A DNA stretch of 61,776 bases from assembly GCA_017508285.1 (NCBI GenBank), contig JAFVZG010000067.1:1-61776 (forward strand), in the 5' to 3' direction. Position numbers and translations under genes: made by a program. Below are positions 1-61,776 of the stretch, piece after piece. The stretch comes from Lentisphaeria bacterium. GTDB taxonomy: Bacteria > Verrucomicrobiota > Lentisphaeria > Victivallales > Victivallaceae. Every line of letters starts with the position of its first letter. Position 1 is the stretch's first letter. Under the pieces are notes generated by a model that was not told where the DNA came from, did no database searches, and was given only the letters and a program-made list of their open reading frames with translations.

Positions 1-100
1 GCACTTTCGCGCCTTGCTTCTGGGCCGGTACGGTCGAGTACGGTAGTACACTCCCGCACCGTACCCGGCGAAAACACGACATTGCCGCCCGCTGCATCCA

Positions 101-231
101 CCGGGTGCAATCAAATCGTTTCATGTTTTTGACCAATCATAATGTAAGTGATATATTCTATGTGTCGCCATAAAATGTGTTCATTCGGTCTTGTATGTAT
201 GTTTCACAAAATTTGGGACATTACCAAAAAA
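101..231 (+). repeat. Copy 1 of a 131-bp dispersed direct repeat (promoter-like part plus invariant 75-nt segment); candidate small RNA / leader unit
   Basis: ccgggtgcaatcaaatcgttt...tttgggacattaccaaaaaa recurs at 41859-41989 and 60819-60949 in the same orientation. Only 3 positions vary (122, 134, 156 in copy-1 numbering). Confidence 0.9.
129..157 (+). promoter_or_regulatory. Sigma70-like promoter inside repeat copy 1 (TTGACC - 17 bp - TATATT)
   Basis: -35 at 129-134 and -10 at 152-157 with an exact 17-bp spacer. The spacer shares ATCAT..TGTAAGT with the tRNA-Lys promoter. Confidence 0.5.
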
Positions 232-274
232 TTCATTTTCGCAGTATCGTGAGCATCTCTGCAAATGGAGTGCC

Positions 275-310
275 AAAAAAATAGGGCTGTCCGCTTTTTG
301 CGTCCAGCCC
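275..310. terminator. Hairpin terminator downstream of the 930-aa gene (minus strand), possibly bidirectional
   Basis: GGGCTG(284-289)...CAGCCC(305-310) with inner CGC/GCG pairs. On the minus strand it is followed by TATTTTTTT (275-283). On the plus strand a T6 run lies at 318-323. Confidence 0.6.
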
Positions 311-328
311 CGATATGTTTTTTGACCT

Positions 329-3121
329 TTATTTAGCGATATTCACTCTGCCGAATTTAAGCGGCACATGGTAACCGCCGCCGGTGAGACCGCACCAGTC
401 TCTGCCCTGTGAGCAGACATTGAGGGTGAAGTTGTCACCTTTTTTCACTCCGACCAATTCGGTCATGGTTTTCCACGGGATAAATACCCGGAAATTGGCG
501 ATCTCGTTATTGCACGATGCTTCGGAACTCCATTGGAAAAACGATTTGGTATCGACTACCCGCTTGCCGCTGGGGAGGAATACGGTTTTGATATCCTGCT
601 GGGTATTGAGAGTATTGAGTACCAGTTGGGCGAAGTTTTCGGAACCGGGTTTACCGAGGAATACCTCCATGCAGAGATCTTTCCAGACATCGCCGTCGCG
701 TTTGGTGACCACTGATTTTTTGCCGATCTGATAGCGGACAGCGAGGTCGATATGCACTCCGTCATCATTGACAAAAAGTTTGGCGGAATCCGGGCGCACA
801 GGGGATTTCCAGGTTTCCATCAGATTTTTGGCGTTGTTCCAATCGACTTTGGAACCTTTGGAAATGGGGATGGAGATCTCCTGATTGGGTTTGACATTCA
901 TGAATTTATCTTTCATCTGCGCCATGAATTCCTCATGGGTGAGGCGTTCAAGTTTGGCAAGATTGCGGCTTTCCAGAGCGATGATGCCGCTGCCGGCTGC
1001 GCCGAAAGAGAATTCCACGGCTGCGCCGCGCTGAACCATTTGGCAATTCCAGAGTTTCTGCGGAGCAAGTTTAAGATCTTTGATGACTGATTTGGAGAAA
1101 TCGACCTTGACTTTTGCCGGTTTTTTATCGGGATTGACCGCCAGCAGCCACGCTTTTTTCCTGTCGGCGGAAACGATGACCTGAAATTCCGGAGCTTTGT
1201 CGCCGGTGACGGTAAAGGGATCTTTCAATTCCGGGCCGAGCAGACCGTCGGCGATGGCGGCAATGGCGTGATTCAATTCGCAAAAGCGTTTCCACTCTGC
1301 CGGGTGGTCGATGGGAGAAAGGCGGTGCAGACGGTTCGGGGCAAGGCTGGGATTTTTCTCTGCCGTTTCCCACCACTGCAAGCCTTTGACACCGTGGATC
1401 AGCGGCAGAATAGCCATGGCGCACAACTCATCGGCATTGGGCATACGCTGTTTATCCCCCGGCCACCGGAAAGCCTGAGCGATGAAGATCAGCGGGCGGT
1501 TTTTTCCGTAAAATCTCATATAATCAATGGTGTAACCCATATCAGCGATATTGCCGTTGGCAATGGGGTAGTGATCGAGGCTGAGTACATCGGAAACGAC
1601 AAAACAGTCACGGGAGTTGGAGTTGGCGGCGAAGTTGACACTGGTGACGGTGTTGGGCATCAATGCTTTCATCAAAGCATTGAGCAGCACGAATTTGCGG
1701 TAGGTGAAATCCGGATGGTTCTCCGGTTCATCAAAGAGGTGGATAAACGCCACATTGGCAGGGTTGAAGTTGAGCATATCGCGCACCTGCCGGTCATAGG
1801 CGAAGCGGTCTCTGCCGCCGACGACATATTTGCCGGTGCTGTAATTCCAGCCTTTCCAGACCCAGTGAGAGGCATTGGCACCGACTTCTTTGTAGCGGGG
1901 ATTATCGGGATTCACGCCGTAGCAGAGAATGGGGAAAAATGGTTTGCCGTTGACCAGGATGCTGTTGTTTTCGTCGATGACTTTGCCCGGTTTGTGATAT
2001 ACCATGCCGTAATGTTCGAGCATTTTTTCAGCGAATTCCTCCGGGGCGATATCGGGATTTGCCGCCAGAAGTTTTTCCCCGAATTCCGGAACCGGTTTGA
2101 TCTCCGGAACCAGTGCTCCAAGTTTCATGGCATCGACGGAATTCGGGTCGAATTTCGGATCGGCGGTAAGGAGCAGTGAGTCGCCCCAGCCGCCGCCGGT
2201 GCCATCGAGATTAAGGAGAAAGAGGATCTCATCTTCCGAAAATGAGCCGACTTTAGCCCACTTCAAATTCTGCCGGGGCAGCTGAACTTTTTTTTTACCC
2301 AGCATTACGGAAAAAGGGCGACCGGCACTGTAACGGATAAAGCAGTTGTAACTGGCGGCTTTGCCCGGTTTTTTGATGAGGAAAGGATATTCCTGATCGT
2401 TGTACCAGATGCCTTTTTTGCCGATGGAAGTGCTGCTGTCGACCTTCCACGGGCCCTGAATGCTTTCCAGTTCCAGCCGGTAGGTTTCCGGCGGCACCGG
2501 AGAGATCGCGAGTTTGCTGTTTCCGGCACCGGCTTTGCCGTAGACGCGGATCTCGGTGACAGCCAGAACCATCTGTTTGTAGTTGCTGCTGACGATTTTG
2601 AGCATCGAACTTTTTTTGCCGACTTTGACGGTCACGGGGTAAGGTTTACTCTCTTTTAACTCAGTCTGAGAGGCGACGGCGGGAGTTTCCCAGAGCCACT
2701 GATCCTGTTTTTTCTCATTGGCACAATAGACTTCCACCTTGTTGATAAAGTGACTTTTGAACGGACGCTGCCAGACTTCCACATAATCCACGTCGCACAC
2801 ATCGCCGAGATCGAGGATGACGGTGATCTTCTTGTCGTGATGGCTCCAGTCGTAGGTTTGGATGAAGGTATTGAATTTACCGTCATTCAATGCGGAAATT
2901 TTATTGTGTTTGATAAATGCCGGAGCTTCATACCAGCCGGTTTTCTGCACAATGGTGGTGGATTTCTCATTCAGCGACTTGTCAGTACCTTTGATCTGCT
3001 GGTTTTTCCAGTACTTTCCTTCCATTTTCATACTGTCGACACGGTAATTGAGCATATCGGCAGCGGCGGCACCCAGCGAAGCCGCGGCAATGGCACCGGA
3101 TAACAGGAATTTGATGTTCAT
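329..3121 (-). CDS. Large secreted glycoside-hydrolase-like protein with an N-terminal discoidin/F5-8-type-C-like domain and a C-terminal CBM9-like domain
   Basis: 930-aa ORF. Signal peptide MNIKFLLSGAIAAASLGAAAA. The N-terminal region has a discoidin-like pattern and the C-terminus looks CBM9-like. Family assignment is by eye only. Confidence 0.6.
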   Translation of the reverse strand: MNIKFLLSGAIAAASLGAAAADMLNYRVDSMKMEGKYWKNQQIKGTDKSLNEKSTTIVQKTGWYEAPAFIKHNKISALNDGKFNTFIQTYDWSHHDKKITVILDLGDVCDVDYVEVWQRPFKSHFINKVEVYCANEKKQDQWLWETPAVASQTELKESKPYPVTVKVGKKSSMLKIVSSNYKQMVLAVTEIRVYGKAGAGNSKLAISPVPPETYRLELESIQGPWKVDSSTSIGKKGIWYNDQEYPFLIKKPGKAASYNCFIRYSAGRPFSVMLGKKKVQLPRQNLKWAKVGSFSEDEILFLLNLDGTGGGWGDSLLLTADPKFDPNSVDAMKLGALVPEIKPVPEFGEKLLAANPDIAPEEFAEKMLEHYGMVYHKPGKVIDENNSILVNGKPFFPILCYGVNPDNPRYKEVGANASHWVWKGWNYSTGKYVVGGRDRFAYDRQVRDMLNFNPANVAFIHLFDEPENHPDFTYRKFVLLNALMKALMPNTVTSVNFAANSNSRDCFVVSDVLSLDHYPIANGNIADMGYTIDYMRFYGKNRPLIFIAQAFRWPGDKQRMPNADELCAMAILPLIHGVKGLQWWETAEKNPSLAPNRLHRLSPIDHPAEWKRFCELNHAIAAIADGLLGPELKDPFTVTGDKAPEFQVIVSADRKKAWLLAVNPDKKPAKVKVDFSKSVIKDLKLAPQKLWNCQMVQRGAAVEFSFGAAGSGIIALESRNLAKLERLTHEEFMAQMKDKFMNVKPNQEISIPISKGSKVDWNNAKNLMETWKSPVRPDSAKLFVNDDGVHIDLAVRYQIGKKSVVTKRDGDVWKDLCMEVFLGKPGSENFAQLVLNTLNTQQDIKTVFLPSGKRVVDTKSFFQWSSEASCNNEIANFRVFIPWKTMTELVGVKKGDNFTLNVCSQGRDWCGLTGGGYHVPLKFGRVNIAK

Positions 3122-3150
3122 AACGGTTGATTTTCCTTATATGTTAAGTG

Positions 3151-3900
3151 TTAGTATTGTACGATCTGACCGTTGAGGACAACTTTGTAAAACTGACGGA
3201 CAAGGGCGGTGGAGTGATCCGGTGAGAAGTAGTACCACTTGTCTGCTTTGATATCATCCGGAGAAATCGAAGTCACACTCATGTCGGCGACCAGGCCGTT
3301 GGCTCTGCCGTTGTGGATAATGGAAATATGACCGTTATCATCATTTTTATCCTCATTGATGACCGACCATGCCGTGCTTTCCCCATTCAGATTCAATCTT
3401 TCTGAATCGACCAGCATCAATATTTCCGACGGTTTGCGCCAGGTGAAGAAACTTGAATTTTTCAAATCAATGTAACCACTTGAATACATATTGCCGTAAG
3501 CGCGGAAGTAATACAGACCATTGGTGTCATTGGGAACCGGTAACGACGGACAGTTGATCAAACCTCTGGCTTCCTCCTGTATGTAGCCGGTTCTGACCAG
3601 CAGGGCCGCCCAGGTGAAATTGGAAGCGAATTTAGTCGGGTCGAATACTTCACTGCGGTTGCCGTTGCCGTTACCGTTGCGGATGCAGTCATTGTTGTCA
3701 TCCATGTAACTGCGGATCGCCAGACCGTTGTTTTTCAAATTGGATATGCACGCGGCAGCTCTGCCGCGCTCACGGGCGGAGTTGAGGGCGGGCAGCAGGA
3801 TCGCCGCCAATATCGCAATAATGGCGATCACGACGAGAAGTTCGATCAGAGTAAAGCCCAAGGGCTTTACTCCACAGCTGTGGAGTAAATCTTTCTTCAT
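3151..3900 (-). CDS. Prepilin-type N-terminal cleavage/methylation domain protein (pseudopilin-like, H-X9-D motif family)
   Basis: [15 protein letters not shown]|[33 protein letters not shown]-terminal [11 protein letters not shown]. The start overlaps the upstream GntR gene by 4 nt. Confidence 0.85.
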
Positions 3901-4964
3901 TGTTTCATCTCCTTATTTTGGGTTGAGGATTCTGATTGGATCAGCTTGCCTTTTATATAAACCAACTCCCGTTTGGGGTATTTATATTGCGGTTTGGTGA
4001 GAAGTTCGGCGGCGGCAACTCCGATATCATAGTAGTCAAAATGATAAATATGCGCCCCCGGTATCTGCAATAACCACTTCATATTCTCTCTGGAGCAGAA
4101 GTAGAGCAGCGGCCGGTAGTTGAGTTTGCCGACAACATCAAAAACCGTTTCCTTGAATTCACCGAGAAAAACCAGCGCATCCGGTCGGGTGGAATTCACC
4201 TTGTCGATCATCTCTTTTGTTTCCGGATCAAGGGCGGCAGAGTGTTTCAATCCCAATGCCTGCGCCTGCAATTCGCCGAAGCGGAAGCATTGCCCGCAGA
4301 AAAGCTGGTTCCACGCACTGGAAAAGCTGTGAGGTATCTGCATGACCGATGATGCCCCGGCATTTCTGGCGTGGGTGAATATCTGCTGAATCATATCCAG
4401 CTCATCCAGCATCACTCCGGAAGTTCCCGGCATCGGAAAATCCACCGTCACCCGGTAAGGCTGCCAGTATTTGAGGAAGTATCCGGCACCCCGGCACATA
4501 ATGGAGCGATAGGGCATCAAAACGATCCCTTCGCCCGGTTCACAGCCCCCGGCAGGGTTGATTTTCTGATGATCTTTATTCTGCAGTTCCAGATATATTT
4601 CCGAAAACTCCACACCTTTTTTTTCGCAGATGCTTTTTATCCCCCCGGCGAGACTATCCATCACGATGTCGGGCGAAAAGTGCTGATACTGGCGGAGCAG
4701 ATTGATTTTGTGCAGCGGGATAACTCCACGGTTGGCAGGGTCGCAGACGGCAAACGGTTTGCCCCGGTTGGCGGAAATAAGTCCGCGCCGGGTCAACTCT
4801 CTTTGCACCTTGTGGGCGGTTTTCAGCGAGATGCCGTATTTGTCGCAAATCTCACTGCGGGAAAGAAACGGTTTGCCGTAAGAAAACAAGCCGTTGACGA
4901 TATCATCATTGATATGATCGGCGATACTCAGAAATTTTTGAAAACTGTCTTGACGGAAATCCAT
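3897..4964 (-). CDS. GntR-type winged-helix transcriptional regulator with a sugar-binding-like C-terminal domain
   Basis: The N-terminal ...[29 protein letters not shown] is HTH-like. The ATG at 4964 is preceded by GGAG 6 nt upstream. The ORF track starts 18 nt earlier, at a GTG. Confidence 0.7.
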
Positions 4965-4985
4965 TTTTTCTCCTGTATACACCTT

Positions 4986-5014
4986 AATCTATCATGTATA
5001 CCGGTCGTTGTCAA
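4986..5014 (-). promoter_or_regulatory. Sigma70-like promoter of the GntR / pseudopilin / secreted-protein operon (TTGACA - 17 - TAGATT)
   Basis: Minus-strand TTGACA (5009-5014) and TAGATT (4986-4991) with a 17-bp spacer. A T10 tract (plus-strand A10, 5026-5035) lies just upstream. Confidence 0.45.
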
Positions 5015-5144
5015 GAGGGCATTGCAAAAAAAAAACAGAATTTTATTTTACCGCCGCAAACTCAAACTGGTGCGGCGTGAGTGATCCGGCAAAAAAAGAA
5101 AAAGCGGAAACGGGTATTTTTTTCTATTTTATCGGATAAGCGGC

Positions 5145-5172
5145 TTGCAAATCATGTAAGTTGCGGTATATT
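5145..5172 (+). promoter_or_regulatory. Sigma70-like promoter of tRNA-Lys (TTGCAA - 16 - TATATT)
   Basis: -35 at 5145-5150 and -10 at 5167-5172, about 22 nt upstream of the mature tRNA 5' end. Confidence 0.5.
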
Positions 5173-5193
5173 ATAAAAAGTTCACAAATTTGT

Positions 5194-5269
5194 GCGCCCG
5201 TAGCTCAGTCGGTAGAGCAAGTGACTCTTAATCACTGGGTCCACGGTTCGAGTCCGTGCGGGCGCACCA
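5194..5269 (+). tRNA. tRNA-Lys (anticodon CTT), CCA encoded
   Basis: Acceptor stem gcgcccg/cgggcgc. D-arm tagctcagtcggtagagc. Anticodon stem agtga/tcact with loop ctCTTaa. T-arm ggttcgagtcc. Terminal cca. Confidence 0.95.
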
Positions 5270-5320
5270 TTTTTTTGCCCTGTTTTTCAGAGCGGGGCGC
5301 AGTCTGGAAGGGTGGCGGTT

Positions 5321-6013
5321 ATGAGAAAAAGTTTCCTCTTATTGCTGATCCTTCTTTTTTGTGCCGGCTGCGGCAATGATCCTCCGGAACGGTTTACCGG
5401 TGTCGGCGATGCTGTTTTCGGTAAAAGTGATTATGACCGGGAGCAGGTTCTGTCGGAATTTACGGTAAGCCGTCTGCCTTTGGAGTTGTCGGTTTCTCCG
5501 GTGAGCGGAACGGTTTGGCGGATAAGTTTGATATTCCCGGCAAAGACGGTGTCTCCGGAAAAGGTCAAAGAGTTTGCCCGTGAATATTTTTCTCTGGAAT
5601 TCGGCAAAAGCGATATCATTTCACTTCCCGGTACCGATATCAGGATCCTTCCGGCGTTTGATTTCGGGCCTCAGGCGAAAAAGATAGTTTTTACCGACCG
5701 GGAGTATGAAAAAATTTACCGGCAGGAAAATATTTCACCGGAAGCTGAAGATATCCGTTGTATCCGGCGGGCAAAGAAAGAGGTGCTTATTCTGGAAAGT
5801 GCCGTCAGTGAATATTACAATGAAACCGGCAGATATCCGGAGTCGGTCGGAGATCTGCTGATAAATCCCGGAGTTCCCAACTGGCAGGGGCCTTATCTGC
5901 CGGATAGATCATTGCTGACCGATCCATGGGGCAGAAGTTACCGTTATCTGCGCCGGAAAGACGGTTTTACGGTATTCAGTACCGGTTCCAGCGGTCAGGA
6001 GCAGCTGCGGTGA
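5321..6013 (+). CDS. Lipoprotein with a C-terminal type II secretion GspG-like (pseudopilin globular) domain
   Basis: MRKSFLLLLILLFCAGC lipobox. C-terminal ...YYNETGRYPESVGDLL...WQGPYLP...DPWGRSYRY... matches the GspG pattern. The ATG at 5321 is preferred over the track start at 5312. Confidence 0.7.
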   Translation: MRKSFLLLLILLFCAGCGNDPPERFTGVGDAVFGKSDYDREQVLSEFTVSRLPLELSVSPVSGTVWRISLIFPAKTVSPEKVKEFAREYFSLEFGKSDIISLPGTDIRILPAFDFGPQAKKIVFTDREYEKIYRQENISPEAEDIRCIRRAKKEVLILESAVSEYYNETGRYPESVGDLLINPGVPNWQGPYLPDRSLLTDPWGRSYRYLRRKDGFTVFSTGSSGQEQLR

Positions 6014-6701
6014 TCCCGCCATCCAGCGGCAGGATCGTGCCGGTAATGCTGTCACACTCCAGAAGAAAAGTGACGGCATCGGCAAGATCATCCGGAGAAA
6101 CCGGGCGGTGCATCGGAACACTTTGCAGGATCTTTTCCATTCTTGATTCCGGAGCCCACGGCGGCGGAATCACCGGCCCGGGGGCAACGGCGTTTATCCG
6201 GCAGTTTTTTTCTGCCCATTTTTCTGCCAGAGCGACCGTCAAAACATTCAAATCCCGTTTGCTTTGCCAATATGCCCCATTCCCCGGCAGCAGGGCGAAG
6301 GCATCGGTGATATTTACGGCGGCGCAACCGGGGATATCCTGCATATACATGTACTCCAGCAGGCGTGCCGGGGCAAGGTAATTTATCTGCCGGTAGAGTC
6401 GGGCGGATGCAAGATCTTCAGGAGAACCCGGCCGGTGAAATATCGCCGCTGAGTTGACCAGCAATTCAAACTTCCCGGCACATTTCAGCAGATGTTCCAC
6501 CCCGTCGTCAGTGCTCAGATCCGCTTGGATCATCCGGTGACCTTCGCCCGGCAGTTCTTTGAGCAGAGCGGTCGCTTCTGAAGCGGAAGATGAGCAGTGA
6601 ATAAGCACTTTGCACCCTTTTGCTGCCAGTTTGCGGGCGATAACGGAACCGAGCCGTTTGGCACTTCCAGTGATTAAAAGCTGTTTTCCCTGTAATATCA
6701 T
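5976..6701 (-). CDS. Short-chain dehydrogenase/reductase (SDR) family oxidoreductase
   Basis: ITGSAKRLGSVIARKLAAKG glycine-rich motif and YWQSK (YxxxK). The 3' end overlaps the convergent gene by 38 nt. Confidence 0.8.
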   Translation of the reverse strand: MILQGKQLLITGSAKRLGSVIARKLAAKGCKVLIHCSSSASEATALLKELPGEGHRMIQADLSTDDGVEHLLKCAGKFELLVNSAAIFHRPGSPEDLASARLYRQINYLAPARLLEYMYMQDIPGCAAVNITDAFALLPGNGAYWQSKRDLNVLTVALAEKWAEKNCRINAVAPGPVIPPPWAPESRMEKILQSVPMHRPVSPDDLADAVTFLLECDSITGTILPLDGGITAAAPDRWNRY

Positions 6702-6766
6702 CCTTGAAATTTCTCCTTTTACATATTATATTCCATCATTGTCCATATTTCAAGGAGATATCAAAG

Positions 6767-7363
6767 ATGAAAAGACACAATTTTACGCTGGTGGAGATTC
6801 TGGGAGTGACCGTTTTGCTGGTTATCCTGATGGTTATCGGAGTAGGGGTTTACTCATATGCGGTGGATTCATCCAAAGAGAAAGCGACCCGCGCCACCAT
6901 CACCCGGCTCGGCAATGCCCTTGGGGTATTGCAGGATAAAGGGATGATGAAAATGACTATGGTTTCCTCCGGCAATATGGAGTATCTTACCATCACCGTG
7001 GATATCGCCAATGAAAAACTTGTATTGAAGAAATCTCCGAATCCGATCGAAATCGACAGCCGTGGTTATAAACTGTTTATGCAGGCGATGGATGCCGATT
7101 CCATAAATTCCATTCTGGATGCCGATGGCAGGATCGGTGACGGCTGGGGGCAGCCGCTGCATATCCGTTTCCCCGGTAAATTCAACAAGGGCAGTTTTGA
7201 TATCATTTCTGCCGGCAGCGACGGTAAATTCGGAACCAATGAAAAGAGCTGGGATGAAAATGGCGGTGAGCCGCCGGTGCAGATGGTGCCGGGCGGCGGT
7301 AAAGCCGGCTACCGGGATCCCGACGGAGATCTTATTTGCGACGATATCGCCAATTTCTTCTGA
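6767..7363 (+). CDS. Type II secretion pseudopilin (GspG-like)
   Basis: MKRHN|FTLVEILGVTVLLVILMVIG with Glu at +5. C-terminal DGWGQPLHIRFPG...ISAGSDGKFGT. Start ATG at 6767, inside the longer track ORF. Confidence 0.8.
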   Translation: MKRHNFTLVEILGVTVLLVILMVIGVGVYSYAVDSSKEKATRATITRLGNALGVLQDKGMMKMTMVSSGNMEYLTITVDIANEKLVLKKSPNPIEIDSRGYKLFMQAMDADSINSILDADGRIGDGWGQPLHIRFPGKFNKGSFDIISAGSDGKFGTNEKSWDENGGEPPVQMVPGGGKAGYRDPDGDLICDDIANFF

Positions 7364-7382
7364 AAAATCTGCCGGTTTCAAC

Positions 7383-7411
7383 TTGAAAAAAAAGGGAAAT
7401 ATTGTTATTTT
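7383..7411 (+). promoter_or_regulatory. Possible promoter for ddh (TTGAAA - 17 - TATTTT)
   Basis: Hexamers at 7383-7388 and 7406-7411 in an AT-rich intergenic region. Confidence 0.3.
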
Positions 7412-7452
7412 AAGTAATATATTTCTCTTCTTTTTTATTGAAAGGTTTTACT

Positions 7453-8451
7453 ATGGCAAAGATTCGAGTTGTTGTAGCCGGTTACGGCAATGTCGGCCGC
7501 GGTGTACTGGCAGCATTGAAAAATAATCCCGATATGGAAGTCGCCGGGGTGGTCAGCCGTAATCCTGACCGGGTGAAAAAGAGTTTTACTGAATATCCGG
7601 TAATGCAGATCGCCGATGTCGATGCATGGCTGGAAGCATTGAAGCCTGATGTCGCCATTCTCTGCGGCGGCAGTAAAGATGATCTGCCGGTACAGGGACC
7701 GGCACTTTGTGCCAGAATCAATACCGTTGACAGTTTTGACAACCACAGCCGGATACCGGAATACTTCAAGGCGATGGATGGATCGGCAAAAACTTCCGGA
7801 AAGGTCGCCGTTATTTCCACCGGTTGGGATCCGGGGATATTTTCCATGGAAAGGGTGGTCGCCAATGCCTTTCTGCCCGGTTCACGGGCTTACGGTTTTT
7901 ACGGCTTGGGGGAATCCGGCGGCTTGAGTATGGGGCACAGTGATGCTTTGCGCACTATTCCCGGAGTGGTCGATGCCCGTCAGTATACTCATGCGGTAAC
8001 GCAATCCATTGAAAAGGTGCGGGCCGGGGAAAATCCGGAATTTACCGCCGGGGATATGCATACCAGAGAGTGCTATGTGGTGCTGGAAGAGGGTGCCGAT
8101 GCCGAAAAGATCGCCGAAACCATCCGCACCATGCCCGGATATTTTGCTCCTTACAAGACTGAGATCCACTTCGTTTCTCAGGAATATCTCAATGAAAAAT
8201 GTGCCGGATTCCCGCATGACGGTCTGGTGGTCGCCGCCGGAGTCACCGGCAGCGGCAATCCGGCACGGGTGGAGTACCGCTGTCAGTGGGGCAGTAATCC
8301 GGAAGCCACTGCCAATGTATTGGTCGCTCACGCCAGAGCCGCAGTCAGACTGGCAGAAGAGGGAAAATCCGGAGCCTTTACTATTCTGGATATTCCTCCG
8401 GCTTATTTTTCCATGCACAGTAAAGAAGAGTTGCTGGCGAAATTCATGTAA
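7453..8451 (+). CDS. ddh: meso-Diaminopimelate D-dehydrogenase
   Basis: MAKIRVVVAGYGNVGRG Rossmann N-terminus, GWDPGIFS motif and a length of about 332 aa. Confidence 0.85.
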   Translation: MAKIRVVVAGYGNVGRGVLAALKNNPDMEVAGVVSRNPDRVKKSFTEYPVMQIADVDAWLEALKPDVAILCGGSKDDLPVQGPALCARINTVDSFDNHSRIPEYFKAMDGSAKTSGKVAVISTGWDPGIFSMERVVANAFLPGSRAYGFYGLGESGGLSMGHSDALRTIPGVVDARQYTHAVTQSIEKVRAGENPEFTAGDMHTRECYVVLEEGADAEKIAETIRTMPGYFAPYKTEIHFVSQEYLNEKCAGFPHDGLVVAAGVTGSGNPARVEYRCQWGSNPEATANVLVAHARAAVRLAEEGKSGAFTILDIPPAYFSMHSKEELLAKFM

Positions 8452-8465
8452 GCACTTGTATCATC

Positions 8466-9116
8466 ATGGCGATCGAAGCAGCTATTTTTGATCTGGATGG
8501 CACTTTGCTTGAGAGCATGAGTATCTGGAGCAATCTTTGCAATGAGTTTTTGAAACGGCATGGTATCAATGAGGATGTCGATTTGGATGGTAAACTTGGC
8601 GTTTTATCCATCCGCAATGCACTTGCCTATGTTTTGCAGGAGTATTCTTTGAAACTTGATCTGGATGCTGCTTGCCGGGAAACATGGGCGATCGTGGAAA
8701 ACTTCTACCGCAATGAGGTGAAATTGAAGCCCGGAGTCAGGGAAATTATTGCCGTTCTGCAGCGGGAAAAGATCCCTGCCGGTATCATTACGGCTACTGA
8801 AAGCGGTTTGGTTTCCTGTGCTCTGGAGCGGGTGGGCTTGGCAGATTTTTTTGCCGGGAATGTTTTAAGTTGTGCTGAATTGCAGACTTCCAAACGCTCG
8901 CCTGAAGTTTTTTTCATGCTGAGCGGCAAATTCAACAGCAAGCCGGAAAAAACAATCGTCTTTGAAGATGCCCTCTATGCCGGGCGTACTGCCAAAAATG
9001 CCGGATTCAAGTTGGCGGCAGTTTTTGACCCCAGCGAAAAACATCCGGAAACTCTGGCAAAGATCGCCGATTGGTACTGCCAAAGCTGGGAAGAATTCCC
9101 CCTGCATATTCTTTGA
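8466..9116 (+). CDS. HAD-superfamily hydrolase (subfamily IA-like)
   Basis: AIFDLDGTLLES motif I and typical HAD length. Confidence 0.8.
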   Translation: MAIEAAIFDLDGTLLESMSIWSNLCNEFLKRHGINEDVDLDGKLGVLSIRNALAYVLQEYSLKLDLDAACRETWAIVENFYRNEVKLKPGVREIIAVLQREKIPAGIITATESGLVSCALERVGLADFFAGNVLSCAELQTSKRSPEVFFMLSGKFNSKPEKTIVFEDALYAGRTAKNAGFKLAAVFDPSEKHPETLAKIADWYCQSWEEFPLHIL

Positions 9117-9178
9117 GTACCGCCGGCGCATGAGACAGTGAATGCCACTGTCATAGTCATGCACCGGTATTGTTTTGA

Positions 9179-10567
9179 TCAATTAAGCACTCCGGTGGCA
9201 TTGAGCAGAACTATCAGCAGGCAGGGGATCACGATAAAGACCATGCAGAAGCGGTAAACGCATTCGCGGTACCACGGTTTGTCGGTGGTTTTGATCTCTT
9301 CGCAGAATTTTTTCAACCCGATGATGGTGGTCACCAGCAAGGTGGTGAATATCGCTCCGATGGGCATCAATACACTGTTGCTGATAAAGTCAAGGGTATC
9401 AAGGATGTCTTTGCCTTCAAAACCTTTGATGAATGCCAACGGATGCACGTTGCTCAATACGCTGTAACCGAGAACAGTAACGATACCGATGACCACCACC
9501 TCAAAGAGACACATGATGATCGCAATTTTACGGGATATTTTCAACTCCTGCATCACGGTGTGGACATTGGTTTCGAGCAGAGATACCGCACTGGTCGCCG
9601 CAGCAAAGAGAACCAATACAAAGAAGAAGGCTCCGACGATCTGACCTCCGGGGAAACTGGCAAACACCTGAGGCATTACCACAAAAATCAATCCCGGACC
9701 GGCATTTCCCGCCGCTTCTTCGCCGCCGAATGCCACAACTGCCGGGATGATCATCAAACCGGCAAGAAATGATACGGCTGTATCAAAAAGTTCCACATGA
9801 TTCACACTGGATACCAGATCATCCTGACGGCGCATGTATGATCCGTAAGTGATCATGATCCCCATGGCGATAGAGAGGGAGAAAAAGAGTTGTCCCATCG
9901 CCTCCACCACCGTCATATGGCTGAATTTAGACATATCCGGCAGCAGATAGTACTTTACTCCGTATGAAGCATTGGGCAGGAAAAGACAGTAGATGCAGAT
10001 CCCGATAATAAGAAGCAGTAAAAGCGGCATCAGAATTTTATTGAAGCGTTCAATGCCCTTTTCCACACCGAAACATACCACCAATGCCGTGATCAGCATA
10101 AATGCAACAAAGAATATGCACGGCTCCCAGGTGGCACTGATAAAACCGGTGAAATATGCCGCAGATGCTGAATTCTGACTGAATTCACTCACCGGAGTCG
10201 TAAAGAATGCCGCCGCATACCTGGTGACCCAGCCGCCGATAACACAGTAGTAGGGAAGGATTATCATCGGCACGATCGCATTTATCCAGCCGCCGCAACT
10301 GATGAATCTGCCCAAAGCTCCTTTCCCGACGCAAAGATCGCGGAAGGCGCCGATGGGGCTTTTGCCGGTCATTCGACCGATGCTGTTCTCCGATATCAGC
10401 AGGGCGTAGCCGAATGTCAGCATCAAAATCAGATAGGTGAGCAGAAATATTCCGCCGCCGTATTTCGCCGCAAGATAGGGAAAACGCCAGATATTGCCCA
10501 AACCGACTGCTGATCCGGCGGCGGCAAGGACAAAACCAAGCCGGCTGGAAAACCCTTCATTTTTCAT
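9179..10567 (-). CDS. Sodium-dependent transporter, SNF (neurotransmitter:sodium symporter) family
   Basis: GLGNIWRFPYLAAKYGGG signature. Multi-pass membrane protein, 462 aa. Confidence 0.9.
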   Translation of the reverse strand: MKNEGFSSRLGFVLAAAGSAVGLGNIWRFPYLAAKYGGGIFLLTYLILMLTFGYALLISENSIGRMTGKSPIGAFRDLCVGKGALGRFISCGGWINAIVPMIILPYYCVIGGWVTRYAAAFFTTPVSEFSQNSASAAYFTGFISATWEPCIFFVAFMLITALVVCFGVEKGIERFNKILMPLLLLLIIGICIYCLFLPNASYGVKYYLLPDMSKFSHMTVVEAMGQLFFSLSIAMGIMITYGSYMRRQDDLVSSVNHVELFDTAVSFLAGLMIIPAVVAFGGEEAAGNAGPGLIFVVMPQVFASFPGGQIVGAFFFVLVLFAAATSAVSLLETNVHTVMQELKISRKIAIIMCLFEVVVIGIVTVLGYSVLSNVHPLAFIKGFEGKDILDTLDFISNSVLMPIGAIFTTLLVTTIIGLKKFCEEIKTTDKPWYRECVYRFCMVFIVIPCLLIVLLNATGVLN

Positions 10568-10583
10568 ATATTACCTCTTGAAT

Positions 10584-11339
10584 TCAAAATTTCTTATCCA
10601 TAAGACGCAAAATACCTTCCAGCAATGTTGCCGGATGCGGAGGACAGCCGGGAACATAGAGGTCGGGCTTCAAAATTTTCTCCACTCCATCGTGGCAAAC
10701 TTCGCTTCCTGCATAGATCCCTCCGGAAATCGCACAGGTGCCGCAGGCGATCACCCATACCGGGCGGGGAGCGGCATCGTAACTCTTTTTGAGGGCAAGC
10801 AGCATATTTTCACTGACCGGACCGGTCACTAAAATACAGTCGGCGTGCCGGGGTGAGGCAACGACCTGGATCCCGAATCTGCCCATATCCCAGGCGAGAG
10901 TATTCAATACATTGAAATCCAATTCGCAGGCGGCGCAGCCACCGGCTGAAACCTGACGGATCTTCAGTGATTTGCCGCAGAAACGCAGGAATTCCCGGTC
11001 GGTCGGGCGTTCCGGAAGATAACTGCTGCCGGTAACCAGCAGGTTTTCTCTGGTCATTGCCGCCAGACGGTACTCTTTGCTGATGGTTACGGCATTTTCC
11101 GGGCAGACTTCGGCGCATTTGCCGCAAAAAAGGCATTTGCCGGTATCAATGACCACCGGTTTGCCGTTGACAATTGCCGCCGCAGTAGGACAAACTTCGG
11201 CGCATTTGCCGCACTGACTGCACTTGTCAACTGCTATTTCCGGGCGACCGGAAAAGTGATCCGGCAGCACCGGGGCAGTATAGGGGAATTTACCGGTACG
11301 GTACCCCTGAAAGAGACGGGCTTTAAGTGAATTCCACAT
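10584..11339 (-). CDS. Fusion of a 2x[4Fe-4S] ferredoxin (HycF/NuoI-like) with a NuoB/HycG-like small subunit (EhrS-like)
   Basis: CSQCGKCAEVCP and CLFCGKCAEVCP motifs, followed by GGCAACELD, ACGTCA and GCPPHP (NuoB-type cluster ligands). Confidence 0.85.
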   Translation of the reverse strand: MWNSLKARLFQGYRTGKFPYTAPVLPDHFSGRPEIAVDKCSQCGKCAEVCPTAAAIVNGKPVVIDTGKCLFCGKCAEVCPENAVTISKEYRLAAMTRENLLVTGSSYLPERPTDREFLRFCGKSLKIRQVSAGGCAACELDFNVLNTLAWDMGRFGIQVVASPRHADCILVTGPVSENMLLALKKSYDAAPRPVWVIACGTCAISGGIYAGSEVCHDGVEKILKPDLYVPGCPPHPATLLEGILRLMDKKF

Positions 11340-11351
11340 ATTTTTTCCTCC

Positions 11352-12836
11352 TCAAAGATCGTGTCCGCAATAGGAGAGATTGAAACTTTTGTTGCATATC
11401 GGGAAATGGGCGATCTCCTCATTGCGCAGTGCCATCGCCAGACCTTCCCAGTTATGGAATGACGGATCGACTATTTTCAGGACCCGGAATTTGCCATCAC
11501 TGCCGGTTACTGCCGCATGGCACAACTCTCCGCGCCACGCTTCGGTGACCGATACAGCGAGCATATCCGGCGCCGGAGTCAATTCCTGAGAGATCACGGC
11601 ACCGTTTTCCGGAATTTCAGCCAGCGCGGCAAAGAGAAAATCATGGGATTTTTTCAACTCTTCATAGCGGACTTTGGCACGGCTTATAACATCACCGTTA
11701 TAATTGTCTACCGGCAAAGATCCTGTCGTTTTTTCTCCGGCGACCGGGAAATCCCGCCGTGCATCTGCATCCAAACCGCAGGCGCGGGCGGCGACTCCGA
11801 CCAGACCGAGAGACCGGGCATCTTCAAGTGAAACACTGCCGGTATTTTCCAACCGGTCAAGAACGGTCGGGGAGTTGAACATCAAATCAAGGGCATTCCA
11901 CAACTCTCTGGAGACCGTCTGCAGTTTTCGGGTGATTTTTTTCGCCTTTTCCTGATCCACCGGATAACGGCAGCCGCCGGGAATAATGAAGTTTCTGCCG
12001 AAACGGTTGCCGCAGAGATCGGCACTCATATTGAGGTATTCACCGCGGATCCTGCCGCAGAAACTGGCGGTCGGCAAAAATGCCACATCGCCTGCCAATG
12101 CTCCCAAGTCACCGATGTGATTGGCGCAACGCTCCAATTCCAGCGCGATCTGCCGGATCTTTACGGCGGGATCGGACAAGCCGATGCCGCAGAGAGACTC
12201 CATGATCCGGCAATAGTTGATCGATGCCGCAATGGAAGAGTCACCGGCGGCAGTTTCGATCAGGAAACCGGTACGGCGGTCAGGGCCGCCTTGCAGCAGT
12301 TTTTCCACGCCTCTATGCTGATATCCGAGAGAAATTTCCAGCGAGTAGACCGTTTCGCCCATACATTCAAAGCGAAAGTGTCCCGGTTCGATAACTCCGG
12401 CGTGAACAGGGCCCACCGCCACCTCATGTATCGCTTTGCCCTGCATCCGGTAGAACTCCATATCTCCAACTTGGGTGTTGACAAAGCGCAGCGGTTTCAA
12501 GGCAGGATGACCTTCCGGCACGATACCGTAAAGTTCATGGATCTCCCGTTCAAAGCGGTTGAAACCGGGGTAATGGGCAGTAAGAGAGGGATAACGCTCT
12601 TTTACGACCGTTTTCAATACCCTGAATCCCGCGGCTGCCGGATCGCCGAGAATGGCGGTCAGGATGAAGCGGTCATCTTCCGGCACGGCAAAAAAGGCTG
12701 CGATACGGCACTTTTCTGCGGTTATTGAAGTCAGGCATACTTTTGAAAATTCTGCCACCGGAAGTTCCGGAACGGATGCAAACGGAATACTTTTACCATT
12801 GCCGAGCAGAAGAAAATTTTTCGTTTCCATCATCAC
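11352..12836 (-). CDS. NuoC-NuoD / HycE-like large subunit lacking the [NiFe] cysteine motifs (EhrL-like)
   Basis: NuoC-like FNRFEREIHELYGI and NuoD/HycE-like GPVHAGVIEPGHFRF..GYQHRGVEK. The L1 position reads ETAAGDSSIAAS and the C-terminus reads KSFNLSYCGHDL. There is no CxxC anywhere. Confidence 0.8.
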   Translation of the reverse strand: MMMETKNFLLLGNGKSIPFASVPELPVAEFSKVCLTSITAEKCRIAAFFAVPEDDRFILTAILGDPAAAGFRVLKTVVKERYPSLTAHYPGFNRFEREIHELYGIVPEGHPALKPLRFVNTQVGDMEFYRMQGKAIHEVAVGPVHAGVIEPGHFRFECMGETVYSLEISLGYQHRGVEKLLQGGPDRRTGFLIETAAGDSSIAASINYCRIMESLCGIGLSDPAVKIRQIALELERCANHIGDLGALAGDVAFLPTASFCGRIRGEYLNMSADLCGNRFGRNFIIPGGCRYPVDQEKAKKITRKLQTVSRELWNALDLMFNSPTVLDRLENTGSVSLEDARSLGLVGVAARACGLDADARRDFPVAGEKTTGSLPVDNYNGDVISRAKVRYEELKKSHDFLFAALAEIPENGAVISQELTPAPDMLAVSVTEAWRGELCHAAVTGSDGKFRVLKIVDPSFHNWEGLAMALRNEEIAHFPICNKSFNLSYCGHDL

Positions 12837-12837
12837 T

Positions 12838-14229
12838 TCACCCTATCATATTCCACGCCACTGCGATTCCGAGTGCCGATACTGCCGCCAGTGCGATTGC
12901 CGGTATCCGGCACAATTTATCTCCGGCGGGATCGGCGCCGATATTCTTATCCGGCGCATACATTTTCAGTGCGATCTGCGACATTCCGCAGAAAATCACC
13001 AGCAGCAATGCCAATATCGCTGAACCGGCGGCGATCCCCGCTTCTTTTACCAGCACCAATTCAGTGAAAAACAACGGCGACGGCGGTGTGCCGCAGATAA
13101 ACAGTATGCCGGTCAGCCAGAATGCGGCAGTGCCGGGCAGACGGCCGGATAATCCTTTTACCAATGCCGTTTCTCTGGTGCCGTAACTCAAAAGGATGTT
13201 CCCTGCGAGCAGAAACAGCGACATCTTTATCAGCGAGTGTGAGATGATATGGAGCATGGCATAATCCATCGCCGCAAAACCGATCAGCAGCGCGATCAAT
13301 CCCATGTGTTCCACGCTGGAGTAAGCAAGCATCCGCTTGTAATCTTTTTGACGGATAATGAAAAATGCCGCAACTGCCAGCGAGAAAAAGCCGAAAAATT
13401 TGAAGTAACCGGCGGCGAAGCCCTCCAGATCCGACGGCACGATATCGTTGAGCCGGAGCAGTGCCAGCAGCGCGCAGTTGAGCAAACTTCCGGAAAGCAT
13501 CGCCGATACCGGCACCGGAGCTTCACTGTGGGCATCCGGCAGCCAGGTGTGAAACGGTGCAAGACCCATTTTCAAAGCATAACCGGCAAAGCAGAGAACA
13601 AATCCCGCCTTGAACCATGCCGGATTGAAAAATCCATGCGCGGTCAACCTTTTTACTGCGGCAAACCCGAAAGATGCCGAAGCAAAATTCAGCGATGCCG
13701 ACAGCAGCATCGTGCCGAAAAGAGCCAGCCCGATACCGATCGAACAGATCAGAAGATATTTCCACATCGCTTCCAGCGAACCTTTACTGCGGTGATAATT
13801 TATCAACGGCGCGCTGGCAAGGGTGGTCGCTTCCACCGCCACCCAGAGCATGCCGAAATCCTGTGCCAGAGTCGTCAGAGTCATCGTCGAAACAAAGATC
13901 ATCAATATCGCGGCAAAGGTCGAGGGTTTCATTCCCAGATGGGCGGCATTTTTTTCCAGATCACGCGGCATCCAGAAAAAGTTGTAGACGGATACCGGTA
14001 AAAAGAGTATTGCGGTCGCTGCCAGTACCACAAATCCTGCCGGATCGGCAGCCAATGTCAATGTTTCAGTCAAATGCAATTGGTCAGGATGTATTGGCAA
14101 TACCGCGCAGATGGCGGTGTATCCTGTTGCCGTGATCATCAGCACCCAGCGGGCAACTGCCGGTTTTTCACTGAAAAAAGAGATCAATGCACCGCATACA
14201 GGAAGCAAAAGCAAAGATAAAGTCAACAT
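12838..14229 (-). CDS. NuoM/N / HyfF-like antiporter-type membrane subunit (EhrD-like)
   Basis: 463-aa polytopic protein with FHTWLPDAHSEAP, the typical proton-pumping-subunit motif. Confidence 0.85.
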   Translation of the reverse strand: MLTLSLLLLPVCGALISFFSEKPAVARWVLMITATGYTAICAVLPIHPDQLHLTETLTLAADPAGFVVLAATAILFLPVSVYNFFWMPRDLEKNAAHLGMKPSTFAAILMIFVSTMTLTTLAQDFGMLWVAVEATTLASAPLINYHRSKGSLEAMWKYLLICSIGIGLALFGTMLLSASLNFASASFGFAAVKRLTAHGFFNPAWFKAGFVLCFAGYALKMGLAPFHTWLPDAHSEAPVPVSAMLSGSLLNCALLALLRLNDIVPSDLEGFAAGYFKFFGFFSLAVAAFFIIRQKDYKRMLAYSSVEHMGLIALLIGFAAMDYAMLHIISHSLIKMSLFLLAGNILLSYGTRETALVKGLSGRLPGTAAFWLTGILFICGTPPSPLFFTELVLVKEAGIAAGSAILALLLVIFCGMSQIALKMYAPDKNIGADPAGDKLCRIPAIALAAVSALGIAVAWNMIG

Positions 14230-14230
14230 T

Positions 14231-14887
14231 TCAGCGAGCCTCCTCTTTCAAACTGTTGAGCCTGTCAGCATCGATATGCGAAAATTCCCGGCTGATTTGA
14301 AATACTGAAATACCCATGATAAACACCAGTACCAGTACATCCAGCAGTATGCCCAACTCCACTATCAAAGGGTGTTCCCGCATTACTGCCGCTCCGAAAA
14401 GCGTGATGCCGTTTTCAAAAACCAGAAATCCGATCACCTGAGTCAATGCTTTTTTGCGGGCGATCACGGTGAAAAGACCGGTCATCACTACTGCAAATGA
14501 ACACGGCACTGCCAGACCTGCCAGATCGGATGCTCCGGCGGGCAGTGACAATCTTCCGGAAATAAAGAAACTGAAGAGGATCAGCGCAAGTACCACTCCG
14601 GCAGAGAGCGAATAACCGATCACCGGTTCCAGTTCCCGTTTTACCCCGGCTTTGAGCATTGTCCGGTAAAGCAGACAGGGCAGGATGATACCTTTCAGAG
14701 AAAGATTTATGATCATTACCGACCAATGGATATCACCGTGGCCGATCGCCAGAGTTACCGGCATGATACCAAGCAGCACTCCCTGCAGAGCCACGATCCT
14801 TATGCAATGCAGCAGTCTGCTGGAAACTGCCAGCATCAGACAGCTGCACAGAAATATCCCCAAAAACAATTCATTCATCTGATTCAT
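14231..14887 (-). CDS. HyfE-like small membrane subunit (EhrC-like)
   Basis: MNQMNELF start whose ATG overlaps the upstream stop (ATGA). GFLVFENGITL motif. The longer track ORF (to 15121) overlaps the upstream gene. Confidence 0.75.
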   Translation of the reverse strand: MNQMNELFLGIFLCSCLMLAVSSRLLHCIRIVALQGVLLGIMPVTLAIGHGDIHWSVMIINLSLKGIILPCLLYRTMLKAGVKRELEPVIGYSLSAGVVLALILFSFFISGRLSLPAGASDLAGLAVPCSFAVVMTGLFTVIARKKALTQVIGFLVFENGITLFGAAVMREHPLIVELGILLDVLVLVFIMGISVFQISREFSHIDADRLNSLKEEAR

Positions 14888-15819
14888 CGTATCCCTCCGT
14901 TGAAAAAGAGCTGGAAGATCATCGCCACGATCGCCAGTACCAATGCCGAAATCAGCAAGGGCGGCACTTTCAAAAAGCGGTAACGCGCCATGGATGATTC
15001 CACGATACCCACCAGCACTGCCGATGCAAAAACTCCGCCAATACTCAATGCCGTTTCCTGCCAGCCTGATAAGATATTGCCGGGGATCAGCATGGAAACA
15101 ATGAATGAACCGAATATCCACAACTTCAAGCTGGATGTGTAAAGGATCGCTCCAAGATCCGCTCCGGAATAATCGAGGATCATCGCTTCGTGGATCATGG
15201 TCAACTCCAGATGGGTTTCCGGATCGTCAAACGGCACCCGGCAGTTTTCCGCCAGCATCACCAGAAGCATCGCCAGCGAAACCAGCAGCACCGGGGTGAA
15301 ACTTATCCATGAATCCATGCCGATGCCGGTGAGCATGCCTGAAAGAGTCCATGAGTGGGAAAAAAGCACCAGAAATGCCAGCACTGCAAAGACCGCTGCT
15401 TCGGCAAGGGCGGAGAAAAAGGCTTCTCTTGCCGCTCCCATACCTTCAAAACTTGAACCGGTATCCAGAGCCGCCAGTACTGAGAAGAAACGGCAGGTGC
15501 CGAGCAGATAGAAGAATAAAAGCACATCACCGGGAAACATCAACGGCGAATTTTTGAATCCCATCGGCAAAAGCAGTGCCGCCAATACCGTCAATGTCAG
15601 TTGGATCGCCGGGGCGATGCGGAGTATCCCTCCGGAGGTGCTGGAAATTACACACTCTTTTTTCAGCAATTTTCCCAAATCGCTGTAGAGCTGAAAGAGC
15701 CGCGGCCCCTTTCTGCCTGCGAAAAAGGCTTTGACCTTATTGATGATGCCGGGCAGAAGCGGAGCCAGCACCAGAGCCGCTATGAAATTTACGGCAAAAA
15801 CCGGTAACGAATTATTCAT
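14884..15819 (-). CDS. NuoH / HycD / HyfC-like membrane subunit (EhrB-like)
   Basis: 311-aa polytopic protein with RVPFDDPETHLELT, the NuoH-family pattern. Confidence 0.85.
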   Translation of the reverse strand: MNNSLPVFAVNFIAALVLAPLLPGIINKVKAFFAGRKGPRLFQLYSDLGKLLKKECVISSTSGGILRIAPAIQLTLTVLAALLLPMGFKNSPLMFPGDVLLFFYLLGTCRFFSVLAALDTGSSFEGMGAAREAFFSALAEAAVFAVLAFLVLFSHSWTLSGMLTGIGMDSWISFTPVLLVSLAMLLVMLAENCRVPFDDPETHLELTMIHEAMILDYSGADLGAILYTSSLKLWIFGSFIVSMLIPGNILSGWQETALSIGGVFASAVLVGIVESSMARYRFLKVPPLLISALVLAIVAMIFQLFFNGGIR

Positions 15820-15822
15820 TTT

Positions 15823-17691
15823 TCAATCCCCCTGCAAAACTGCGCCCAAAAGCATTCCGATCAATGTGATAACCAGCACCAGCAAATAGAAGTGCAGACT
15901 GCCGGATTGCAGCATGTGGATGCGGGATGCCAGAAAAGTACCGCATTTGAATACCGGCTGCCAGAAGTTCCTCATTCCGGCATCGGCGATTTCCTCATCC
16001 AGTTCCGATTTTCCGGGGAATATTCCCTGCGGAGCAGATATTTTTCTTGCCGGTTTCAAAAGAGAACCGAAAAAGTCCACCATGCTCCGGCTGAAAGAGG
16101 TCGCGGTATATTCCATCCGGGGATCCGGCAGCGCATATCCGCAATCCCATGTGGCACTTTTGCGTTCACCGCAGCGTTTATTCAATCCCCGGCGCAGCAG
16201 CATAATGGCGAAGATCAACAGGAGTCCTGCCAGCGAAAAGAGTGCCACTGCTGCCACCATTCCGGAGATGCTTTCTCCGTAACCGATGTACTCAGGAGTC
16301 ATCAAGCCCACCAGATATCTTATGCCGCAGGGCAGGGCGGCAAGTAATGCGCAACTGAGGAAAAAAAGCATCCAGACTGCCAGAATCATCCCCGGAGAAA
16401 CTTCTACGCTATCTTCGGCTTGGGCACTGCGCGGTTCGCCGCAGAAAACCGCTCCGATCACTTTGGCAAATGCCGCGGCGGCAAATCCTCCGGTGACAGC
16501 CAGGATCACCAATACAGCTGCAGAGATCACCGTCAGCGGCAGCTCTCTATTGCCCAACCCGGCAAAAGCAGCACAATAGATAAGGAATTCTCCGGCAAAA
16601 CCGGCAAACGGCGGCAAGCCGCACAAACCGGCGGCGTGGAGAATAAATCCGGTTCCGGTCCACGGCATCCGTTTGAGCAATCCGCCCATATCATCCATAT
16701 CCAGCGTACCGGCGGCTTTGTAGACCGAGCCGGCACCGAGAAAAAGACCGCCTTTGAAAAGCGCATGGTTGAGCAGATGCACTGCCGCTCCGGCAAAACC
16801 GCAGATCATCATTCCGGGAATGTGGTGGCTCATTCCCAGAAATCCCAGCCCCAGCGCGCAGCTTAAGATCCCCATGTTTTCAATACTTGAGTAGGCAAGA
16901 AGCCGTTTCAGGTTATTTTGCGCCAGTGCAAAAATGATCCCCGGCAGCATGGTCGCCATGCCGAGTATGCTCAATACCCAGCCGTACAAGGCGATGTTCC
17001 CGTCGCGGAGTATTCCGAATGAAAGCAGACCGTAAAACCCCAGTTCGATCATTGCACCTGACATCAGAGCCGATACCGGAGCCGGTGCCGCCGGGTGTGC
17101 TTCCGGCAGCCAGATGTGCAGCAGCGGGAAGCCGATTTTCAAGCCGAATCCGAGCAGGGCAATGATGAATACCCAGAGTGGAGTCAGGTCGAAACAAAAG
17201 AGCAGTATCAGCAATCCGGCTCCGGCATGACAGGCGATCATATAGATCCATCCTGCCCGGCAGGCACTCTGATTGTGGCGGTCAAAGATCACCAGCGCAA
17301 AACTTGCCGCCCCCATTATCTCCCATGCCAGCAGGAAACTCAGCGGATTTGACGCCGAATCAACTGCTGTTACCGCCAGCATCGCTGCCGCGGTGAGGTT
17401 GAAAAAGAACCAGTAGGTGCCGCTTCTTTCTGAACCGTGACCGGCAAGATAACCGATCGAGTGGATCGCACCTGCCAGACCGAGGATCAATACCGGAAAA
17501 GCAAAGAGATCACGCACCGCAAATCCGCCGTCATGGCAGTAGCATAAGATTTGCATTATGATCGCGGCAAGAGTTCCGCCGCAGAGGGTTCCGGCACCGG
17601 TGACCATCGCTGCAGCCGGTCTTTTTTGCAGCAGCCGTGACACGATACCCCCGGTGACGATCAGCACCACCGGGAAAAACATGATATCCAC
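15823..17691 (-). CDS. NuoL / HyfB-like antiporter-type membrane subunit (EhrA-like)
   Basis: 622 aa with HIWLPEAHPAAPAPVSALMSG. GTG start preceded by AAGGAG 7 nt upstream. Confidence 0.85.
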   Translation of the reverse strand: MDIMFFPVVLIVTGGIVSRLLQKRPAAAMVTGAGTLCGGTLAAIIMQILCYCHDGGFAVRDLFAFPVLILGLAGAIHSIGYLAGHGSERSGTYWFFFNLTAAAMLAVTAVDSASNPLSFLLAWEIMGAASFALVIFDRHNQSACRAGWIYMIACHAGAGLLILLFCFDLTPLWVFIIALLGFGLKIGFPLLHIWLPEAHPAAPAPVSALMSGAMIELGFYGLLSFGILRDGNIALYGWVLSILGMATMLPGIIFALAQNNLKRLLAYSSIENMGILSCALGLGFLGMSHHIPGMMICGFAGAAVHLLNHALFKGGLFLGAGSVYKAAGTLDMDDMGGLLKRMPWTGTGFILHAAGLCGLPPFAGFAGEFLIYCAAFAGLGNRELPLTVISAAVLVILAVTGGFAAAAFAKVIGAVFCGEPRSAQAEDSVEVSPGMILAVWMLFFLSCALLAALPCGIRYLVGLMTPEYIGYGESISGMVAAVALFSLAGLLLIFAIMLLRRGLNKRCGERKSATWDCGYALPDPRMEYTATSFSRSMVDFFGSLLKPARKISAPQGIFPGKSELDEEIADAGMRNFWQPVFKCGTFLASRIHMLQSGSLHFYLLVLVITLIGMLLGAVLQGD

Positions 17692-17923
17692 AAGATAACT
17701 CCTTTCCTGAAATATATTTTTGGCAATCTTATAATATAGTGCAAAAAAGCTGAGTTTTCAATGCATGTACCCTTGAATAAACGGCATCATTGTGCCATAT
17801 TAAACAGAATATCCCCGGGGAAATGTATTATTTAAAATATTTTTTCCGCCGTGAGCGTTATTATTGATGTGTGGAATGAGACAGAATATCACCAAATTTT
17901 AAGATAAGGATCACTGTTTTTTT

Positions 17924-19264
17924 ATGAAAAGTTTTTTCAAACTTCTGCTGCCTGTTGCGATCGTTATTGTTATTGCCGTCACCGCATGGTGGGGGTATAA
18001 GACATTTTACCGGGATAAGGTGGAAATATCTTTTAAGACGGAAAAGATCCTCCGGGAAGATCTGACCAGTTCCATCAGTGCCTCCGGAACCGTTGAGCCG
18101 GAGGAGTTGATCAATGTCAGTGCCCAGGTTTCCGGAAAGATCATGTCATTCGGCAAAGATACCGACGGCAATACCGTTGATTACCGCTCTTATGTCAAAG
18201 CCGGAACTCTCCTTGCTCAGATCGACGATGTGCTTTACGCCGCTGCTCTCCGGGAAGCCAAGGCACAAAAACAGCAGGCCGAAGCCGCCATCACCTCATC
18301 CTATGCTTCCATCCGTCAGGCAGATGCCAGACTCAATCTGGCAGCGGTCAACTGGCGGCGGGCTCAGGAACTCTATGAAAAAAAGGCAATGGCAAAAAGC
18401 GACTACGATTCAGCGGAAGCGTCTTATATTTCCGCTCAGGCGGATCAGGCAGCCGCTAAAGCCGATCTGGAACGCTCCAAAGCGCAGCTTGCCATTGCCG
18501 AAGCTTCTTTGATCAAGGCTCAGAGGAATCTGGATTACTGCGCTATTACTGCTCCGGTGGATGGGATCATTATTGACCGTCGGGTCAGTATCGGTCAGAC
18601 GATCGTTTCCAATATGAGTGCGTCAAGCATCTTTCTGATCGCCAAGGACTTCAAAAAAATGGAAGTGTGGGTTTCCGTCAATGAGGCTGATATCGGTCAT
18701 ATCAAAGTCGGCATGCCTGCTGAGTTTACCATTGATACTTTTCCGGGGATAACCTTTTCCGGCAAGGTGAAAAAAGTCCGTCTCAATGCCACGATGTCAC
18801 AGAATGTTGTTACCTATATCGTTGAGGTGGTTACTGATAATTCCAATGGCAAACTGCTGCCTTATCTGACTGCCAATGTGAAGTTTATCCGTCAGCGCAA
18901 TAAAAATGTGCTGACCGTTTCCAATGCGGCATTGCGTTTCAAGCCGGAAGAGTCTTTTATCGCTCCGGAATTCCGCACTCAGAGATTTCCGGAAAATGCC
19001 AAACTGGTCTATGTCAGGCATGACGGTCTGCTCAAACCGGTGGAAGTGAAAACCGGTCTGGCGGCTTCCGGCAGGGTGGAATTGCTCGACCCGCCTTTGA
19101 GCGAGGGAGAGGAGATCGTTTACGGAGCCACTGAGATCGCAGTTTCGGCGAAGAAGGAATCCAAGGGGGCAAAGAGCAGTCCTTTTATGCCCAAGCCGGA
19201 TAATACCAAAGTCCGCGGCGGCGGTTCAGCAGCCAACCGTGCCCGCGTTCAACAAACCAGATGA
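17924..19264 (+). CDS. Efflux transporter periplasmic adaptor (MacA/HlyD family)
   Basis: N-terminal TM anchor, coiled-coil region and beta-barrel pattern. Followed by MacB-type genes. Confidence 0.85.
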   Translation: MKSFFKLLLPVAIVIVIAVTAWWGYKTFYRDKVEISFKTEKILREDLTSSISASGTVEPEELINVSAQVSGKIMSFGKDTDGNTVDYRSYVKAGTLLAQIDDVLYAAALREAKAQKQQAEAAITSSYASIRQADARLNLAAVNWRRAQELYEKKAMAKSDYDSAEASYISAQADQAAAKADLERSKAQLAIAEASLIKAQRNLDYCAITAPVDGIIIDRRVSIGQTIVSNMSASSIFLIAKDFKKMEVWVSVNEADIGHIKVGMPAEFTIDTFPGITFSGKVKKVRLNATMSQNVVTYIVEVVTDNSNGKLLPYLTANVKFIRQRNKNVLTVSNAALRFKPEESFIAPEFRTQRFPENAKLVYVRHDGLLKPVEVKTGLAASGRVELLDPPLSEGEEIVYGATEIAVSAKKESKGAKSSPFMPKPDNTKVRGGGSAANRARVQQTR

Positions 19265-19273
19265 GGCGAGCTG

Positions 19274-19972
19274 ATGGCACTGATCGAATTGCATGATATC
19301 ACCAAAGATTACCCGCTTGGAGAGTTGACCATCCGGGTGTTGAAAGGGGTTTCGCTTGCCATCGACCGTGGTGAGTATGTCGCCTTGATGGGGGCTTCCG
19401 GCTCAGGTAAAAGCACGCTGATGAATATTCTCGGCTGTCTTGACCGGCCCACCGCAGGCGATTACTTCCTTGACGGTTTGGAACTGGGCAGGGCTTCCGG
19501 TGATCTGCGGGCAAAAGTCCGCAACCGTCAGATCGGCTTTGTATTTCAAAGTTTCAATCTTTTGCCCCGCACTTCTGCTCTGGAAAATGTGATAATGCCG
19601 CTGGCTTACACCTCAAATCTGAGCAACAGCGAAAAACGCCGCCGGGGCATGGCGGCTCTGGAAGAGGTCGGTATCGCCGACCGTGCCTGGCATCATCCGT
19701 CGCAGCTTTCCGGCGGTCAGCAGCAGCGGGTCGCCATTGCCCGCGCCCTGATCAACCGCCCGCCGGTGATCTTCGCTGATGAACCTACCGGAAACCTCGA
19801 CTCCAAAACCAGTGTCGAAGTGATGGATATGTTCAAAAAACTCAACGATGACGGCATTACCGTTATTTTGGTAACTCACTCTCAGGCGATCGCCAAATTT
19901 GCCAAAAGAACGATTTGCATGAGTGACGGTCAGATCGTTTCCGGTCTGTTTGAAGGAGGGGTGTCGCAATGA
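19274..19972 (+). CDS. ABC transporter ATP-binding protein (MacB/LolD type)
   Basis: [23 protein letters not shown] Walker [16 protein letters not shown] signature and [10 protein letters not shown] Walker B. Confidence 0.92.
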
Positions 19973-21327
19973 GATTTTTCAGCACAGTTTTAATGGCATT
20001 GCGTTCTCTTTTGCGCAATCCGACCCGGACTTTACTGACTATGCTCGGTATCATTATCGGTATTGCCGCAGTTATTGCCATGATGGAAATCGGCGCCGGA
20101 TCATCTGCCAGTATCCGTTCCACCATTGAGCAGATGGGGGCAGGCTCCGGGGTGGTCTATCCCGGTGTGCGCCGGGTAGCCGGTATCAAGGTCGGGGTCA
20201 ATACCTGGACAAGGCTGCTTCCGGCAGATGCAGAAGCCATCATGCAGGAGTGTCCTCATATCTCTCAGGTTTCACCGGTGGTAAGTTCCTCTTCCGCCCA
20301 GGCGGTATTCGGTTCAGAAAACTGGATACCCGCGCAGATGTACGGAGTTGCTCCGTCTTATTTCAACATCCGGGATTGGCAGGTCGAAGAGGGGCGTTTT
20401 TTTACTGACCGTGAGGTCGATGTCAATGCCCGTGTGTGTCTGGTCGGTTCGACGATCGTCAAAGAACTTTTTCATGGAGTATCGCCCATTGATTGTGAGA
20501 TGCGGATCAATAATACCACATTCCGGGTAATCGGCATTTTGAAAAGCAAAGGAGCCAATATGATGGGTATGGATGAGGATGATGTCATTCTTATCCCGTG
20601 GACGACGATGCGGATGCGGATCACCGGATTGCGTAACGGCTCAGCTTCCAGTACTTCCAGCACTCTGGCATCCAAGCCGGGGGCGACCTTTCCGGTTTCC
20701 GGAGTGGCACTTTATCCGGCGCAGGATGATTCTCTGCGCAATGACAAACTGGTGATCCCGAAATTCACCTATGTGGATCAGATCGCTTTTTCGGCGGTTT
20801 CTCCTGAGAAAATGCCGCAGGCTATTGCCGAAATCACTGCCGTGCTGCGGGAACGCCATCAATTGGTCGCCGCGCAGGAGGATGACTTCCGCATCCGTTC
20901 TGCGGCGGACTTTATGAAGATGATGAATAAGACCAGTACCCTGATGAATAACCTGCTGCTCGGAGTCGCTCTGCTTTCCCTGCTGGTCGGCGGTGTCGGT
21001 ATCATGAATATCATGCTGGTTTCAGTGACCGAGCGGACAAGGGAGATCGGTCTGCGCATGGCAGTCGGTGCCAGAAGTGTGGATATATTGAAGCAGTTTC
21101 TTATTGAATCGGTGGTCATGTGTCTGGTCGGCGGCATTATCGGCATTCTTCTCGGTCACGGGGTATCACTTTTTATTGAAAGTCAACTGCGCTGGCCTAT
21201 TGAAAGCAGTCCTGGTGCGGTGATCGCCGCATTTGCAGTATCTGCCAGTATCGGTATGGTTTTCGGTTTCTACCCGGCATGGAAGGCTTCACAACTTGAT
21301 CCCATTGAAGCACTCCGCTACGAATAA
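19969..21327 (+). CDS. ABC transporter permease (MacB/FtsX-like with a large periplasmic domain)
   Basis: 452 aa with the C-terminal FtsX pattern ...TERTREIGLRMAVGA.... Overlaps the ATPase gene by 4 nt. Confidence 0.88.
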   Translation: MRFFSTVLMALRSLLRNPTRTLLTMLGIIIGIAAVIAMMEIGAGSSASIRSTIEQMGAGSGVVYPGVRRVAGIKVGVNTWTRLLPADAEAIMQECPHISQVSPVVSSSSAQAVFGSENWIPAQMYGVAPSYFNIRDWQVEEGRFFTDREVDVNARVCLVGSTIVKELFHGVSPIDCEMRINNTTFRVIGILKSKGANMMGMDEDDVILIPWTTMRMRITGLRNGSASSTSSTLASKPGATFPVSGVALYPAQDDSLRNDKLVIPKFTYVDQIAFSAVSPEKMPQAIAEITAVLRERHQLVAAQEDDFRIRSAADFMKMMNKTSTLMNNLLLGVALLSLLVGGVGIMNIMLVSVTERTREIGLRMAVGARSVDILKQFLIESVVMCLVGGIIGILLGHGVSLFIESQLRWPIESSPGAVIAAFAVSASIGMVFGFYPAWKASQLDPIEALRYE

Positions 21328-21344
21328 TTGCCGTGCGCCGCAGA

Positions 21345-23431
21345 TCAATCGCCGGAATTGAATAATTTACCGAGCTGCAGCTGACTGCGGGCGGGATTTC
21401 CGGAAGCATCTGCCGGTCTGGTGTATTTGCCGGAGTGGGTCAGACGGCGGCTTTTGGCTTTATCCTGCAGCTGGCAGTTGAGCATGGCGAGGATCTTCTG
21501 TTTCAATGCCGGGTCATCAATGGGGAAAGCGGTCTCTATCCTCCGGTCAAGGTTGCGCGGCATCCAGTCGGCACTTGAACAGAATAATTTTTCTCCGGTT
21601 CCGAAAAAGAAGACCCTGGAGTGTTCCAGAAAGCGGTCGACTATACTTATTATCCGCAAGTTTTTCTTCCCTTCCGGCGGACGCATACAGCAGATCCCCC
21701 TGACGATGAGGTCGATTTTTACTCCGGCATCCACTGCACGTTGGAGCAGATTTATCATCTGCGGGTCGGAGAGACTGTTCATTTTGCGATGATCCTGCCG
21801 TTTTTGCCGTTTTTGATCTCGTTTTCGATCAAATGTTCCATAGTCTGGCGCAAGTTGAAAGGAGATACGGCGATCTGTTTCCATTTTTCCGGCGGTTCAC
21901 TGTTGCCGGAAAGCAGATTGAAGAGATCTGCTGCATCATCAGTTAATGCCCGGCTGCAGCTCAATAAGCTCAAATCGGTATACAACTTGGCAGTTTCATC
22001 GTTGTAATTGCCGGTACCGAAGTGGACATATTTGCATAATTTTCCTGCCTCTTTACGGACGATCAGCAGGGTTTTGCTGTGAACTTTCAACCCCGGCACT
22101 CCATAGACTACATGGGCTCCGGCATGATCGAGCAGCTCAGCCCAGGCGATATTGTTGCTCTCATCAAAGCGGGCTTTAAGTTCCACCAGCACAGTGACCT
22201 GTTTGCCGTTTTTTGCCGCTTTCTGCAGGGCTTTTATGATCGGAGAATTGCCGCTTACCCGGTACAATGTCTGCTTGATCGCCAGCACCTCAGGATCATC
22301 AGCAGCTTCTTCCAGCATTCTGATTATCGGAGAAAAACTTTGATAAGGGTGTGCCAGAAGAATATTCTTTTTTGCCTTAATTGCATCGAAGATTGTCGGA
22401 TAACGGGAGAAGAAATCCGGTTCAGCCGGGAGCATCGGTTTATTCTGCAGATCCGGGCGGTTCACTGCAAAGGAGAGTTGAAAAAATTGTTTGAGGTGCA
22501 TGAATCCGGGAACCGGGAAAATCAGGGAAGGAGCCAGTTTCAGAGATTTTTGCAGATAATCAAGCAAATTGCGGTCATGCAAGTTGGTGGAGTATTCCAT
22601 TCTCACCGGATCTCTCCGGCTGCGCTGACGCAGTTTATCCCGGAGATTGTGCAGCAGATCCTCGGCGTCATCTTCCGGAGCGATCACATAATCCATATCT
22701 CTGGTGATCCTGAATAGCTGTATCGCTTTTACTTCCCCGCCGGGAAAGAGCAGATTGATGTTGGCGGCGATAAGATCTTCGGCTGTAATAAAAATTTTTT
22801 CCGTTCCGTTTTTTTTATCCGGAACCGGGAAAAATCTGCCAAGTACTTCCGGGACTTCGACAAAAGCAGTGACATCTTTGCCGCTTTTGGGAAAGTGCAA
22901 ACGCAACGCCAATTCCAAAGCCCCTGAGTTGAGGCGCGGGAATGGCTGAGCCGGATCGGCGGCAAGCGGAGTGAGGGCGGGAAGGATATCCCGTATGAAA
23001 AATTTCCGCATTTTTGATCGATCTTCAGAGGATAGCCGGTCAAATCCGGTCAGAAATATTCCCTGAGTTTCAAGCGCGGGCAAAATTTCCTGCCGGAGTA
23101 GAGAGTACTGTTGTTTCAGCATCGCAGAAACTTTTTTTACAATAGCCTGCAATTGTTCTCCGGGAGTGTATCCTGCCGGGTCGCAGCGGTCGCTGTCATT
23201 GTGGAGCAGATGGAGCAATCCGGCAACTCTGACCATGAAAAATTCATCGAGGTTGCTGCTGAATATGGCGATGAATTTCAATCTTTCAAGCAGAGGCAGA
23301 TCTCTGTCTGCTGCTTCCTGCAGAACTCGTGAGTTGAATTCCAGCCATGACAGTTCCCGGTTGATAAAGCTGCCGGAAGAAGATTCAAAGATTGCTGAAC
23401 CAGCTTTTTGCTTCCGGGTTGTAGTAATCAT
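21345..23431 (-). pseudogene. ppk: Polyphosphate kinase 1 split by a -1-nt frame change at an A4 run (fragments 21779-23431 and 21345-21782)
   Basis: N-terminal part ...SGSFINRELSWLEFNSRVLQEA... ends ...NGRIIAK*. The next frame continues MNSLSDPQMINLLQRAVDAGVKIDLIVRGICCMRP...DRFLEHSRVFFF. Combined length is about 694 aa, typical of PPK1. Confidence 0.85.
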
Positions 23432-23957
23432 AATTTTTCCTGGCAAATTTGACGATGCCTTTAGCAGTGTAAACATCCACACCGATCCGCAGTTTGACCC
23501 AGTCTTTTGCCCCGTCATCCAGACTGGCAGGGACAAAGGTTCCGGCAAACCGGTTATCCACCATCATCGCCACCTCTCTGCCGCGGTTGGAGCCGTGAAG
23601 CATCATCCACTGGGTTTTCCCCATGCGGTCAAGACGGAATTCCAGATCATAAACATCCGGATTGCCGGGGCGGGGAATGGCACGGGCGGCACGGATGCGT
23701 TTGCTGTGAAAGAGGGCATTGGTATTTATACAGATAGTCTCCCCGTTGCCGATATCGATCTCTTTTTCCAGATTGGAGGCTCTCGGATAGTTTATGATCT
23801 GAAATACGCCGATATTGAAACGGGTCTCATATTCATCGCTGGAGGGGTCTTCAGAAGCGTAACTTTCCTGCAGAGCTTCCTGAAAAACCTCGCATCCGCT
23901 GAAAAAAAGCACCCCGGTGAGGATGACCGCCGGAAGCAAATCAAAAAACTTTTTCAT
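23385..23957 (-). CDS. Lipoprotein, function unknown
   Basis: MKKFFDLLPAVILTGVLFFSGC lipobox. GGAGA lies 8 nt upstream of the ATG at 23957. Confidence 0.65.
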   Translation of the reverse strand: MKKFFDLLPAVILTGVLFFSGCEVFQEALQESYASEDPSSDEYETRFNIGVFQIINYPRASNLEKEIDIGNGETICINTNALFHSKRIRAARAIPRPGNPDVYDLEFRLDRMGKTQWMMLHGSNRGREVAMMVDNRFAGTFVPASLDDGAKDWVKLRIGVDVYTAKGIVKFARKNYDYYNPEAKSWFSNL

Positions 23958-24072
23958 TTCCGATATCTCCAAAAAAAATGTAAATTAAAGCAGTGTTCTT
24001 CTTGCGAAGCATTTGATTTTCATGTATATTAACCCCAAATACATGAAATTTCCAGTGAAAAGTGATAAAAAT

Positions 24073-24918
24073 ATGGAAAAATATCTGGTAATCGGTGATC
24101 CGGTGGGACACAGCCGTTCCCCGGGGATGCAGAATGCAGCTTTTGAAAAAGCGGGTTTGGGGGCACCTTACGGCATAAAGCGGGTAACTCCGGAGGAGCT
24201 GCCGGAATTTTTTGAGTATGCCCGTAAAAACTGCCGCGGCGTGAATCTGACCGTCCCGCATAAATTGGCGGCAGCAGAATTGGCGGATGAGTTGACTCCA
24301 TGCGCCGCCGCTTGCAAAAGCGTGAATACTTTACTGATAGAAAATGGTAAAATAACCGGTCACTCCACCGACGGTATCGGTCTGGAGGAGGCATTGAAGT
24401 ATTGTTTTAACGAACCATTGAGCGGCAAGCGCATAGTTTTTCTTGGCTCAGGCGGTGCAGCTCAGGCGACAGCGGTGCATCTGGCAAACTGCAATGTCGC
24501 CGGAATAAGTTTTATCAACCGGACTTTGAGCAAGGCGGAAGTGCTGGCTGATATGTGCCGTGCCCAAAAGGGTGATCTTGAAATATCCTGCGTCGCTCCG
24601 GATGACCGCAGAGCAGTTGCCGGATTGCTGGAGGAGTGTGATTATCTTATTCAGGCAACTTCTCTGGGGTTGAAACCGTTTGACCCGCTGCCGGTGGCAC
24701 CGGAGTGTTTTCAAAAGGGGATGAAATTCTGTCTTTTTGATACGATCTACCATCCAACTCCGATCCAGGCTCTGGCGGAAAAAAACGGCATCCGCTGGGC
24801 AAACGGCAAAGAAATGCTGATCCGGCAGGGGGCGGCGAGTTTCGAGATGTGGACAGGTATTGAGCCGGACTTGTCTGCCATGCGGCGGGGTTTTGATGAA
24901 GGAGTGCCCGGAAAATGA
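24073..24918 (+). CDS. aroE: Shikimate dehydrogenase
   Basis: MEKYLVIGDPVGHSRSPGMQNAAF N-terminal signature and GSGGAAQA NADP motif. Confidence 0.88.
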   Translation: MEKYLVIGDPVGHSRSPGMQNAAFEKAGLGAPYGIKRVTPEELPEFFEYARKNCRGVNLTVPHKLAAAELADELTPCAAACKSVNTLLIENGKITGHSTDGIGLEEALKYCFNEPLSGKRIVFLGSGGAAQATAVHLANCNVAGISFINRTLSKAEVLADMCRAQKGDLEISCVAPDDRRAVAGLLEECDYLIQATSLGLKPFDPLPVAPECFQKGMKFCLFDTIYHPTPIQALAEKNGIRWANGKEMLIRQGAASFEMWTGIEPDLSAMRRGFDEGVPGK

Positions 24919-25790
24919 ATTTTGACCTTGGAGTATGGTATCATCTGGCGCAAGAAGACTGGTTTATCCGCTGGGGGTTGATCTATCCCGGTGTGTGGTT
25001 CGTGGTCATCTTCTGGGTATTTGCTTTCGGAGCCTGCATCGGCAGTTTTCTGAATGTCTGCATTTGGCGGATACCACGCGGTGAATCGTTATCCAAAGCG
25101 GCAAGTCACTGCACGGTGTGCGGCAATCCGATCCGCTGGTACGATAATATCCCGGTGGCAAGTTATCTTATACTGCGCGGCAGATGCCGCAGCTGCAGGA
25201 CGCCTTATTCAGCATCATATTTTGCTGTGGAATTGCTTTGCGGCATCCTGACGGCACTGCTGGTGGTCAAAAGCGGTCTTTCGGAGCAGAGTGCAGCGGT
25301 CATTCCCGGGAGGATGCTTCTGATATTTTTCGGTGTGGCATGTGCCGGAACCGATTGGAGATTTCAGGTCGTCCCAAATAAACTCACCTTCAGCGGTATG
25401 GCAATGGCACTGCTGCTGGCTGCGCTGCTGCCGTCGGTCTGGGGGTGTGATAAATTCTGGATGGCGGTGATATGGTCACTGCTTTCCGGAGTGATACCGG
25501 CACTGCTGCTGTGGCTCTTTGCACTGGCGGGGAAAAAGATCGCCGGTCAGGAAGTTCTGGGGATGGGAGATGTGAAGTTTGTTGCCATGTGCGGCATGTT
25601 TCTGGGATTGCCGGGGGTATTATTCACGGTTATTGCCGGTTCATTTGCCGGAACTTTGTGGGGGATAATAATCAAACAGAGTTTCAAAGCCAAATTGCCC
25701 TTTGTGCCTTTTCTGATGCTGGGGGCGGTGATCTGGATCTTTGCCGATATTCCGCTTCTGGATTGGTATGCGCTTTTATTCATCCGGTGA
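24915..25790 (+). CDS. Prepilin peptidase (A24 family, PilD/GspO-like)
   Basis: Zinc-ribbon CTVCGNPIRWYDNIPV..RGRCRSC and GMGDVKF catalytic Asp motif in a polytopic protein. Confidence 0.88.
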   Translation: MNFDLGVWYHLAQEDWFIRWGLIYPGVWFVVIFWVFAFGACIGSFLNVCIWRIPRGESLSKAASHCTVCGNPIRWYDNIPVASYLILRGRCRSCRTPYSASYFAVELLCGILTALLVVKSGLSEQSAAVIPGRMLLIFFGVACAGTDWRFQVVPNKLTFSGMAMALLLAALLPSVWGCDKFWMAVIWSLLSGVIPALLLWLFALAGKKIAGQEVLGMGDVKFVAMCGMFLGLPGVLFTVIAGSFAGTLWGIIIKQSFKAKLPFVPFLMLGAVIWIFADIPLLDWYALLFIR

Positions 25791-25857
25791 ATGGGATTTG
25801 CAAAATTGCGGAAGATACGGTATATTAAGGAACAACAACTGAAAGGATCATAAAAAA

Positions 25858-26328
25858 ATGGCTGAGAAAAGAGTGCGCCCGTCATGGGATCGCTATTTTA
25901 TGGATATTGCTCATGTGGCGGCAAGCCGGAGCAATTGCAGCCGCCGTCAGGTGGCGGCGGTGGTGGTGCGGGATAAGCAGATCATTTCCACCGGTTACAA
26001 TGGTACTCCGCGCGGGATAAAAAACTGTTCTGACGGCGGGTGTCCGCGCTGCAATTCCAATATTCCCAGCGGTGAGGGGCTCGGTCAGTGCCTCTGCAGT
26101 CATGCCGAAGAGAATGCTATCGTGCAGGCGGCATATAACGGTATCCGCTTGAAAGGGGCAACTTTATATACCACTTTCAGCCCGTGTCTGCTCTGTGCCA
26201 AAATGATCATCAATGCCGGTATCGTGGAAGTTGTTTACCATCAGCACTATACCATTGATGATGTGTCGATGGCACTGTTGCGCGAAGCCGGAGTGGCGGT
26301 GCGTTCTGTGGATGAGGAGAATATGTGA
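25858..26328 (+). CDS. dCMP deaminase (ComEB family)
   Basis: CSHAEENAI and PCLLCAKMI zinc-binding motifs. Confidence 0.88.
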   Translation: MAEKRVRPSWDRYFMDIAHVAASRSNCSRRQVAAVVVRDKQIISTGYNGTPRGIKNCSDGGCPRCNSNIPSGEGLGQCLCSHAEENAIVQAAYNGIRLKGATLYTTFSPCLLCAKMIINAGIVEVVYHQHYTIDDVSMALLREAGVAVRSVDEENM

Positions 26329-26825
26329 TGAGTAAAGATCCGGCAAAGGCACTGCTGACTTTGGCAGAAGCGGCGGCATGGCGCGCAGAGTTGCGCCGTA
26401 ACGGACGGAAATTGGTTGTCACCAACGGCTGTTTTGATTTGATGCACCGCGGGCACGCTTCATATCTTTATGAAGCGTCAAAATTGGGGGACGAATTATT
26501 GGTGCTGGCCAATTCGGATGCATCGGTTCGGGCGATAAAAGGCGAGAGCCGTCCGGTAGTCTCCGAGTTGGATAGGGCTTATATGCTCGGGGCGTTGTCA
26601 TCAGTCAGCAAAGTGGTGATTTTCAACTCCTCCCGCTGTGATGCTGAATTGGCAGTGCTGGAGCCGGATATTTATACCAAAGCCGGGGATTATACGGTGG
26701 AAACACTTGACGCTCAAGAGCGCGAAGCGTTGCAGAAGTGCAAGGCGCAAATCGTTTTCATGCCATTTGTTTCCGGCTTTTCCACTACCGGCATCGTTGA
26801 GAAGATCGCAAAAAACAGCAAATAG
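26325..26825 (+). CDS. D-glycero-beta-D-manno-heptose 1-phosphate adenylyltransferase-like (RfaE/HldE domain II only)
   Basis: VVTNGCFDLMHRGHASYL cytidylyltransferase HxGH motif. 166 aa. Confidence 0.8.
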   Translation: MMSKDPAKALLTLAEAAAWRAELRRNGRKLVVTNGCFDLMHRGHASYLYEASKLGDELLVLANSDASVRAIKGESRPVVSELDRAYMLGALSSVSKVVIFNSSRCDAELAVLEPDIYTKAGDYTVETLDAQEREALQKCKAQIVFMPFVSGFSTTGIVEKIAKNSK

Positions 26826-26831
26826 TCCGGG

Positions 26832-26868
26832 TGTGCCCGAAAAAATATCGGATGTGCCCGAAAAAATA
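26832..26868 (+). promoter_or_regulatory. Two perfect 16-nt direct repeats (tgtgcccgaaaaaata) with 21-bp phasing, next to a -35; candidate activator site
   Basis: Repeat 1 at 26832-26847, a 5-nt spacer tcgga, repeat 2 at 26853-26868. TTGACA begins 6 nt downstream. Confidence 0.55.
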
Positions 26869-26874
26869 CTTGCT

Positions 26875-26906
26875 TTGACAATGTTTTTTATGTATATTTA
26901 TTATAT
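26875..26906 (+). promoter_or_regulatory. Sigma70-like promoter of the pseudopilin-like gene (TTGACA, then an AT-rich -10 region TTATTAT)
   Basis: Consensus -35 at 26875-26880. Possible -10 hexamers are TTATTA and TATTAT at 17-18 bp spacing. GGAGA SD 4 nt before the ATG at 26941. Confidence 0.5.
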
Positions 26907-26940
26907 GTGATCCCCGTTAAACAGATTCAACCGGAGAAAT

Positions 26941-27927
26941 ATGAAAATGAAAAACCTTGTTCCCGCCGATCGGCGGGTGAAGCATACCTGCTTCACCCTT
27001 ATAGAACTTCTCGTAAGCACTGCTTTTTCATCATCGCGTTTTTTTACACCCAAAACAGCAGCTGAAACTCAACAAAAAAGTTCGCTTTTCTTGAAAAGGG
27101 AAGTGGGGTTTGGGGAGAGGGGAAAAACCTCTTTTCCCGTGAAAAGAAGTTTTTCCCCTCTTCCCAAGAGCGCATTTACTTTAATAGAATTGCTCGTAGT
27201 GATTGCCATCATCGCCATTCTGGCGGCGATTTTGCTGCCGGCATTGAATAGTGCCCGTGAAAGGGGCAGATCCGCCGGGTGTATCAATAACCTTAAACAG
27301 TTGGGTATGGGAGTGGCATCCTACATTAACGATCATGATTACTTCCCGATCGTCGGTCATGCGATCCCCACCGGAGTTTACAATGATGCCGGTTTCTGTT
27401 CATGGAAAATGCCGATCGCTCCCTATTGCGGAATTACTGCCACTCACTATCTTGATATGCGCAAGGCGATTTGCGACGGGGTCTTCCGTTGTCCTTCATG
27501 GAGTGCCGAGGCGACCTCCTGTTCCAATAATCTGGCAGATGTTTCCAATACGAAAACGATGGCACACGGCGGTGGTTATGCCTACAGTTACGGTTCCGGT
27601 TTGGATGGTACCAAACATGTACTCGGTTACAGCGGTAGTGCCGGCGGCGAATGGCTCATGACCAAACCCAATGAAGTTACCAATCCCACTGAAACCGTGG
27701 TCATCGGTGAGCCGGATGATACCAATACCGGTGACCGCAACCACCATACTCTGCTCTATGCTACTGATAAACCCAATGGCAGACATGCCAACTACACCCA
27801 GATGAATATCTCCTGGGCAGATGGTCATGTTTCCTCCAAAGCCAATCGTGAGTTGACTAAAAAGACTGACGGCAGTGACGGCGGGGCAAATGGCAAATGG
27901 GGTTACTATCTGATGGTCAGACGCTGA
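26941..27927 (+). CDS. Prepilin-type N-terminal cleavage/methylation domain protein with two FTLIELL motifs (pseudopilin-like, H-Xn-DG family)
   Basis: First, degenerate motif KHTC|[12 protein letters not shown]. Second, complete motif KSA|[33 protein letters not shown]-terminal [16 protein letters not shown]. Confidence 0.85.
27115..27163 (+). other. About 22-bp-stem palindrome inside the 5' part of the pseudopilin-like CDS
   Basis: gagaggggaaaaacctcttttc - ccgt - gaaaagaagtttttcccctcttc, with one mismatch and one bulge. An in-frame GTG (27139) lies in the loop. Confidence 0.8.
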
Positions 27928-27988
27928 GGGCGTTTGAATTTGCCGCAGTGGTTACGGCAGAAATTTTATGAAATATCCTGTAAAGATT

Positions 27989-28018
27989 TGCCGCCGTCAG
28001 TTTTGACGGCGGTTTTTC
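27989..28018 (+). terminator. Rho-independent terminator after the pseudopilin-like gene
   Basis: gccgccgtc - agtttt - gacggcgg followed by TTTTT. Confidence 0.75.
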
Positions 28019-28040
28019 TGTGAAATAAACCATTTTTTCT

Positions 28041-28077
28041 GCCTGTAATAATACTTTCAGTGCCTGTTTTAATACTT
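28041..28077 (+). promoter_or_regulatory. Two 16-nt direct repeats (gcctgtaataatactt / gcctgttttaatactt) with 21-bp phasing; candidate activator site
   Basis: Repeat 1 at 28041-28056, a 5-nt spacer tcagt, repeat 2 at 28062-28077 (14/16 identical). Related to the repeats at 26832-26868 (GCCYG..AATAYT). Confidence 0.45.
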
Positions 28078-28169
28078 GTTTTTTCAGGGCGGTTGTGGTA
28101 AATTATCCCATGATAAAGAATTGATAAGAAACTGAAAATTTTCCCCAATAACTACAGGATTAGCGGAAT

Positions 28170-29225
28170 ATGAATGACTACAGCCAATTGTGTAAAAATC
28201 TGGTTCCCCGCAAGGTGGAACACACCTATGAGCGTCCCTCCTGGTGGCGGGTACGGATCCCGGAGATCATTGAAGATGTCAATGCGGTCAAAAAAGGAAA
28301 AGTGGAAGTGCTTACTCATACTCCGGGAGGTTTTCCGGTCTATGCGGTGACTTACGGAGAAAAACTTCCGCAGCACGGGCCGGTGAATTGGCCGAGTCTT
28401 ACCGGCAGCCGCCGCCCGGAACTTTATACCAATACCAAACAGCAGACATTGATGTTTATGGCCGGTATCCATGCCGAGGAAGCCGAAGGGGTAATGACTC
28501 TGAGCAATTTTATCTCGCTGATGGAAACCGGAGTCGACCGCAGGGGAGTTGCCCGCCCGCATCTGATGGAGTTGGCAAAAAATTACCGGATCGTACTGCT
28601 TCCCTGTGTGAATATGGATGGCAGGAGTTTCGGTCCGGATTGTCTGATGGGATGCACCCCGGAAGATTACGGTCCCATTCAGACCCGGCTCAAAAACGGT
28701 AAATATCTGGTATGGCCGGATTTGAAAGAGTACTTTCCGCTGCCGATGGATCAGGTGGATCAGCTGGGAACATATTACAATTTTGAAGGAGTGAATATCC
28801 AATTGGATGCTGCTCCCGGCAATATCATATCCAACGAAGCGAAAGCTATTTTGAAGATTGCTCATGATGAACGCATTGACTGCATGGTGAATATGCATTC
28901 CGCCCGGGAAAATCCGCATTTTGTTCATCCGACGATCATCAATCTGCCGGGCAACTTCAAGACGGTTCATGCCATCAACCGCATCTGGTCGGAAAAGATC
29001 GGCAGAAAATTGGGTTACGGCGAGGAAGCCTGCAGCGTGCAGTGTGATATCAATGATGCGGTCAGCCTTGCTACCGGTGCGGTGACAATGACCTATGAAT
29101 TTGCTGCTTTGCGGGTGGAGAAATTCGACAATAAACTGGAAACCGCGTATGCGATGATGGAAACGGTGATGGAGTACGGCATGGAGCGTCCGCTGGCTCC
29201 CAGAAAAGCTCTGCTTTCCAAATAA
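28170..29225 (+). CDS. M14-family zinc carboxypeptidase-like protein
   Basis: FMAGIHAEEAEG (HxxE zinc motif context). No signal peptide is evident. The longer antisense ORF 28152-29258 is judged a shadow. Confidence 0.55.
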   Translation: MNDYSQLCKNLVPRKVEHTYERPSWWRVRIPEIIEDVNAVKKGKVEVLTHTPGGFPVYAVTYGEKLPQHGPVNWPSLTGSRRPELYTNTKQQTLMFMAGIHAEEAEGVMTLSNFISLMETGVDRRGVARPHLMELAKNYRIVLLPCVNMDGRSFGPDCLMGCTPEDYGPIQTRLKNGKYLVWPDLKEYFPLPMDQVDQLGTYYNFEGVNIQLDAAPGNIISNEAKAILKIAHDERIDCMVNMHSARENPHFVHPTIINLPGNFKTVHAINRIWSEKIGRKLGYGEEACSVQCDINDAVSLATGAVTMTYEFAALRVEKFDNKLETAYAMMETVMEYGMERPLAPRKALLSK

Positions 29226-29283
29226 TGGATACCACGGGAAAATAAAGGTCTGTTCCACAATAAAAAACAGGAAGGAAAAGTCT

Positions 29284-32200
29284 ATGAAACAATTTTTTAC
29301 CGGTATGGTCGCCGTGTTTTGCGCGATGACTGTACTGCATGCTGCTGAACCGGTAAATGTGCGGAAAGTGGTATCATGCTATACCACCGGCGGCAATCAG
29401 GGCACCGGCACCATCAATGCCGGTCAATCGCTCTCTTTCAAGGGCGAGGTAAAATTTTCCGGTACATTCGGTTATATGTTTGCGGCGGTTTCCGTCGAGC
29501 CATTTAAATTGACCGGGAAAAGCCTGAAATTCAAACTCAAAGCCGCCTATGCCCCCAAAGATATGTTTTATGTCAAGGCGTATAATGGCAAAGGTCAGGT
29601 GGTTGCTTCTTTCCGGACGACTGCGGATACCGGCAACGGACTTATTCTGGTTTGTACCCCCGGCAGCAGCAGCGGTGGAGTGGAGTATTTCCCGAAAGAG
29701 GCCAAAGGGGCAGCTGACAGTGATATTACCATGCTGCGATTCTATTTTGCCCGCAAAGGTCCGGCGATCCCTTACGATGCGGTTATCAGTGATATCCAGT
29801 TGATCCCCGGAGAGGCGAAATCCTCTTTGACGATCATACCGATGAGTGAACCGGGCAGGATCATTGTCACCCGGGTCGATACCTGTTATGCCTCCGGCGG
29901 CAAAGGGAAATATGAGTTGTCTGCTGATGGCGGATTATCTTATTCAGCACCGGCAAAACACAAGAAATACGGCTATCTGGTAAGTTCTGTTTTTGTCAAA
30001 CCGTTTTCTCTTGAGGGCAAAGCTCTTTCGCTGGATGTGAAATATGATAACTTTGCCAATGATACTTTTTATGTCAAAGCTCTGGATGTAAAAGGAAAGG
30101 TCGTCGCCTCATTCTATGTGCGCGGAGATCTTACCAAATGGACAAATCTGGTGTGTGTGCCGGGAAGAAACGGTAAATTGGTGAAATTTATCGCCAAAGA
30201 TGTGAAGTCTCCGGTGAGTACTCCGGTTGTCAAACTGCAATTTTATTGCGGCAGACCCGGCCCGGCAGCGGATTACGGTGTCAAAATCAAAAACATTCAA
30301 TTGATCGAAGCTCCGGCGTTACCGACTACCGCCGGATTCAAAGATCACGGAGTCGGTATCAAATCCGCAGAGGTTCGCAGTTTGCTTGCCTGTGTCGATA
30401 AAAACGGGAGGAAAATGGTTCTCTGCTCTCCGGCGGATGAGGGCAGGAACTATTTTTTGCTCACGGAATTGGATACCGGTGAAACCTTCCAGTATTCAAC
30501 CGGACACCACGGCAGTTTTTTCGGCGGAGCTTTGACTGATGACGGCAAATTCGTCAGCGGAGCCGGAAGCAACGCTTATATTTTTGATATCAATACCAGA
30601 AAATTGGTAAACGCCGGCAGAGCCTTTGCCGGCAGCAATCTTTGCGTGACACTCGGATACAATAACAAGGCTTATCTGGGATACGCGCCCCAAAGTCAAC
30701 TGGTTGAGTTGGATCTGACCACCCGCAAAATCCGGAATTTGGGCAGGATGGATGAAAGGGAGCATTACTGCTCTTATCTGGCGGTGGATAAAGCTGGATT
30801 TGTTTACGCCGGTATCGGCACCGCCAGAGCCAATATCGTGGCGATCGACCCGGTCAGCGGCAAAAAGAGTCAACTGCTTCCGGAAAAACTCCGTACCCGC
30901 GGTACTGCCAGCGTCACCGCCGGGGATGATGGATATGTCTATGTGGAATACAACTCTTTTGCCGCTAAGTGCATGGGGGGCAAAATCGTGGAAATGGGAG
31001 CGCGCTGCCCGAAAGAGCGTCCATTGAAACTGGTCAAATACATGTACTCGATTCCCGTATTTGATGACGGTACGGCAGTGAAAAACTATGATCTTGGCAG
31101 GCGTGAAATGGAGATCGTGGAAAATGGCATAAGCCGTAAACTCAAGATCAACTATATTTCCGGCGGTTTGAATATAACCTCTATGGCTCCGGGGCCGGAT
31201 GGCAAAGTCTATTTCAGCAGTTCCCACCCGCACCATTTGGGCAGTTTTGATCCTGCCGACGGCAAAATAGTTGATCTTGGGTACAATCCGCAAGTCGGCG
31301 GCGGAAACTTCTGCAATATGGTCGCATGGCAGGGAAAACTTTACGGTTGCGAATATGCCGGAGGCAGATTGTGGAGTTACGATCCGGGCAGACCGGCGCA
31401 TTATGTGTCGCCGAAAATGCCGACATTCGGTGTGCCTTTTGAATTGCTGGTGAAAAATTCTGAAGCAGTCAATGCCCGTTGGCGGGAGTTGAAAAAGATG
31501 CAGGTTTTATACGCATCCAGCGGTGATGATGACAATCTGCTCACTTTGAATCTGCCGGTTCCTGATCCCGGTGAATGGTATTTGAATCTGCAATTTTACA
31601 ACTCCGGCTCTTATGGAGTTGTCACTGTTGATGCCGGTGGTAAAAAAATCCGGTACAATGCTCAAAACAGCCGCAAAGGTCCCGGCGAAATGCTGAATCT
31701 CGGGCCATTCGATATCCGGGATAAAAGTTTCAAAGTAACCTTCAATATCCGGAAAAATGCCAACCGCATGTCACAGCAGGTATTCAGTCTGGTGGGTATC
31801 GAACTTGCCAAAAGTACCCGCAAAGCTGCAGTGATCACTGTTGATAAACTCAAGAATCCTGATATTCTCGGTGCCTGGCCGAATTTGATCACCCGCCCCC
31901 GGACTATTGCCGTCAATCCGCTTACCGGAGAGGTGGTTATCGCCGGATTTGCCAATTACGGCATGGTCGGCGGCGGATTCGGTATCCACGACCTCAAGAG
32001 CGGTAAAAACCGGGAGATCAGCGATTGGCTGCCCGGTGAAAGCTGTATCGATATGTATTTCCGGAAAGATGGCAATCTGATCGGAGCCACCAGTATCGAT
32101 GCTCCCGGCGGCGGTCATGTCAAGGCAAAAGCGGCATCGGTATTCATGCTTGAGTGGCACAGCGGCAAGGTGGTGAAACATCTTCCTCTTCCCGGCACGC

Positions 32201-32544
32201 GCGATATTTACGGTATCCGTGAATTCGGCAATTATATCTACGCTGCCGCCAGTAATAATATTCTCTATCAGATCGATAAATCAACATGGAAGATCGTCAA
32301 AAAGTATCAGACTCCCGGCAGAACCGCCAACCGCAATCCTCTGTTGATAACTCCGGATGGTTCCCGGATGTTTCTGCTGCAGGATAAGATGATTTGTGAG
32401 ATCGACCGCAAATCCGGGGATCTGCAGGAGGTCGCCGAACCGCCGCGCCCCATCTCTGTCGGCGGGGCGATCATCGGTAAAAACATTTACTTTGTTACCC
32501 GGGCAAAAATAGAAAGCTGGGATTTTTCAACGGTGAAAAAATGA
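29284..32544 (+). CDS. Large secreted protein: two tandem CBM-like N-terminal domains, then beta-propeller-like repeats with an inserted CBM-like domain
   Basis: Signal peptide MKQFFTGMVAVFCAMTVLHA. Two paralogous domains of about 155 aa share FYVKA..KG.VVASF and ..FY..R.GPA..Y...I..IQLI. No family recognised. Confidence 0.6.
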   Translation: MKQFFTGMVAVFCAMTVLHAAEPVNVRKVVSCYTTGGNQGTGTINAGQSLSFKGEVKFSGTFGYMFAAVSVEPFKLTGKSLKFKLKAAYAPKDMFYVKAYNGKGQVVASFRTTADTGNGLILVCTPGSSSGGVEYFPKEAKGAADSDITMLRFYFARKGPAIPYDAVISDIQLIPGEAKSSLTIIPMSEPGRIIVTRVDTCYASGGKGKYELSADGGLSYSAPAKHKKYGYLVSSVFVKPFSLEGKALSLDVKYDNFANDTFYVKALDVKGKVVASFYVRGDLTKWTNLVCVPGRNGKLVKFIAKDVKSPVSTPVVKLQFYCGRPGPAADYGVKIKNIQLIEAPALPTTAGFKDHGVGIKSAEVRSLLACVDKNGRKMVLCSPADEGRNYFLLTELDTGETFQYSTGHHGSFFGGALTDDGKFVSGAGSNAYIFDINTRKLVNAGRAFAGSNLCVTLGYNNKAYLGYAPQSQLVELDLTTRKIRNLGRMDEREHYCSYLAVDKAGFVYAGIGTARANIVAIDPVSGKKSQLLPEKLRTRGTASVTAGDDGYVYVEYNSFAAKCMGGKIVEMGARCPKERPLKLVKYMYSIPVFDDGTAVKNYDLGRREMEIVENGISRKLKINYISGGLNITSMAPGPDGKVYFSSSHPHHLGSFDPADGKIVDLGYNPQVGGGNFCNMVAWQGKLYGCEYAGGRLWSYDPGRPAHYVSPKMPTFGVPFELLVKNSEAVNARWRELKKMQVLYASSGDDDNLLTLNLPVPDPGEWYLNLQFYNSGSYGVVTVDAGGKKIRYNAQNSRKGPGEMLNLGPFDIRDKSFKVTFNIRKNANRMSQQVFSLVGIELAKSTRKAAVITVDKLKNPDILGAWPNLITRPRTIAVNPLTGEVVIAGFANYGMVGGGFGIHDLKSGKNREISDWLPGESCIDMYFRKDGNLIGATSIDAPGGGHVKAKAASVFMLEWHSGKVVKHLPLPGTRDIYGIREFGNYIYAAASNNILYQIDKSTWKIVKKYQTPGRTANRNPLLITPDGSRMFLLQDKMICEIDRKSGDLQEVAEPPRPISVGGAIIGKNIYFVTRAKIESWDFSTVKK

Positions 32545-33281
32545 TTTACGACATTCACACTCACAACATGCAGCATCAAGGGTGCGGCATACTGATGGAG
32601 CAGGCGCGTCAGCATGGTATAGACCGCTTTCTGCTTTTGGGCGATGTGCTGCGTTACGGGGAGTTCCCGACGGCTGAAGAGGTCTCTGAAATCAATGATG
32701 ACACGATCGCCTGTGTAAAAGAATGCCATGGCATGGCTGACGGATTCTGTTTTATGAATCCGGCACTGCCTCCGGAGTTCATCCGGTCAGAAGTTTCCCG
32801 CTGTCTGCAAGCCGGATTGAAAGGTGTCAAACTGGAGATATCAGTTTGCTGCCGCAAGCCGGTGATGGATACTTTGATGCAGGAATTGGAAAAATACGAT
32901 GTGCCGCTTTTGCACCATTGCTGGTTTAAGACAGTCAATAAATATGCCGAGGAATCCGACCCGGTCGACATATCGATTCTGGCAAAGCGTTTTCCCCGTG
33001 TCAGGATAGTGATGGCACATTTGTGCGGCTGCGGTTACCGCGGGGTGGAGTATATTGCAGATTGTCCCAATGTATATGTGGATACTTCCGGCGGACAACC
33101 GGAAAACGGTTTTTTGCAGTATGCGGTAAAGCGGATCGGTGCAGACCGGCTGCTTTACGGTTCAGATGCGCCCTGCCGGGACTTCGGCTGTCAGGTCGGC
33201 AAGGTGCTGGATGGCGGATTGAGTGCCGGGGATCTGGATAAGATACTTTACAAAAATGCTCTGGAGTTGTTGAAAATATGA
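32541..33281 (+). CDS. Amidohydrolase-2-type metal-dependent TIM-barrel hydrolase
   Basis: MIYDIHTHN (HxH) N-terminus and ...VMAHLCG.. / ..GSDAP.. pattern. 4-nt overlap with the upstream gene. Confidence 0.7.
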   Translation: MIYDIHTHNMQHQGCGILMEQARQHGIDRFLLLGDVLRYGEFPTAEEVSEINDDTIACVKECHGMADGFCFMNPALPPEFIRSEVSRCLQAGLKGVKLEISVCCRKPVMDTLMQELEKYDVPLLHHCWFKTVNKYAEESDPVDISILAKRFPRVRIVMAHLCGCGYRGVEYIADCPNVYVDTSGGQPENGFLQYAVKRIGADRLLYGSDAPCRDFGCQVGKVLDGGLSAGDLDKILYKNALELLKI

Positions 33282-34006
33282 AGATTTTTGATGTGAATTT
33301 ATCCACCGGCAGATGGCCATTCAGGAGATTGCCGCAGGAAAATCTTGCCGATCTTGATGCTGCAGTTGCCAAAGCCGGAATATCCGGCGGCTTGGTGCGT
33401 TCTTTAGATGCACCGTTTTCTTTGAATATCAATGAGGAAAATGAGCGTCTGCTGGAAGTGTGCCGCCCGTTTACCCATCTTATTGCGGTGCCGGCAGTGC
33501 GTCCGGATTTCGGGTTGTGGCGGCAGATCACCGGCGATTTTGCAGTATTGCACCCCAATTACCACAGTTATTCGCTTCTGGCTGATGAAACACTGGAAAT
33601 GGTTGAAACTCTTCTGAATAGAAAAATCATTCCTCTGATCGTTATCCGCGAAGAGGATGAGCGCGGACAGCATCCTTTGTGCAAAGTTCCTCCGGTTCCG
33701 GCGGATGAGATCAATCAGCTGGCGGCAAAGTTTCCGGATAAACCGTTTATTGTTCTCAATGCGATTTTTGAATATATGAATCTTACCGAGCCGAATATCT
33801 ATCTGGATTTTTCCTTTTTTGAATCTTTTCCGGCACTTAAAAATCCGGTGGAAAAATTGGGGTGCAAGCGGATACTTTTCGGCAGCCATGCGCCATTTTT
33901 CTGCATCTCTGCGGCAAAGAGCAAATTGTCATACGATAAATTGAAATTTGAAGATATTGAAGATATCACCCATAAAAATATGGAGAGAATATTGAATGAA
34001 AGATAA
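33278..34006 (+). CDS. Amidohydrolase-2-like protein lacking an obvious N-terminal HxH (uncertain)
   Basis: 242 aa with C-terminal ...ILFGSHAPF.... 4-nt overlap with the upstream gene. Confidence 0.5.
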   Translation: MKIFDVNLSTGRWPFRRLPQENLADLDAAVAKAGISGGLVRSLDAPFSLNINEENERLLEVCRPFTHLIAVPAVRPDFGLWRQITGDFAVLHPNYHSYSLLADETLEMVETLLNRKIIPLIVIREEDERGQHPLCKVPPVPADEINQLAAKFPDKPFIVLNAIFEYMNLTEPNIYLDFSFFESFPALKNPVEKLGCKRILFGSHAPFFCISAAKSKLSYDKLKFEDIEDITHKNMERILNER

Positions 34007-35225
34007 ATTGGCATTGCATGGCGGAACTCCGGTCAAAACGACAGATTTCGGTAAAGGCTGCCGCTATGATGAAGCGGAAATGGCAGAGATCCGGGATACT
34101 TTTGACCATGGCAGTCTGATTTATTGGGGCGGTTACAAGATCGGTCAATTTTGTGAGACGGTCAAAAAAGCTTTCGGAGTCAAATATTGTGCCGGCGGCA
34201 GTTCCGGTTCAGCAGCACTGCATGCCGCTGTAGGTGCCGGATTTATTGAACCGGGATATGAAGTTATCACTTCTCCCATAACCGATATCGGCAGTTTGAT
34301 CGGTATTCTTTACCAGAATCTTATTCCGGTTTTTGCAGATGTCGATCCGCATACTTACAATATTACCGCTGAATCAATCGCCAAAGTTATTACTGAACGC
34401 ACCAGAGCGATCATTGTCGTGCATCTGGCAGGCAATCCATGTGATATGGATCCCATCGTCGATCTGGCAAAGAAGCATGATCTTTTGCTGATCGAAGACT
34501 GCGCTCAGGCATACGGCGCACTTTACAAAGGCCGTCTGGTGGGCACGATGGGAGACATCGGGGCATTTTCTCTCAATGAATCCAAGCATTTGAGTGCCGG
34601 TGACGGCGGCTTTATCGTGACCGGCGATCAGGAACTTTACGGCCGTTGTCACAATTATATGGATAAGTACTATGACCGGCTCGGCAGGGGGGATCGTCTT
34701 GAACATCTTGCTCCCAATTACCGTGCCAGCGAATTGCAGTATGCCGTTGCCAAAGCGCAATTCGGCAAACTGGATGATCTGCTTGCCAAACGCCGCCGGA
34801 TCGCCGCACTTCTTTCTGAAGGACTGCAGGGAATCAGTGATATTGCTCTGCCGGAGGTTATCGACGGGTGCGAAAGTTCCTGGTGGTTTTACATGTTCCG
34901 TCTGACTCCCGGGGTTTTTGAAGGGGATGGTAAAGGTTTTGCAGAGGCATTGCGCGCTGAAGGTATTCCGGCAATGGCAGGTTATATTCCCCGCCCGATC
35001 TATCTGGAAAAACTTTTTGTCAACAAGAGTTTCTTTCCCGGCAACATCTGGCCGGCAGAGGTGATTTCAGGTAAAACTTACAATTATCATGCCGGGCTTT
35101 GTCCGGTGGCAGAAGAGGTGTTGAATAGTGCCATCCGGATGCCGGTAAGTGAATTTTTTACTGAGAACGATGCTGCTGATATGGTTGCTGCGGTAAAAAA
35201 AGTTGCTGCCGGATTGAGAAAATAA
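33996..35225 (+). CDS. DegT/DnrJ/EryC1/StrS-family PLP-dependent aminotransferase
   Basis: Fold-type I pattern and the NESKHLSAGDGG putative PLP-lysine region. 409 aa. Confidence 0.8.
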   Translation: MKDKLALHGGTPVKTTDFGKGCRYDEAEMAEIRDTFDHGSLIYWGGYKIGQFCETVKKAFGVKYCAGGSSGSAALHAAVGAGFIEPGYEVITSPITDIGSLIGILYQNLIPVFADVDPHTYNITAESIAKVITERTRAIIVVHLAGNPCDMDPIVDLAKKHDLLLIEDCAQAYGALYKGRLVGTMGDIGAFSLNESKHLSAGDGGFIVTGDQELYGRCHNYMDKYYDRLGRGDRLEHLAPNYRASELQYAVAKAQFGKLDDLLAKRRRIAALLSEGLQGISDIALPEVIDGCESSWWFYMFRLTPGVFEGDGKGFAEALRAEGIPAMAGYIPRPIYLEKLFVNKSFFPGNIWPAEVISGKTYNYHAGLCPVAEEVLNSAIRMPVSEFFTENDAADMVAAVKKVAAGLRK

Positions 35226-35237
35226 GGAAAATCTGTT

Positions 35238-36278
35238 ATGAGCAAATTTGTGGAAAAATTCAATAATGAACAGGAGTTGGAAACTTTTTTGGCAACTCCT
35301 TCTGAAGCCCTGATCGGAATGATGAAAAATCTGGATGGCGATATCATGATTCTGGGAGTCGCCGGAAAAATGGGCGTGACCATGGGGCAGGTGGCGGTAA
35401 ATGCGATCAAAGCTGCCGGTGTGGATAAAAAAGTTTACGGGGTCGCCCGTTTCAGCGATGCTGATTCCCGTAAGAAACTGGAAGATTCCGGAGTTATTAC
35501 GATTGCCTGCGACTTGCTTGACCGGGAGGCTCTGGCAAAACTGCCTGAAGTGAAAAATATCGTTTTTATGGCAGGACGCAAATTCGGTACTGACGGCAGT
35601 GAAGAGTTGACATGGATGATGAATGTAGTTGTTCCTGCCAATGTCGCTGATAGATTCAAAAACTCCCGGATAACGGTATTTTCCACCGGTTGCGTTTATC
35701 CGTTGGTGCCATTGAGCGAGATCGGTTGTACCGAAAAAGTCAAACCGCTGCCGGTCGGTGAATATTCCCAATCCTGTCTGGGCAGGGAGAGAGTCTTTGA
35801 GTATGCTGCCAAAAACAATGGGACTGAAATTTTGCTTTTCCGGTTGAATTATGCGATCGATCTGCGTTACGGCGTGCTGCATGATATCGCGCAGGCGGTA
35901 TGGCACGGAGAAGAGGTCAATAATACGGTCGGGTATTTCAATGCCATCTGGCAGGGGGATGCCAATCAGATCGCCCTGCTTTCACTGCTTGAAGCATCTG
36001 CTCCGGCGGCTTATTTGAATGTCACCGGCCCGGAAACATTGAGCGTGGAGAGCGTGGCAAAAGAATTCGGCAGGATTTTCGGCAAAGAGGTCAAATTCAA
36101 GTGCGCTGTTCCGGGGGAACTGAACTTCCTTTCCGATGCATCCAAAATGACCGGTCTTTACGGTAATCCTTCAATTCCGATGTCACAGATGATCCGCTGG
36201 CAGGCTCAATGGATCATGGAAGGGGGCAAAAGTTTGAATAAACCGACCCATTATGAGGTCAACACCGGTAAATTTTGA
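35238..36278 (+). CDS. NAD(P)-dependent epimerase/dehydratase-family oxidoreductase
   Basis: ILGVAGKMG Rossmann motif in an extended-SDR-like layout. Confidence 0.7.
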   Translation: MSKFVEKFNNEQELETFLATPSEALIGMMKNLDGDIMILGVAGKMGVTMGQVAVNAIKAAGVDKKVYGVARFSDADSRKKLEDSGVITIACDLLDREALAKLPEVKNIVFMAGRKFGTDGSEELTWMMNVVVPANVADRFKNSRITVFSTGCVYPLVPLSEIGCTEKVKPLPVGEYSQSCLGRERVFEYAAKNNGTEILLFRLNYAIDLRYGVLHDIAQAVWHGEEVNNTVGYFNAIWQGDANQIALLSLLEASAPAAYLNVTGPETLSVESVAKEFGRIFGKEVKFKCAVPGELNFLSDASKMTGLYGNPSIPMSQMIRWQAQWIMEGGKSLNKPTHYEVNTGKF

Positions 36279-36301
36279 AGAGGAGCAGCAAAGAACAGAT
36301 C

Positions 36302-37366
36302 ATGAAAAAAAGTATTTCCCAGATCGATGCCGGGGTATTGGCAAATTTCCGTAAAGGGTGTGTGATTCCGGCTCAACCGCTGGCATTGGATGAAAACCGC
36401 AAATTTTTGCCGCAGTATCAGCGTGCTTTGTGCCGCTACTATATTGATGCCGGGGTCGGCGGCATTGCTGTCGGCGTACATTCCACCCAGTTCGAGATCC
36501 GCAATCCGGAAATCGGCCTTTTTGAGCGGGTTTTGAGTGAAACATCCGGATTTATCGACCAATGGTGTGAAAAACGGGGCAAAAAGATCCTTAAAGTTGC
36601 CGGGGTCTGCGGTAAGACGGAACAGGCTCTTTATGAAGCGGAATTTGCCGTCGCCAACGGTTATGATGCCGGATTGCTCAGCATGGCGGCATTCAAGCAT
36701 GACAGTGTGGAAACGATGCTGGAGCATTGCCGCAAAGTTGCGGAAGTTATTCCTGTTATCGGATTCTATCTTCAGCCCAGTGTCGGCGGCAGAATATTGC
36801 CGCTGGAGTTTTGGAAAGGACTTTGTGAAATAGAGAATCTGCTGGGCATCAAAGCGGCTCCATTCAATCGCTATTGTACTTTTGATGTGGTGCGTGCTCT
36901 GGTTGAAAGCAACCGGGAGGATGTCACTCTTTATACCGGGAATGATGACAATATTCTTATTGATTTGCTTACTGAATATGATATCGGCGGCAAAAAATTC
37001 CGGATCCGCGGCGGTCTGCTCGGTCATTGGTGCTGCTGGACCGCTAAAGCAGTGGAATTGCTTGAAGAAGTTCACTCATTGATCGACAGCGGCAAAGATA
37101 TTCCTGCCGGGATGCTGACCCGGGCAGCTCAGATAACTGATTGCAATGCGGCGTTTTTTGATCCTGCTCACAACTTTGCCGGATGTATTCCGGGTATCCA
37201 CGAGGTTTTGCGGCGGCAGGGGCTGCTCAAAGGGGTCTGGTGTCTGAATCCGGCAGAAGTGCTTTCCCCCGGACAGGCCGGGGAAATTTCCCGAGTGCAT
37301 GATGCTTATCCGGATCTGCATGATGATGAATTTGTTGCTGCCAATTTGAAGCAATGGCTGGAATGA
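36302..37366 (+). CDS. Dihydrodipicolinate synthase (DapA/NanA) family class I aldolase-like protein
   Basis: TIM-barrel DHDPS-like pattern (YYIDAGVGGIAVGVHSTQF...). Start ambiguous: the TTG at 36275 overlaps the upstream stop, and the first ATG is at 36302. Confidence 0.6.
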   Translation: MKKSISQIDAGVLANFRKGCVIPAQPLALDENRKFLPQYQRALCRYYIDAGVGGIAVGVHSTQFEIRNPEIGLFERVLSETSGFIDQWCEKRGKKILKVAGVCGKTEQALYEAEFAVANGYDAGLLSMAAFKHDSVETMLEHCRKVAEVIPVIGFYLQPSVGGRILPLEFWKGLCEIENLLGIKAAPFNRYCTFDVVRALVESNREDVTLYTGNDDNILIDLLTEYDIGGKKFRIRGGLLGHWCCWTAKAVELLEEVHSLIDSGKDIPAGMLTRAAQITDCNAAFFDPAHNFAGCIPGIHEVLRRQGLLKGVWCLNPAEVLSPGQAGEISRVHDAYPDLHDDEFVAANLKQWLE

Positions 37367-37386
37367 TTTTTCCCTGATTTTATCCG

Positions 37387-37433
37387 GTTGCGGCAGAAAA
37401 AGTGTCATAACTGGCATTTTCTTTTGCCGCAAC
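37387..37433. terminator. Hairpin between convergent genes (possible bidirectional terminator)
   Basis: gttgcggca (37387-37395) pairs with tgccgcaac (37425-37433). A/T-rich flanks and a large loop. Confidence 0.4.
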
Positions 37434-37455
37434 TGCTGTTTATTATATACCGGTC

Positions 37456-38316
37456 TCAGTTGATCGGGTTGTTGCCGCGCCAGATCAGGATATCTCCGGC
37501 AGCGTTTTCTCCGCTGTGTCGGTCAAAGTATTTTTTGTAAGCGAGCAGAAAATTCTGTGCCGATGAGTAACCGCACTTGCGGGCGAGTTCTGCGGTGCTC
37601 ATGGATTTGGTCTGGCGCATTTTCTTTGCATAACGCATGATATTGGCAAGGTAATACTGCTTAATTGAGCATCCGGCGCAGGATTTGAATAGTTTCGTGA
37701 GTTTCCGTCTGCTTATGCCGCAGGATTCAGCCAATTCATCTATACCGGGATAAAAAAATGGCGGGCCGTGCAGTTTCTCTATTACCGGGTTGATCAATTT
37801 GTTTATACCGGTCGCAGGGCGCAATGTATTTGGGATGGAATTGTTTGATGCCGCTGCAAAGCGGAGTAAATATCCCCAGAATGTCAATAATCCGGCATAA
37901 AGGAAGAATTCTCCGCCGGGGGTGTGGCGGTATTCTTTACTGCTGTCAGCCAGTTCCCGGCACAATTTGAAAAAGGTGCTGCGCCGGTCGCGGGAAACCT
38001 TTATCTTTGCCGGAAGTTCTGCCGGGAGAGAACCAAACCATGAGAAGTGCAGAAAGCATGCCCGGTAGGGATTTTCAGGATCCGGGTTGAATTGATGCAT
38101 CTCGCCGGGAAGAATCAGGCAGATATCTCCGGAGCGGATCCGGTGTTTTATTCCATTGAGCGTACAGATCCCGGAACCTTTTTCAAAACAGGCAATATGC
38201 AATTGACCGGGATGGGCGTGGACAATGGTTCCGTCTTTTTCCGAGGCTTGAAAGTAGTTTATTTCAAGAAGAATGATTTCCGAACCGAGCCGGGAGATCC
38301 ACTTTTGAAAGTCCAT
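37456..38316 (-). CDS. AraC-family transcriptional regulator (cupin sensor plus HTH)
   Basis: N-terminal cupin-like region, C-terminal AraC HTH (...YYLANIMRYAKKMRQTKSMSTAELARKCGYSSAQNFLLAYKKYF). Confidence 0.85.
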   Translation of the reverse strand: MDFQKWISRLGSEIILLEINYFQASEKDGTIVHAHPGQLHIACFEKGSGICTLNGIKHRIRSGDICLILPGEMHQFNPDPENPYRACFLHFSWFGSLPAELPAKIKVSRDRRSTFFKLCRELADSSKEYRHTPGGEFFLYAGLLTFWGYLLRFAAASNNSIPNTLRPATGINKLINPVIEKLHGPPFFYPGIDELAESCGISRRKLTKLFKSCAGCSIKQYYLANIMRYAKKMRQTKSMSTAELARKCGYSSAQNFLLAYKKYFDRHSGENAAGDILIWRGNNPIN

Positions 38317-38347
38317 CGCATCAAACCTTTTTTATTTTGCGGAGTGA

Positions 38348-39196
38348 TTATTTGAATTCCGTGCTGATGAATTCTGCCAATGCTTCCTGCCAATGCGGCA
38401 TCGGTGCCAAACCGGCTTGAGCGAGCCGCAAATTATCCAATCTGGAGTTTTTCGGGCGGGGCGCCGGACGGGGAAATTCATCGGTAGTACAGGGAGTTAC
38501 CAACTGTTTTTTTCCGGCAAGACGGAATATTTCCACTGCAAAATCCGCCCATGATGCTTCTCCCTCGCAAGTGAGATGAAAGGTGCCGCGCAACTCCGGC
38601 ATCAGTAAAATTTCCCGCAGTTTCCGTGCCACAGCCAGTGTGCTGGTCGGATTGCCGATCTGATCGGCAACCACCTTTAATTCCGGGCGGCTGCCATCGG
38701 CGAGATTGAGCATGGTATGCACGAAACTGGGGCCTCCGGCACCATAGAGCCAGGCGATACGGCAAATTACATGATCCGGAGCGATTTTTCTGATCTCTTG
38801 TTCCCCGGCAAATTTGCTTTGCCCGTAAACCGTTCTGCCGCCGGTGGCGATATCTGATTCCCGGTATGGCTGCGGGGCATCGCCGTCAAAGACATAGTCA
38901 GTGGATATTGCGATCAACCGGATATTTAATTTCCGGCATGCCGCTGCCACATTGGCTGAACCATCCCGATTGATCCTGAAAGCAGTAAGTTTCTCGTTCT
39001 CACACTTGTCAACGGCAGTCATCGCCGCGCAATGGATAACGGCATCTGGAGTTGTTTCGCGTAAAAACCTTTCCACTGTTTCCGGAACAGTGATGTCAAC
39101 ATCCGGAAGATCGGCTGAAAAAACTTCCCAACCGGTAAACTCATTGCGGAGGGTTCTGCCGAGCATCCCGTTGCCGCCGGTAACCACCACTTTCAT
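38348..39196 (-). CDS. rfbD: dTDP-4-dehydrorhamnose reductase
   Basis: [14 protein letters not shown]-terminus and operon context rfbB-A-C-D. Confidence 0.88.
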   Translation of the reverse strand: MKVVVTGGNGMLGRTLRNEFTGWEVFSADLPDVDITVPETVERFLRETTPDAVIHCAAMTAVDKCENEKLTAFRINRDGSANVAAACRKLNIRLIAISTDYVFDGDAPQPYRESDIATGGRTVYGQSKFAGEQEIRKIAPDHVICRIAWLYGAGGPSFVHTMLNLADGSRPELKVVADQIGNPTSTLAVARKLREILLMPELRGTFHLTCEGEASWADFAVEIFRLAGKKQLVTPCTTDEFPRPAPRPKNSRLDNLRLAQAGLAPMPHWQEALAEFISTEFK

Positions 39197-39762
39197 TGCC
39201 AGAGATCTCCTGCCGGTAAATCGGCATCTTTCAATTGCGGATGCCGGGTATCTTTGGCAGAGAGAATCACTTTGTCTGCCGGTAATTGCCAGTCGATATT
39301 CAAATCAGGGTCATCAAAGGCGATGCCGCGTTCAGCAGACGGCATGTAAGGATTGTCGCATTTGTAGGCGAAAACTACCGTTTCAGAAAGTACGGCAAAC
39401 CCGTGGGCGAAGCCTTTGGGAATAAACAACTGGTATTTATTTTCTGCCGACAATTCAACGGCAGTGTATTTGCCGAAAGTCGGGGAGTTCTTGCGTATAT
39501 CCAGCGCGATATCCAAAACTTTGCCTTCAATGACCCGCACCAGTTTTGACTGATTATAAGGCGGCATTTGATAGTGCAGTCCCCTCAATACCCCGTAACG
39601 GGAACAGGATTCATTATCCTGCACCCAGTTGCAATTGATTCCGGCATCATGGTAGCGTGATTGATTCCAACTTTCCAAAAAATATCCTCTTTCATCGCCG
39701 AAAACATCCGGCACGATGATTTTGACCTCAGGGATTGCTGACCCGATGATTTTCATTATCAA
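39193..39762 (-). CDS. rfbC: dTDP-4-dehydrorhamnose 3,5-epimerase
   Basis: [10 protein letters not shown]...RGLHYQ..P..Q.KLVRV..G pattern. Confidence 0.9.
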
Positions 39763-40631
39763 TATTTCCCTTCGGTGATCTGCATCAGATATTGAGCATA
39801 TTCAGTTTTCAGCATGTTTTGAATATTCTGCCGCACCTCTTTTGCCGAGAGCCAATGATTATTGAAAGCGATCTCTTCGAGACAGGCGACCTGAACCCCC
39901 TGCCGTTTTTCAATAGTGTGGATAAAGTTGGCGGCATCCAGCATGCTCTCATGAGTACCGGTATCCAGCCATGCAAATCCTCTGCCGAAAAGTTCCACAT
40001 GCAGATCTCCTCTTTCCAGATAAGCATTGTTTACGGCGGTTATTTCCAATTCGCCTCTGGCAGATGGTTTGATATTTTCGGCGATATTGATCACATCATT
40101 ATCGTAAAAATACAATCCGGTCACCGCGTAGTTGGATTTCGGTACGGCAGGTTTTTCTTCAATGGAAATCGCTTTGCCATTCCGGTCGAATTCAACGACG
40201 CCGAAGCGTTCCGGGTCGCAGACATAGTATCCGAAAACCGTTGCGCCTTTATCTTTTGCCGCAGCCTGCCGGACGATGTTTGACAGATTTGCTCCGTAAA
40301 AGATGTTGTCTCCCAGTACGAGGGCGACGGAATCGCTGCCGATAAAATCTTTGCCGATCAGAAATGCCTGCGCCAAACCTTCCGGTCGGGGCTGCACGGC
40401 GTAGGTGAATTCCACCCCGAAACGGCTGCCGTCACCGAGAAGCCGCTGGAATGCAGATTGATCTTCCGGAGTGGTGATTATCAGTATTTCCCGGATTTTG
40501 GCAAGCATCAATACCGATATCGGGTAGTAGATCATCGGTTTGTCGTAAACAGCGAGCAGTTGTTTGGATACTCCACAGGTGATCGGGTGAAGACGGGTAC
40601 CGGCACCGCCGGCAAGAACAATACCTTTCAT
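39759..40631 (-). CDS. rfbA: Glucose-1-phosphate thymidylyltransferase
   Basis: [18 protein letters not shown] signature. Confidence 0.92.
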
Positions 40632-40636
40632 ATCAC

Positions 40637-41704
40637 TTATTCTCCTTTGCCGAGGCGTTCCATTTTATATTCTCCGCTGAGGATATGAGCGCACCAGGTA
40701 TCCTGATGCGCCAGATACCATTCGACAGTTTTTCTGATACCGCTGTCAAAGGTTTCTTCCGGGTGCCAGCCCAATTCGCGGGTGATTTTAGCGGCATCGA
40801 TGGCATATCGCATATCGTGTCCGGGGCGGTCTTTGACAAAGGTGATCTGTTCTGCGTAGGTTTTGCCATCCTGCCGTGGATGCAGTTCATCCAGCAATTC
40901 GCAGATTTTGCGGACGACATCGATATTGCGTTTTTCGTTGTTTCCGCCGATATTGTAACTTTCGCCGGGAGTTCCGGTGGTGGCGACCAGATAGAGAGCT
41001 TTGGCATGATCTTCCACATACAGCCAGTCGCGTATCTGCGATCCCTGACCGTATACCGGGAGTTCTTTGCCATTGACTGCATGGAGGATTATCAGCGGGA
41101 TCAGTTTTTCCGGGAAGTGGTATGGACCATAGTTGTTTGAGCAGTTGCTCACCAGTGTCGGCAGGGCAAAAGTCCGTTTCCACGCCCGCACCAGATGGTC
41201 ACTGGCGGCTTTGGATGCCGAGTAAGGTGAGGATGGGGCATAGGGAGTATCTTCCCGGAAAAAATCTTCCGGATCAGTCAGGTCGCCGAATACTTCATCG
41301 GTGGAAATGTGATGGAACCGGAATTTTTTTCTGGCTGTTTCATCCAGAGTCTGAAAGAAATTTCTTGCCGCTTCCAAAAGAGTGTAGGTGCCGACAATAT
41401 TGGTGCGGATGAATTCCCCCGGCCCGTCAATGGAGCGGTCAACATGGCTTTCCGCTGCCAGATGCATGACATGGGTCGGCTGGAAAATGCTGAAAATGGC
41501 ATCGAGTTTTTCCCGGTCGCAGATGTCGCATTTTTCAAAATGGAAGCGGTCTGAATCTGCGACCTCTGCCAATGATTCCAGATTGCCGGCATAGGTGAGT
41601 TTATCCACCACACAGACTGTGTCGTGGGTGTTTTTTATAATGTGCCGCACCAGTGCTGAACCGATAAAACCGGCCCCGCCGGTGACGATGATCCTGTTTG
41701 GCAT
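40637..41704 (-). CDS. rfbB: dTDP-glucose 4,6-dehydratase
   Basis: [16 protein letters not shown] start and [12 protein letters not shown] (YxxxK). The track ORF extends 81 nt further upstream. Confidence 0.9.
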
Positions 41705-41752
41705 TATTTTTCCTGTGATTTGCAGATGAATATATATATAATAATCACTTTG

Positions 41753-41781
41753 AATATAGCACATTTTTCTTTGTTTTGCAA
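41753..41781 (-). promoter_or_regulatory. Sigma70-like promoter of rfbBACD (TTGCAA - 17 - TATATT)
   Basis: Minus-strand hexamers at 41776-41781 and 41753-41758. Confidence 0.45.
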
Positions 41782-41858
41782 GCATGGCGTAAACAAAAAT
41801 CCCTCAATGTCATCCAAGATGCCGGTAAATGGATTGATCTCTTTTGACAAACTGCTCC

Positions 41859-41989
41859 CCGGGTGCAATCAAATCGTTTTATGTTTTTGACAAATCATAA
41901 TGTAAGTGATATATTCTATGTGTCGCCATAAAATGTGTTCATTCGGTCTTGTATGTATGTTTCACAAAATTTGGGACATTACCAAAAAA
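41859..41989 (+). repeat. Copy 2 of the 131-bp repeat, ending 32 nt upstream of the AAC(3)-family start codon
   Basis: Matches copy 1 at all but 2 positions and copy 3 at all but 2. -35 is the consensus TTGACA (41887-41892) and -10 is TATATT (41910-41915). Confidence 0.9.
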
Positions 41990-42021
41990 AGCAGTATTAC
42001 TGTCTTGACACGGGTTTTATT

Positions 42022-42783
42022 ATGCATACAATCAGAAGTTTACATCGGGATTTTGCCGACTCCGGTCTGCGGAGGAGTGATACGATCCTGATACACTCAT
42101 CCATGCGCTCTCTGGGAGATATTGAAGGCAGGGCGGAGGGATTTTTGCGGGCTCTGGCAGAATATTTTTCAGAAGGTCTGGTGGCGTTTCCCACATTGTC
42201 GTGGGATTTGGTCAATGCCAGCCAACCGGTATATTCTGTGCGGGATACTCCCTGTACGACCGGATTGCTGCCGGAGTTGTTCCGCAGTTATCCCGGAGTC
42301 AGGCGTTCTTTGCATCCGACACATTCGATCGCGGCTCTGGGAAAGGAGGCGGAAGATTTTCTTGCCGGTCATGAACTGTTTGATTCTCCGGCACACCGCA
42401 ACTCCCCGTGGGGCAAACTCTATGACCGCAGGGCAAAGATCCTTTTTATCGGCACGACTCTGGCGTGTAATACCTTTTTACACGGAGTCGAGGAGTGGCT
42501 GCCGGTACCCGGTATGCTGACTGAAGATGCTGAAAATCTGGTGGTCTTTGATTATGACTCCAGACGCATAGAGGTTCCTTCCCGCCGTCATGCCGGAGAT
42601 CATTCTCAGTATTATCACCTGATGGAAAAGCGTTTCGCTGATGCCGGCGGTTTGAAATATTCCGTCATCGGTGATGCGGAAGTCCGGATATTGGATGCCG
42701 TCACTGCCGGAAATGTGACCTTTGATCTGCTGTCACTTCACCCGCTGTTTTTTACCGGGGAATTCCAGAATAAACAGAGTTGA
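42022..42783 (+). CDS. AAC(3)-family (aminoglycoside 3-N-acetyltransferase-like) acetyltransferase
   Basis: MHTIRSLHRDFADSGLRRSDTILIHSSMRSLG... is typical of the Antibiotic_NAT family. The start at 42022 is preferred over the in-frame upstream ATG at 41935, which lies in the repeat. Confidence 0.75.
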   Translation: MHTIRSLHRDFADSGLRRSDTILIHSSMRSLGDIEGRAEGFLRALAEYFSEGLVAFPTLSWDLVNASQPVYSVRDTPCTTGLLPELFRSYPGVRRSLHPTHSIAALGKEAEDFLAGHELFDSPAHRNSPWGKLYDRRAKILFIGTTLACNTFLHGVEEWLPVPGMLTEDAENLVVFDYDSRRIEVPSRRHAGDHSQYYHLMEKRFADAGGLKYSVIGDAEVRILDAVTAGNVTFDLLSLHPLFFTGEFQNKQS

Positions 42784-42785
42784 TC

Positions 42786-44390
42786 TCAAATCACCAATGT
42801 CACTTCCGGCGGCAGGATGATCTCCGGTTCTTTTCCCTTTTGCAGCGAGACCCGGATATCTCCATGGATAGTTGGGATGGTGCCGGATGCATGATCAAGA
42901 TCGCAGAGATCCGGAGTGAAACGGATCTTCCGGTATCCGGGAGCCGCCGGAGTAACGCCGAGGATCTTTTCACTGCACCATGCCGCCGGACCGGATGCCC
43001 AGCCGTGGCACAGGCTGTGGCGCAGCCCTTTATAACAATATGCTCCGAAGTCAGCATGGATATCCTTTTTACCGGGAACCGGCATCTGATCGATACGGAA
43101 GGCATTTTCGCACCATGCCAGATCGAAATCTTCCCAGAAGCTGGTGGCCCCCATATCCAGCATCCCGCCCCAGTAACGCCGGGTCAACTCCAATGCGGAT
43201 GCCGGAGTTTTGGCGAGCAGAACATAATAACCGAGGAAGGTGCTGATATTGTTGAAAGGATCTTTTTCCAGAATATCTCTGCGGTCGGCAAGACCGGCAA
43301 GGTGCTGCAGCGCGGCGGCGGCTTTGTTGCATCCGGGATCGGGAAGATGGCGGCGAATTCCGGCAACAGCAGCGGAAAGTTCTGCATCTTCTTTGCCCAG
43401 CTCTTTATACATGAGATCAGCGGCTGATAAAGCGGTCGCCAAAAGCGCATGGATACCGGCGTATGCTCCCTGCGGATCGGTACTGCTTGGCCAATCCAGA
43501 AACGCCTGACCGGGGAACTGTGCCGCTCCATCATCTTTGACCATCGGGATGAACCGCTCCACCGTGCCGGTGATAAAAGATGCAAATTTCTGTAAAATCG
43601 CATTGTCACCGTGATAGAACCAGTAATCCCGGATGGCGATCAATACCCATAGCGGATAACTGAACATCGTGTTGATGAATTCCCCTTTTGCAGTATGGCT
43701 GCAGAGCATTTCCAAAGTCTCTTCCACCTCTTTTATGCCGCCGAATACCCGCAGGATAGTAGCGATTTCCGGGTGGATATCTCCGCCCCAGAGCAGGCGG
43801 TCGCGCTTCACTCCGTCAAAGATGAAATCCTGAATATTCAAGTGGACGGTGTGTACTGCTGTATCAAAGATGGCGTTGAGCCGGGGATCGGATGAGGTGA
43901 AACTTCCCCGTTTTTCCAGCCAGCGCATTTCGGCGTAAGCGATGATATTGGTAAGATTCAACTCTCCTGAAACGGCATCGATCCTCACAAAGCGGGTGCC
44001 GGTATTGCCGAATTCCACCGATGAGAGCATATTTAACGGGAGAACGACATCATGGATGGCGTGATCCATATTCGGCTCTCCGCAGCATTCAGAAAGACTT
44101 TCTCCGAAACGCAGACGGATCTTTGCCGGTTTCATCCGGTCAGAAACTATCCGCACTCCACCGGAAAATTCCTTGCCGAAGTCGGCAATGATAAATCCTC
44201 CCTCGGCTATTTTGCATACCGGGAAATCACTGGCAACAAAATTGCGCAGAGTGCGGTTATTGATGAAAATTTCCGGATCACTGCATTTTTCGCTGGCGGC
44301 GATTTTTTTACAGGGAAGAAAAAATCGCCGCATCGGATCGGCAAAACTATCCGGAAAAATATTGGTCATATAAGAGTTTGTGCTGTTCAT
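42786..44390 (-). CDS. GH78-like alpha-L-rhamnosidase six-hairpin domain protein
   Basis: DFIFDGVKRDRLLWGGDIHPE resembles the conserved GH78 catalytic-domain segment. 534 aa, shorter than many GH78 enzymes. Confidence 0.6.
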   Translation of the reverse strand: MNSTNSYMTNIFPDSFADPMRRFFLPCKKIAASEKCSDPEIFINNRTLRNFVASDFPVCKIAEGGFIIADFGKEFSGGVRIVSDRMKPAKIRLRFGESLSECCGEPNMDHAIHDVVLPLNMLSSVEFGNTGTRFVRIDAVSGELNLTNIIAYAEMRWLEKRGSFTSSDPRLNAIFDTAVHTVHLNIQDFIFDGVKRDRLLWGGDIHPEIATILRVFGGIKEVEETLEMLCSHTAKGEFINTMFSYPLWVLIAIRDYWFYHGDNAILQKFASFITGTVERFIPMVKDDGAAQFPGQAFLDWPSSTDPQGAYAGIHALLATALSAADLMYKELGKEDAELSAAVAGIRRHLPDPGCNKAAAALQHLAGLADRRDILEKDPFNNISTFLGYYVLLAKTPASALELTRRYWGGMLDMGATSFWEDFDLAWCENAFRIDQMPVPGKKDIHADFGAYCYKGLRHSLCHGWASGPAAWCSEKILGVTPAAPGYRKIRFTPDLCDLDHASGTIPTIHGDIRVSLQKGKEPEIILPPEVTLVI

Positions 44391-44411
44391 AACCGTGTTC
44401 CTTGCGTGGTG

Positions 44412-45353
44412 TCAGATTTCATCGGGGAAAATTACCAGTAATCCGGAGTGCATCTTTCCGCCGTTGAGCAGATGCTGCCGGACTGCTTTTTCAAGTGAGG
44501 TATTTGCCGGCAGTTTATCCGGCGGCAAATTTTTTGCGGCATCGCCCCAGATCCTCCACATGGTTCCTTCTGTGGTGTCGCGCTCCGGGAGGCTTATAAG
44601 GTGGCCGAGTTTCTGGAATTGCCGGATATTGGATGATTCCGGCAGAAGTTCCTGATATTGCGGGTCGAGCATCCATGAGGTGCAAACCAGAGCCTTGAAT
44701 CCGTAATCCGGGGCGAATTTATTGAAAAACTCCTTCATCCTCCGGAATGATGCTTGGCAATCATCTGTTTTAAGCGGTCCGGATGCCGGGATATGCATAT
44801 TTATCGCCCGGTCGCCTCTGGTAAGATCGGGGGAGGGGGGATTGCCGGGGGTGAATGCCGGAAGTATTTTCAATTCACTGCCGTTCCGGTAGATCGACAG
44901 ATTTTCAGTAAAAAAATGGATATTATTGCTTTGCAGTCTGCCGTGGGGGATGACCCATCCGGTAAGGCATGCCATTGCCCAATTCATGTTTCTGGGAGCC
45001 AGACCATAGGTGTTGATGTCGCGCCGCATGGTATCCAGCCAGACCGGTAAATCGGCGGAGATCTCTTTCAGCATATATTCCGGATAACCTTTTTCCCGGT
45101 ACAGTTCTTCCAGTGCAGGACGGTTGGCAACGGTACAAAGCAGCAGAAATTGATAAAGTTCACTGCCGGAAAAGATTTTTCCCACTTCATCAGAGGGGAA
45201 GTTTTCCTGAGGTACCAGAGACGCATATTTGGCAAAGATCTCCGGATCGGTTTTGTTAAAGAGTTTTTCCAACTCTCCGAATTTTACCATATCAAGACCG
45301 AATTTTCCGGCACAGGCGTACAATTCCTGCCAACTTGATGCAATTTTTGCCAT
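44412..45353 (-). CDS. Conserved hypothetical protein (possible GNAT-like acyltransferase-type C-terminal domain; uncertain)
   Basis: ATG at 45353 preceded by GGAGA 7 nt upstream. A 21-nt gap separates it from the GH78-like gene. No confident family. Confidence 0.5.
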   Translation of the reverse strand: MAKIASSWQELYACAGKFGLDMVKFGELEKLFNKTDPEIFAKYASLVPQENFPSDEVGKIFSGSELYQFLLLCTVANRPALEELYREKGYPEYMLKEISADLPVWLDTMRRDINTYGLAPRNMNWAMACLTGWVIPHGRLQSNNIHFFTENLSIYRNGSELKILPAFTPGNPPSPDLTRGDRAINMHIPASGPLKTDDCQASFRRMKEFFNKFAPDYGFKALVCTSWMLDPQYQELLPESSNIRQFQKLGHLISLPERDTTEGTMWRIWGDAAKNLPPDKLPANTSLEKAVRQHLLNGGKMHSGLLVIFPDEI

Positions 45354-45394
45354 AGCAAATCTCCATTTGAGTGATATATATGCTGACAAAATAT

Positions 45395-45429
45395 AACCGT
45401 TCCGCCTGAGAAATTCAAGCGGAACGGTT
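45395..45429. terminator. Hairpin terminator downstream of the Gfo/Idh/MocA gene (T-runs on both strands)
   Basis: aaccgttccgc - 13-nt loop - gcggaacggtt (11-bp perfect stem). The minus strand is followed by atattttgt, the plus strand by ggttttta. Confidence 0.7.
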
Positions 45430-45462
45430 GGTTTTTAAGCAATTATCTGAGTGCAGTGCAGC

Positions 45463-46599
45463 TCAGCGGTCGAGTTTTTTCCAGACCGGTTCCAAATCGA
45501 CGATGGAAGAAGTTTCCGCCGCCTGATCCAGAGCCAGTGCAAAAACCGCACTTTCCAGACCTTCGCTGCCGCTGCATTTGGGCAGTACGCCGGTGGACAT
45601 GGTTTCGTACAATTCTTTCATGATGTAGTCGTCACCGCCGCCATGACCGTCGCCGGTGAAGTTGATGCTGTACTCATAGTCATCGCCTAAAGTGGCATAT
45701 TTGAGGATTCTGGAGTAGAGTTCCAGACTCAAAGTACCTTCAGTACAATGGAAGACCATCCGGCGTTCCGGAATGCGGTTGCTCATGGTTGCACAGAAAG
45801 AAACCAGAATATTGTTGCGGTACTGAGCGATGCAGATCTGGTTGTCTTTCATATCGTTTTCGCCGGAAAACGGAGTGGATTGACGCTGGGGATCAGGCCA
45901 GGTGAGGAATTTTTCTTCTCCGTATTTTTCGCCGATGCAGGCGTTTTCCTTAACGAAGAACTCCTGTTTGCCGAAAGAGGCAACTTTGGAGGGCAATGAG
46001 CCGCAGTACCAGTTGATCAGGTCGAGGTCGTGGCAGCATTTTTCCAGAATATGGGGACCGGAAACATCACTGTAACGCCGCCAGTTGCAGACGATATATC
46101 CACCGTGGGCAGGAGTGATGTTTTCATTAGCTTCGATGGTCATGATTTTGCCGAGTTTACCGCTGTCAAGCAGTTCTTTGGCTTTGCGGTAAATGGGGGC
46201 GTAGCGCAGAACGAAACCGGTGGCAAAGAGTTTGCCGCTTTTCTGGTGGGCATCGTAGATCTCTTTGCAGTCATCGATGGTGGTGGCAAGCGGTTTTTCG
46301 CTGAATACATGTTTGCCGGCGGCAAAGGCATCCAATACATACTGTTTGTGATAGACATTGGGAGAGAAGACCATCACCCATTCCACACCCGGAGTATTGA
46401 TCGCTTCCAGACCGGAAGTGCACTCTTTGGCGTCAGGAATTTCCAGTTCATTTTTGTATCTGGTCATGGCATCCTGACAGGGATCGTAAATGGCGACGAT
46501 CTGCACATTGCGTTGGGAGTCACGGAGCAGACGGCGGACGACACCGCGGGATCTGCCTCCGCAGGCGATTACTGCGACATTGATTTTTTTGTTTTCCAT
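45463..46599 (-). CDS. Gfo/Idh/MocA-family NAD(P)-dependent oxidoreductase
   Basis: INVAVIACGGRSRGV Rossmann N-terminus and typical C-terminal alpha/beta domain. Confidence 0.85.
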   Translation of the reverse strand: MENKKINVAVIACGGRSRGVVRRLLRDSQRNVQIVAIYDPCQDAMTRYKNELEIPDAKECTSGLEAINTPGVEWVMVFSPNVYHKQYVLDAFAAGKHVFSEKPLATTIDDCKEIYDAHQKSGKLFATGFVLRYAPIYRKAKELLDSGKLGKIMTIEANENITPAHGGYIVCNWRRYSDVSGPHILEKCCHDLDLINWYCGSLPSKVASFGKQEFFVKENACIGEKYGEEKFLTWPDPQRQSTPFSGENDMKDNQICIAQYRNNILVSFCATMSNRIPERRMVFHCTEGTLSLELYSRILKYATLGDDYEYSINFTGDGHGGGDDYIMKELYETMSTGVLPKCSGSEGLESAVFALALDQAAETSSIVDLEPVWKKLDR

Positions 46600-46663
46600 A
46601 ATGAACCTCCTTGAAAAAAGTTTCCGTTACATTTATATTATACACCACAAAAATGAAAAGCGG

Positions 46664-47545
46664 ATGGATAAAAACTGTATTATGGATGACAAAAAAATTG
46701 AGATCAATCAAACTTCCCGTCTGCACCGTTTGATCGCCGGAATGCCGGAAGCAGCAAGGGAGTACGGATTGTGGATCATCAATGGCAGTATTGAGGTGAT
46801 AAGCCGGAGAAAAATCAATGTCGATTCTGATGCGGAAAGGCGTTTTGAATTTTATTCACTGAGCCACATGTTCAAGGGCAGAGGCAAGTTGCGTATCGGG
46901 GCTCAGGTCTGGGATATGGAGCCGGGGGATGCGGTGTTGATCTGTCCGGGGGATTGGCATCTTTACGGCGGGGTCGGTGAAGAAGGATATTTTGAAGATG
47001 CCATCCGTTTTTGCGGCAGGGTGCCGGATTTTATGCGGAAAAGCGGCATCCTGCATTCCGGGAAACTGCATCTTGGCAAAGTGCGCAAACTTATTCCACT
47101 GGTGGAGCAGTTGCGCTCACCATCGCCTCATGCATGGTTGAAGTCGGCTCTGGAACTGCAGCAATTACTTTTGGAAGTTGCCTCCGGTATTCCCCCGTCA
47201 CCGATGGAAAGTTTGTTGAAAACCATTCATCTTTCTCCTGCGAACCGCTGGTGGAGCGTCACTGAACTTGCGGAATTGCGGGGTATTTCTGTTGACCGTT
47301 TGCGGCGGGAGTTTCTGAAACACACCGGGATGCTGCCGAAAAACTATCTTGAACACTTCAAATTGCGGCAGGCCGCAGAGTATCTTATTTCCCAATCGGC
47401 ATCAGTTACTGATACGGCAGCTCACTTCGGATATATGGATCGTTATCACTTCAGCCGCCGCTTCAAACACCTTTACGGTATTTCACCGGAACAGTACCGG
47501 AAACTTTTTGCCGGTACTCTCAGTGATGATATGAGCCGCCATTGA
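46664..47545 (+). CDS. AraC-family transcriptional regulator
   Basis: Cupin-like N-terminus and C-terminal HTH (...AAEYLISQSASVTDTAAHFGYMDRYHFSRRFKHLYGISP). The ATG at 46664 is chosen because the track ORF start overlaps the divergent gene. Confidence 0.8.
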   Translation: MDKNCIMDDKKIEINQTSRLHRLIAGMPEAAREYGLWIINGSIEVISRRKINVDSDAERRFEFYSLSHMFKGRGKLRIGAQVWDMEPGDAVLICPGDWHLYGGVGEEGYFEDAIRFCGRVPDFMRKSGILHSGKLHLGKVRKLIPLVEQLRSPSPHAWLKSALELQQLLLEVASGIPPSPMESLLKTIHLSPANRWWSVTELAELRGISVDRLRREFLKHTGMLPKNYLEHFKLRQAAEYLISQSASVTDTAAHFGYMDRYHFSRRFKHLYGISPEQYRKLFAGTLSDDMSRH

Positions 47546-47951
47546 GCAGATTCAATGCCCGGTAGATCTGCTCAAGAAAGATCATTCTTGCCATTTCATG
47601 GGTGAAGGTCATCTTTGACAGGGCCATCATCATATCGGCATGGCTTTTCACTTCCGGGGCAATTCCGAATGGACCGCCGATAATAAAGAGTATTTTCCGG
47701 TCGATCCTGCCGATCATTGCGGAGAACTCTGCGGTAGAAAATTCTTGCCCCTCTTCAGTAAGGGCAATCACAAAGGAGTTGCGTTCTTTGTCGATCTCTT
47801 TGAGCATGGCTTTGCCTTCACTGCCAACATTGGAATCCGGCAGAATTACGGTTTCGCATTTGCCGTAAGCACTCAATCTGGTCAAAAATTCCTGACAGCG
47901 GCTGTCAAAAAAACGGTCACGCACCTTGCCGACGGCGACCAGTTTTATCAT
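47520..47951 (-). CDS. rlmH: 23S rRNA (pseudouridine1915-N3)-methyltransferase
   Basis: MIKLVAVGKVRD N-terminus and IGGPFGIAPEV SPOUT motif. Confidence 0.85.
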   Translation of the reverse strand: MIKLVAVGKVRDRFFDSRCQEFLTRLSAYGKCETVILPDSNVGSEGKAMLKEIDKERNSFVIALTEEGQEFSTAEFSAMIGRIDRKILFIIGGPFGIAPEVKSHADMMMALSKMTFTHEMARMIFLEQIYRALNLLNGGSYHH

Positions 47952-47974
47952 TTTTTCATATTTTGCCATTTTGT

Positions 47975-49357
47975 TCAGGATATCCGTGGCGAAGAGGGGG
48001 CAACCTGAGCATTGTCAGATTTTTTGACATCTCTGGTCAGCCATTTAGAGTTGCGCATGGTCAGCCAGCTGTAAGCGCAGATCCATGAGAGTGCAACCAG
48101 ATTGAATATCCCGACAAAGAAAGCAAGTGTCGCTTTCGCCGGAGACTCTTTGCCTGCATAGAGCAGGGCGGGAACCATCGCCCAGAGCCAGCAGATCGAA
48201 AGCGTATACGCTCCGATCATCGGCAGACAATGAGGTGATTCAATGATGAAGTAGCCCAATGACGGTATGGATAGCAATGGCAGAATAAGACCGGCTAACT
48301 GAAAGAGCAGATTCATCTGGATCGCTGCAGTGCGGAAATCACGGGGAAATTTGCTGAAAAAGTGACGGCACATAAGCAAGCCTTCTCTGACATCCCCCCG
48401 GGTCCAGCGGATCAAAGTCCGGCAAAGTTGGGGATAATCGGTCGGCACATTGGTGGTGATGCAGGCATTTTTCTGCAAGACCACATGGTGACCGTTACGC
48501 AGCAGCAAACTGGTCAGGGCACGGTCTTCCCCGATGTGAGAGGGGATCCCGAAAAAAGTCTGATTGAGCCAGAAGTCGAGGTGAGGCAGCAGAGCCGATT
48601 TGCGGAATGCACTGATCGCTCCGGGAGAACAGAGTACCGATCCGACCGTGCTTTGACCGCAGCGCATGAAGTCACAGCTGAAAACGAAAAATATATCCAG
48701 CATCCGGGGGATAAAGCCCTGATCCATATTTGCCACCCGCACGATCCCGGCGGCACCGCCGACCTTTTTATCGGCAAACGGCAGAACCAGATTTGCGATG
48801 GTATCTTTTTCAACAATGGAGTCACTGTCAATGGTGATGACCAGCTCATGTTTTGCTTCGTGAAATCCCCGGTAGAGCGCGGCTTTTTTGCCGCCGTTTT
48901 TTTCAAGATTGATGCCGCGGATCATGCCCCGCGATTCATTGACCGCAAGTTTGATCCAGCTCCAGGTATCATCTTTTGAACCGTCATTGATGGCGATTAT
49001 TTCCAATCGGTCTGCCGGGTAATCGCTGGTAAGCAGACTGCGGAGCGTGTCGGCAACGGCACTTCCTTCATTGTAAGCCGGTACGATCACGGTGCATCCG
49101 GGCAGCGGTTTGTCGGAGTTCCACCTGGTGACCGGTTTGTAAAAACAGACCATCAATGCCTGAAAAAGCATAAAAAGCGCAGTTCCACCGGTAGCGACAA
49201 GGCCGAAAAAGAAGACAAAACCGAAGCCGTAACGATCAATGGTTTCAAAAATTCTTGACAGCGATATCCGGTAACACACCATCCATGATATTCCGCCGAA
49301 TACCATCAGAAAAAGCATTATGCCGGGCAGTTTTTTCCAATCAGAGACTTTCATCAC
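47975..49357 (-). CDS. Membrane-embedded family-2 glycosyltransferase (processive polysaccharide-synthase-like)
   Basis: N-terminal TMs, GT2 core (VIVPAYNEG, INDGSKDDT, ITIDSDS), a LIRWTRG (QxxRW-like) motif and C-terminal TMs. Confidence 0.8.
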   Translation of the reverse strand: MMKVSDWKKLPGIMLFLMVFGGISWMVCYRISLSRIFETIDRYGFGFVFFFGLVATGGTALFMLFQALMVCFYKPVTRWNSDKPLPGCTVIVPAYNEGSAVADTLRSLLTSDYPADRLEIIAINDGSKDDTWSWIKLAVNESRGMIRGINLEKNGGKKAALYRGFHEAKHELVITIDSDSIVEKDTIANLVLPFADKKVGGAAGIVRVANMDQGFIPRMLDIFFVFSCDFMRCGQSTVGSVLCSPGAISAFRKSALLPHLDFWLNQTFFGIPSHIGEDRALTSLLLRNGHHVVLQKNACITTNVPTDYPQLCRTLIRWTRGDVREGLLMCRHFFSKFPRDFRTAAIQMNLLFQLAGLILPLLSIPSLGYFIIESPHCLPMIGAYTLSICWLWAMVPALLYAGKESPAKATLAFFVGIFNLVALSWICAYSWLTMRNSKWLTRDVKKSDNAQVAPSSPRIS

Positions 49358-49398
49358 TCAAGCAATCCTGAAAAATTATAAAATATGTACAGATATAT

Positions 49399-49427
49399 AA
49401 TATAGCACTGCCGGAGTGTTTTTTCAA
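49399..49427 (-). promoter_or_regulatory. Sigma70-like promoter upstream of the GT2 gene (TTGAAA - 17 - TATATT)
   Basis: Minus-strand hexamers at 49422-49427 and 49399-49404. Confidence 0.4.
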
Positions 49428-49440
49428 GCGGCAACCGGAT

Positions 49441-50472
49441 TCAACTTAAGGTGTTGCGGAGAAAATCAAGCAGCTTTTCTGCGGCAGCGGCAGGAAGATA
49501 ATTTCCGGCATCGGCGAGAGCAGCCTGACTCATCTTTCTGTAAATATCCGGTCGGGAAATTTTACTTACAGCTTCGCTCCATTCCTCATCGCTGTTTACC
49601 AGAAAGCCGTTTTCATTGTGCCGGATGACCCGGCAGTTTTCGCCCACCGGAGAGGCGATGCCGGGGATTCCGGCGCGCAGATAACAGATCAGTTTATAGG
49701 CGGATTTTCCTCTGGCGAAGGGGGTATCCGGCAGGGGCATGATCCCGGCATGTGCGCGGGAGAGTGCATCGGCTTCAGATGCTTCCGACCACGGGATGAT
49801 CTCGCACTCGACTCCGGGGATTTCCATTCCCGGAGTTCCGCCGACGATAAGAAGCCGGAATGCGGTTTTTTCTGCCGCCATCTGCAGAGCATTTTTTCTG
49901 GCATGAAGAAATTGTGCGGTCACCGGAGTCCCGGTCCATACGAGAGTAAGGAGGTTCTCTTTATTTCTGCCGGGATGGATATGCTCCGGAGGGATCGTGG
50001 CAAGTTTCAAAATATTGCTGTTGTACGGCGAAAATTTTTCAGTGAGCAGATCGTTGGCAGTAATTATCCCCGCCGCCCGGGAAAGAAGCTGCGGATATTT
50101 GTTTTTCAGAACCGGCAGCCGGGAATAACGCAAATCTACCGCATCATCGAAGTTGAGGATATAAGGGTGTTTTGCCAGAAAATTTTTTTCAAAAATAAAC
50201 GGCAGATACGGGAGCAATTCATATTCGATCACCACCGGAATGGTTGACGGCAGATCACGCATCGCTTTGAAGCGGTGATAATATGCTTTCAATACGCCCG
50301 ATTTTGAACGCTTTTTGCCCTGATACAATGCTTGGAGATAATCATCGTCAAAAAAACTCGATAATCTCACCTTTACTCCGGCTGCTTCCAGAAAGGGGAT
50401 GAACTGCATAAAACGCAGCCGGCTTGAGGCGCCGAGTTTATCGTAGCGGGTGAAAAATGCGATCTCTTTCAT
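49441..50472 (-). CDS. Glycosyltransferase (GT-B fold, family 4-like)
   Basis: 343 aa with a C-terminal GT1/GT4-like EASEADALSRAHAGIMPL...KLICYLRAGIPGIASPVGEN pattern. Confidence 0.7.
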   Translation of the reverse strand: MKEIAFFTRYDKLGASSRLRFMQFIPFLEAAGVKVRLSSFFDDDYLQALYQGKKRSKSGVLKAYYHRFKAMRDLPSTIPVVIEYELLPYLPFIFEKNFLAKHPYILNFDDAVDLRYSRLPVLKNKYPQLLSRAAGIITANDLLTEKFSPYNSNILKLATIPPEHIHPGRNKENLLTLVWTGTPVTAQFLHARKNALQMAAEKTAFRLLIVGGTPGMEIPGVECEIIPWSEASEADALSRAHAGIMPLPDTPFARGKSAYKLICYLRAGIPGIASPVGENCRVIRHNENGFLVNSDEEWSEAVSKISRPDIYRKMSQAALADAGNYLPAAAAEKLLDFLRNTLS

Positions 50473-51659
50473 ACCGTTTTCACTCCGGTCGAGCCGTCGG
50501 CAAAGCGGATCAGCAAACTGGTATCCGGCGGAAGTTTGCTGGAGGTAACTATCTTTTTACCGCTGCCATCGAAGACGATGGCATAACCTCTTTCCAACTG
50601 CCGTTGCGGACTGAGGGCGTGGAGTGTGGCGGTGAGATTTGTCAATTTTCTCGCAGAATCGGCATGACGAAGTTTCAATGCGGAACTCATGCGCAGATCC
50701 AATTCATCCAGGTGCTGAATTTCCCTTTCCAGCACTTTTTGCGGTTCAAATCTTGCCGTTCTGGCAGAGAGCTGCTCGATCTTTGCTCTTGCTCCGGCAC
50801 ATTTTGCAAGCAGTAAATTCTGCATATCTTTGATGGTGCGGTTCAATTTTTCATGGATTTCATCGTGTCTGCCGATGACCAATTCGGCGGCGGCAGACGG
50901 TGTCGGCACTCGCAAGTCGGCGACGAAATCGCAGATGGTAAAGTCGATTTCATGTCCGACAGCGCTGATGACCGGGATCTCGCTTGCGGCGATTGCCCGG
51001 GCGAGTATTTCCTCATTGAAACACCAGAGGTCTTCCATACTGCCTCCGCCGCGGGTGACCACGATCACATCCGCCTGACGGGTACGGTTGAAAAATTCCA
51101 CTCCTTTTGCCACTTCGGCGGCGGCGGTCGCTCCCTGCACCTGCGCCGGGAAAATTTTTACTTCCACATTGGGGAATCTGCGGTTGAGGATCTGCAGGAA
51201 GTCTCTTATTGCCGCTCCGCTTGGGCTGCTGACCACTCCGATCCTGCGCGGGAGCATCGGGATCGCTTTTTTGCGGGCAGGATCAAAGAGTCCTTCGGCG
51301 GCAAGTTTTTCTTTCAGTTTTTCAAACCGCTGCCGGAGTGAACCGATACCGGCAAGACGGAGTTTTTTGACATTGAATTGATACTCGCCGCGCACATCAT
51401 ATACGGAAAGATTGCCGTGAACTTCCACCAGAGAACCGTTGTTTATTCCGAGGGCACGGCATTGAGCTGCCCCGCTGAACCAGCAGACCCGGATCTGACT
51501 TTTTTCATCTTTCATTTGAAAATAGACATGCCCGGAACGGTGGATCATCAGGGAGCCGACTTCCCCCCCCATCCAAAATGGCATAAATGCCCCTTCAAGG
51601 GTATCTTTTACCGCTTTGTTTACCGCACTTACGCTCCAGATGGGTTCCTGATTATTCAT
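50469..51659 (-). CDS. xseA: Exodeoxyribonuclease VII large subunit
   Basis: OB-fold N-terminus (WSVSAVNKAVKDTLEGAF..WMGGEVGS), GGGSMEDLWCFNEE and VISAVGHEIDFT motifs. Confidence 0.9.
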   Translation of the reverse strand: MNNQEPIWSVSAVNKAVKDTLEGAFMPFWMGGEVGSLMIHRSGHVYFQMKDEKSQIRVCWFSGAAQCRALGINNGSLVEVHGNLSVYDVRGEYQFNVKKLRLAGIGSLRQRFEKLKEKLAAEGLFDPARKKAIPMLPRRIGVVSSPSGAAIRDFLQILNRRFPNVEVKIFPAQVQGATAAAEVAKGVEFFNRTRQADVIVVTRGGGSMEDLWCFNEEILARAIAASEIPVISAVGHEIDFTICDFVADLRVPTPSAAAELVIGRHDEIHEKLNRTIKDMQNLLLAKCAGARAKIEQLSARTARFEPQKVLEREIQHLDELDLRMSSALKLRHADSARKLTNLTATLHALSPQRQLERGYAIVFDGSGKKIVTSSKLPPDTSLLIRFADGSTGVKTV

Positions 51660-51664
51660 TGCTG

Positions 51665-52306
51665 TCACCCGGTGACCGCCGGACGGATGTAGCACATCCG
51701 GTCGGCATTGTTGTCAAAAGGGGAGTTGTCAACCGCAAACGCGGTCAGATCCGGCTCCACGATTTGCAGAAAGTGGCGGTCAGAAAGAAGTTTATCCAGA
51801 GCCGCTTTGTCAGCTTCAAATGCCGCCAGCCGCATCGGATTGGCAGAAAAGTAGTTGCCGGCATCAGCAGCATTGAGGATCAACTCTTCGCCGGTCGGCT
51901 GGAGAATGCCGTTTTTCTTTTCCACCACGAAGCAGAGCAGTTCTTTGTTTCTGCCGTCATAGAGGATGCCGGTTTTTTCGTTTTCTTCCGGTTTCAATGC
52001 GGCAGCCATTGCCAATGCTCCGGGGATACAGCGGAAACGGATATTCGGGTTTCCTGCCGCCCAGCCGGCTCCCAGAGCCGTAACTACGCGCAAAAAGGTG
52101 AAACTTCCCGGGCCGCAACCGAAACTCCAGCGGGTGACATCGGCAAGAGATACCTTGCATAAAGCCAGTTGTTCAAGAGTGAATTCCGGAACCTGCGATG
52201 CATCCCGCGGATGCATTTCAGCAGCCGCCTGATGCAGCAGCCGGTCATCATCAAACAATGCAAAAGCCAAACGCCCCGGTTGGGGATCAAGAACTCCATG
52301 CAGCAT
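51665..52306 (-). CDS. tsaB: tRNA threonylcarbamoyladenosine biosynthesis protein TsaB-like
   Basis: GPGSFTFLRVVTALGAGWA motif. Start at MLHGVLD, inside the longer track ORF. Confidence 0.7.
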   Translation of the reverse strand: MLHGVLDPQPGRLAFALFDDDRLLHQAAAEMHPRDASQVPEFTLEQLALCKVSLADVTRWSFGCGPGSFTFLRVVTALGAGWAAGNPNIRFRCIPGALAMAAALKPEENEKTGILYDGRNKELLCFVVEKKNGILQPTGEELILNAADAGNYFSANPMRLAAFEADKAALDKLLSDRHFLQIVEPDLTAFAVDNSPFDNNADRMCYIRPAVTG

Positions 52307-52334
52307 ATTATTATTTTCCTTTGTGAGATCGGGA

Positions 52335-53543
52335 TTATTTTTGCAGGATCCGGGTGACCAGCTCTTCATCGGTAAGAGCTTTGCGGAAATCGGCAACTTC
52401 ACCGTTCCGGATGACCGCTTCTGCGGGCATCGGGCGCAGATTGTAGACCGACCCCATTGAATAGCAATACGCTCCGGCATTTTTTATTGCCAGAAGATCA
52501 TATTCTCTTATTTCGGGCAGTTCCCGTTGTTCGGCGAAACGGTCGCCGGTTTCACAGATATTGCCGCAGACATCGTAAAGAGCCGGTTTGCCATCCGGAT
52601 TGGTGAGATTGATGATCTTGTGGTAAGCACCGTAAAGCACCGGGCGGATAAGCTGCGGGAATCCGGAGTTGCATCCGGCAATGGTTCGTGAGCGGTTGTG
52701 TTTGATGGTATTTACTTCCATGATCAAAGTACCGCATTCGGCACTGAGGAATTTGCCCGGTTCAAAGCGCATAAGCAGCTGTTTGCCGTAAACCGCACAG
52801 AAGTTGTCAAATTTTTCCGCAATTTTTTTGCCCATGCTGATATAATCAATGGGAGTTTCATCATCTTTATACGGCACTTTGAAGCCGCCGCCGAAGTCGA
52901 GAAATTCCAACTCCGGGAAACGCTCACCGGTGGCGATCGCCATCAGATTATCCATGCTTTTCAAAACGGATTCCGCATGCTGCAAGCCGCTGTCGGTATG
53001 TTCGTGCAGACCGATAATGTGCAGATTTCCCCCTGCGGCGATCTCTGCCGCCCGGTCAGCATCCTGAAGCAGTATGCCGAATTTGGTCAGGTCTCCACCG
53101 GTCATGGTCATTACATTGTCACCATCACAGACATCCGGGTTGAAGCGCAGGCAGATTTTTGCTCCCGGATGGGATTTCGCGCACTTCGACAATCGGGAAA
53201 GCGAACCGATATTGACAGTAACGCCGGTTTTCATCACCCTGTCGAATTCGGCATCGGTCATGTTGTTGGCAGTATAAATGATTTTTTCCGGATCGAATCC
53301 CAGCGCAAGAGCCAGAACCACCTCTCCGGGGCTGACCGCATCGATCCCGGCTCCGGCATCACGGAGCAGGCTGAGCAATGCCGGATTGTAGTTGGCTTTC
53401 AGCGCATAATGGATGCAGAGCCTCTCATGGGGAATGAAACGGAAAAGGTCATTGTAACGCTCAAGCATCAAATCTCCGTCATAAACGAATAACGGTGTGC
53501 CGTAGGTGCGTGCCAACTCAATATATTTTTCATTTGAAATCAT
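52335..53543 (-). CDS. lysA: Diaminopimelate decarboxylase
   Basis: YALKANYNPALL PLP-lysine region and the C-terminal CGNICETGD / GAYCYSMGS pattern. Confidence 0.88.
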   Translation of the reverse strand: MISNEKYIELARTYGTPLFVYDGDLMLERYNDLFRFIPHERLCIHYALKANYNPALLSLLRDAGAGIDAVSPGEVVLALALGFDPEKIIYTANNMTDAEFDRVMKTGVTVNIGSLSRLSKCAKSHPGAKICLRFNPDVCDGDNVMTMTGGDLTKFGILLQDADRAAEIAAGGNLHIIGLHEHTDSGLQHAESVLKSMDNLMAIATGERFPELEFLDFGGGFKVPYKDDETPIDYISMGKKIAEKFDNFCAVYGKQLLMRFEPGKFLSAECGTLIMEVNTIKHNRSRTIAGCNSGFPQLIRPVLYGAYHKIINLTNPDGKPALYDVCGNICETGDRFAEQRELPEIREYDLLAIKNAGAYCYSMGSVYNLRPMPAEAVIRNGEVADFRKALTDEELVTRILQK

Positions 53544-53560
53544 CTTTTCAACTCCTGATA

Positions 53561-53974
53561 TTATCTGCCCGGAATACTTTTATCCGGCATGATACCTCTT
53601 TCATGCTCAGGTATTTCATAGGTGGAAAATGAACACCCGGCGATAACTGTGGCAGTCAGGTCATCTTCATACCGGAATTCCAGCACCCGGCTCGTGGTCT
53701 GCCACGAGATTATCGCAGTTCCGAAACGGTCTCCACGGTAAGTTATCCTGATGCCCGGCTCGTTTTTCAACATAAATTGGTATTCACTGCGGGAGATGAT
53801 CCTCCGCTTCAAACTGTTTTTCAGCGAAATTCTGGAGATATTCACCAATCGCTGCACTTCACTTGCCGATAAGGGCTGATATTTTCTGCCATCCTCTCCG
53901 GTTACTTTGGTGGCACATCCGCCAAAGAGCATGATCCCTGCGAGCAACAGGATAAAAGTAATGGTTTTCATCAT
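53561..53974 (-). CDS. Small lipoprotein, function unknown
   Basis: MMKTITFILLLAGIMLFGGC lipobox. Confidence 0.65.
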   Translation of the reverse strand: MMKTITFILLLAGIMLFGGCATKVTGEDGRKYQPLSASEVQRLVNISRISLKNSLKRRIISRSEYQFMLKNEPGIRITYRGDRFGTAIISWQTTSRVLEFRYEDDLTATVIAGCSFSTYEIPEHERGIMPDKSIPGR

Positions 53975-53984
53975 GATTCTCCGG

Positions 53985-54602
53985 TTATTTTTTCAGTTGA
54001 TGATAAGCGATCAATTCGTTGAGCCAGTTGTTGAGTTTTTCCCAGTATTCTGCCGGACAGTGCGGCAGGGGGGAATTATCCACTCCGGATGCAACGAGAT
54101 TTTCCAGAAAGATATTCTGCTCCGGAGAGACCGCTTCCGGCAGCATCCCGTTTTCATAGAGAAATGCGCTTTTCAGCACCACCGAACACTGTATCAGCGA
54201 CCACGCTTCGTGGCCGGGGTCCATTCCGGCTAAATTGGCAAGCACCGATCTCAGTGCTTCATAAGAGTGCGGCTGGACATCTCCCGGCGGCATGTTGTCA
54301 AGAAGAAATGCTCCGATCCTGCCAGCCATGCGGTAATTGCGCTGATTGTCGGCAATGGCGGAAAAATCCAGTACCGGTTCTATTTTTTTGGCTGCAAACA
54401 ACTCCCTGCCGCTGCAGTCATCTTCAAACTCCACCTCAACTTCCCGGAATATATCCGCTTGAGGGGCACTTTTGCTGAATGACTGCCCGCCGTGCAGAAT
54501 AAACGACACCCTGCCGTAATCGGGACTTACTCCCCGCAGAAGCAGGGCATTTTCCCGGTAAGGGCGTTTATCCAGCACGATAAATGGCGTGGAGATTATC
54601 AC
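53985..54602 (-). CDS. recO: DNA repair protein RecO-like
   Basis: The N-terminal OB-fold pattern (FIVLDKRPYRENALLLRGVSPDYGRVSFILHG) and size are consistent. Assignment by eye. Confidence 0.55.
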   Translation of the reverse strand: MIISTPFIVLDKRPYRENALLLRGVSPDYGRVSFILHGGQSFSKSAPQADIFREVEVEFEDDCSGRELFAAKKIEPVLDFSAIADNQRNYRMAGRIGAFLLDNMPPGDVQPHSYEALRSVLANLAGMDPGHEAWSLIQCSVVLKSAFLYENGMLPEAVSPEQNIFLENLVASGVDNSPLPHCPAEYWEKLNNWLNELIAYHQLKK

Positions 54603-54606
54603 AGCA

Positions 54607-56049
54607 TTATTCTCCGAGTTGTTTTTTCAATTCAGCGACCACCATGCCCGGATTGGCTTTGCCCTTGGTCAGTTTCATCACCTGACCGACAAAGAATTGG
54701 AGGATCTTGGCATTGCCGTTGCGGTACTCATCCAATTGCTTGGTAAATTCACCGAGAACTTGAGTGACCGCACCGGAAATAGCGGAAGTGTCGCTGACCT
54801 GAGCAAGACCTTTTTCATCGATAACGGTATCGGCATCTTTGCCGGTGGCAAACATTTCGGCGAAAACATCTTTGGCGATTTTGCCGTTGATTTTGCCGGA
54901 TTCGATGGCGTTGATCAAACCGGCAAGTTTCTCCGGAGTGACAGGCGCGTCGGCAACTTCGATGCCGGCTTCACCGGTGAGAGCGAGCAGCGAAGAGATG
55001 ATCCAGTTGGCAGCCATTTTCGGAGTCTTTACCAGTTTCGCCGCTGCATCAAAGTAGGCAGCCAACTGCTTGTCGGCAGTCAGAACTCCGGCATCGTAGG
55101 CGGTCAGACCGTAATCATCGCAGAAACGTTGGCGTTTGGCTTCGGGCAATTCCGGCAAGGTGGCACGAATCGCTTCGATCTCTTCGTCAGTAAAGGTCAC
55201 CGGCATCAGATCCGGTTCCGGGAAGTAGCGGTAGTCATGGGCGGATTCTTTGGTGCGCATCAGATAACTTTCGCCCCGATCATCATTCCAGCCGCGGGTC
55301 TCCTGCCGGAGAGTTTCGCCCCGGTCGAGAAGTTCCGCCTGTCTTTCGATCTCATAGTCGATGGCGCGGTGAACGGCACGGAAACTGTTGAGGTTTTTCA
55401 ATTCGATCTTGGTGCCGAATTCTTTCTGACCGACCGGACGCAAAGAGATATTGACATCGCAGCGCATCTGACCTTTTTCCATATCGCAATCGCTGATCTC
55501 TCCGAAGCGCATGATCTCTTTCAGACTGGTCAAATAGGCGTATGCTTCATCGGCACTGCGCAGATCCGGTTCGCCGACGATCTCCATCAAAGGAACACCG
55601 GCGCGGTTGTAGTCAACTCCGCTGTCATGGTGGAAGTGGGTGAGTTTTGCCACATCCTCTTCCAGATGGATACGGGTGATGCCGACATCTTTATCCGGCA
55701 ATTCCGCCCCGGAAAAACCGGTTCCGGAAAGGTGGATCTTGCCGTTGGAACAAAAAGGCAGATCATACTGGGAGATCTGGTAATTTTTGGGCATATCCGG
55801 ATAGAAGTAGTTTTTGCGGTCGAATTTGCTGAATTTGGCAATGGTGCATCCGGTAAGCAGACCGGCTTTGACTGTAGCGTAGATAGCCTCTTTATTCGGC
55901 ACCGGCAAAACTCCGGGATATCCCATGCAGACCGGGCAGACATTGGTATTGGGCTCCGCTCCGAAAGCATTGGCGCATGAGCAGAACATTTTACTGGCAC
56001 TGCGCACCTGGGTATGTACTTCCAGACCGATAATGGCTTCATATTTCAT
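54607..56049 (-). CDS. gatB: Asp-tRNA(Asn)/Glu-tRNA(Gln) amidotransferase subunit B
   Basis: MKYEAIIGLEVHTQ..., DRKNYFYPD.PKNYQISQ and C-terminal YqeY-like domain. Confidence 0.93.
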   Translation of the reverse strand: MKYEAIIGLEVHTQVRSASKMFCSCANAFGAEPNTNVCPVCMGYPGVLPVPNKEAIYATVKAGLLTGCTIAKFSKFDRKNYFYPDMPKNYQISQYDLPFCSNGKIHLSGTGFSGAELPDKDVGITRIHLEEDVAKLTHFHHDSGVDYNRAGVPLMEIVGEPDLRSADEAYAYLTSLKEIMRFGEISDCDMEKGQMRCDVNISLRPVGQKEFGTKIELKNLNSFRAVHRAIDYEIERQAELLDRGETLRQETRGWNDDRGESYLMRTKESAHDYRYFPEPDLMPVTFTDEEIEAIRATLPELPEAKRQRFCDDYGLTAYDAGVLTADKQLAAYFDAAAKLVKTPKMAANWIISSLLALTGEAGIEVADAPVTPEKLAGLINAIESGKINGKIAKDVFAEMFATGKDADTVIDEKGLAQVSDTSAISGAVTQVLGEFTKQLDEYRNGNAKILQFFVGQVMKLTKGKANPGMVVAELKKQLGE

Positions 56050-56092
56050 AGTGCAAAGAATCCTGTTTTAGATAGTTGACATATATACTTAT

Positions 56093-56992
56093 TTATAATG
56101 TAGCACGCAAAAGCAAATTTTCCACCCCTCCGGTATATTTTTCGGCTTCCGGATGCTGATGGCGGAACCATGTCCGCTGTCTTCTGGCATACTGCCAGGT
56201 GGCGGTGCAGATTTTTTGAAAGAGTTCGTCTTTGCCGGTTTTTCCGTCAAGGTAGTCGGCGATCTGCCGGTATCCCAGAGCCTGATGCGCGGTCGGGGTG
56301 GAGAATAACCCTCTGTTTATGGCATTTTCCGCTTCTTCGATCCAACCGGAATCCAGCATCTGTTTTGCGCGTTTGGCGATGCGCTCTTTCAGGATATCAC
56401 TTGCCAAATCAAGGATAAAAGCCGATACATTGTAGCGCAGAGTGTTTTTTCTGCCCTGCTGCAATTCAACGATGGATCTGCCGGTCAGCAAAAAAACTTC
56501 CAGTGCGCGGATCAACCGGCGGCGGCAGAGTTTCCATTTTTCAAAAGCCGCCGGATCAAGGGCGGCAATGCGCTGATGGAGCAAAACTTCTCCGGCATCG
56601 CTGTCATAAAGTTCATCCAGTTCCCGGCGCAGGTCACGGTCGCCGGGCAGATCATCCAGACCGTAGAGCAGGGCTTTCAAATATAAGCCGGTGCCGCCGC
56701 AGAGTATCGGCAGCTTGCCGCGGCTGCGGATGTCGGCAATGATCTTGTCTGCCATGGAACAGAAGCGGAAAACTTCGGAGCGTTCCTGCAAATCATAGAT
56801 GCCGACCAGATGGTGCGGCACCTGTGATTTTTCTTCCGGTGAAGGCTGGGCGGTGCCGATCGGCAGGTCGGCGTAAAGCTGCATGGAATCAACGGAAACG
56901 ATTTCTCCATTCAACTTCAATGCCGCCTGCAGGGCAAGCGCACTTTTGCCGGAAGCCGTTGCTCCGGCAATGACCAGCAACGGTTTATCCAT
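56093..56992 (-). CDS. miaA: tRNA dimethylallyltransferase
   Basis: VIAGATASGKSALAL P-loop and VPHHLVGI, GGTGLY motifs. Confidence 0.9.
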   Translation of the reverse strand: MDKPLLVIAGATASGKSALALQAALKLNGEIVSVDSMQLYADLPIGTAQPSPEEKSQVPHHLVGIYDLQERSEVFRFCSMADKIIADIRSRGKLPILCGGTGLYLKALLYGLDDLPGDRDLRRELDELYDSDAGEVLLHQRIAALDPAAFEKWKLCRRRLIRALEVFLLTGRSIVELQQGRKNTLRYNVSAFILDLASDILKERIAKRAKQMLDSGWIEEAENAINRGLFSTPTAHQALGYRQIADYLDGKTGKDELFQKICTATWQYARRQRTWFRHQHPEAEKYTGGVENLLLRATL

Positions 56993-58088
56993 TGATATAT
57001 TCCCGTTTGACCCGGTTGCCTATCGAACACCAGATGTTGTGACCGTGAGTATTTTTGATTTTTCCCCATTCACCGACGGTGATTTCTTTGTCGCCGCGTT
57101 TGCCAAGCAGCACGACCTCATCTCCGGCGGCAACACAATCAAGGTGAGAGATATCCACAATGGTGTAATCCATGGAGATCCTGCCGATGATCGGGCAGTA
57201 TTCCCCCCGGATTATCACTTTTCCCCGGTTGCTCAGTGCCAGCGGCAAACCGTCGGCGTAACCGGCGGGAAGAACTGCCGCTTTCCGGTGAGCCGGGGTG
57301 ATATATGTCCGGAAATACCCCACCGAATCTCCCGGAGCTAATTCCCGTATTTCGCCGATGACTGTTGCCAACTCCACCACCTGCTTGCAGGGTGCGGAAA
57401 AATCATCACCGTACATCATGCCGCCGGGACGGGCAAGATTGAAAGGTTTATCCGTGGCACGGGGGATCTTGACAATGGCATCCCCTGCGGCATGGTGGTA
57501 ATACTTGAATCTGATACCGGCAGAATCCAGAAGTTCTTTTATCTTCAGAAAACGGTCGATCTGCAGTGACGCAAAGAAGATATCCGGCTGTGAGGCGGTG
57601 GAAAAATGGGAAAAGAGCGAATCCATCTCCAATCCCGGCAGTTTGCTGATCGTTTCGATATATCCGGCAGCCTTTTCCGGTTTGATCCCCAATCTGCCCA
57701 TGCCGGTATCCAGTTTGACGGCGATCCTGACACTTTTATTCTGCCGGATCGCTTCATCGGAAATCATCCGGGCAACTGCGATATTGTCAACCGAACAGAT
57801 TATACCGGCAGCGACCGCTTCCCGGACTTCCCACGGCATAAGAAGACCGAGTATCTGGACATCATCAACCATTTTACGCAACTGCAGTGCTTCATCCAAT
57901 GTGGCGGCGGCGAAGCGGGATGCCCCGGATTTTTTCAGGGTTCCCCCGATCTTTTCCGCCCCCATGCCATAGGCATCGTATTTCAGTACCGGCATCAATT
58001 CACAAGACATCGCGCAACGGCGGATGAATGCGAAGTTCTCCTCCAGTTGCGCGAGATCGATCCGGTAAACGACTCTTGAATCAGTCAT
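56985..58088 (-). CDS. alr: Alanine racemase
   Basis: PVLKYDAYGMG PLP-lysine motif and C-terminal beta domain pattern. Confidence 0.88.
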   Translation of the reverse strand: MTDSRVVYRIDLAQLEENFAFIRRCAMSCELMPVLKYDAYGMGAEKIGGTLKKSGASRFAAATLDEALQLRKMVDDVQILGLLMPWEVREAVAAGIICSVDNIAVARMISDEAIRQNKSVRIAVKLDTGMGRLGIKPEKAAGYIETISKLPGLEMDSLFSHFSTASQPDIFFASLQIDRFLKIKELLDSAGIRFKYYHHAAGDAIVKIPRATDKPFNLARPGGMMYGDDFSAPCKQVVELATVIGEIRELAPGDSVGYFRTYITPAHRKAAVLPAGYADGLPLALSNRGKVIIRGEYCPIIGRISMDYTIVDISHLDCVAAGDEVVLLGKRGDKEITVGEWGKIKNTHGHNIWCSIGNRVKREYING

Positions 58089-58109
58089 TGTTTTCTCCGG
58101 AATATTTAA

Positions 58110-59660
58110 TTATTTTGCGTACTCCACCGACCGGGTTTCACGGATGATGGTGACTTTGATCTGACCGGGATAGGTCATCTCTTTTTCAATACGCGAACAG
58201 ATATCTTTTGCCAGCATCTGAGCATCGCCCTCGTTGACCTTTTCAGGAACGACCACGACCCGGATCTCTCTGCCTGCCTGCAAAGCAAAACAACTTTCCA
58301 CGCCGGGGAAGTCATGGGCAATATTTTCCAACTGTTCCAACCGTTTCAGATAGAGTTCAGTTGTTTCACTGCGGGCACCCGGACGGGATGCGCTGAGGGT
58401 ATCGCAGATATTGATGAGGATATCGTAGAGTGATTCCGGTTCGATTTCGCCGTGGTGGGCGGCAACCGCGTGGACTACATCTTTAGGTTCATTGTATTTG
58501 CGCAATACATCGGCGCCGATCTGAGCATGGGGCCCTTCGACTTCATGGTCGATGGCTTTGCCGAGGTCATGGAAAAGACCGATCCGTTTGGCTTTTTTCT
58601 CATCCAGACCGAGTTCGGCGGCGATGATACCCATGAAGTAGGCAGTTTCCAGAGAGTGCTGCAAAACATTCTGGGAGAAACTGTAACGGTATTTGAGTCT
58701 GCCGAGCATCTTCATGATCTGGGGAGAAACCCCGGGGATGCCGGTTTCAAGCACGGCGGCTTCACCGATCTGGAAAAGTTCCTCTTCCTGCTCTTTGGTG
58801 ATCTTTTTGACCAATTCCTCCACCCTGGTCGGATGGATGCGGCCGTCGCCGATCAATTTTTCCATAAGTTTACGGGCGATCTCTTTGCGCACCGGGTCAA
58901 AGCAACTGATGACCACTGCTTCCGGAGTGTCATCGATCAGGATGCTGACTCCGGTGGCACTTTCGATGGCACGGATATTGCGTCCTTCTCTGCCGATGAT
59001 CCTGCCTTTCATCTCATCGCTGGGCAGCGGGATGGTGGCGGTGGTACGCTCATAGGTGCAGTCAGAAGCATAACGCTGCATGGCATAGGTCAGAATGCGT
59101 CTTGCCTCTTTTTCGCTGCGTTCCCGGACTTCTTCAAGAACATTGCGGACGACCAGCCCAGATTCATTGCGTACTTCGTTTTTCAACTTCTCAAGGAGGA
59201 CTTCTTTTGCCTCTTCTCTGGAGTAACCGCTGATGCGCTCCAATTCATCGATCTGGCGGGAGATACTCTTATTGAGTTCCTGTTCGCGGTTGGAAAGTCT
59301 TTCGCGCAGCTGGGCGATGTCAGCTTCCTGTTTTTCGATATTTTTGAGTTTTGCATCCATGGAATCGGCGCGGCGGTCGAGCAGCTCTTCGCGCTGGGCG
59401 AGGCGTTTTTCCACATTGGATTGTTCACGGCGGCGTTCTTTGAGTTCCGCTTCGCACTCTTCGCGCATTTTGATAGTTTCGCCTTTGGCAGAAACTCTGG
59501 CATCGCGGAGCAAATGCTCCGCTTCGCGTTCAGCATCGGAACGGATTTTTTCTGCACTTCTTCCGGCGGCATCACGACGGATGCGCTGGATCCCCAGCAC
59601 CACTCCCAGCGTGATAACCACAGAAGCCGCAGAAGAAATCGAAATGATCAACATCTCCAT
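58110..59660 (-). CDS. rny: Ribonuclease Y
   Basis: N-terminal TM, a long coiled coil, a KH domain (GRIIGREGRNIRA) and an HD domain (LFHDLGKA). Confidence 0.92.
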   Translation of the reverse strand: MEMLIISISSAASVVITLGVVLGIQRIRRDAAGRSAEKIRSDAEREAEHLLRDARVSAKGETIKMREECEAELKERRREQSNVEKRLAQREELLDRRADSMDAKLKNIEKQEADIAQLRERLSNREQELNKSISRQIDELERISGYSREEAKEVLLEKLKNEVRNESGLVVRNVLEEVRERSEKEARRILTYAMQRYASDCTYERTTATIPLPSDEMKGRIIGREGRNIRAIESATGVSILIDDTPEAVVISCFDPVRKEIARKLMEKLIGDGRIHPTRVEELVKKITKEQEEELFQIGEAAVLETGIPGVSPQIMKMLGRLKYRYSFSQNVLQHSLETAYFMGIIAAELGLDEKKAKRIGLFHDLGKAIDHEVEGPHAQIGADVLRKYNEPKDVVHAVAAHHGEIEPESLYDILINICDTLSASRPGARSETTELYLKRLEQLENIAHDFPGVESCFALQAGREIRVVVVPEKVNEGDAQMLAKDICSRIEKEMTYPGQIKVTIIRETRSVEYAK

Positions 59661-59676
59661 TTGTTTTTCTCCTGTT

Positions 59677-60270
59677 TCAATTATTCCCTGCAATATCAAT
59701 AACTTCCCTTTCGGTCACGATCATCCCCATCGGGGTATCGTGTTCCGCGCCGGGCAATGGAGTTTCTGAAATCTGGCAGGAGTATATAACTGCCACGGGG
59801 GGGATTTTTACTCCGGCGAGCAGACGGTCATAATAGCCGCCGCCGCGCCCCAATCGGCACCCCAGACGGTCACAAGCGACCGCCGGAACCAGAAACAGCA
59901 CTTGGGAAGCAAGAAAGCCGGTATCCGCCGCCGGTAGGGACGGTGACGGTTCCGGGATTCCGTATTTACCCGGCAGCAAATCCCGCTTAAGGTCTTCGAC
60001 GGCAACCATTTCATAAACGCCGGAAAGCGCATCGAAACGCGGCAGAAACAGCCGTTTGCCCCGAAACAGCGGAGAAAGATCGACTTCAGCACCGAAGCGG
60101 ATGAATGCCGCGATGTTTTCAGTAGACTGGAAGGTGGTCAAATTGCGGATATTCTCGCAGATCGCCGCATCAAATTCCCGCCGTTCGCTCTCCGAGAGCA
60201 TTTTACGCCGGGCGGAAAAGATTTGCCGCGCCTCTGCCTTATCCTTGTCAAGTTGCCGAATTCCTGCCAT
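59677..60270 (-). CDS. 5-formyltetrahydrofolate cyclo-ligase
   Basis: GRGGGYYDR signature near the C-terminus. 197 aa. Confidence 0.85.
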   Translation of the reverse strand: MAGIRQLDKDKAEARQIFSARRKMLSESERREFDAAICENIRNLTTFQSTENIAAFIRFGAEVDLSPLFRGKRLFLPRFDALSGVYEMVAVEDLKRDLLPGKYGIPEPSPSLPAADTGFLASQVLFLVPAVACDRLGCRLGRGGGYYDRLLAGVKIPPVAVIYSCQISETPLPGAEHDTPMGMIVTEREVIDIAGNN

Positions 60271-60818
60271 AACCGATTTCTCCGGTGATTTTCAATGGCG
60301 GATCGGGGTTCAACTGACCGCATGGGCGGGGCGAACAATATTCCCATACCCTTGCGGGGATAATGTTGATCCATTCCTTTTTTTTGCATTCCCTTGGGGA
60401 AACTCCTGGTTTCAACAAGAGTTTGCGCTCTTTTATCCGGAGAGCGTTTCCCGGAACTGCCCGGAATGAATAAACTATTTTTTACCCTGAATCAACAGGG
60501 ATTCTCGAACCCGGATTCCCGCACCCGGCATCTTGATTCGCACGGTGCATGAAAGAGCAGTTTTTACTGTTTTTTCCGCACCGCTTTACCGGGGGCATCA
60601 AAATCTCCAATATTATATAAAAGCAAAAAATTGCTGCTGATTATAAATATAATACGGTTTTGTCAAAAATAAAGCCATTTTATGAAAAAAAGTGCAAATA
60701 TTTTGTGAATTTTAATTATTGCAGGAGCGATGATGATTTTTACAGCAAAAAAGGTGTGAAACCGCAGTGAAAAATACTCAAATAATAATTATTGTCCCAT
60801 TTGTTGTGATAAAATCCA

Positions 60819-60949
60819 CCGGGTGCAATCAAATCGTTTTATGTTTTTGACCAATCATAATGTAAGTGATATACTCTATGTGTCGCCATAAAATGTGTTC
60901 ATTCGGTCTTGTATGTATGTTTCACAAAATTTGGGACATTACCAAAAAA
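60819..60949 (+). repeat. Copy 3 of the 131-bp repeat
   Basis: Matches copy 1 at all but 2 positions (T at 60840, C at 60874). -35 is TTGACC (60847-60852) and -10 is TATACT (60870-60875). Confidence 0.9.
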
Positions 60950-60950
60950 T

Positions 60951-60996
60951 AAAAAGGTCTGCCGCTTACCTTTTGAGGTTTGCGACAGACCTTTTT
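60951..60996. terminator. Bidirectional hairpin terminator (pckG on the minus strand; would also stop a transcript from repeat copy 3)
   Basis: aaaaaggtctg (60951-60961) pairs with cagaccttttt (60986-60996), with inner CGC/GCG pairs. On the minus strand the stem is followed by TTTTTATTTTTTGG. Confidence 0.75.
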
Positions 60997-61091
60997 GGCG
61001 TCAGAAAACTTGATCAGGCGAGACGGGCTTCGAGAGCCTCAAGCTGCTTGACCAGCTCCTGCGGAAGACGATCGCCGAATTTGGCATAATG

Positions 61092-61776
61092 TTATTTGAT
61101 CATTGCCAATTCGTTCTTCCAACCGGCGACATCGACTTTGAGCAGTTCTTCCAAGTCGGCGGCGGAGACTTCACCTTCCAGACCATTGATGTCGATGGCA
61201 TCGGTGGTGGGCAGGAAACCGATTTCAGTCTCTTTGGCGTTGCCGGTACCGGCGCAGCGGGCGAATACCCAAGCCAGCACACGACTGTTGTCACCAAAGC
61301 CCGGCCACATGAATTTGCCTTCGGCACTCTTGCGGAACCAGTTGACGCAGAAGATCTTGGGCAGGTTGCCCTGAGCTGCGCCTTTTTTGCCGATTTCCAG
61401 CCAGTGTTTGAAGTAGTCGCCCATGTGATAGCCGCAGAAAGGCAGCATGGCGAAGGGGTCACGACGGACAGTTCCGGCCTTCACGTCGAGGGCAGCTGCG
61501 GTGACTTCAGAACCGACGGTTGAACCGATGAATACACCGTGTTCCCAGTCTTTTGCCTGATAGACCAACGGCAATGTGGTCGGACGGCGACCGCCGAAAA
61601 GGAACGCGCTGATCGGCACACCGGCAGGGTCTTCCCACTCGGGGGCGATCGCCGGGCAGTTGTTGGCTTTGGCGGTGAAACGGGCATTCGGATGAGCGGC
61701 TTTGACCGGTTTGCCGTCAGCATCTACCATATCCGGAGTCCAGTCATTGCCTTTCCAGTCAATGAGGTGAGCCGGA
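61092..61776 (-). CDS. pckG: Phosphoenolpyruvate carboxykinase (GTP), C-terminal part; 5' end beyond the window
   Basis: ...[33 protein letters not shown]...FLFGGRRP...VNWFRK.. are typical GTP-PEPCK motifs. The frame stays open to position 61776. Confidence 0.9.

Follow-up and report, generated by a model that had tools for sequence, protein, structure and literature searches.

We asked whether a short module that occurs three times in the window (the whole stretch of DNA that was analysed, 61,776 bp and an entire contig) is an RNA gene or a part of a mobile element. An earlier note had described a 131-bp unit in which a σ70-type promoter is joined to an invariant 75-nt segment, and had read it as a candidate multicopy sRNA or leader, with insertion sequences (IS) and MITEs regarded as poor fits. 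At the level of the letters this description was accurate. Alignment with MAFFT and a repeat finder recovered three direct copies on the + strand (96-232, 41854-41990 and 60814-60950, here called copies A, B and C) that differ from one another only at positions 122, 134 and 156, as had been stated, and that show no difference at all over 157-231; a 69-nt core matched the window 3 times, with 0.00 matches expected from 100 shuffles. A promoter scan likewise confirmed TTGAC[C/A]-17-TATA[T/C]T in all three copies; in each, a TG precedes the -10 at a distance of two bases. Of the earlier interpretation, the promoter stands as a sequence motif, whereas the multicopy sRNA or leader does not, and neither does the dismissal of IS and MITEs. 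The 131-bp module is very probably the right-hand portion of an ISH6-family MITE of 156-308 bp with an internal promoter motif. This reading is carried by the repeat itself, its inverted repeats and target-site duplications, its copy number and the identity of its termini with the ends of ISH6-family IS.

The full extent of the element was read from a larger set of copies. A scan that covered one genome for each prokaryotic species, with a 21-mer of the invariant block (GTGTCGCCATAAAATGTGTTC) as the query, gave matches at 29 sites, all of them in one fragmented MAG, Lentisphaerae bacterium SIG80, which contains further mutated ends besides. When the SIG80 copies were printed with their flanks, the likeness on the right side always ended at ...GGGACATTACC, while on the left it reached well past the 131 bp. 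Complete copies, determined by inter-copy BLAST and alignment, are 156, 172, 191, 202/203, 219, 278 or 308 bp long and contain no ORF, and all size classes have in common the left end ATTATTGTCCCATTTGTTGTGATAAAAT and the right ~130 bp. Alignment of the copies also revealed the terminal inverted repeats whose absence had been claimed: they are imperfect and ~24 bp long (ATTATTGTCCCATTTGTTGTGA ... TCACAAAATTTGGGACATTACC), and by our own count the left ATTATTGTCCCATTTGTTGTGA and the reverse-complemented right end GGTAATGTCCCAAATTTTGTGA match at about 17 of 22 positions. The complete copies are flanked by 8-bp target-site duplications, which are perfect in 11 of 17 and match at at least 7 positions in 12 of 17 (mean 0.8, maximum 6, when the flank pairs were permuted). 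These duplications are rich in A and T; their pattern is approximately W-A-T-W-A-W-T-W, the second base being A and the seventh T. The flanking genes differ from site to site among the SIG80 and window copies, which are thus dispersed in unrelated contexts. The earlier note had itself said that its reading would fall if the copies belonged to a mobile element, and the inverted repeats and 8-bp duplications show that they do.

The size classes are set apart by the presence or absence of internal modules, including an internal palindrome of ~120 nt, and are best explained as internal-deletion variants around this palindrome. When the 278-bp form is folded as single-stranded DNA, its two ends pair with each other (z = -3.5). 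The junction that remains in the 202-bp class after the palindrome was lost (e.g. L014 1622-1825) was compared by eye, in the alignment, with a copy of the 278-bp class (e.g. L006 1353-1632): the junction sequence CGGTGGATGCAGCG is the exact reverse complement of CGCTGCATCCACCG in the 278-bp class, and it seems that a palindrome arm was inverted or converted while the centre of the palindrome was deleted.

With these boundaries the three window copies could be placed. Copy A (1..225, + strand) is the right 225 bp of an element of the ~278-bp class, the left ~53 bp of which are lost at the contig start; its bases 1-95 align to the interior of the 278-bp copies of SIG80 (GCACTTTCGCGCCTTGCTTCTG...GAGTACGGTAGTACACTCCCGCACCGTAC...). 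Since the window is an entire contig and starts inside copy A, the assembly broke within the repeat, and many contigs that end inside the element were also found in SIG80 (L002, L003, L004, L018 and L024-L026). The right terminal inverted repeat (IRR) of copy A (202..225, + strand; TTTCACAAAATTTGGGACATTACC) contains relic transposase C-terminal codons, (V)SQNLGH. We placed the boundary here with the help of the duplications that flank the SIG80 copies; the abutting target DNA (226..233; AAAAAATT) would be the right copy of the 8-bp duplication, and its left counterpart lies beyond the contig start. Copy B (41852..41983, + strand, left bound approximate) is truncated on the left and retains an IRR (41960-41983); it is presumably immobile, as its left inverted repeat is absent. 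Copy C (60788..60943, + strand) is complete and, with 156 bp, belongs to the shortest class. It has a left inverted repeat (IRL) at 60788-60811 (+ strand; ATTATTGTCCCATTTGTTGTGATA), an IRR at 60920-60943 (+ strand) and target-site duplications at 60780..60787 (AAATAATA) and 60944..60951 (AAAAAATA) that are identical at 7 of 8 positions; before insertion the site is expected to have read ...ACTCAAATAATA joined directly to AAAAGGTCTG....

The 131-bp unit therefore has to be redrawn on both sides. The true right end of the element lies at 225, 41983 and 60943 (...GGGACATTACC), and the AAAAAA that follows it (226-231 and the equivalent positions) is flanking target DNA, A-rich by chance at all three sites. 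On the left, the element extends to contig base 1 in copy A and to 60788 in copy C. The "invariant 75 nt" are thus young MITE sequence, including the right inverted repeat with the relic transposase C-terminal codons SQNLG, plus six target A's. Copy C inserted into the A-tract of a bidirectional terminator, the strong hairpin of which follows immediately (60951..60996; AAAAAGGTCTGCCGC...GCGACAGACCTTTTT). To the right of copy A, sequence and fold revealed a hairpin GGGCTG..CAGCCC flanked by A and T runs (283..322), which is the terminator of a convergent 930-aa ORF (329-3121, - strand) and is weaker on the + strand.

Which transposase could recognize such ends? A tblastn search of ~230 kb, made up of the window and ~170 kb of SIG80 loci, detected no ISH6-family transposase gene, and an exact left-end 22-mer had no match in the metagenome collection. 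A degenerate pattern for both inverted-repeat ends (TGTCCCAWWTKTTGTGAWA) recovered 120 loci from metagenomes. When sorted by the sequence inside the match, these loci fell partly into large groups that share the terminus GTTATTGTCCCAAATTTTGTGAAA, often located where a contig ends. Two such loci, L121 and L135, have the inverted termini GTTATTGTCCCAAATTTTGTGAAA / GATAATGTCCCAAATTTTGTGACG 1447 bp apart with a single 449-aa ORF between them, and the complete insertion sequence occupies 5888-7334 of L121. The 449-aa protein matches NCBIfam NF041731 (ISH6 family transposase; E=1.6e-144, 481.7 bits, cutoff 240) and gives weak matches to IS256 and Mutator models, including Pfam Transposase_mut; among the members of its protein clusters are one named 'ISH6 family transposase [Victivallis vadensis]' and another that comes from a Lentisphaeria MAG. 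Homologues sit mostly on short contigs of ~1.4-2 kb, as is expected for collapsed IS copies. Related IS, found in L153-L157, have the ends GTTAATGTCCCAAATTTTGTGA... / ...TTTTTCACAAAATTTGGGACATTAAC, and their IRR (GGGACATTAAC) is, by eye, identical to the right end of the MITE at 23 of 24 positions. The 19-24 nt termini of the MITE thus recur both on the 1447-bp IS and on the IS of L153-L157.

The transposase also accounts for the conservation of the right end. In dozens of homologues (proteins P0121-P0240) the transposase frame ends in ...SQNLG(Q/H) followed by the stop codon within the right inverted repeat. With stop codon and C-terminus inside it, the right inverted repeat is constrained both as coding and as transposase-binding sequence, and this is why it is so conserved and why the MITE carries the ORF fragment YVSQNLGH. 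One of the short ORFs that had been noticed in the block is explained in the same way: its ...YVSQNLGHY is left over from the end of the transposase (...CVSQNLGQ or ...FSQNLGH before the stop), which is encoded inside the IRR. Beyond ~25-35 nt at either end the interior of the MITE has no likeness to the sequenced ISH6-family IS, so that a simple descent from those IS by internal deletion is without support. Diverged homologues of the whole MITE were found in metagenomes (L119, L104 and L103; ~74% identity, with the modules in the same order).

Other short elements of the same ISH6-family lineage, ~206-244 bp long, were seen in L064 (about 7567-7810), L148 (about 9150-9357), L093, L120 and L147; they arose independently and come from gut and environmental metagenomes, and those of L064 and L147 keep the last 41 transposase codons. 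One SIG80 copy (L021 about 7400-7616) has a divergent left end, AATATTGCCCCATTGGGTTGTGAAAAAATTC, which resembles GGTATTGCCCCAAATTTTGTGAAAAGC, the left end of an ISH6-family IS in GCA_964402715.1 (L158 about 2900-3000). This likeness hints at more than one sub-lineage of MITE and IS.

Bacterial MITEs are recognized by small size (under ~500 bp), lack of a transposase gene, terminal inverted repeats, duplications of fixed length, dispersed copies and termini homologous to those of an autonomous IS, and the present element, with complete copies of 156-308 bp, has all of these features. Assignment of a MITE to an IS class through its homologous termini follows the definition in PMC7002104; the Halobacterium inventory in the same paper enters no MITE under the ISH6 class. 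ISH6 corresponds to the p-MULT 2 group of Mutator-like DDE transposases (Guerillot et al. 2014, PMC3942029), is distantly related to IS256 and has the AT-rich duplicated-target consensus AANATNTT (PMC3942029). The target of the MITE agrees with this consensus in its 8-bp length, in AT-richness and in A2 and T7, whereas the centre differs, position 5 being mostly A versus T. The MITE thus resembles ISH6 IS in its termini, in the AT-rich 8-bp duplication and in the end of a transposase frame inside the right inverted repeat. In contrast to these IS, it has no transposase, is only 156-308 bp long and has an interior unrelated to the sequenced members; in addition, its host is a bacterium (Lentisphaerae), while all ISH6 members but one in the 2014 survey were archaeal (PMC3942029), and the centre of its target consensus is different. 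A MITE family tied to ISH6-type transposases in Lentisphaerae is apparently new and previously undescribed.

Because the termini of the MITE are those of ISH6-family IS, it is most likely mobilised in trans by an ISH6-family transposase (Mutator-superfamily DDE) of the kind that occurs in Lentisphaeria. Such a transposase would bind both inverted repeats and carry out cut- or copy-and-paste, and the MITE would insert into AT-rich intergenic DNA with duplication of 8 bp of target. That the transposase is supplied by the same genome is something we infer from the family-level identity of the termini. Other kinds of mobile element that came into question do not fit: an IS200/IS605-type PATE or a TnpB/IscB guide-RNA end was rejected in view of the inverted repeats and 8-bp duplications, and the analogies with IS110 bridge RNA and IS605/TnpB omega RNA, in which a constant module is followed by the flank, were rejected on the same two features and on the DDE-family partner. 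A plasmid BLAST with the 308-bp element yielded only a chance match of 30 nt, and L011, considered as a full-length parent IS, contains only a 68-bp right-end fragment with unrelated neighbours.

The copies carry a promoter-like site that matches at 10-11 of 12 positions and has an extended -10. In copy A it lies at 129..157 (+ strand; TTGACC, 17 bp, TATATT, TG at 149-150; 10/12) with a predicted start at about 163-165, in copy B at 41887-41915 (+ strand; TTGACA-17-TATATT, 11/12), and in copy C the promoter scan placed it at 60847-60875 (+ strand). Among 28 aligned SIG80 copies, TTGACC or TTGACA is present in 23 and TGATATATT in 25. However, per-site variation among these copies is 1-3% throughout, save for four shared polymorphisms, so conservation of the promoter within the genome is uninformative. 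The motif reads outward in the MITE consensus; of the diverged relatives, L119 keeps it at the homologous position (TTGACA-16-TACATT with TG), whereas it is degraded in the other two. It points from the left to the right end, in the same direction as the transposase promoter of the full-length IS, where by eye we found TTGACA-17-TATTTT ~35 nt inside the left end; no sequence homology was found between the two promoters. The kinship that had been proposed with the tRNA-Lys promoter is at chance level (the local alignment score of 22 was reached by 22 of 500 shuffles, and other genomic windows reached up to 30). The tRNA-Lys upstream region (5147-5193) contains TTGCAA-16/17-TATATT, followed by TTCACAAATTTG immediately in front of the tRNA, which gives it a superficial likeness to the MITE promoter with its right repeat.

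If the internal σ70-like promoter fires, it would do so toward the right end, and the transcript from each insertion would have a common 5' part of ~62 nt and then run into the right-hand neighbour. Read-out from copy B would enter a gene for an AAC(3)-family N-acetyltransferase, while from copies A and C it would reach a terminator after about 115-160 nt (about 115 nt in copy C, at 60951..60996). Could such transcripts be the reason for the repeat? A multicopy sRNA gene or shared 5' leader, in which the promoter drives a conserved and structured RNA of ~70 nt whose function explains the invariance, would profit from the strong promoter motif, from the terminator hairpins that would yield 115-160-nt transcripts at copies A and C, and from the precedent of MITE-derived sRNAs and promoter-bearing MITEs that are known in other bacteria according to PMC6382973 (its references 54 and 55). 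We nevertheless consider it very unlikely. The 75-nt block folds no better than shuffled sequence (z = -1.07 on one strand, with 29 of 200 shuffles folding as well, and -0.19 on the other), and where longer stretches have good z-scores, these are due to the terminators next to the repeat and not to the repeat itself; thus the region of the copy C terminator, with an MFE of -37.9 kcal/mol and z = -4.2, owes these values chiefly to the hairpin. In the Rfam check that had been suggested, only tRNA-Lys passed the gathering threshold in the window, and a permissive threshold gave only a chance-level snoRNA match in 1-400 (E = 0.46). The helix proposed for the block has the transposase-binding inverted repeat as its 3' arm. 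This arm stays fixed in L119, L104 and L103 while the 5' arm changes (in L119 and L104 GUGUC becomes GCGCC/GCGUC), so that pairs are broken and not compensated, and single substitutions in SIG80 copies break pairs of the helix as well. The invariance of 157-231, which had been taken as a sign of RNA constraint, reflects recent spread instead, as the copies are young and differ by 1-3% everywhere. There is also no common 3' end, since the sequence beyond ...ATTACC is unlike at every site, and spread of the copies by transposition is evident from their inverted repeats and target-site duplications. Thus, the MITE resembles multicopy sRNA families in that near-identical copies occur several times, every one with a promoter-like site of its own, but it differs from them in lacking a significant fold, covariation, a fixed 3' end and an Rfam match, and in being bounded by inverted repeats and duplications. 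A related idea, that active promoters give rise to dozens of chimeric RNAs with the 62-nt MITE 5' module and a site-specific 3' part, and that these act as a functional family and are more than read-out noise, appears unlikely as well; such RNAs may, for example, form a dispersed network of co-regulated promoters, or titrate or regulate the ISH6 transposase.

Two other explanations accept the mobile origin of the sequence and differ in what the copies are now. They could be solo ends of full-length IS, left by deletion at each site and devoid of any independent miniature mobility. Truncated fragments without a left end do exist (copy B, L011 and L022), and some of the related short elements from metagenomes (L064, L147) still contain a piece of the transposase gene; but in no fewer than 17 copies both ends and the common internal modules are present, and each of these copies has an 8-bp duplication of its own at a separate site; the repeated 278-, 202- and 156-bp structures could not come from independent deletions, and no short copy has transposase coding sequence beyond ~8 codons. 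We regard this explanation as highly improbable. Alternatively, the element could be a 'mobile promoter' cassette selected by the host, which persists chiefly because the co-opted promoter drives neighbours in a dispersed regulon. Copy B speaks for this. The AAC(3)-family gene (42022..42783, + strand; Pfam PF02522 and homologues) begins 38 nt 3' of this copy and is co-directional with it; homologues conserve the N-terminus MHT..SL, which identifies ATG 42022 as its start. In the 317-bp divergent intergenic region upstream of the gene, the immobile copy B holds the only good + strand promoter-like site. A second + strand site, TTGACA-16-TACAAT (42005-42032), overlaps the start codon and is therefore unable to serve the full-length ORF. 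It is possible that the dead copy B donated its promoter to the AAC(3)-family gene. The closest AAC(3) homologues are at most 75% identical, and their loci (L029-L032) are not syntenic and carry no MITE. In addition, an ORF starts about 40-150 nt downstream of several of the co-directional copies, and promoter reuse is documented (PMC3575422). However, a crude gene call for all copies showed no orientation bias (the next gene to the right is co-directional in 18 cases and convergent in 13), copies A and C face terminators and the 3' ends of convergent genes, the promoter was lost in the related elements L104 and L103, and the overall pattern fits insertion at any AT-rich intergenic site. Selection for the promoter as the chief reason for persistence is therefore scarcely credible, and the preferred reading remains that of a MITE moved by an ISH6-family transposase.

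How does this MITE compare with other MITEs that carry promoters? Target duplications are 9 bp for MITEAba12 of Acinetobacter and TA for the Correia elements of Neisseria. The present element is like both in being short and non-autonomous, with inverted repeats, target duplications, a preference for AT-rich sites and an outward σ70-type promoter motif, and unlike both in its IS family partner, its duplication length and its sequence. MITEAba12 produces transcripts from one outward promoter (PMC6382973), and Correia elements are cited there as promoter-bearing (Siddique et al. 2011, cited in PMC6382973). According to PMC6382973, the promoters of these elements face outward and can influence the genes next to them. 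In contrast, the present element has a single complete internal promoter motif, located about 95 nt from the right end.

For annotation, these results mean that a candidate sRNA is reclassified as a mobile repeat and that a false RNA gene is avoided. The MITE also explains why assemblies of these Lentisphaerae, which live in the gut or rumen, break at its sequence. It adds an ISH6-linked MITE family in a bacterial phylum to an IS family that was first described almost wholly from archaea, although the feature itself is an ordinary kind of mobile element and will not surprise specialists in the field. Its near-consensus promoter could rewire the expression of neighbours, among them the acetyltransferase gene of the AAC(3) family that follows copy B.

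Finally, we noticed a second dispersed repeat. A palindromic element of ~85 nt is present at 27073-27157 of the window (arms 27110-27136 / 27141-27167) and at 3688-3770 of L019. Its sequence consists of TTGGGGAGAGGGGAAAAACCTCTTTTC / GAAAAGAAGTTTTTCCCCTCTTCCCAA and a conserved tail, CCCTTTTCAAGAAAAGCGAA, and is ~88% identical between the window and SIG80, where it lies 60-140 nt past the right end of a MITE. It may represent a further element of the REP or MITE type or, alternatively, a terminator that has been conserved.
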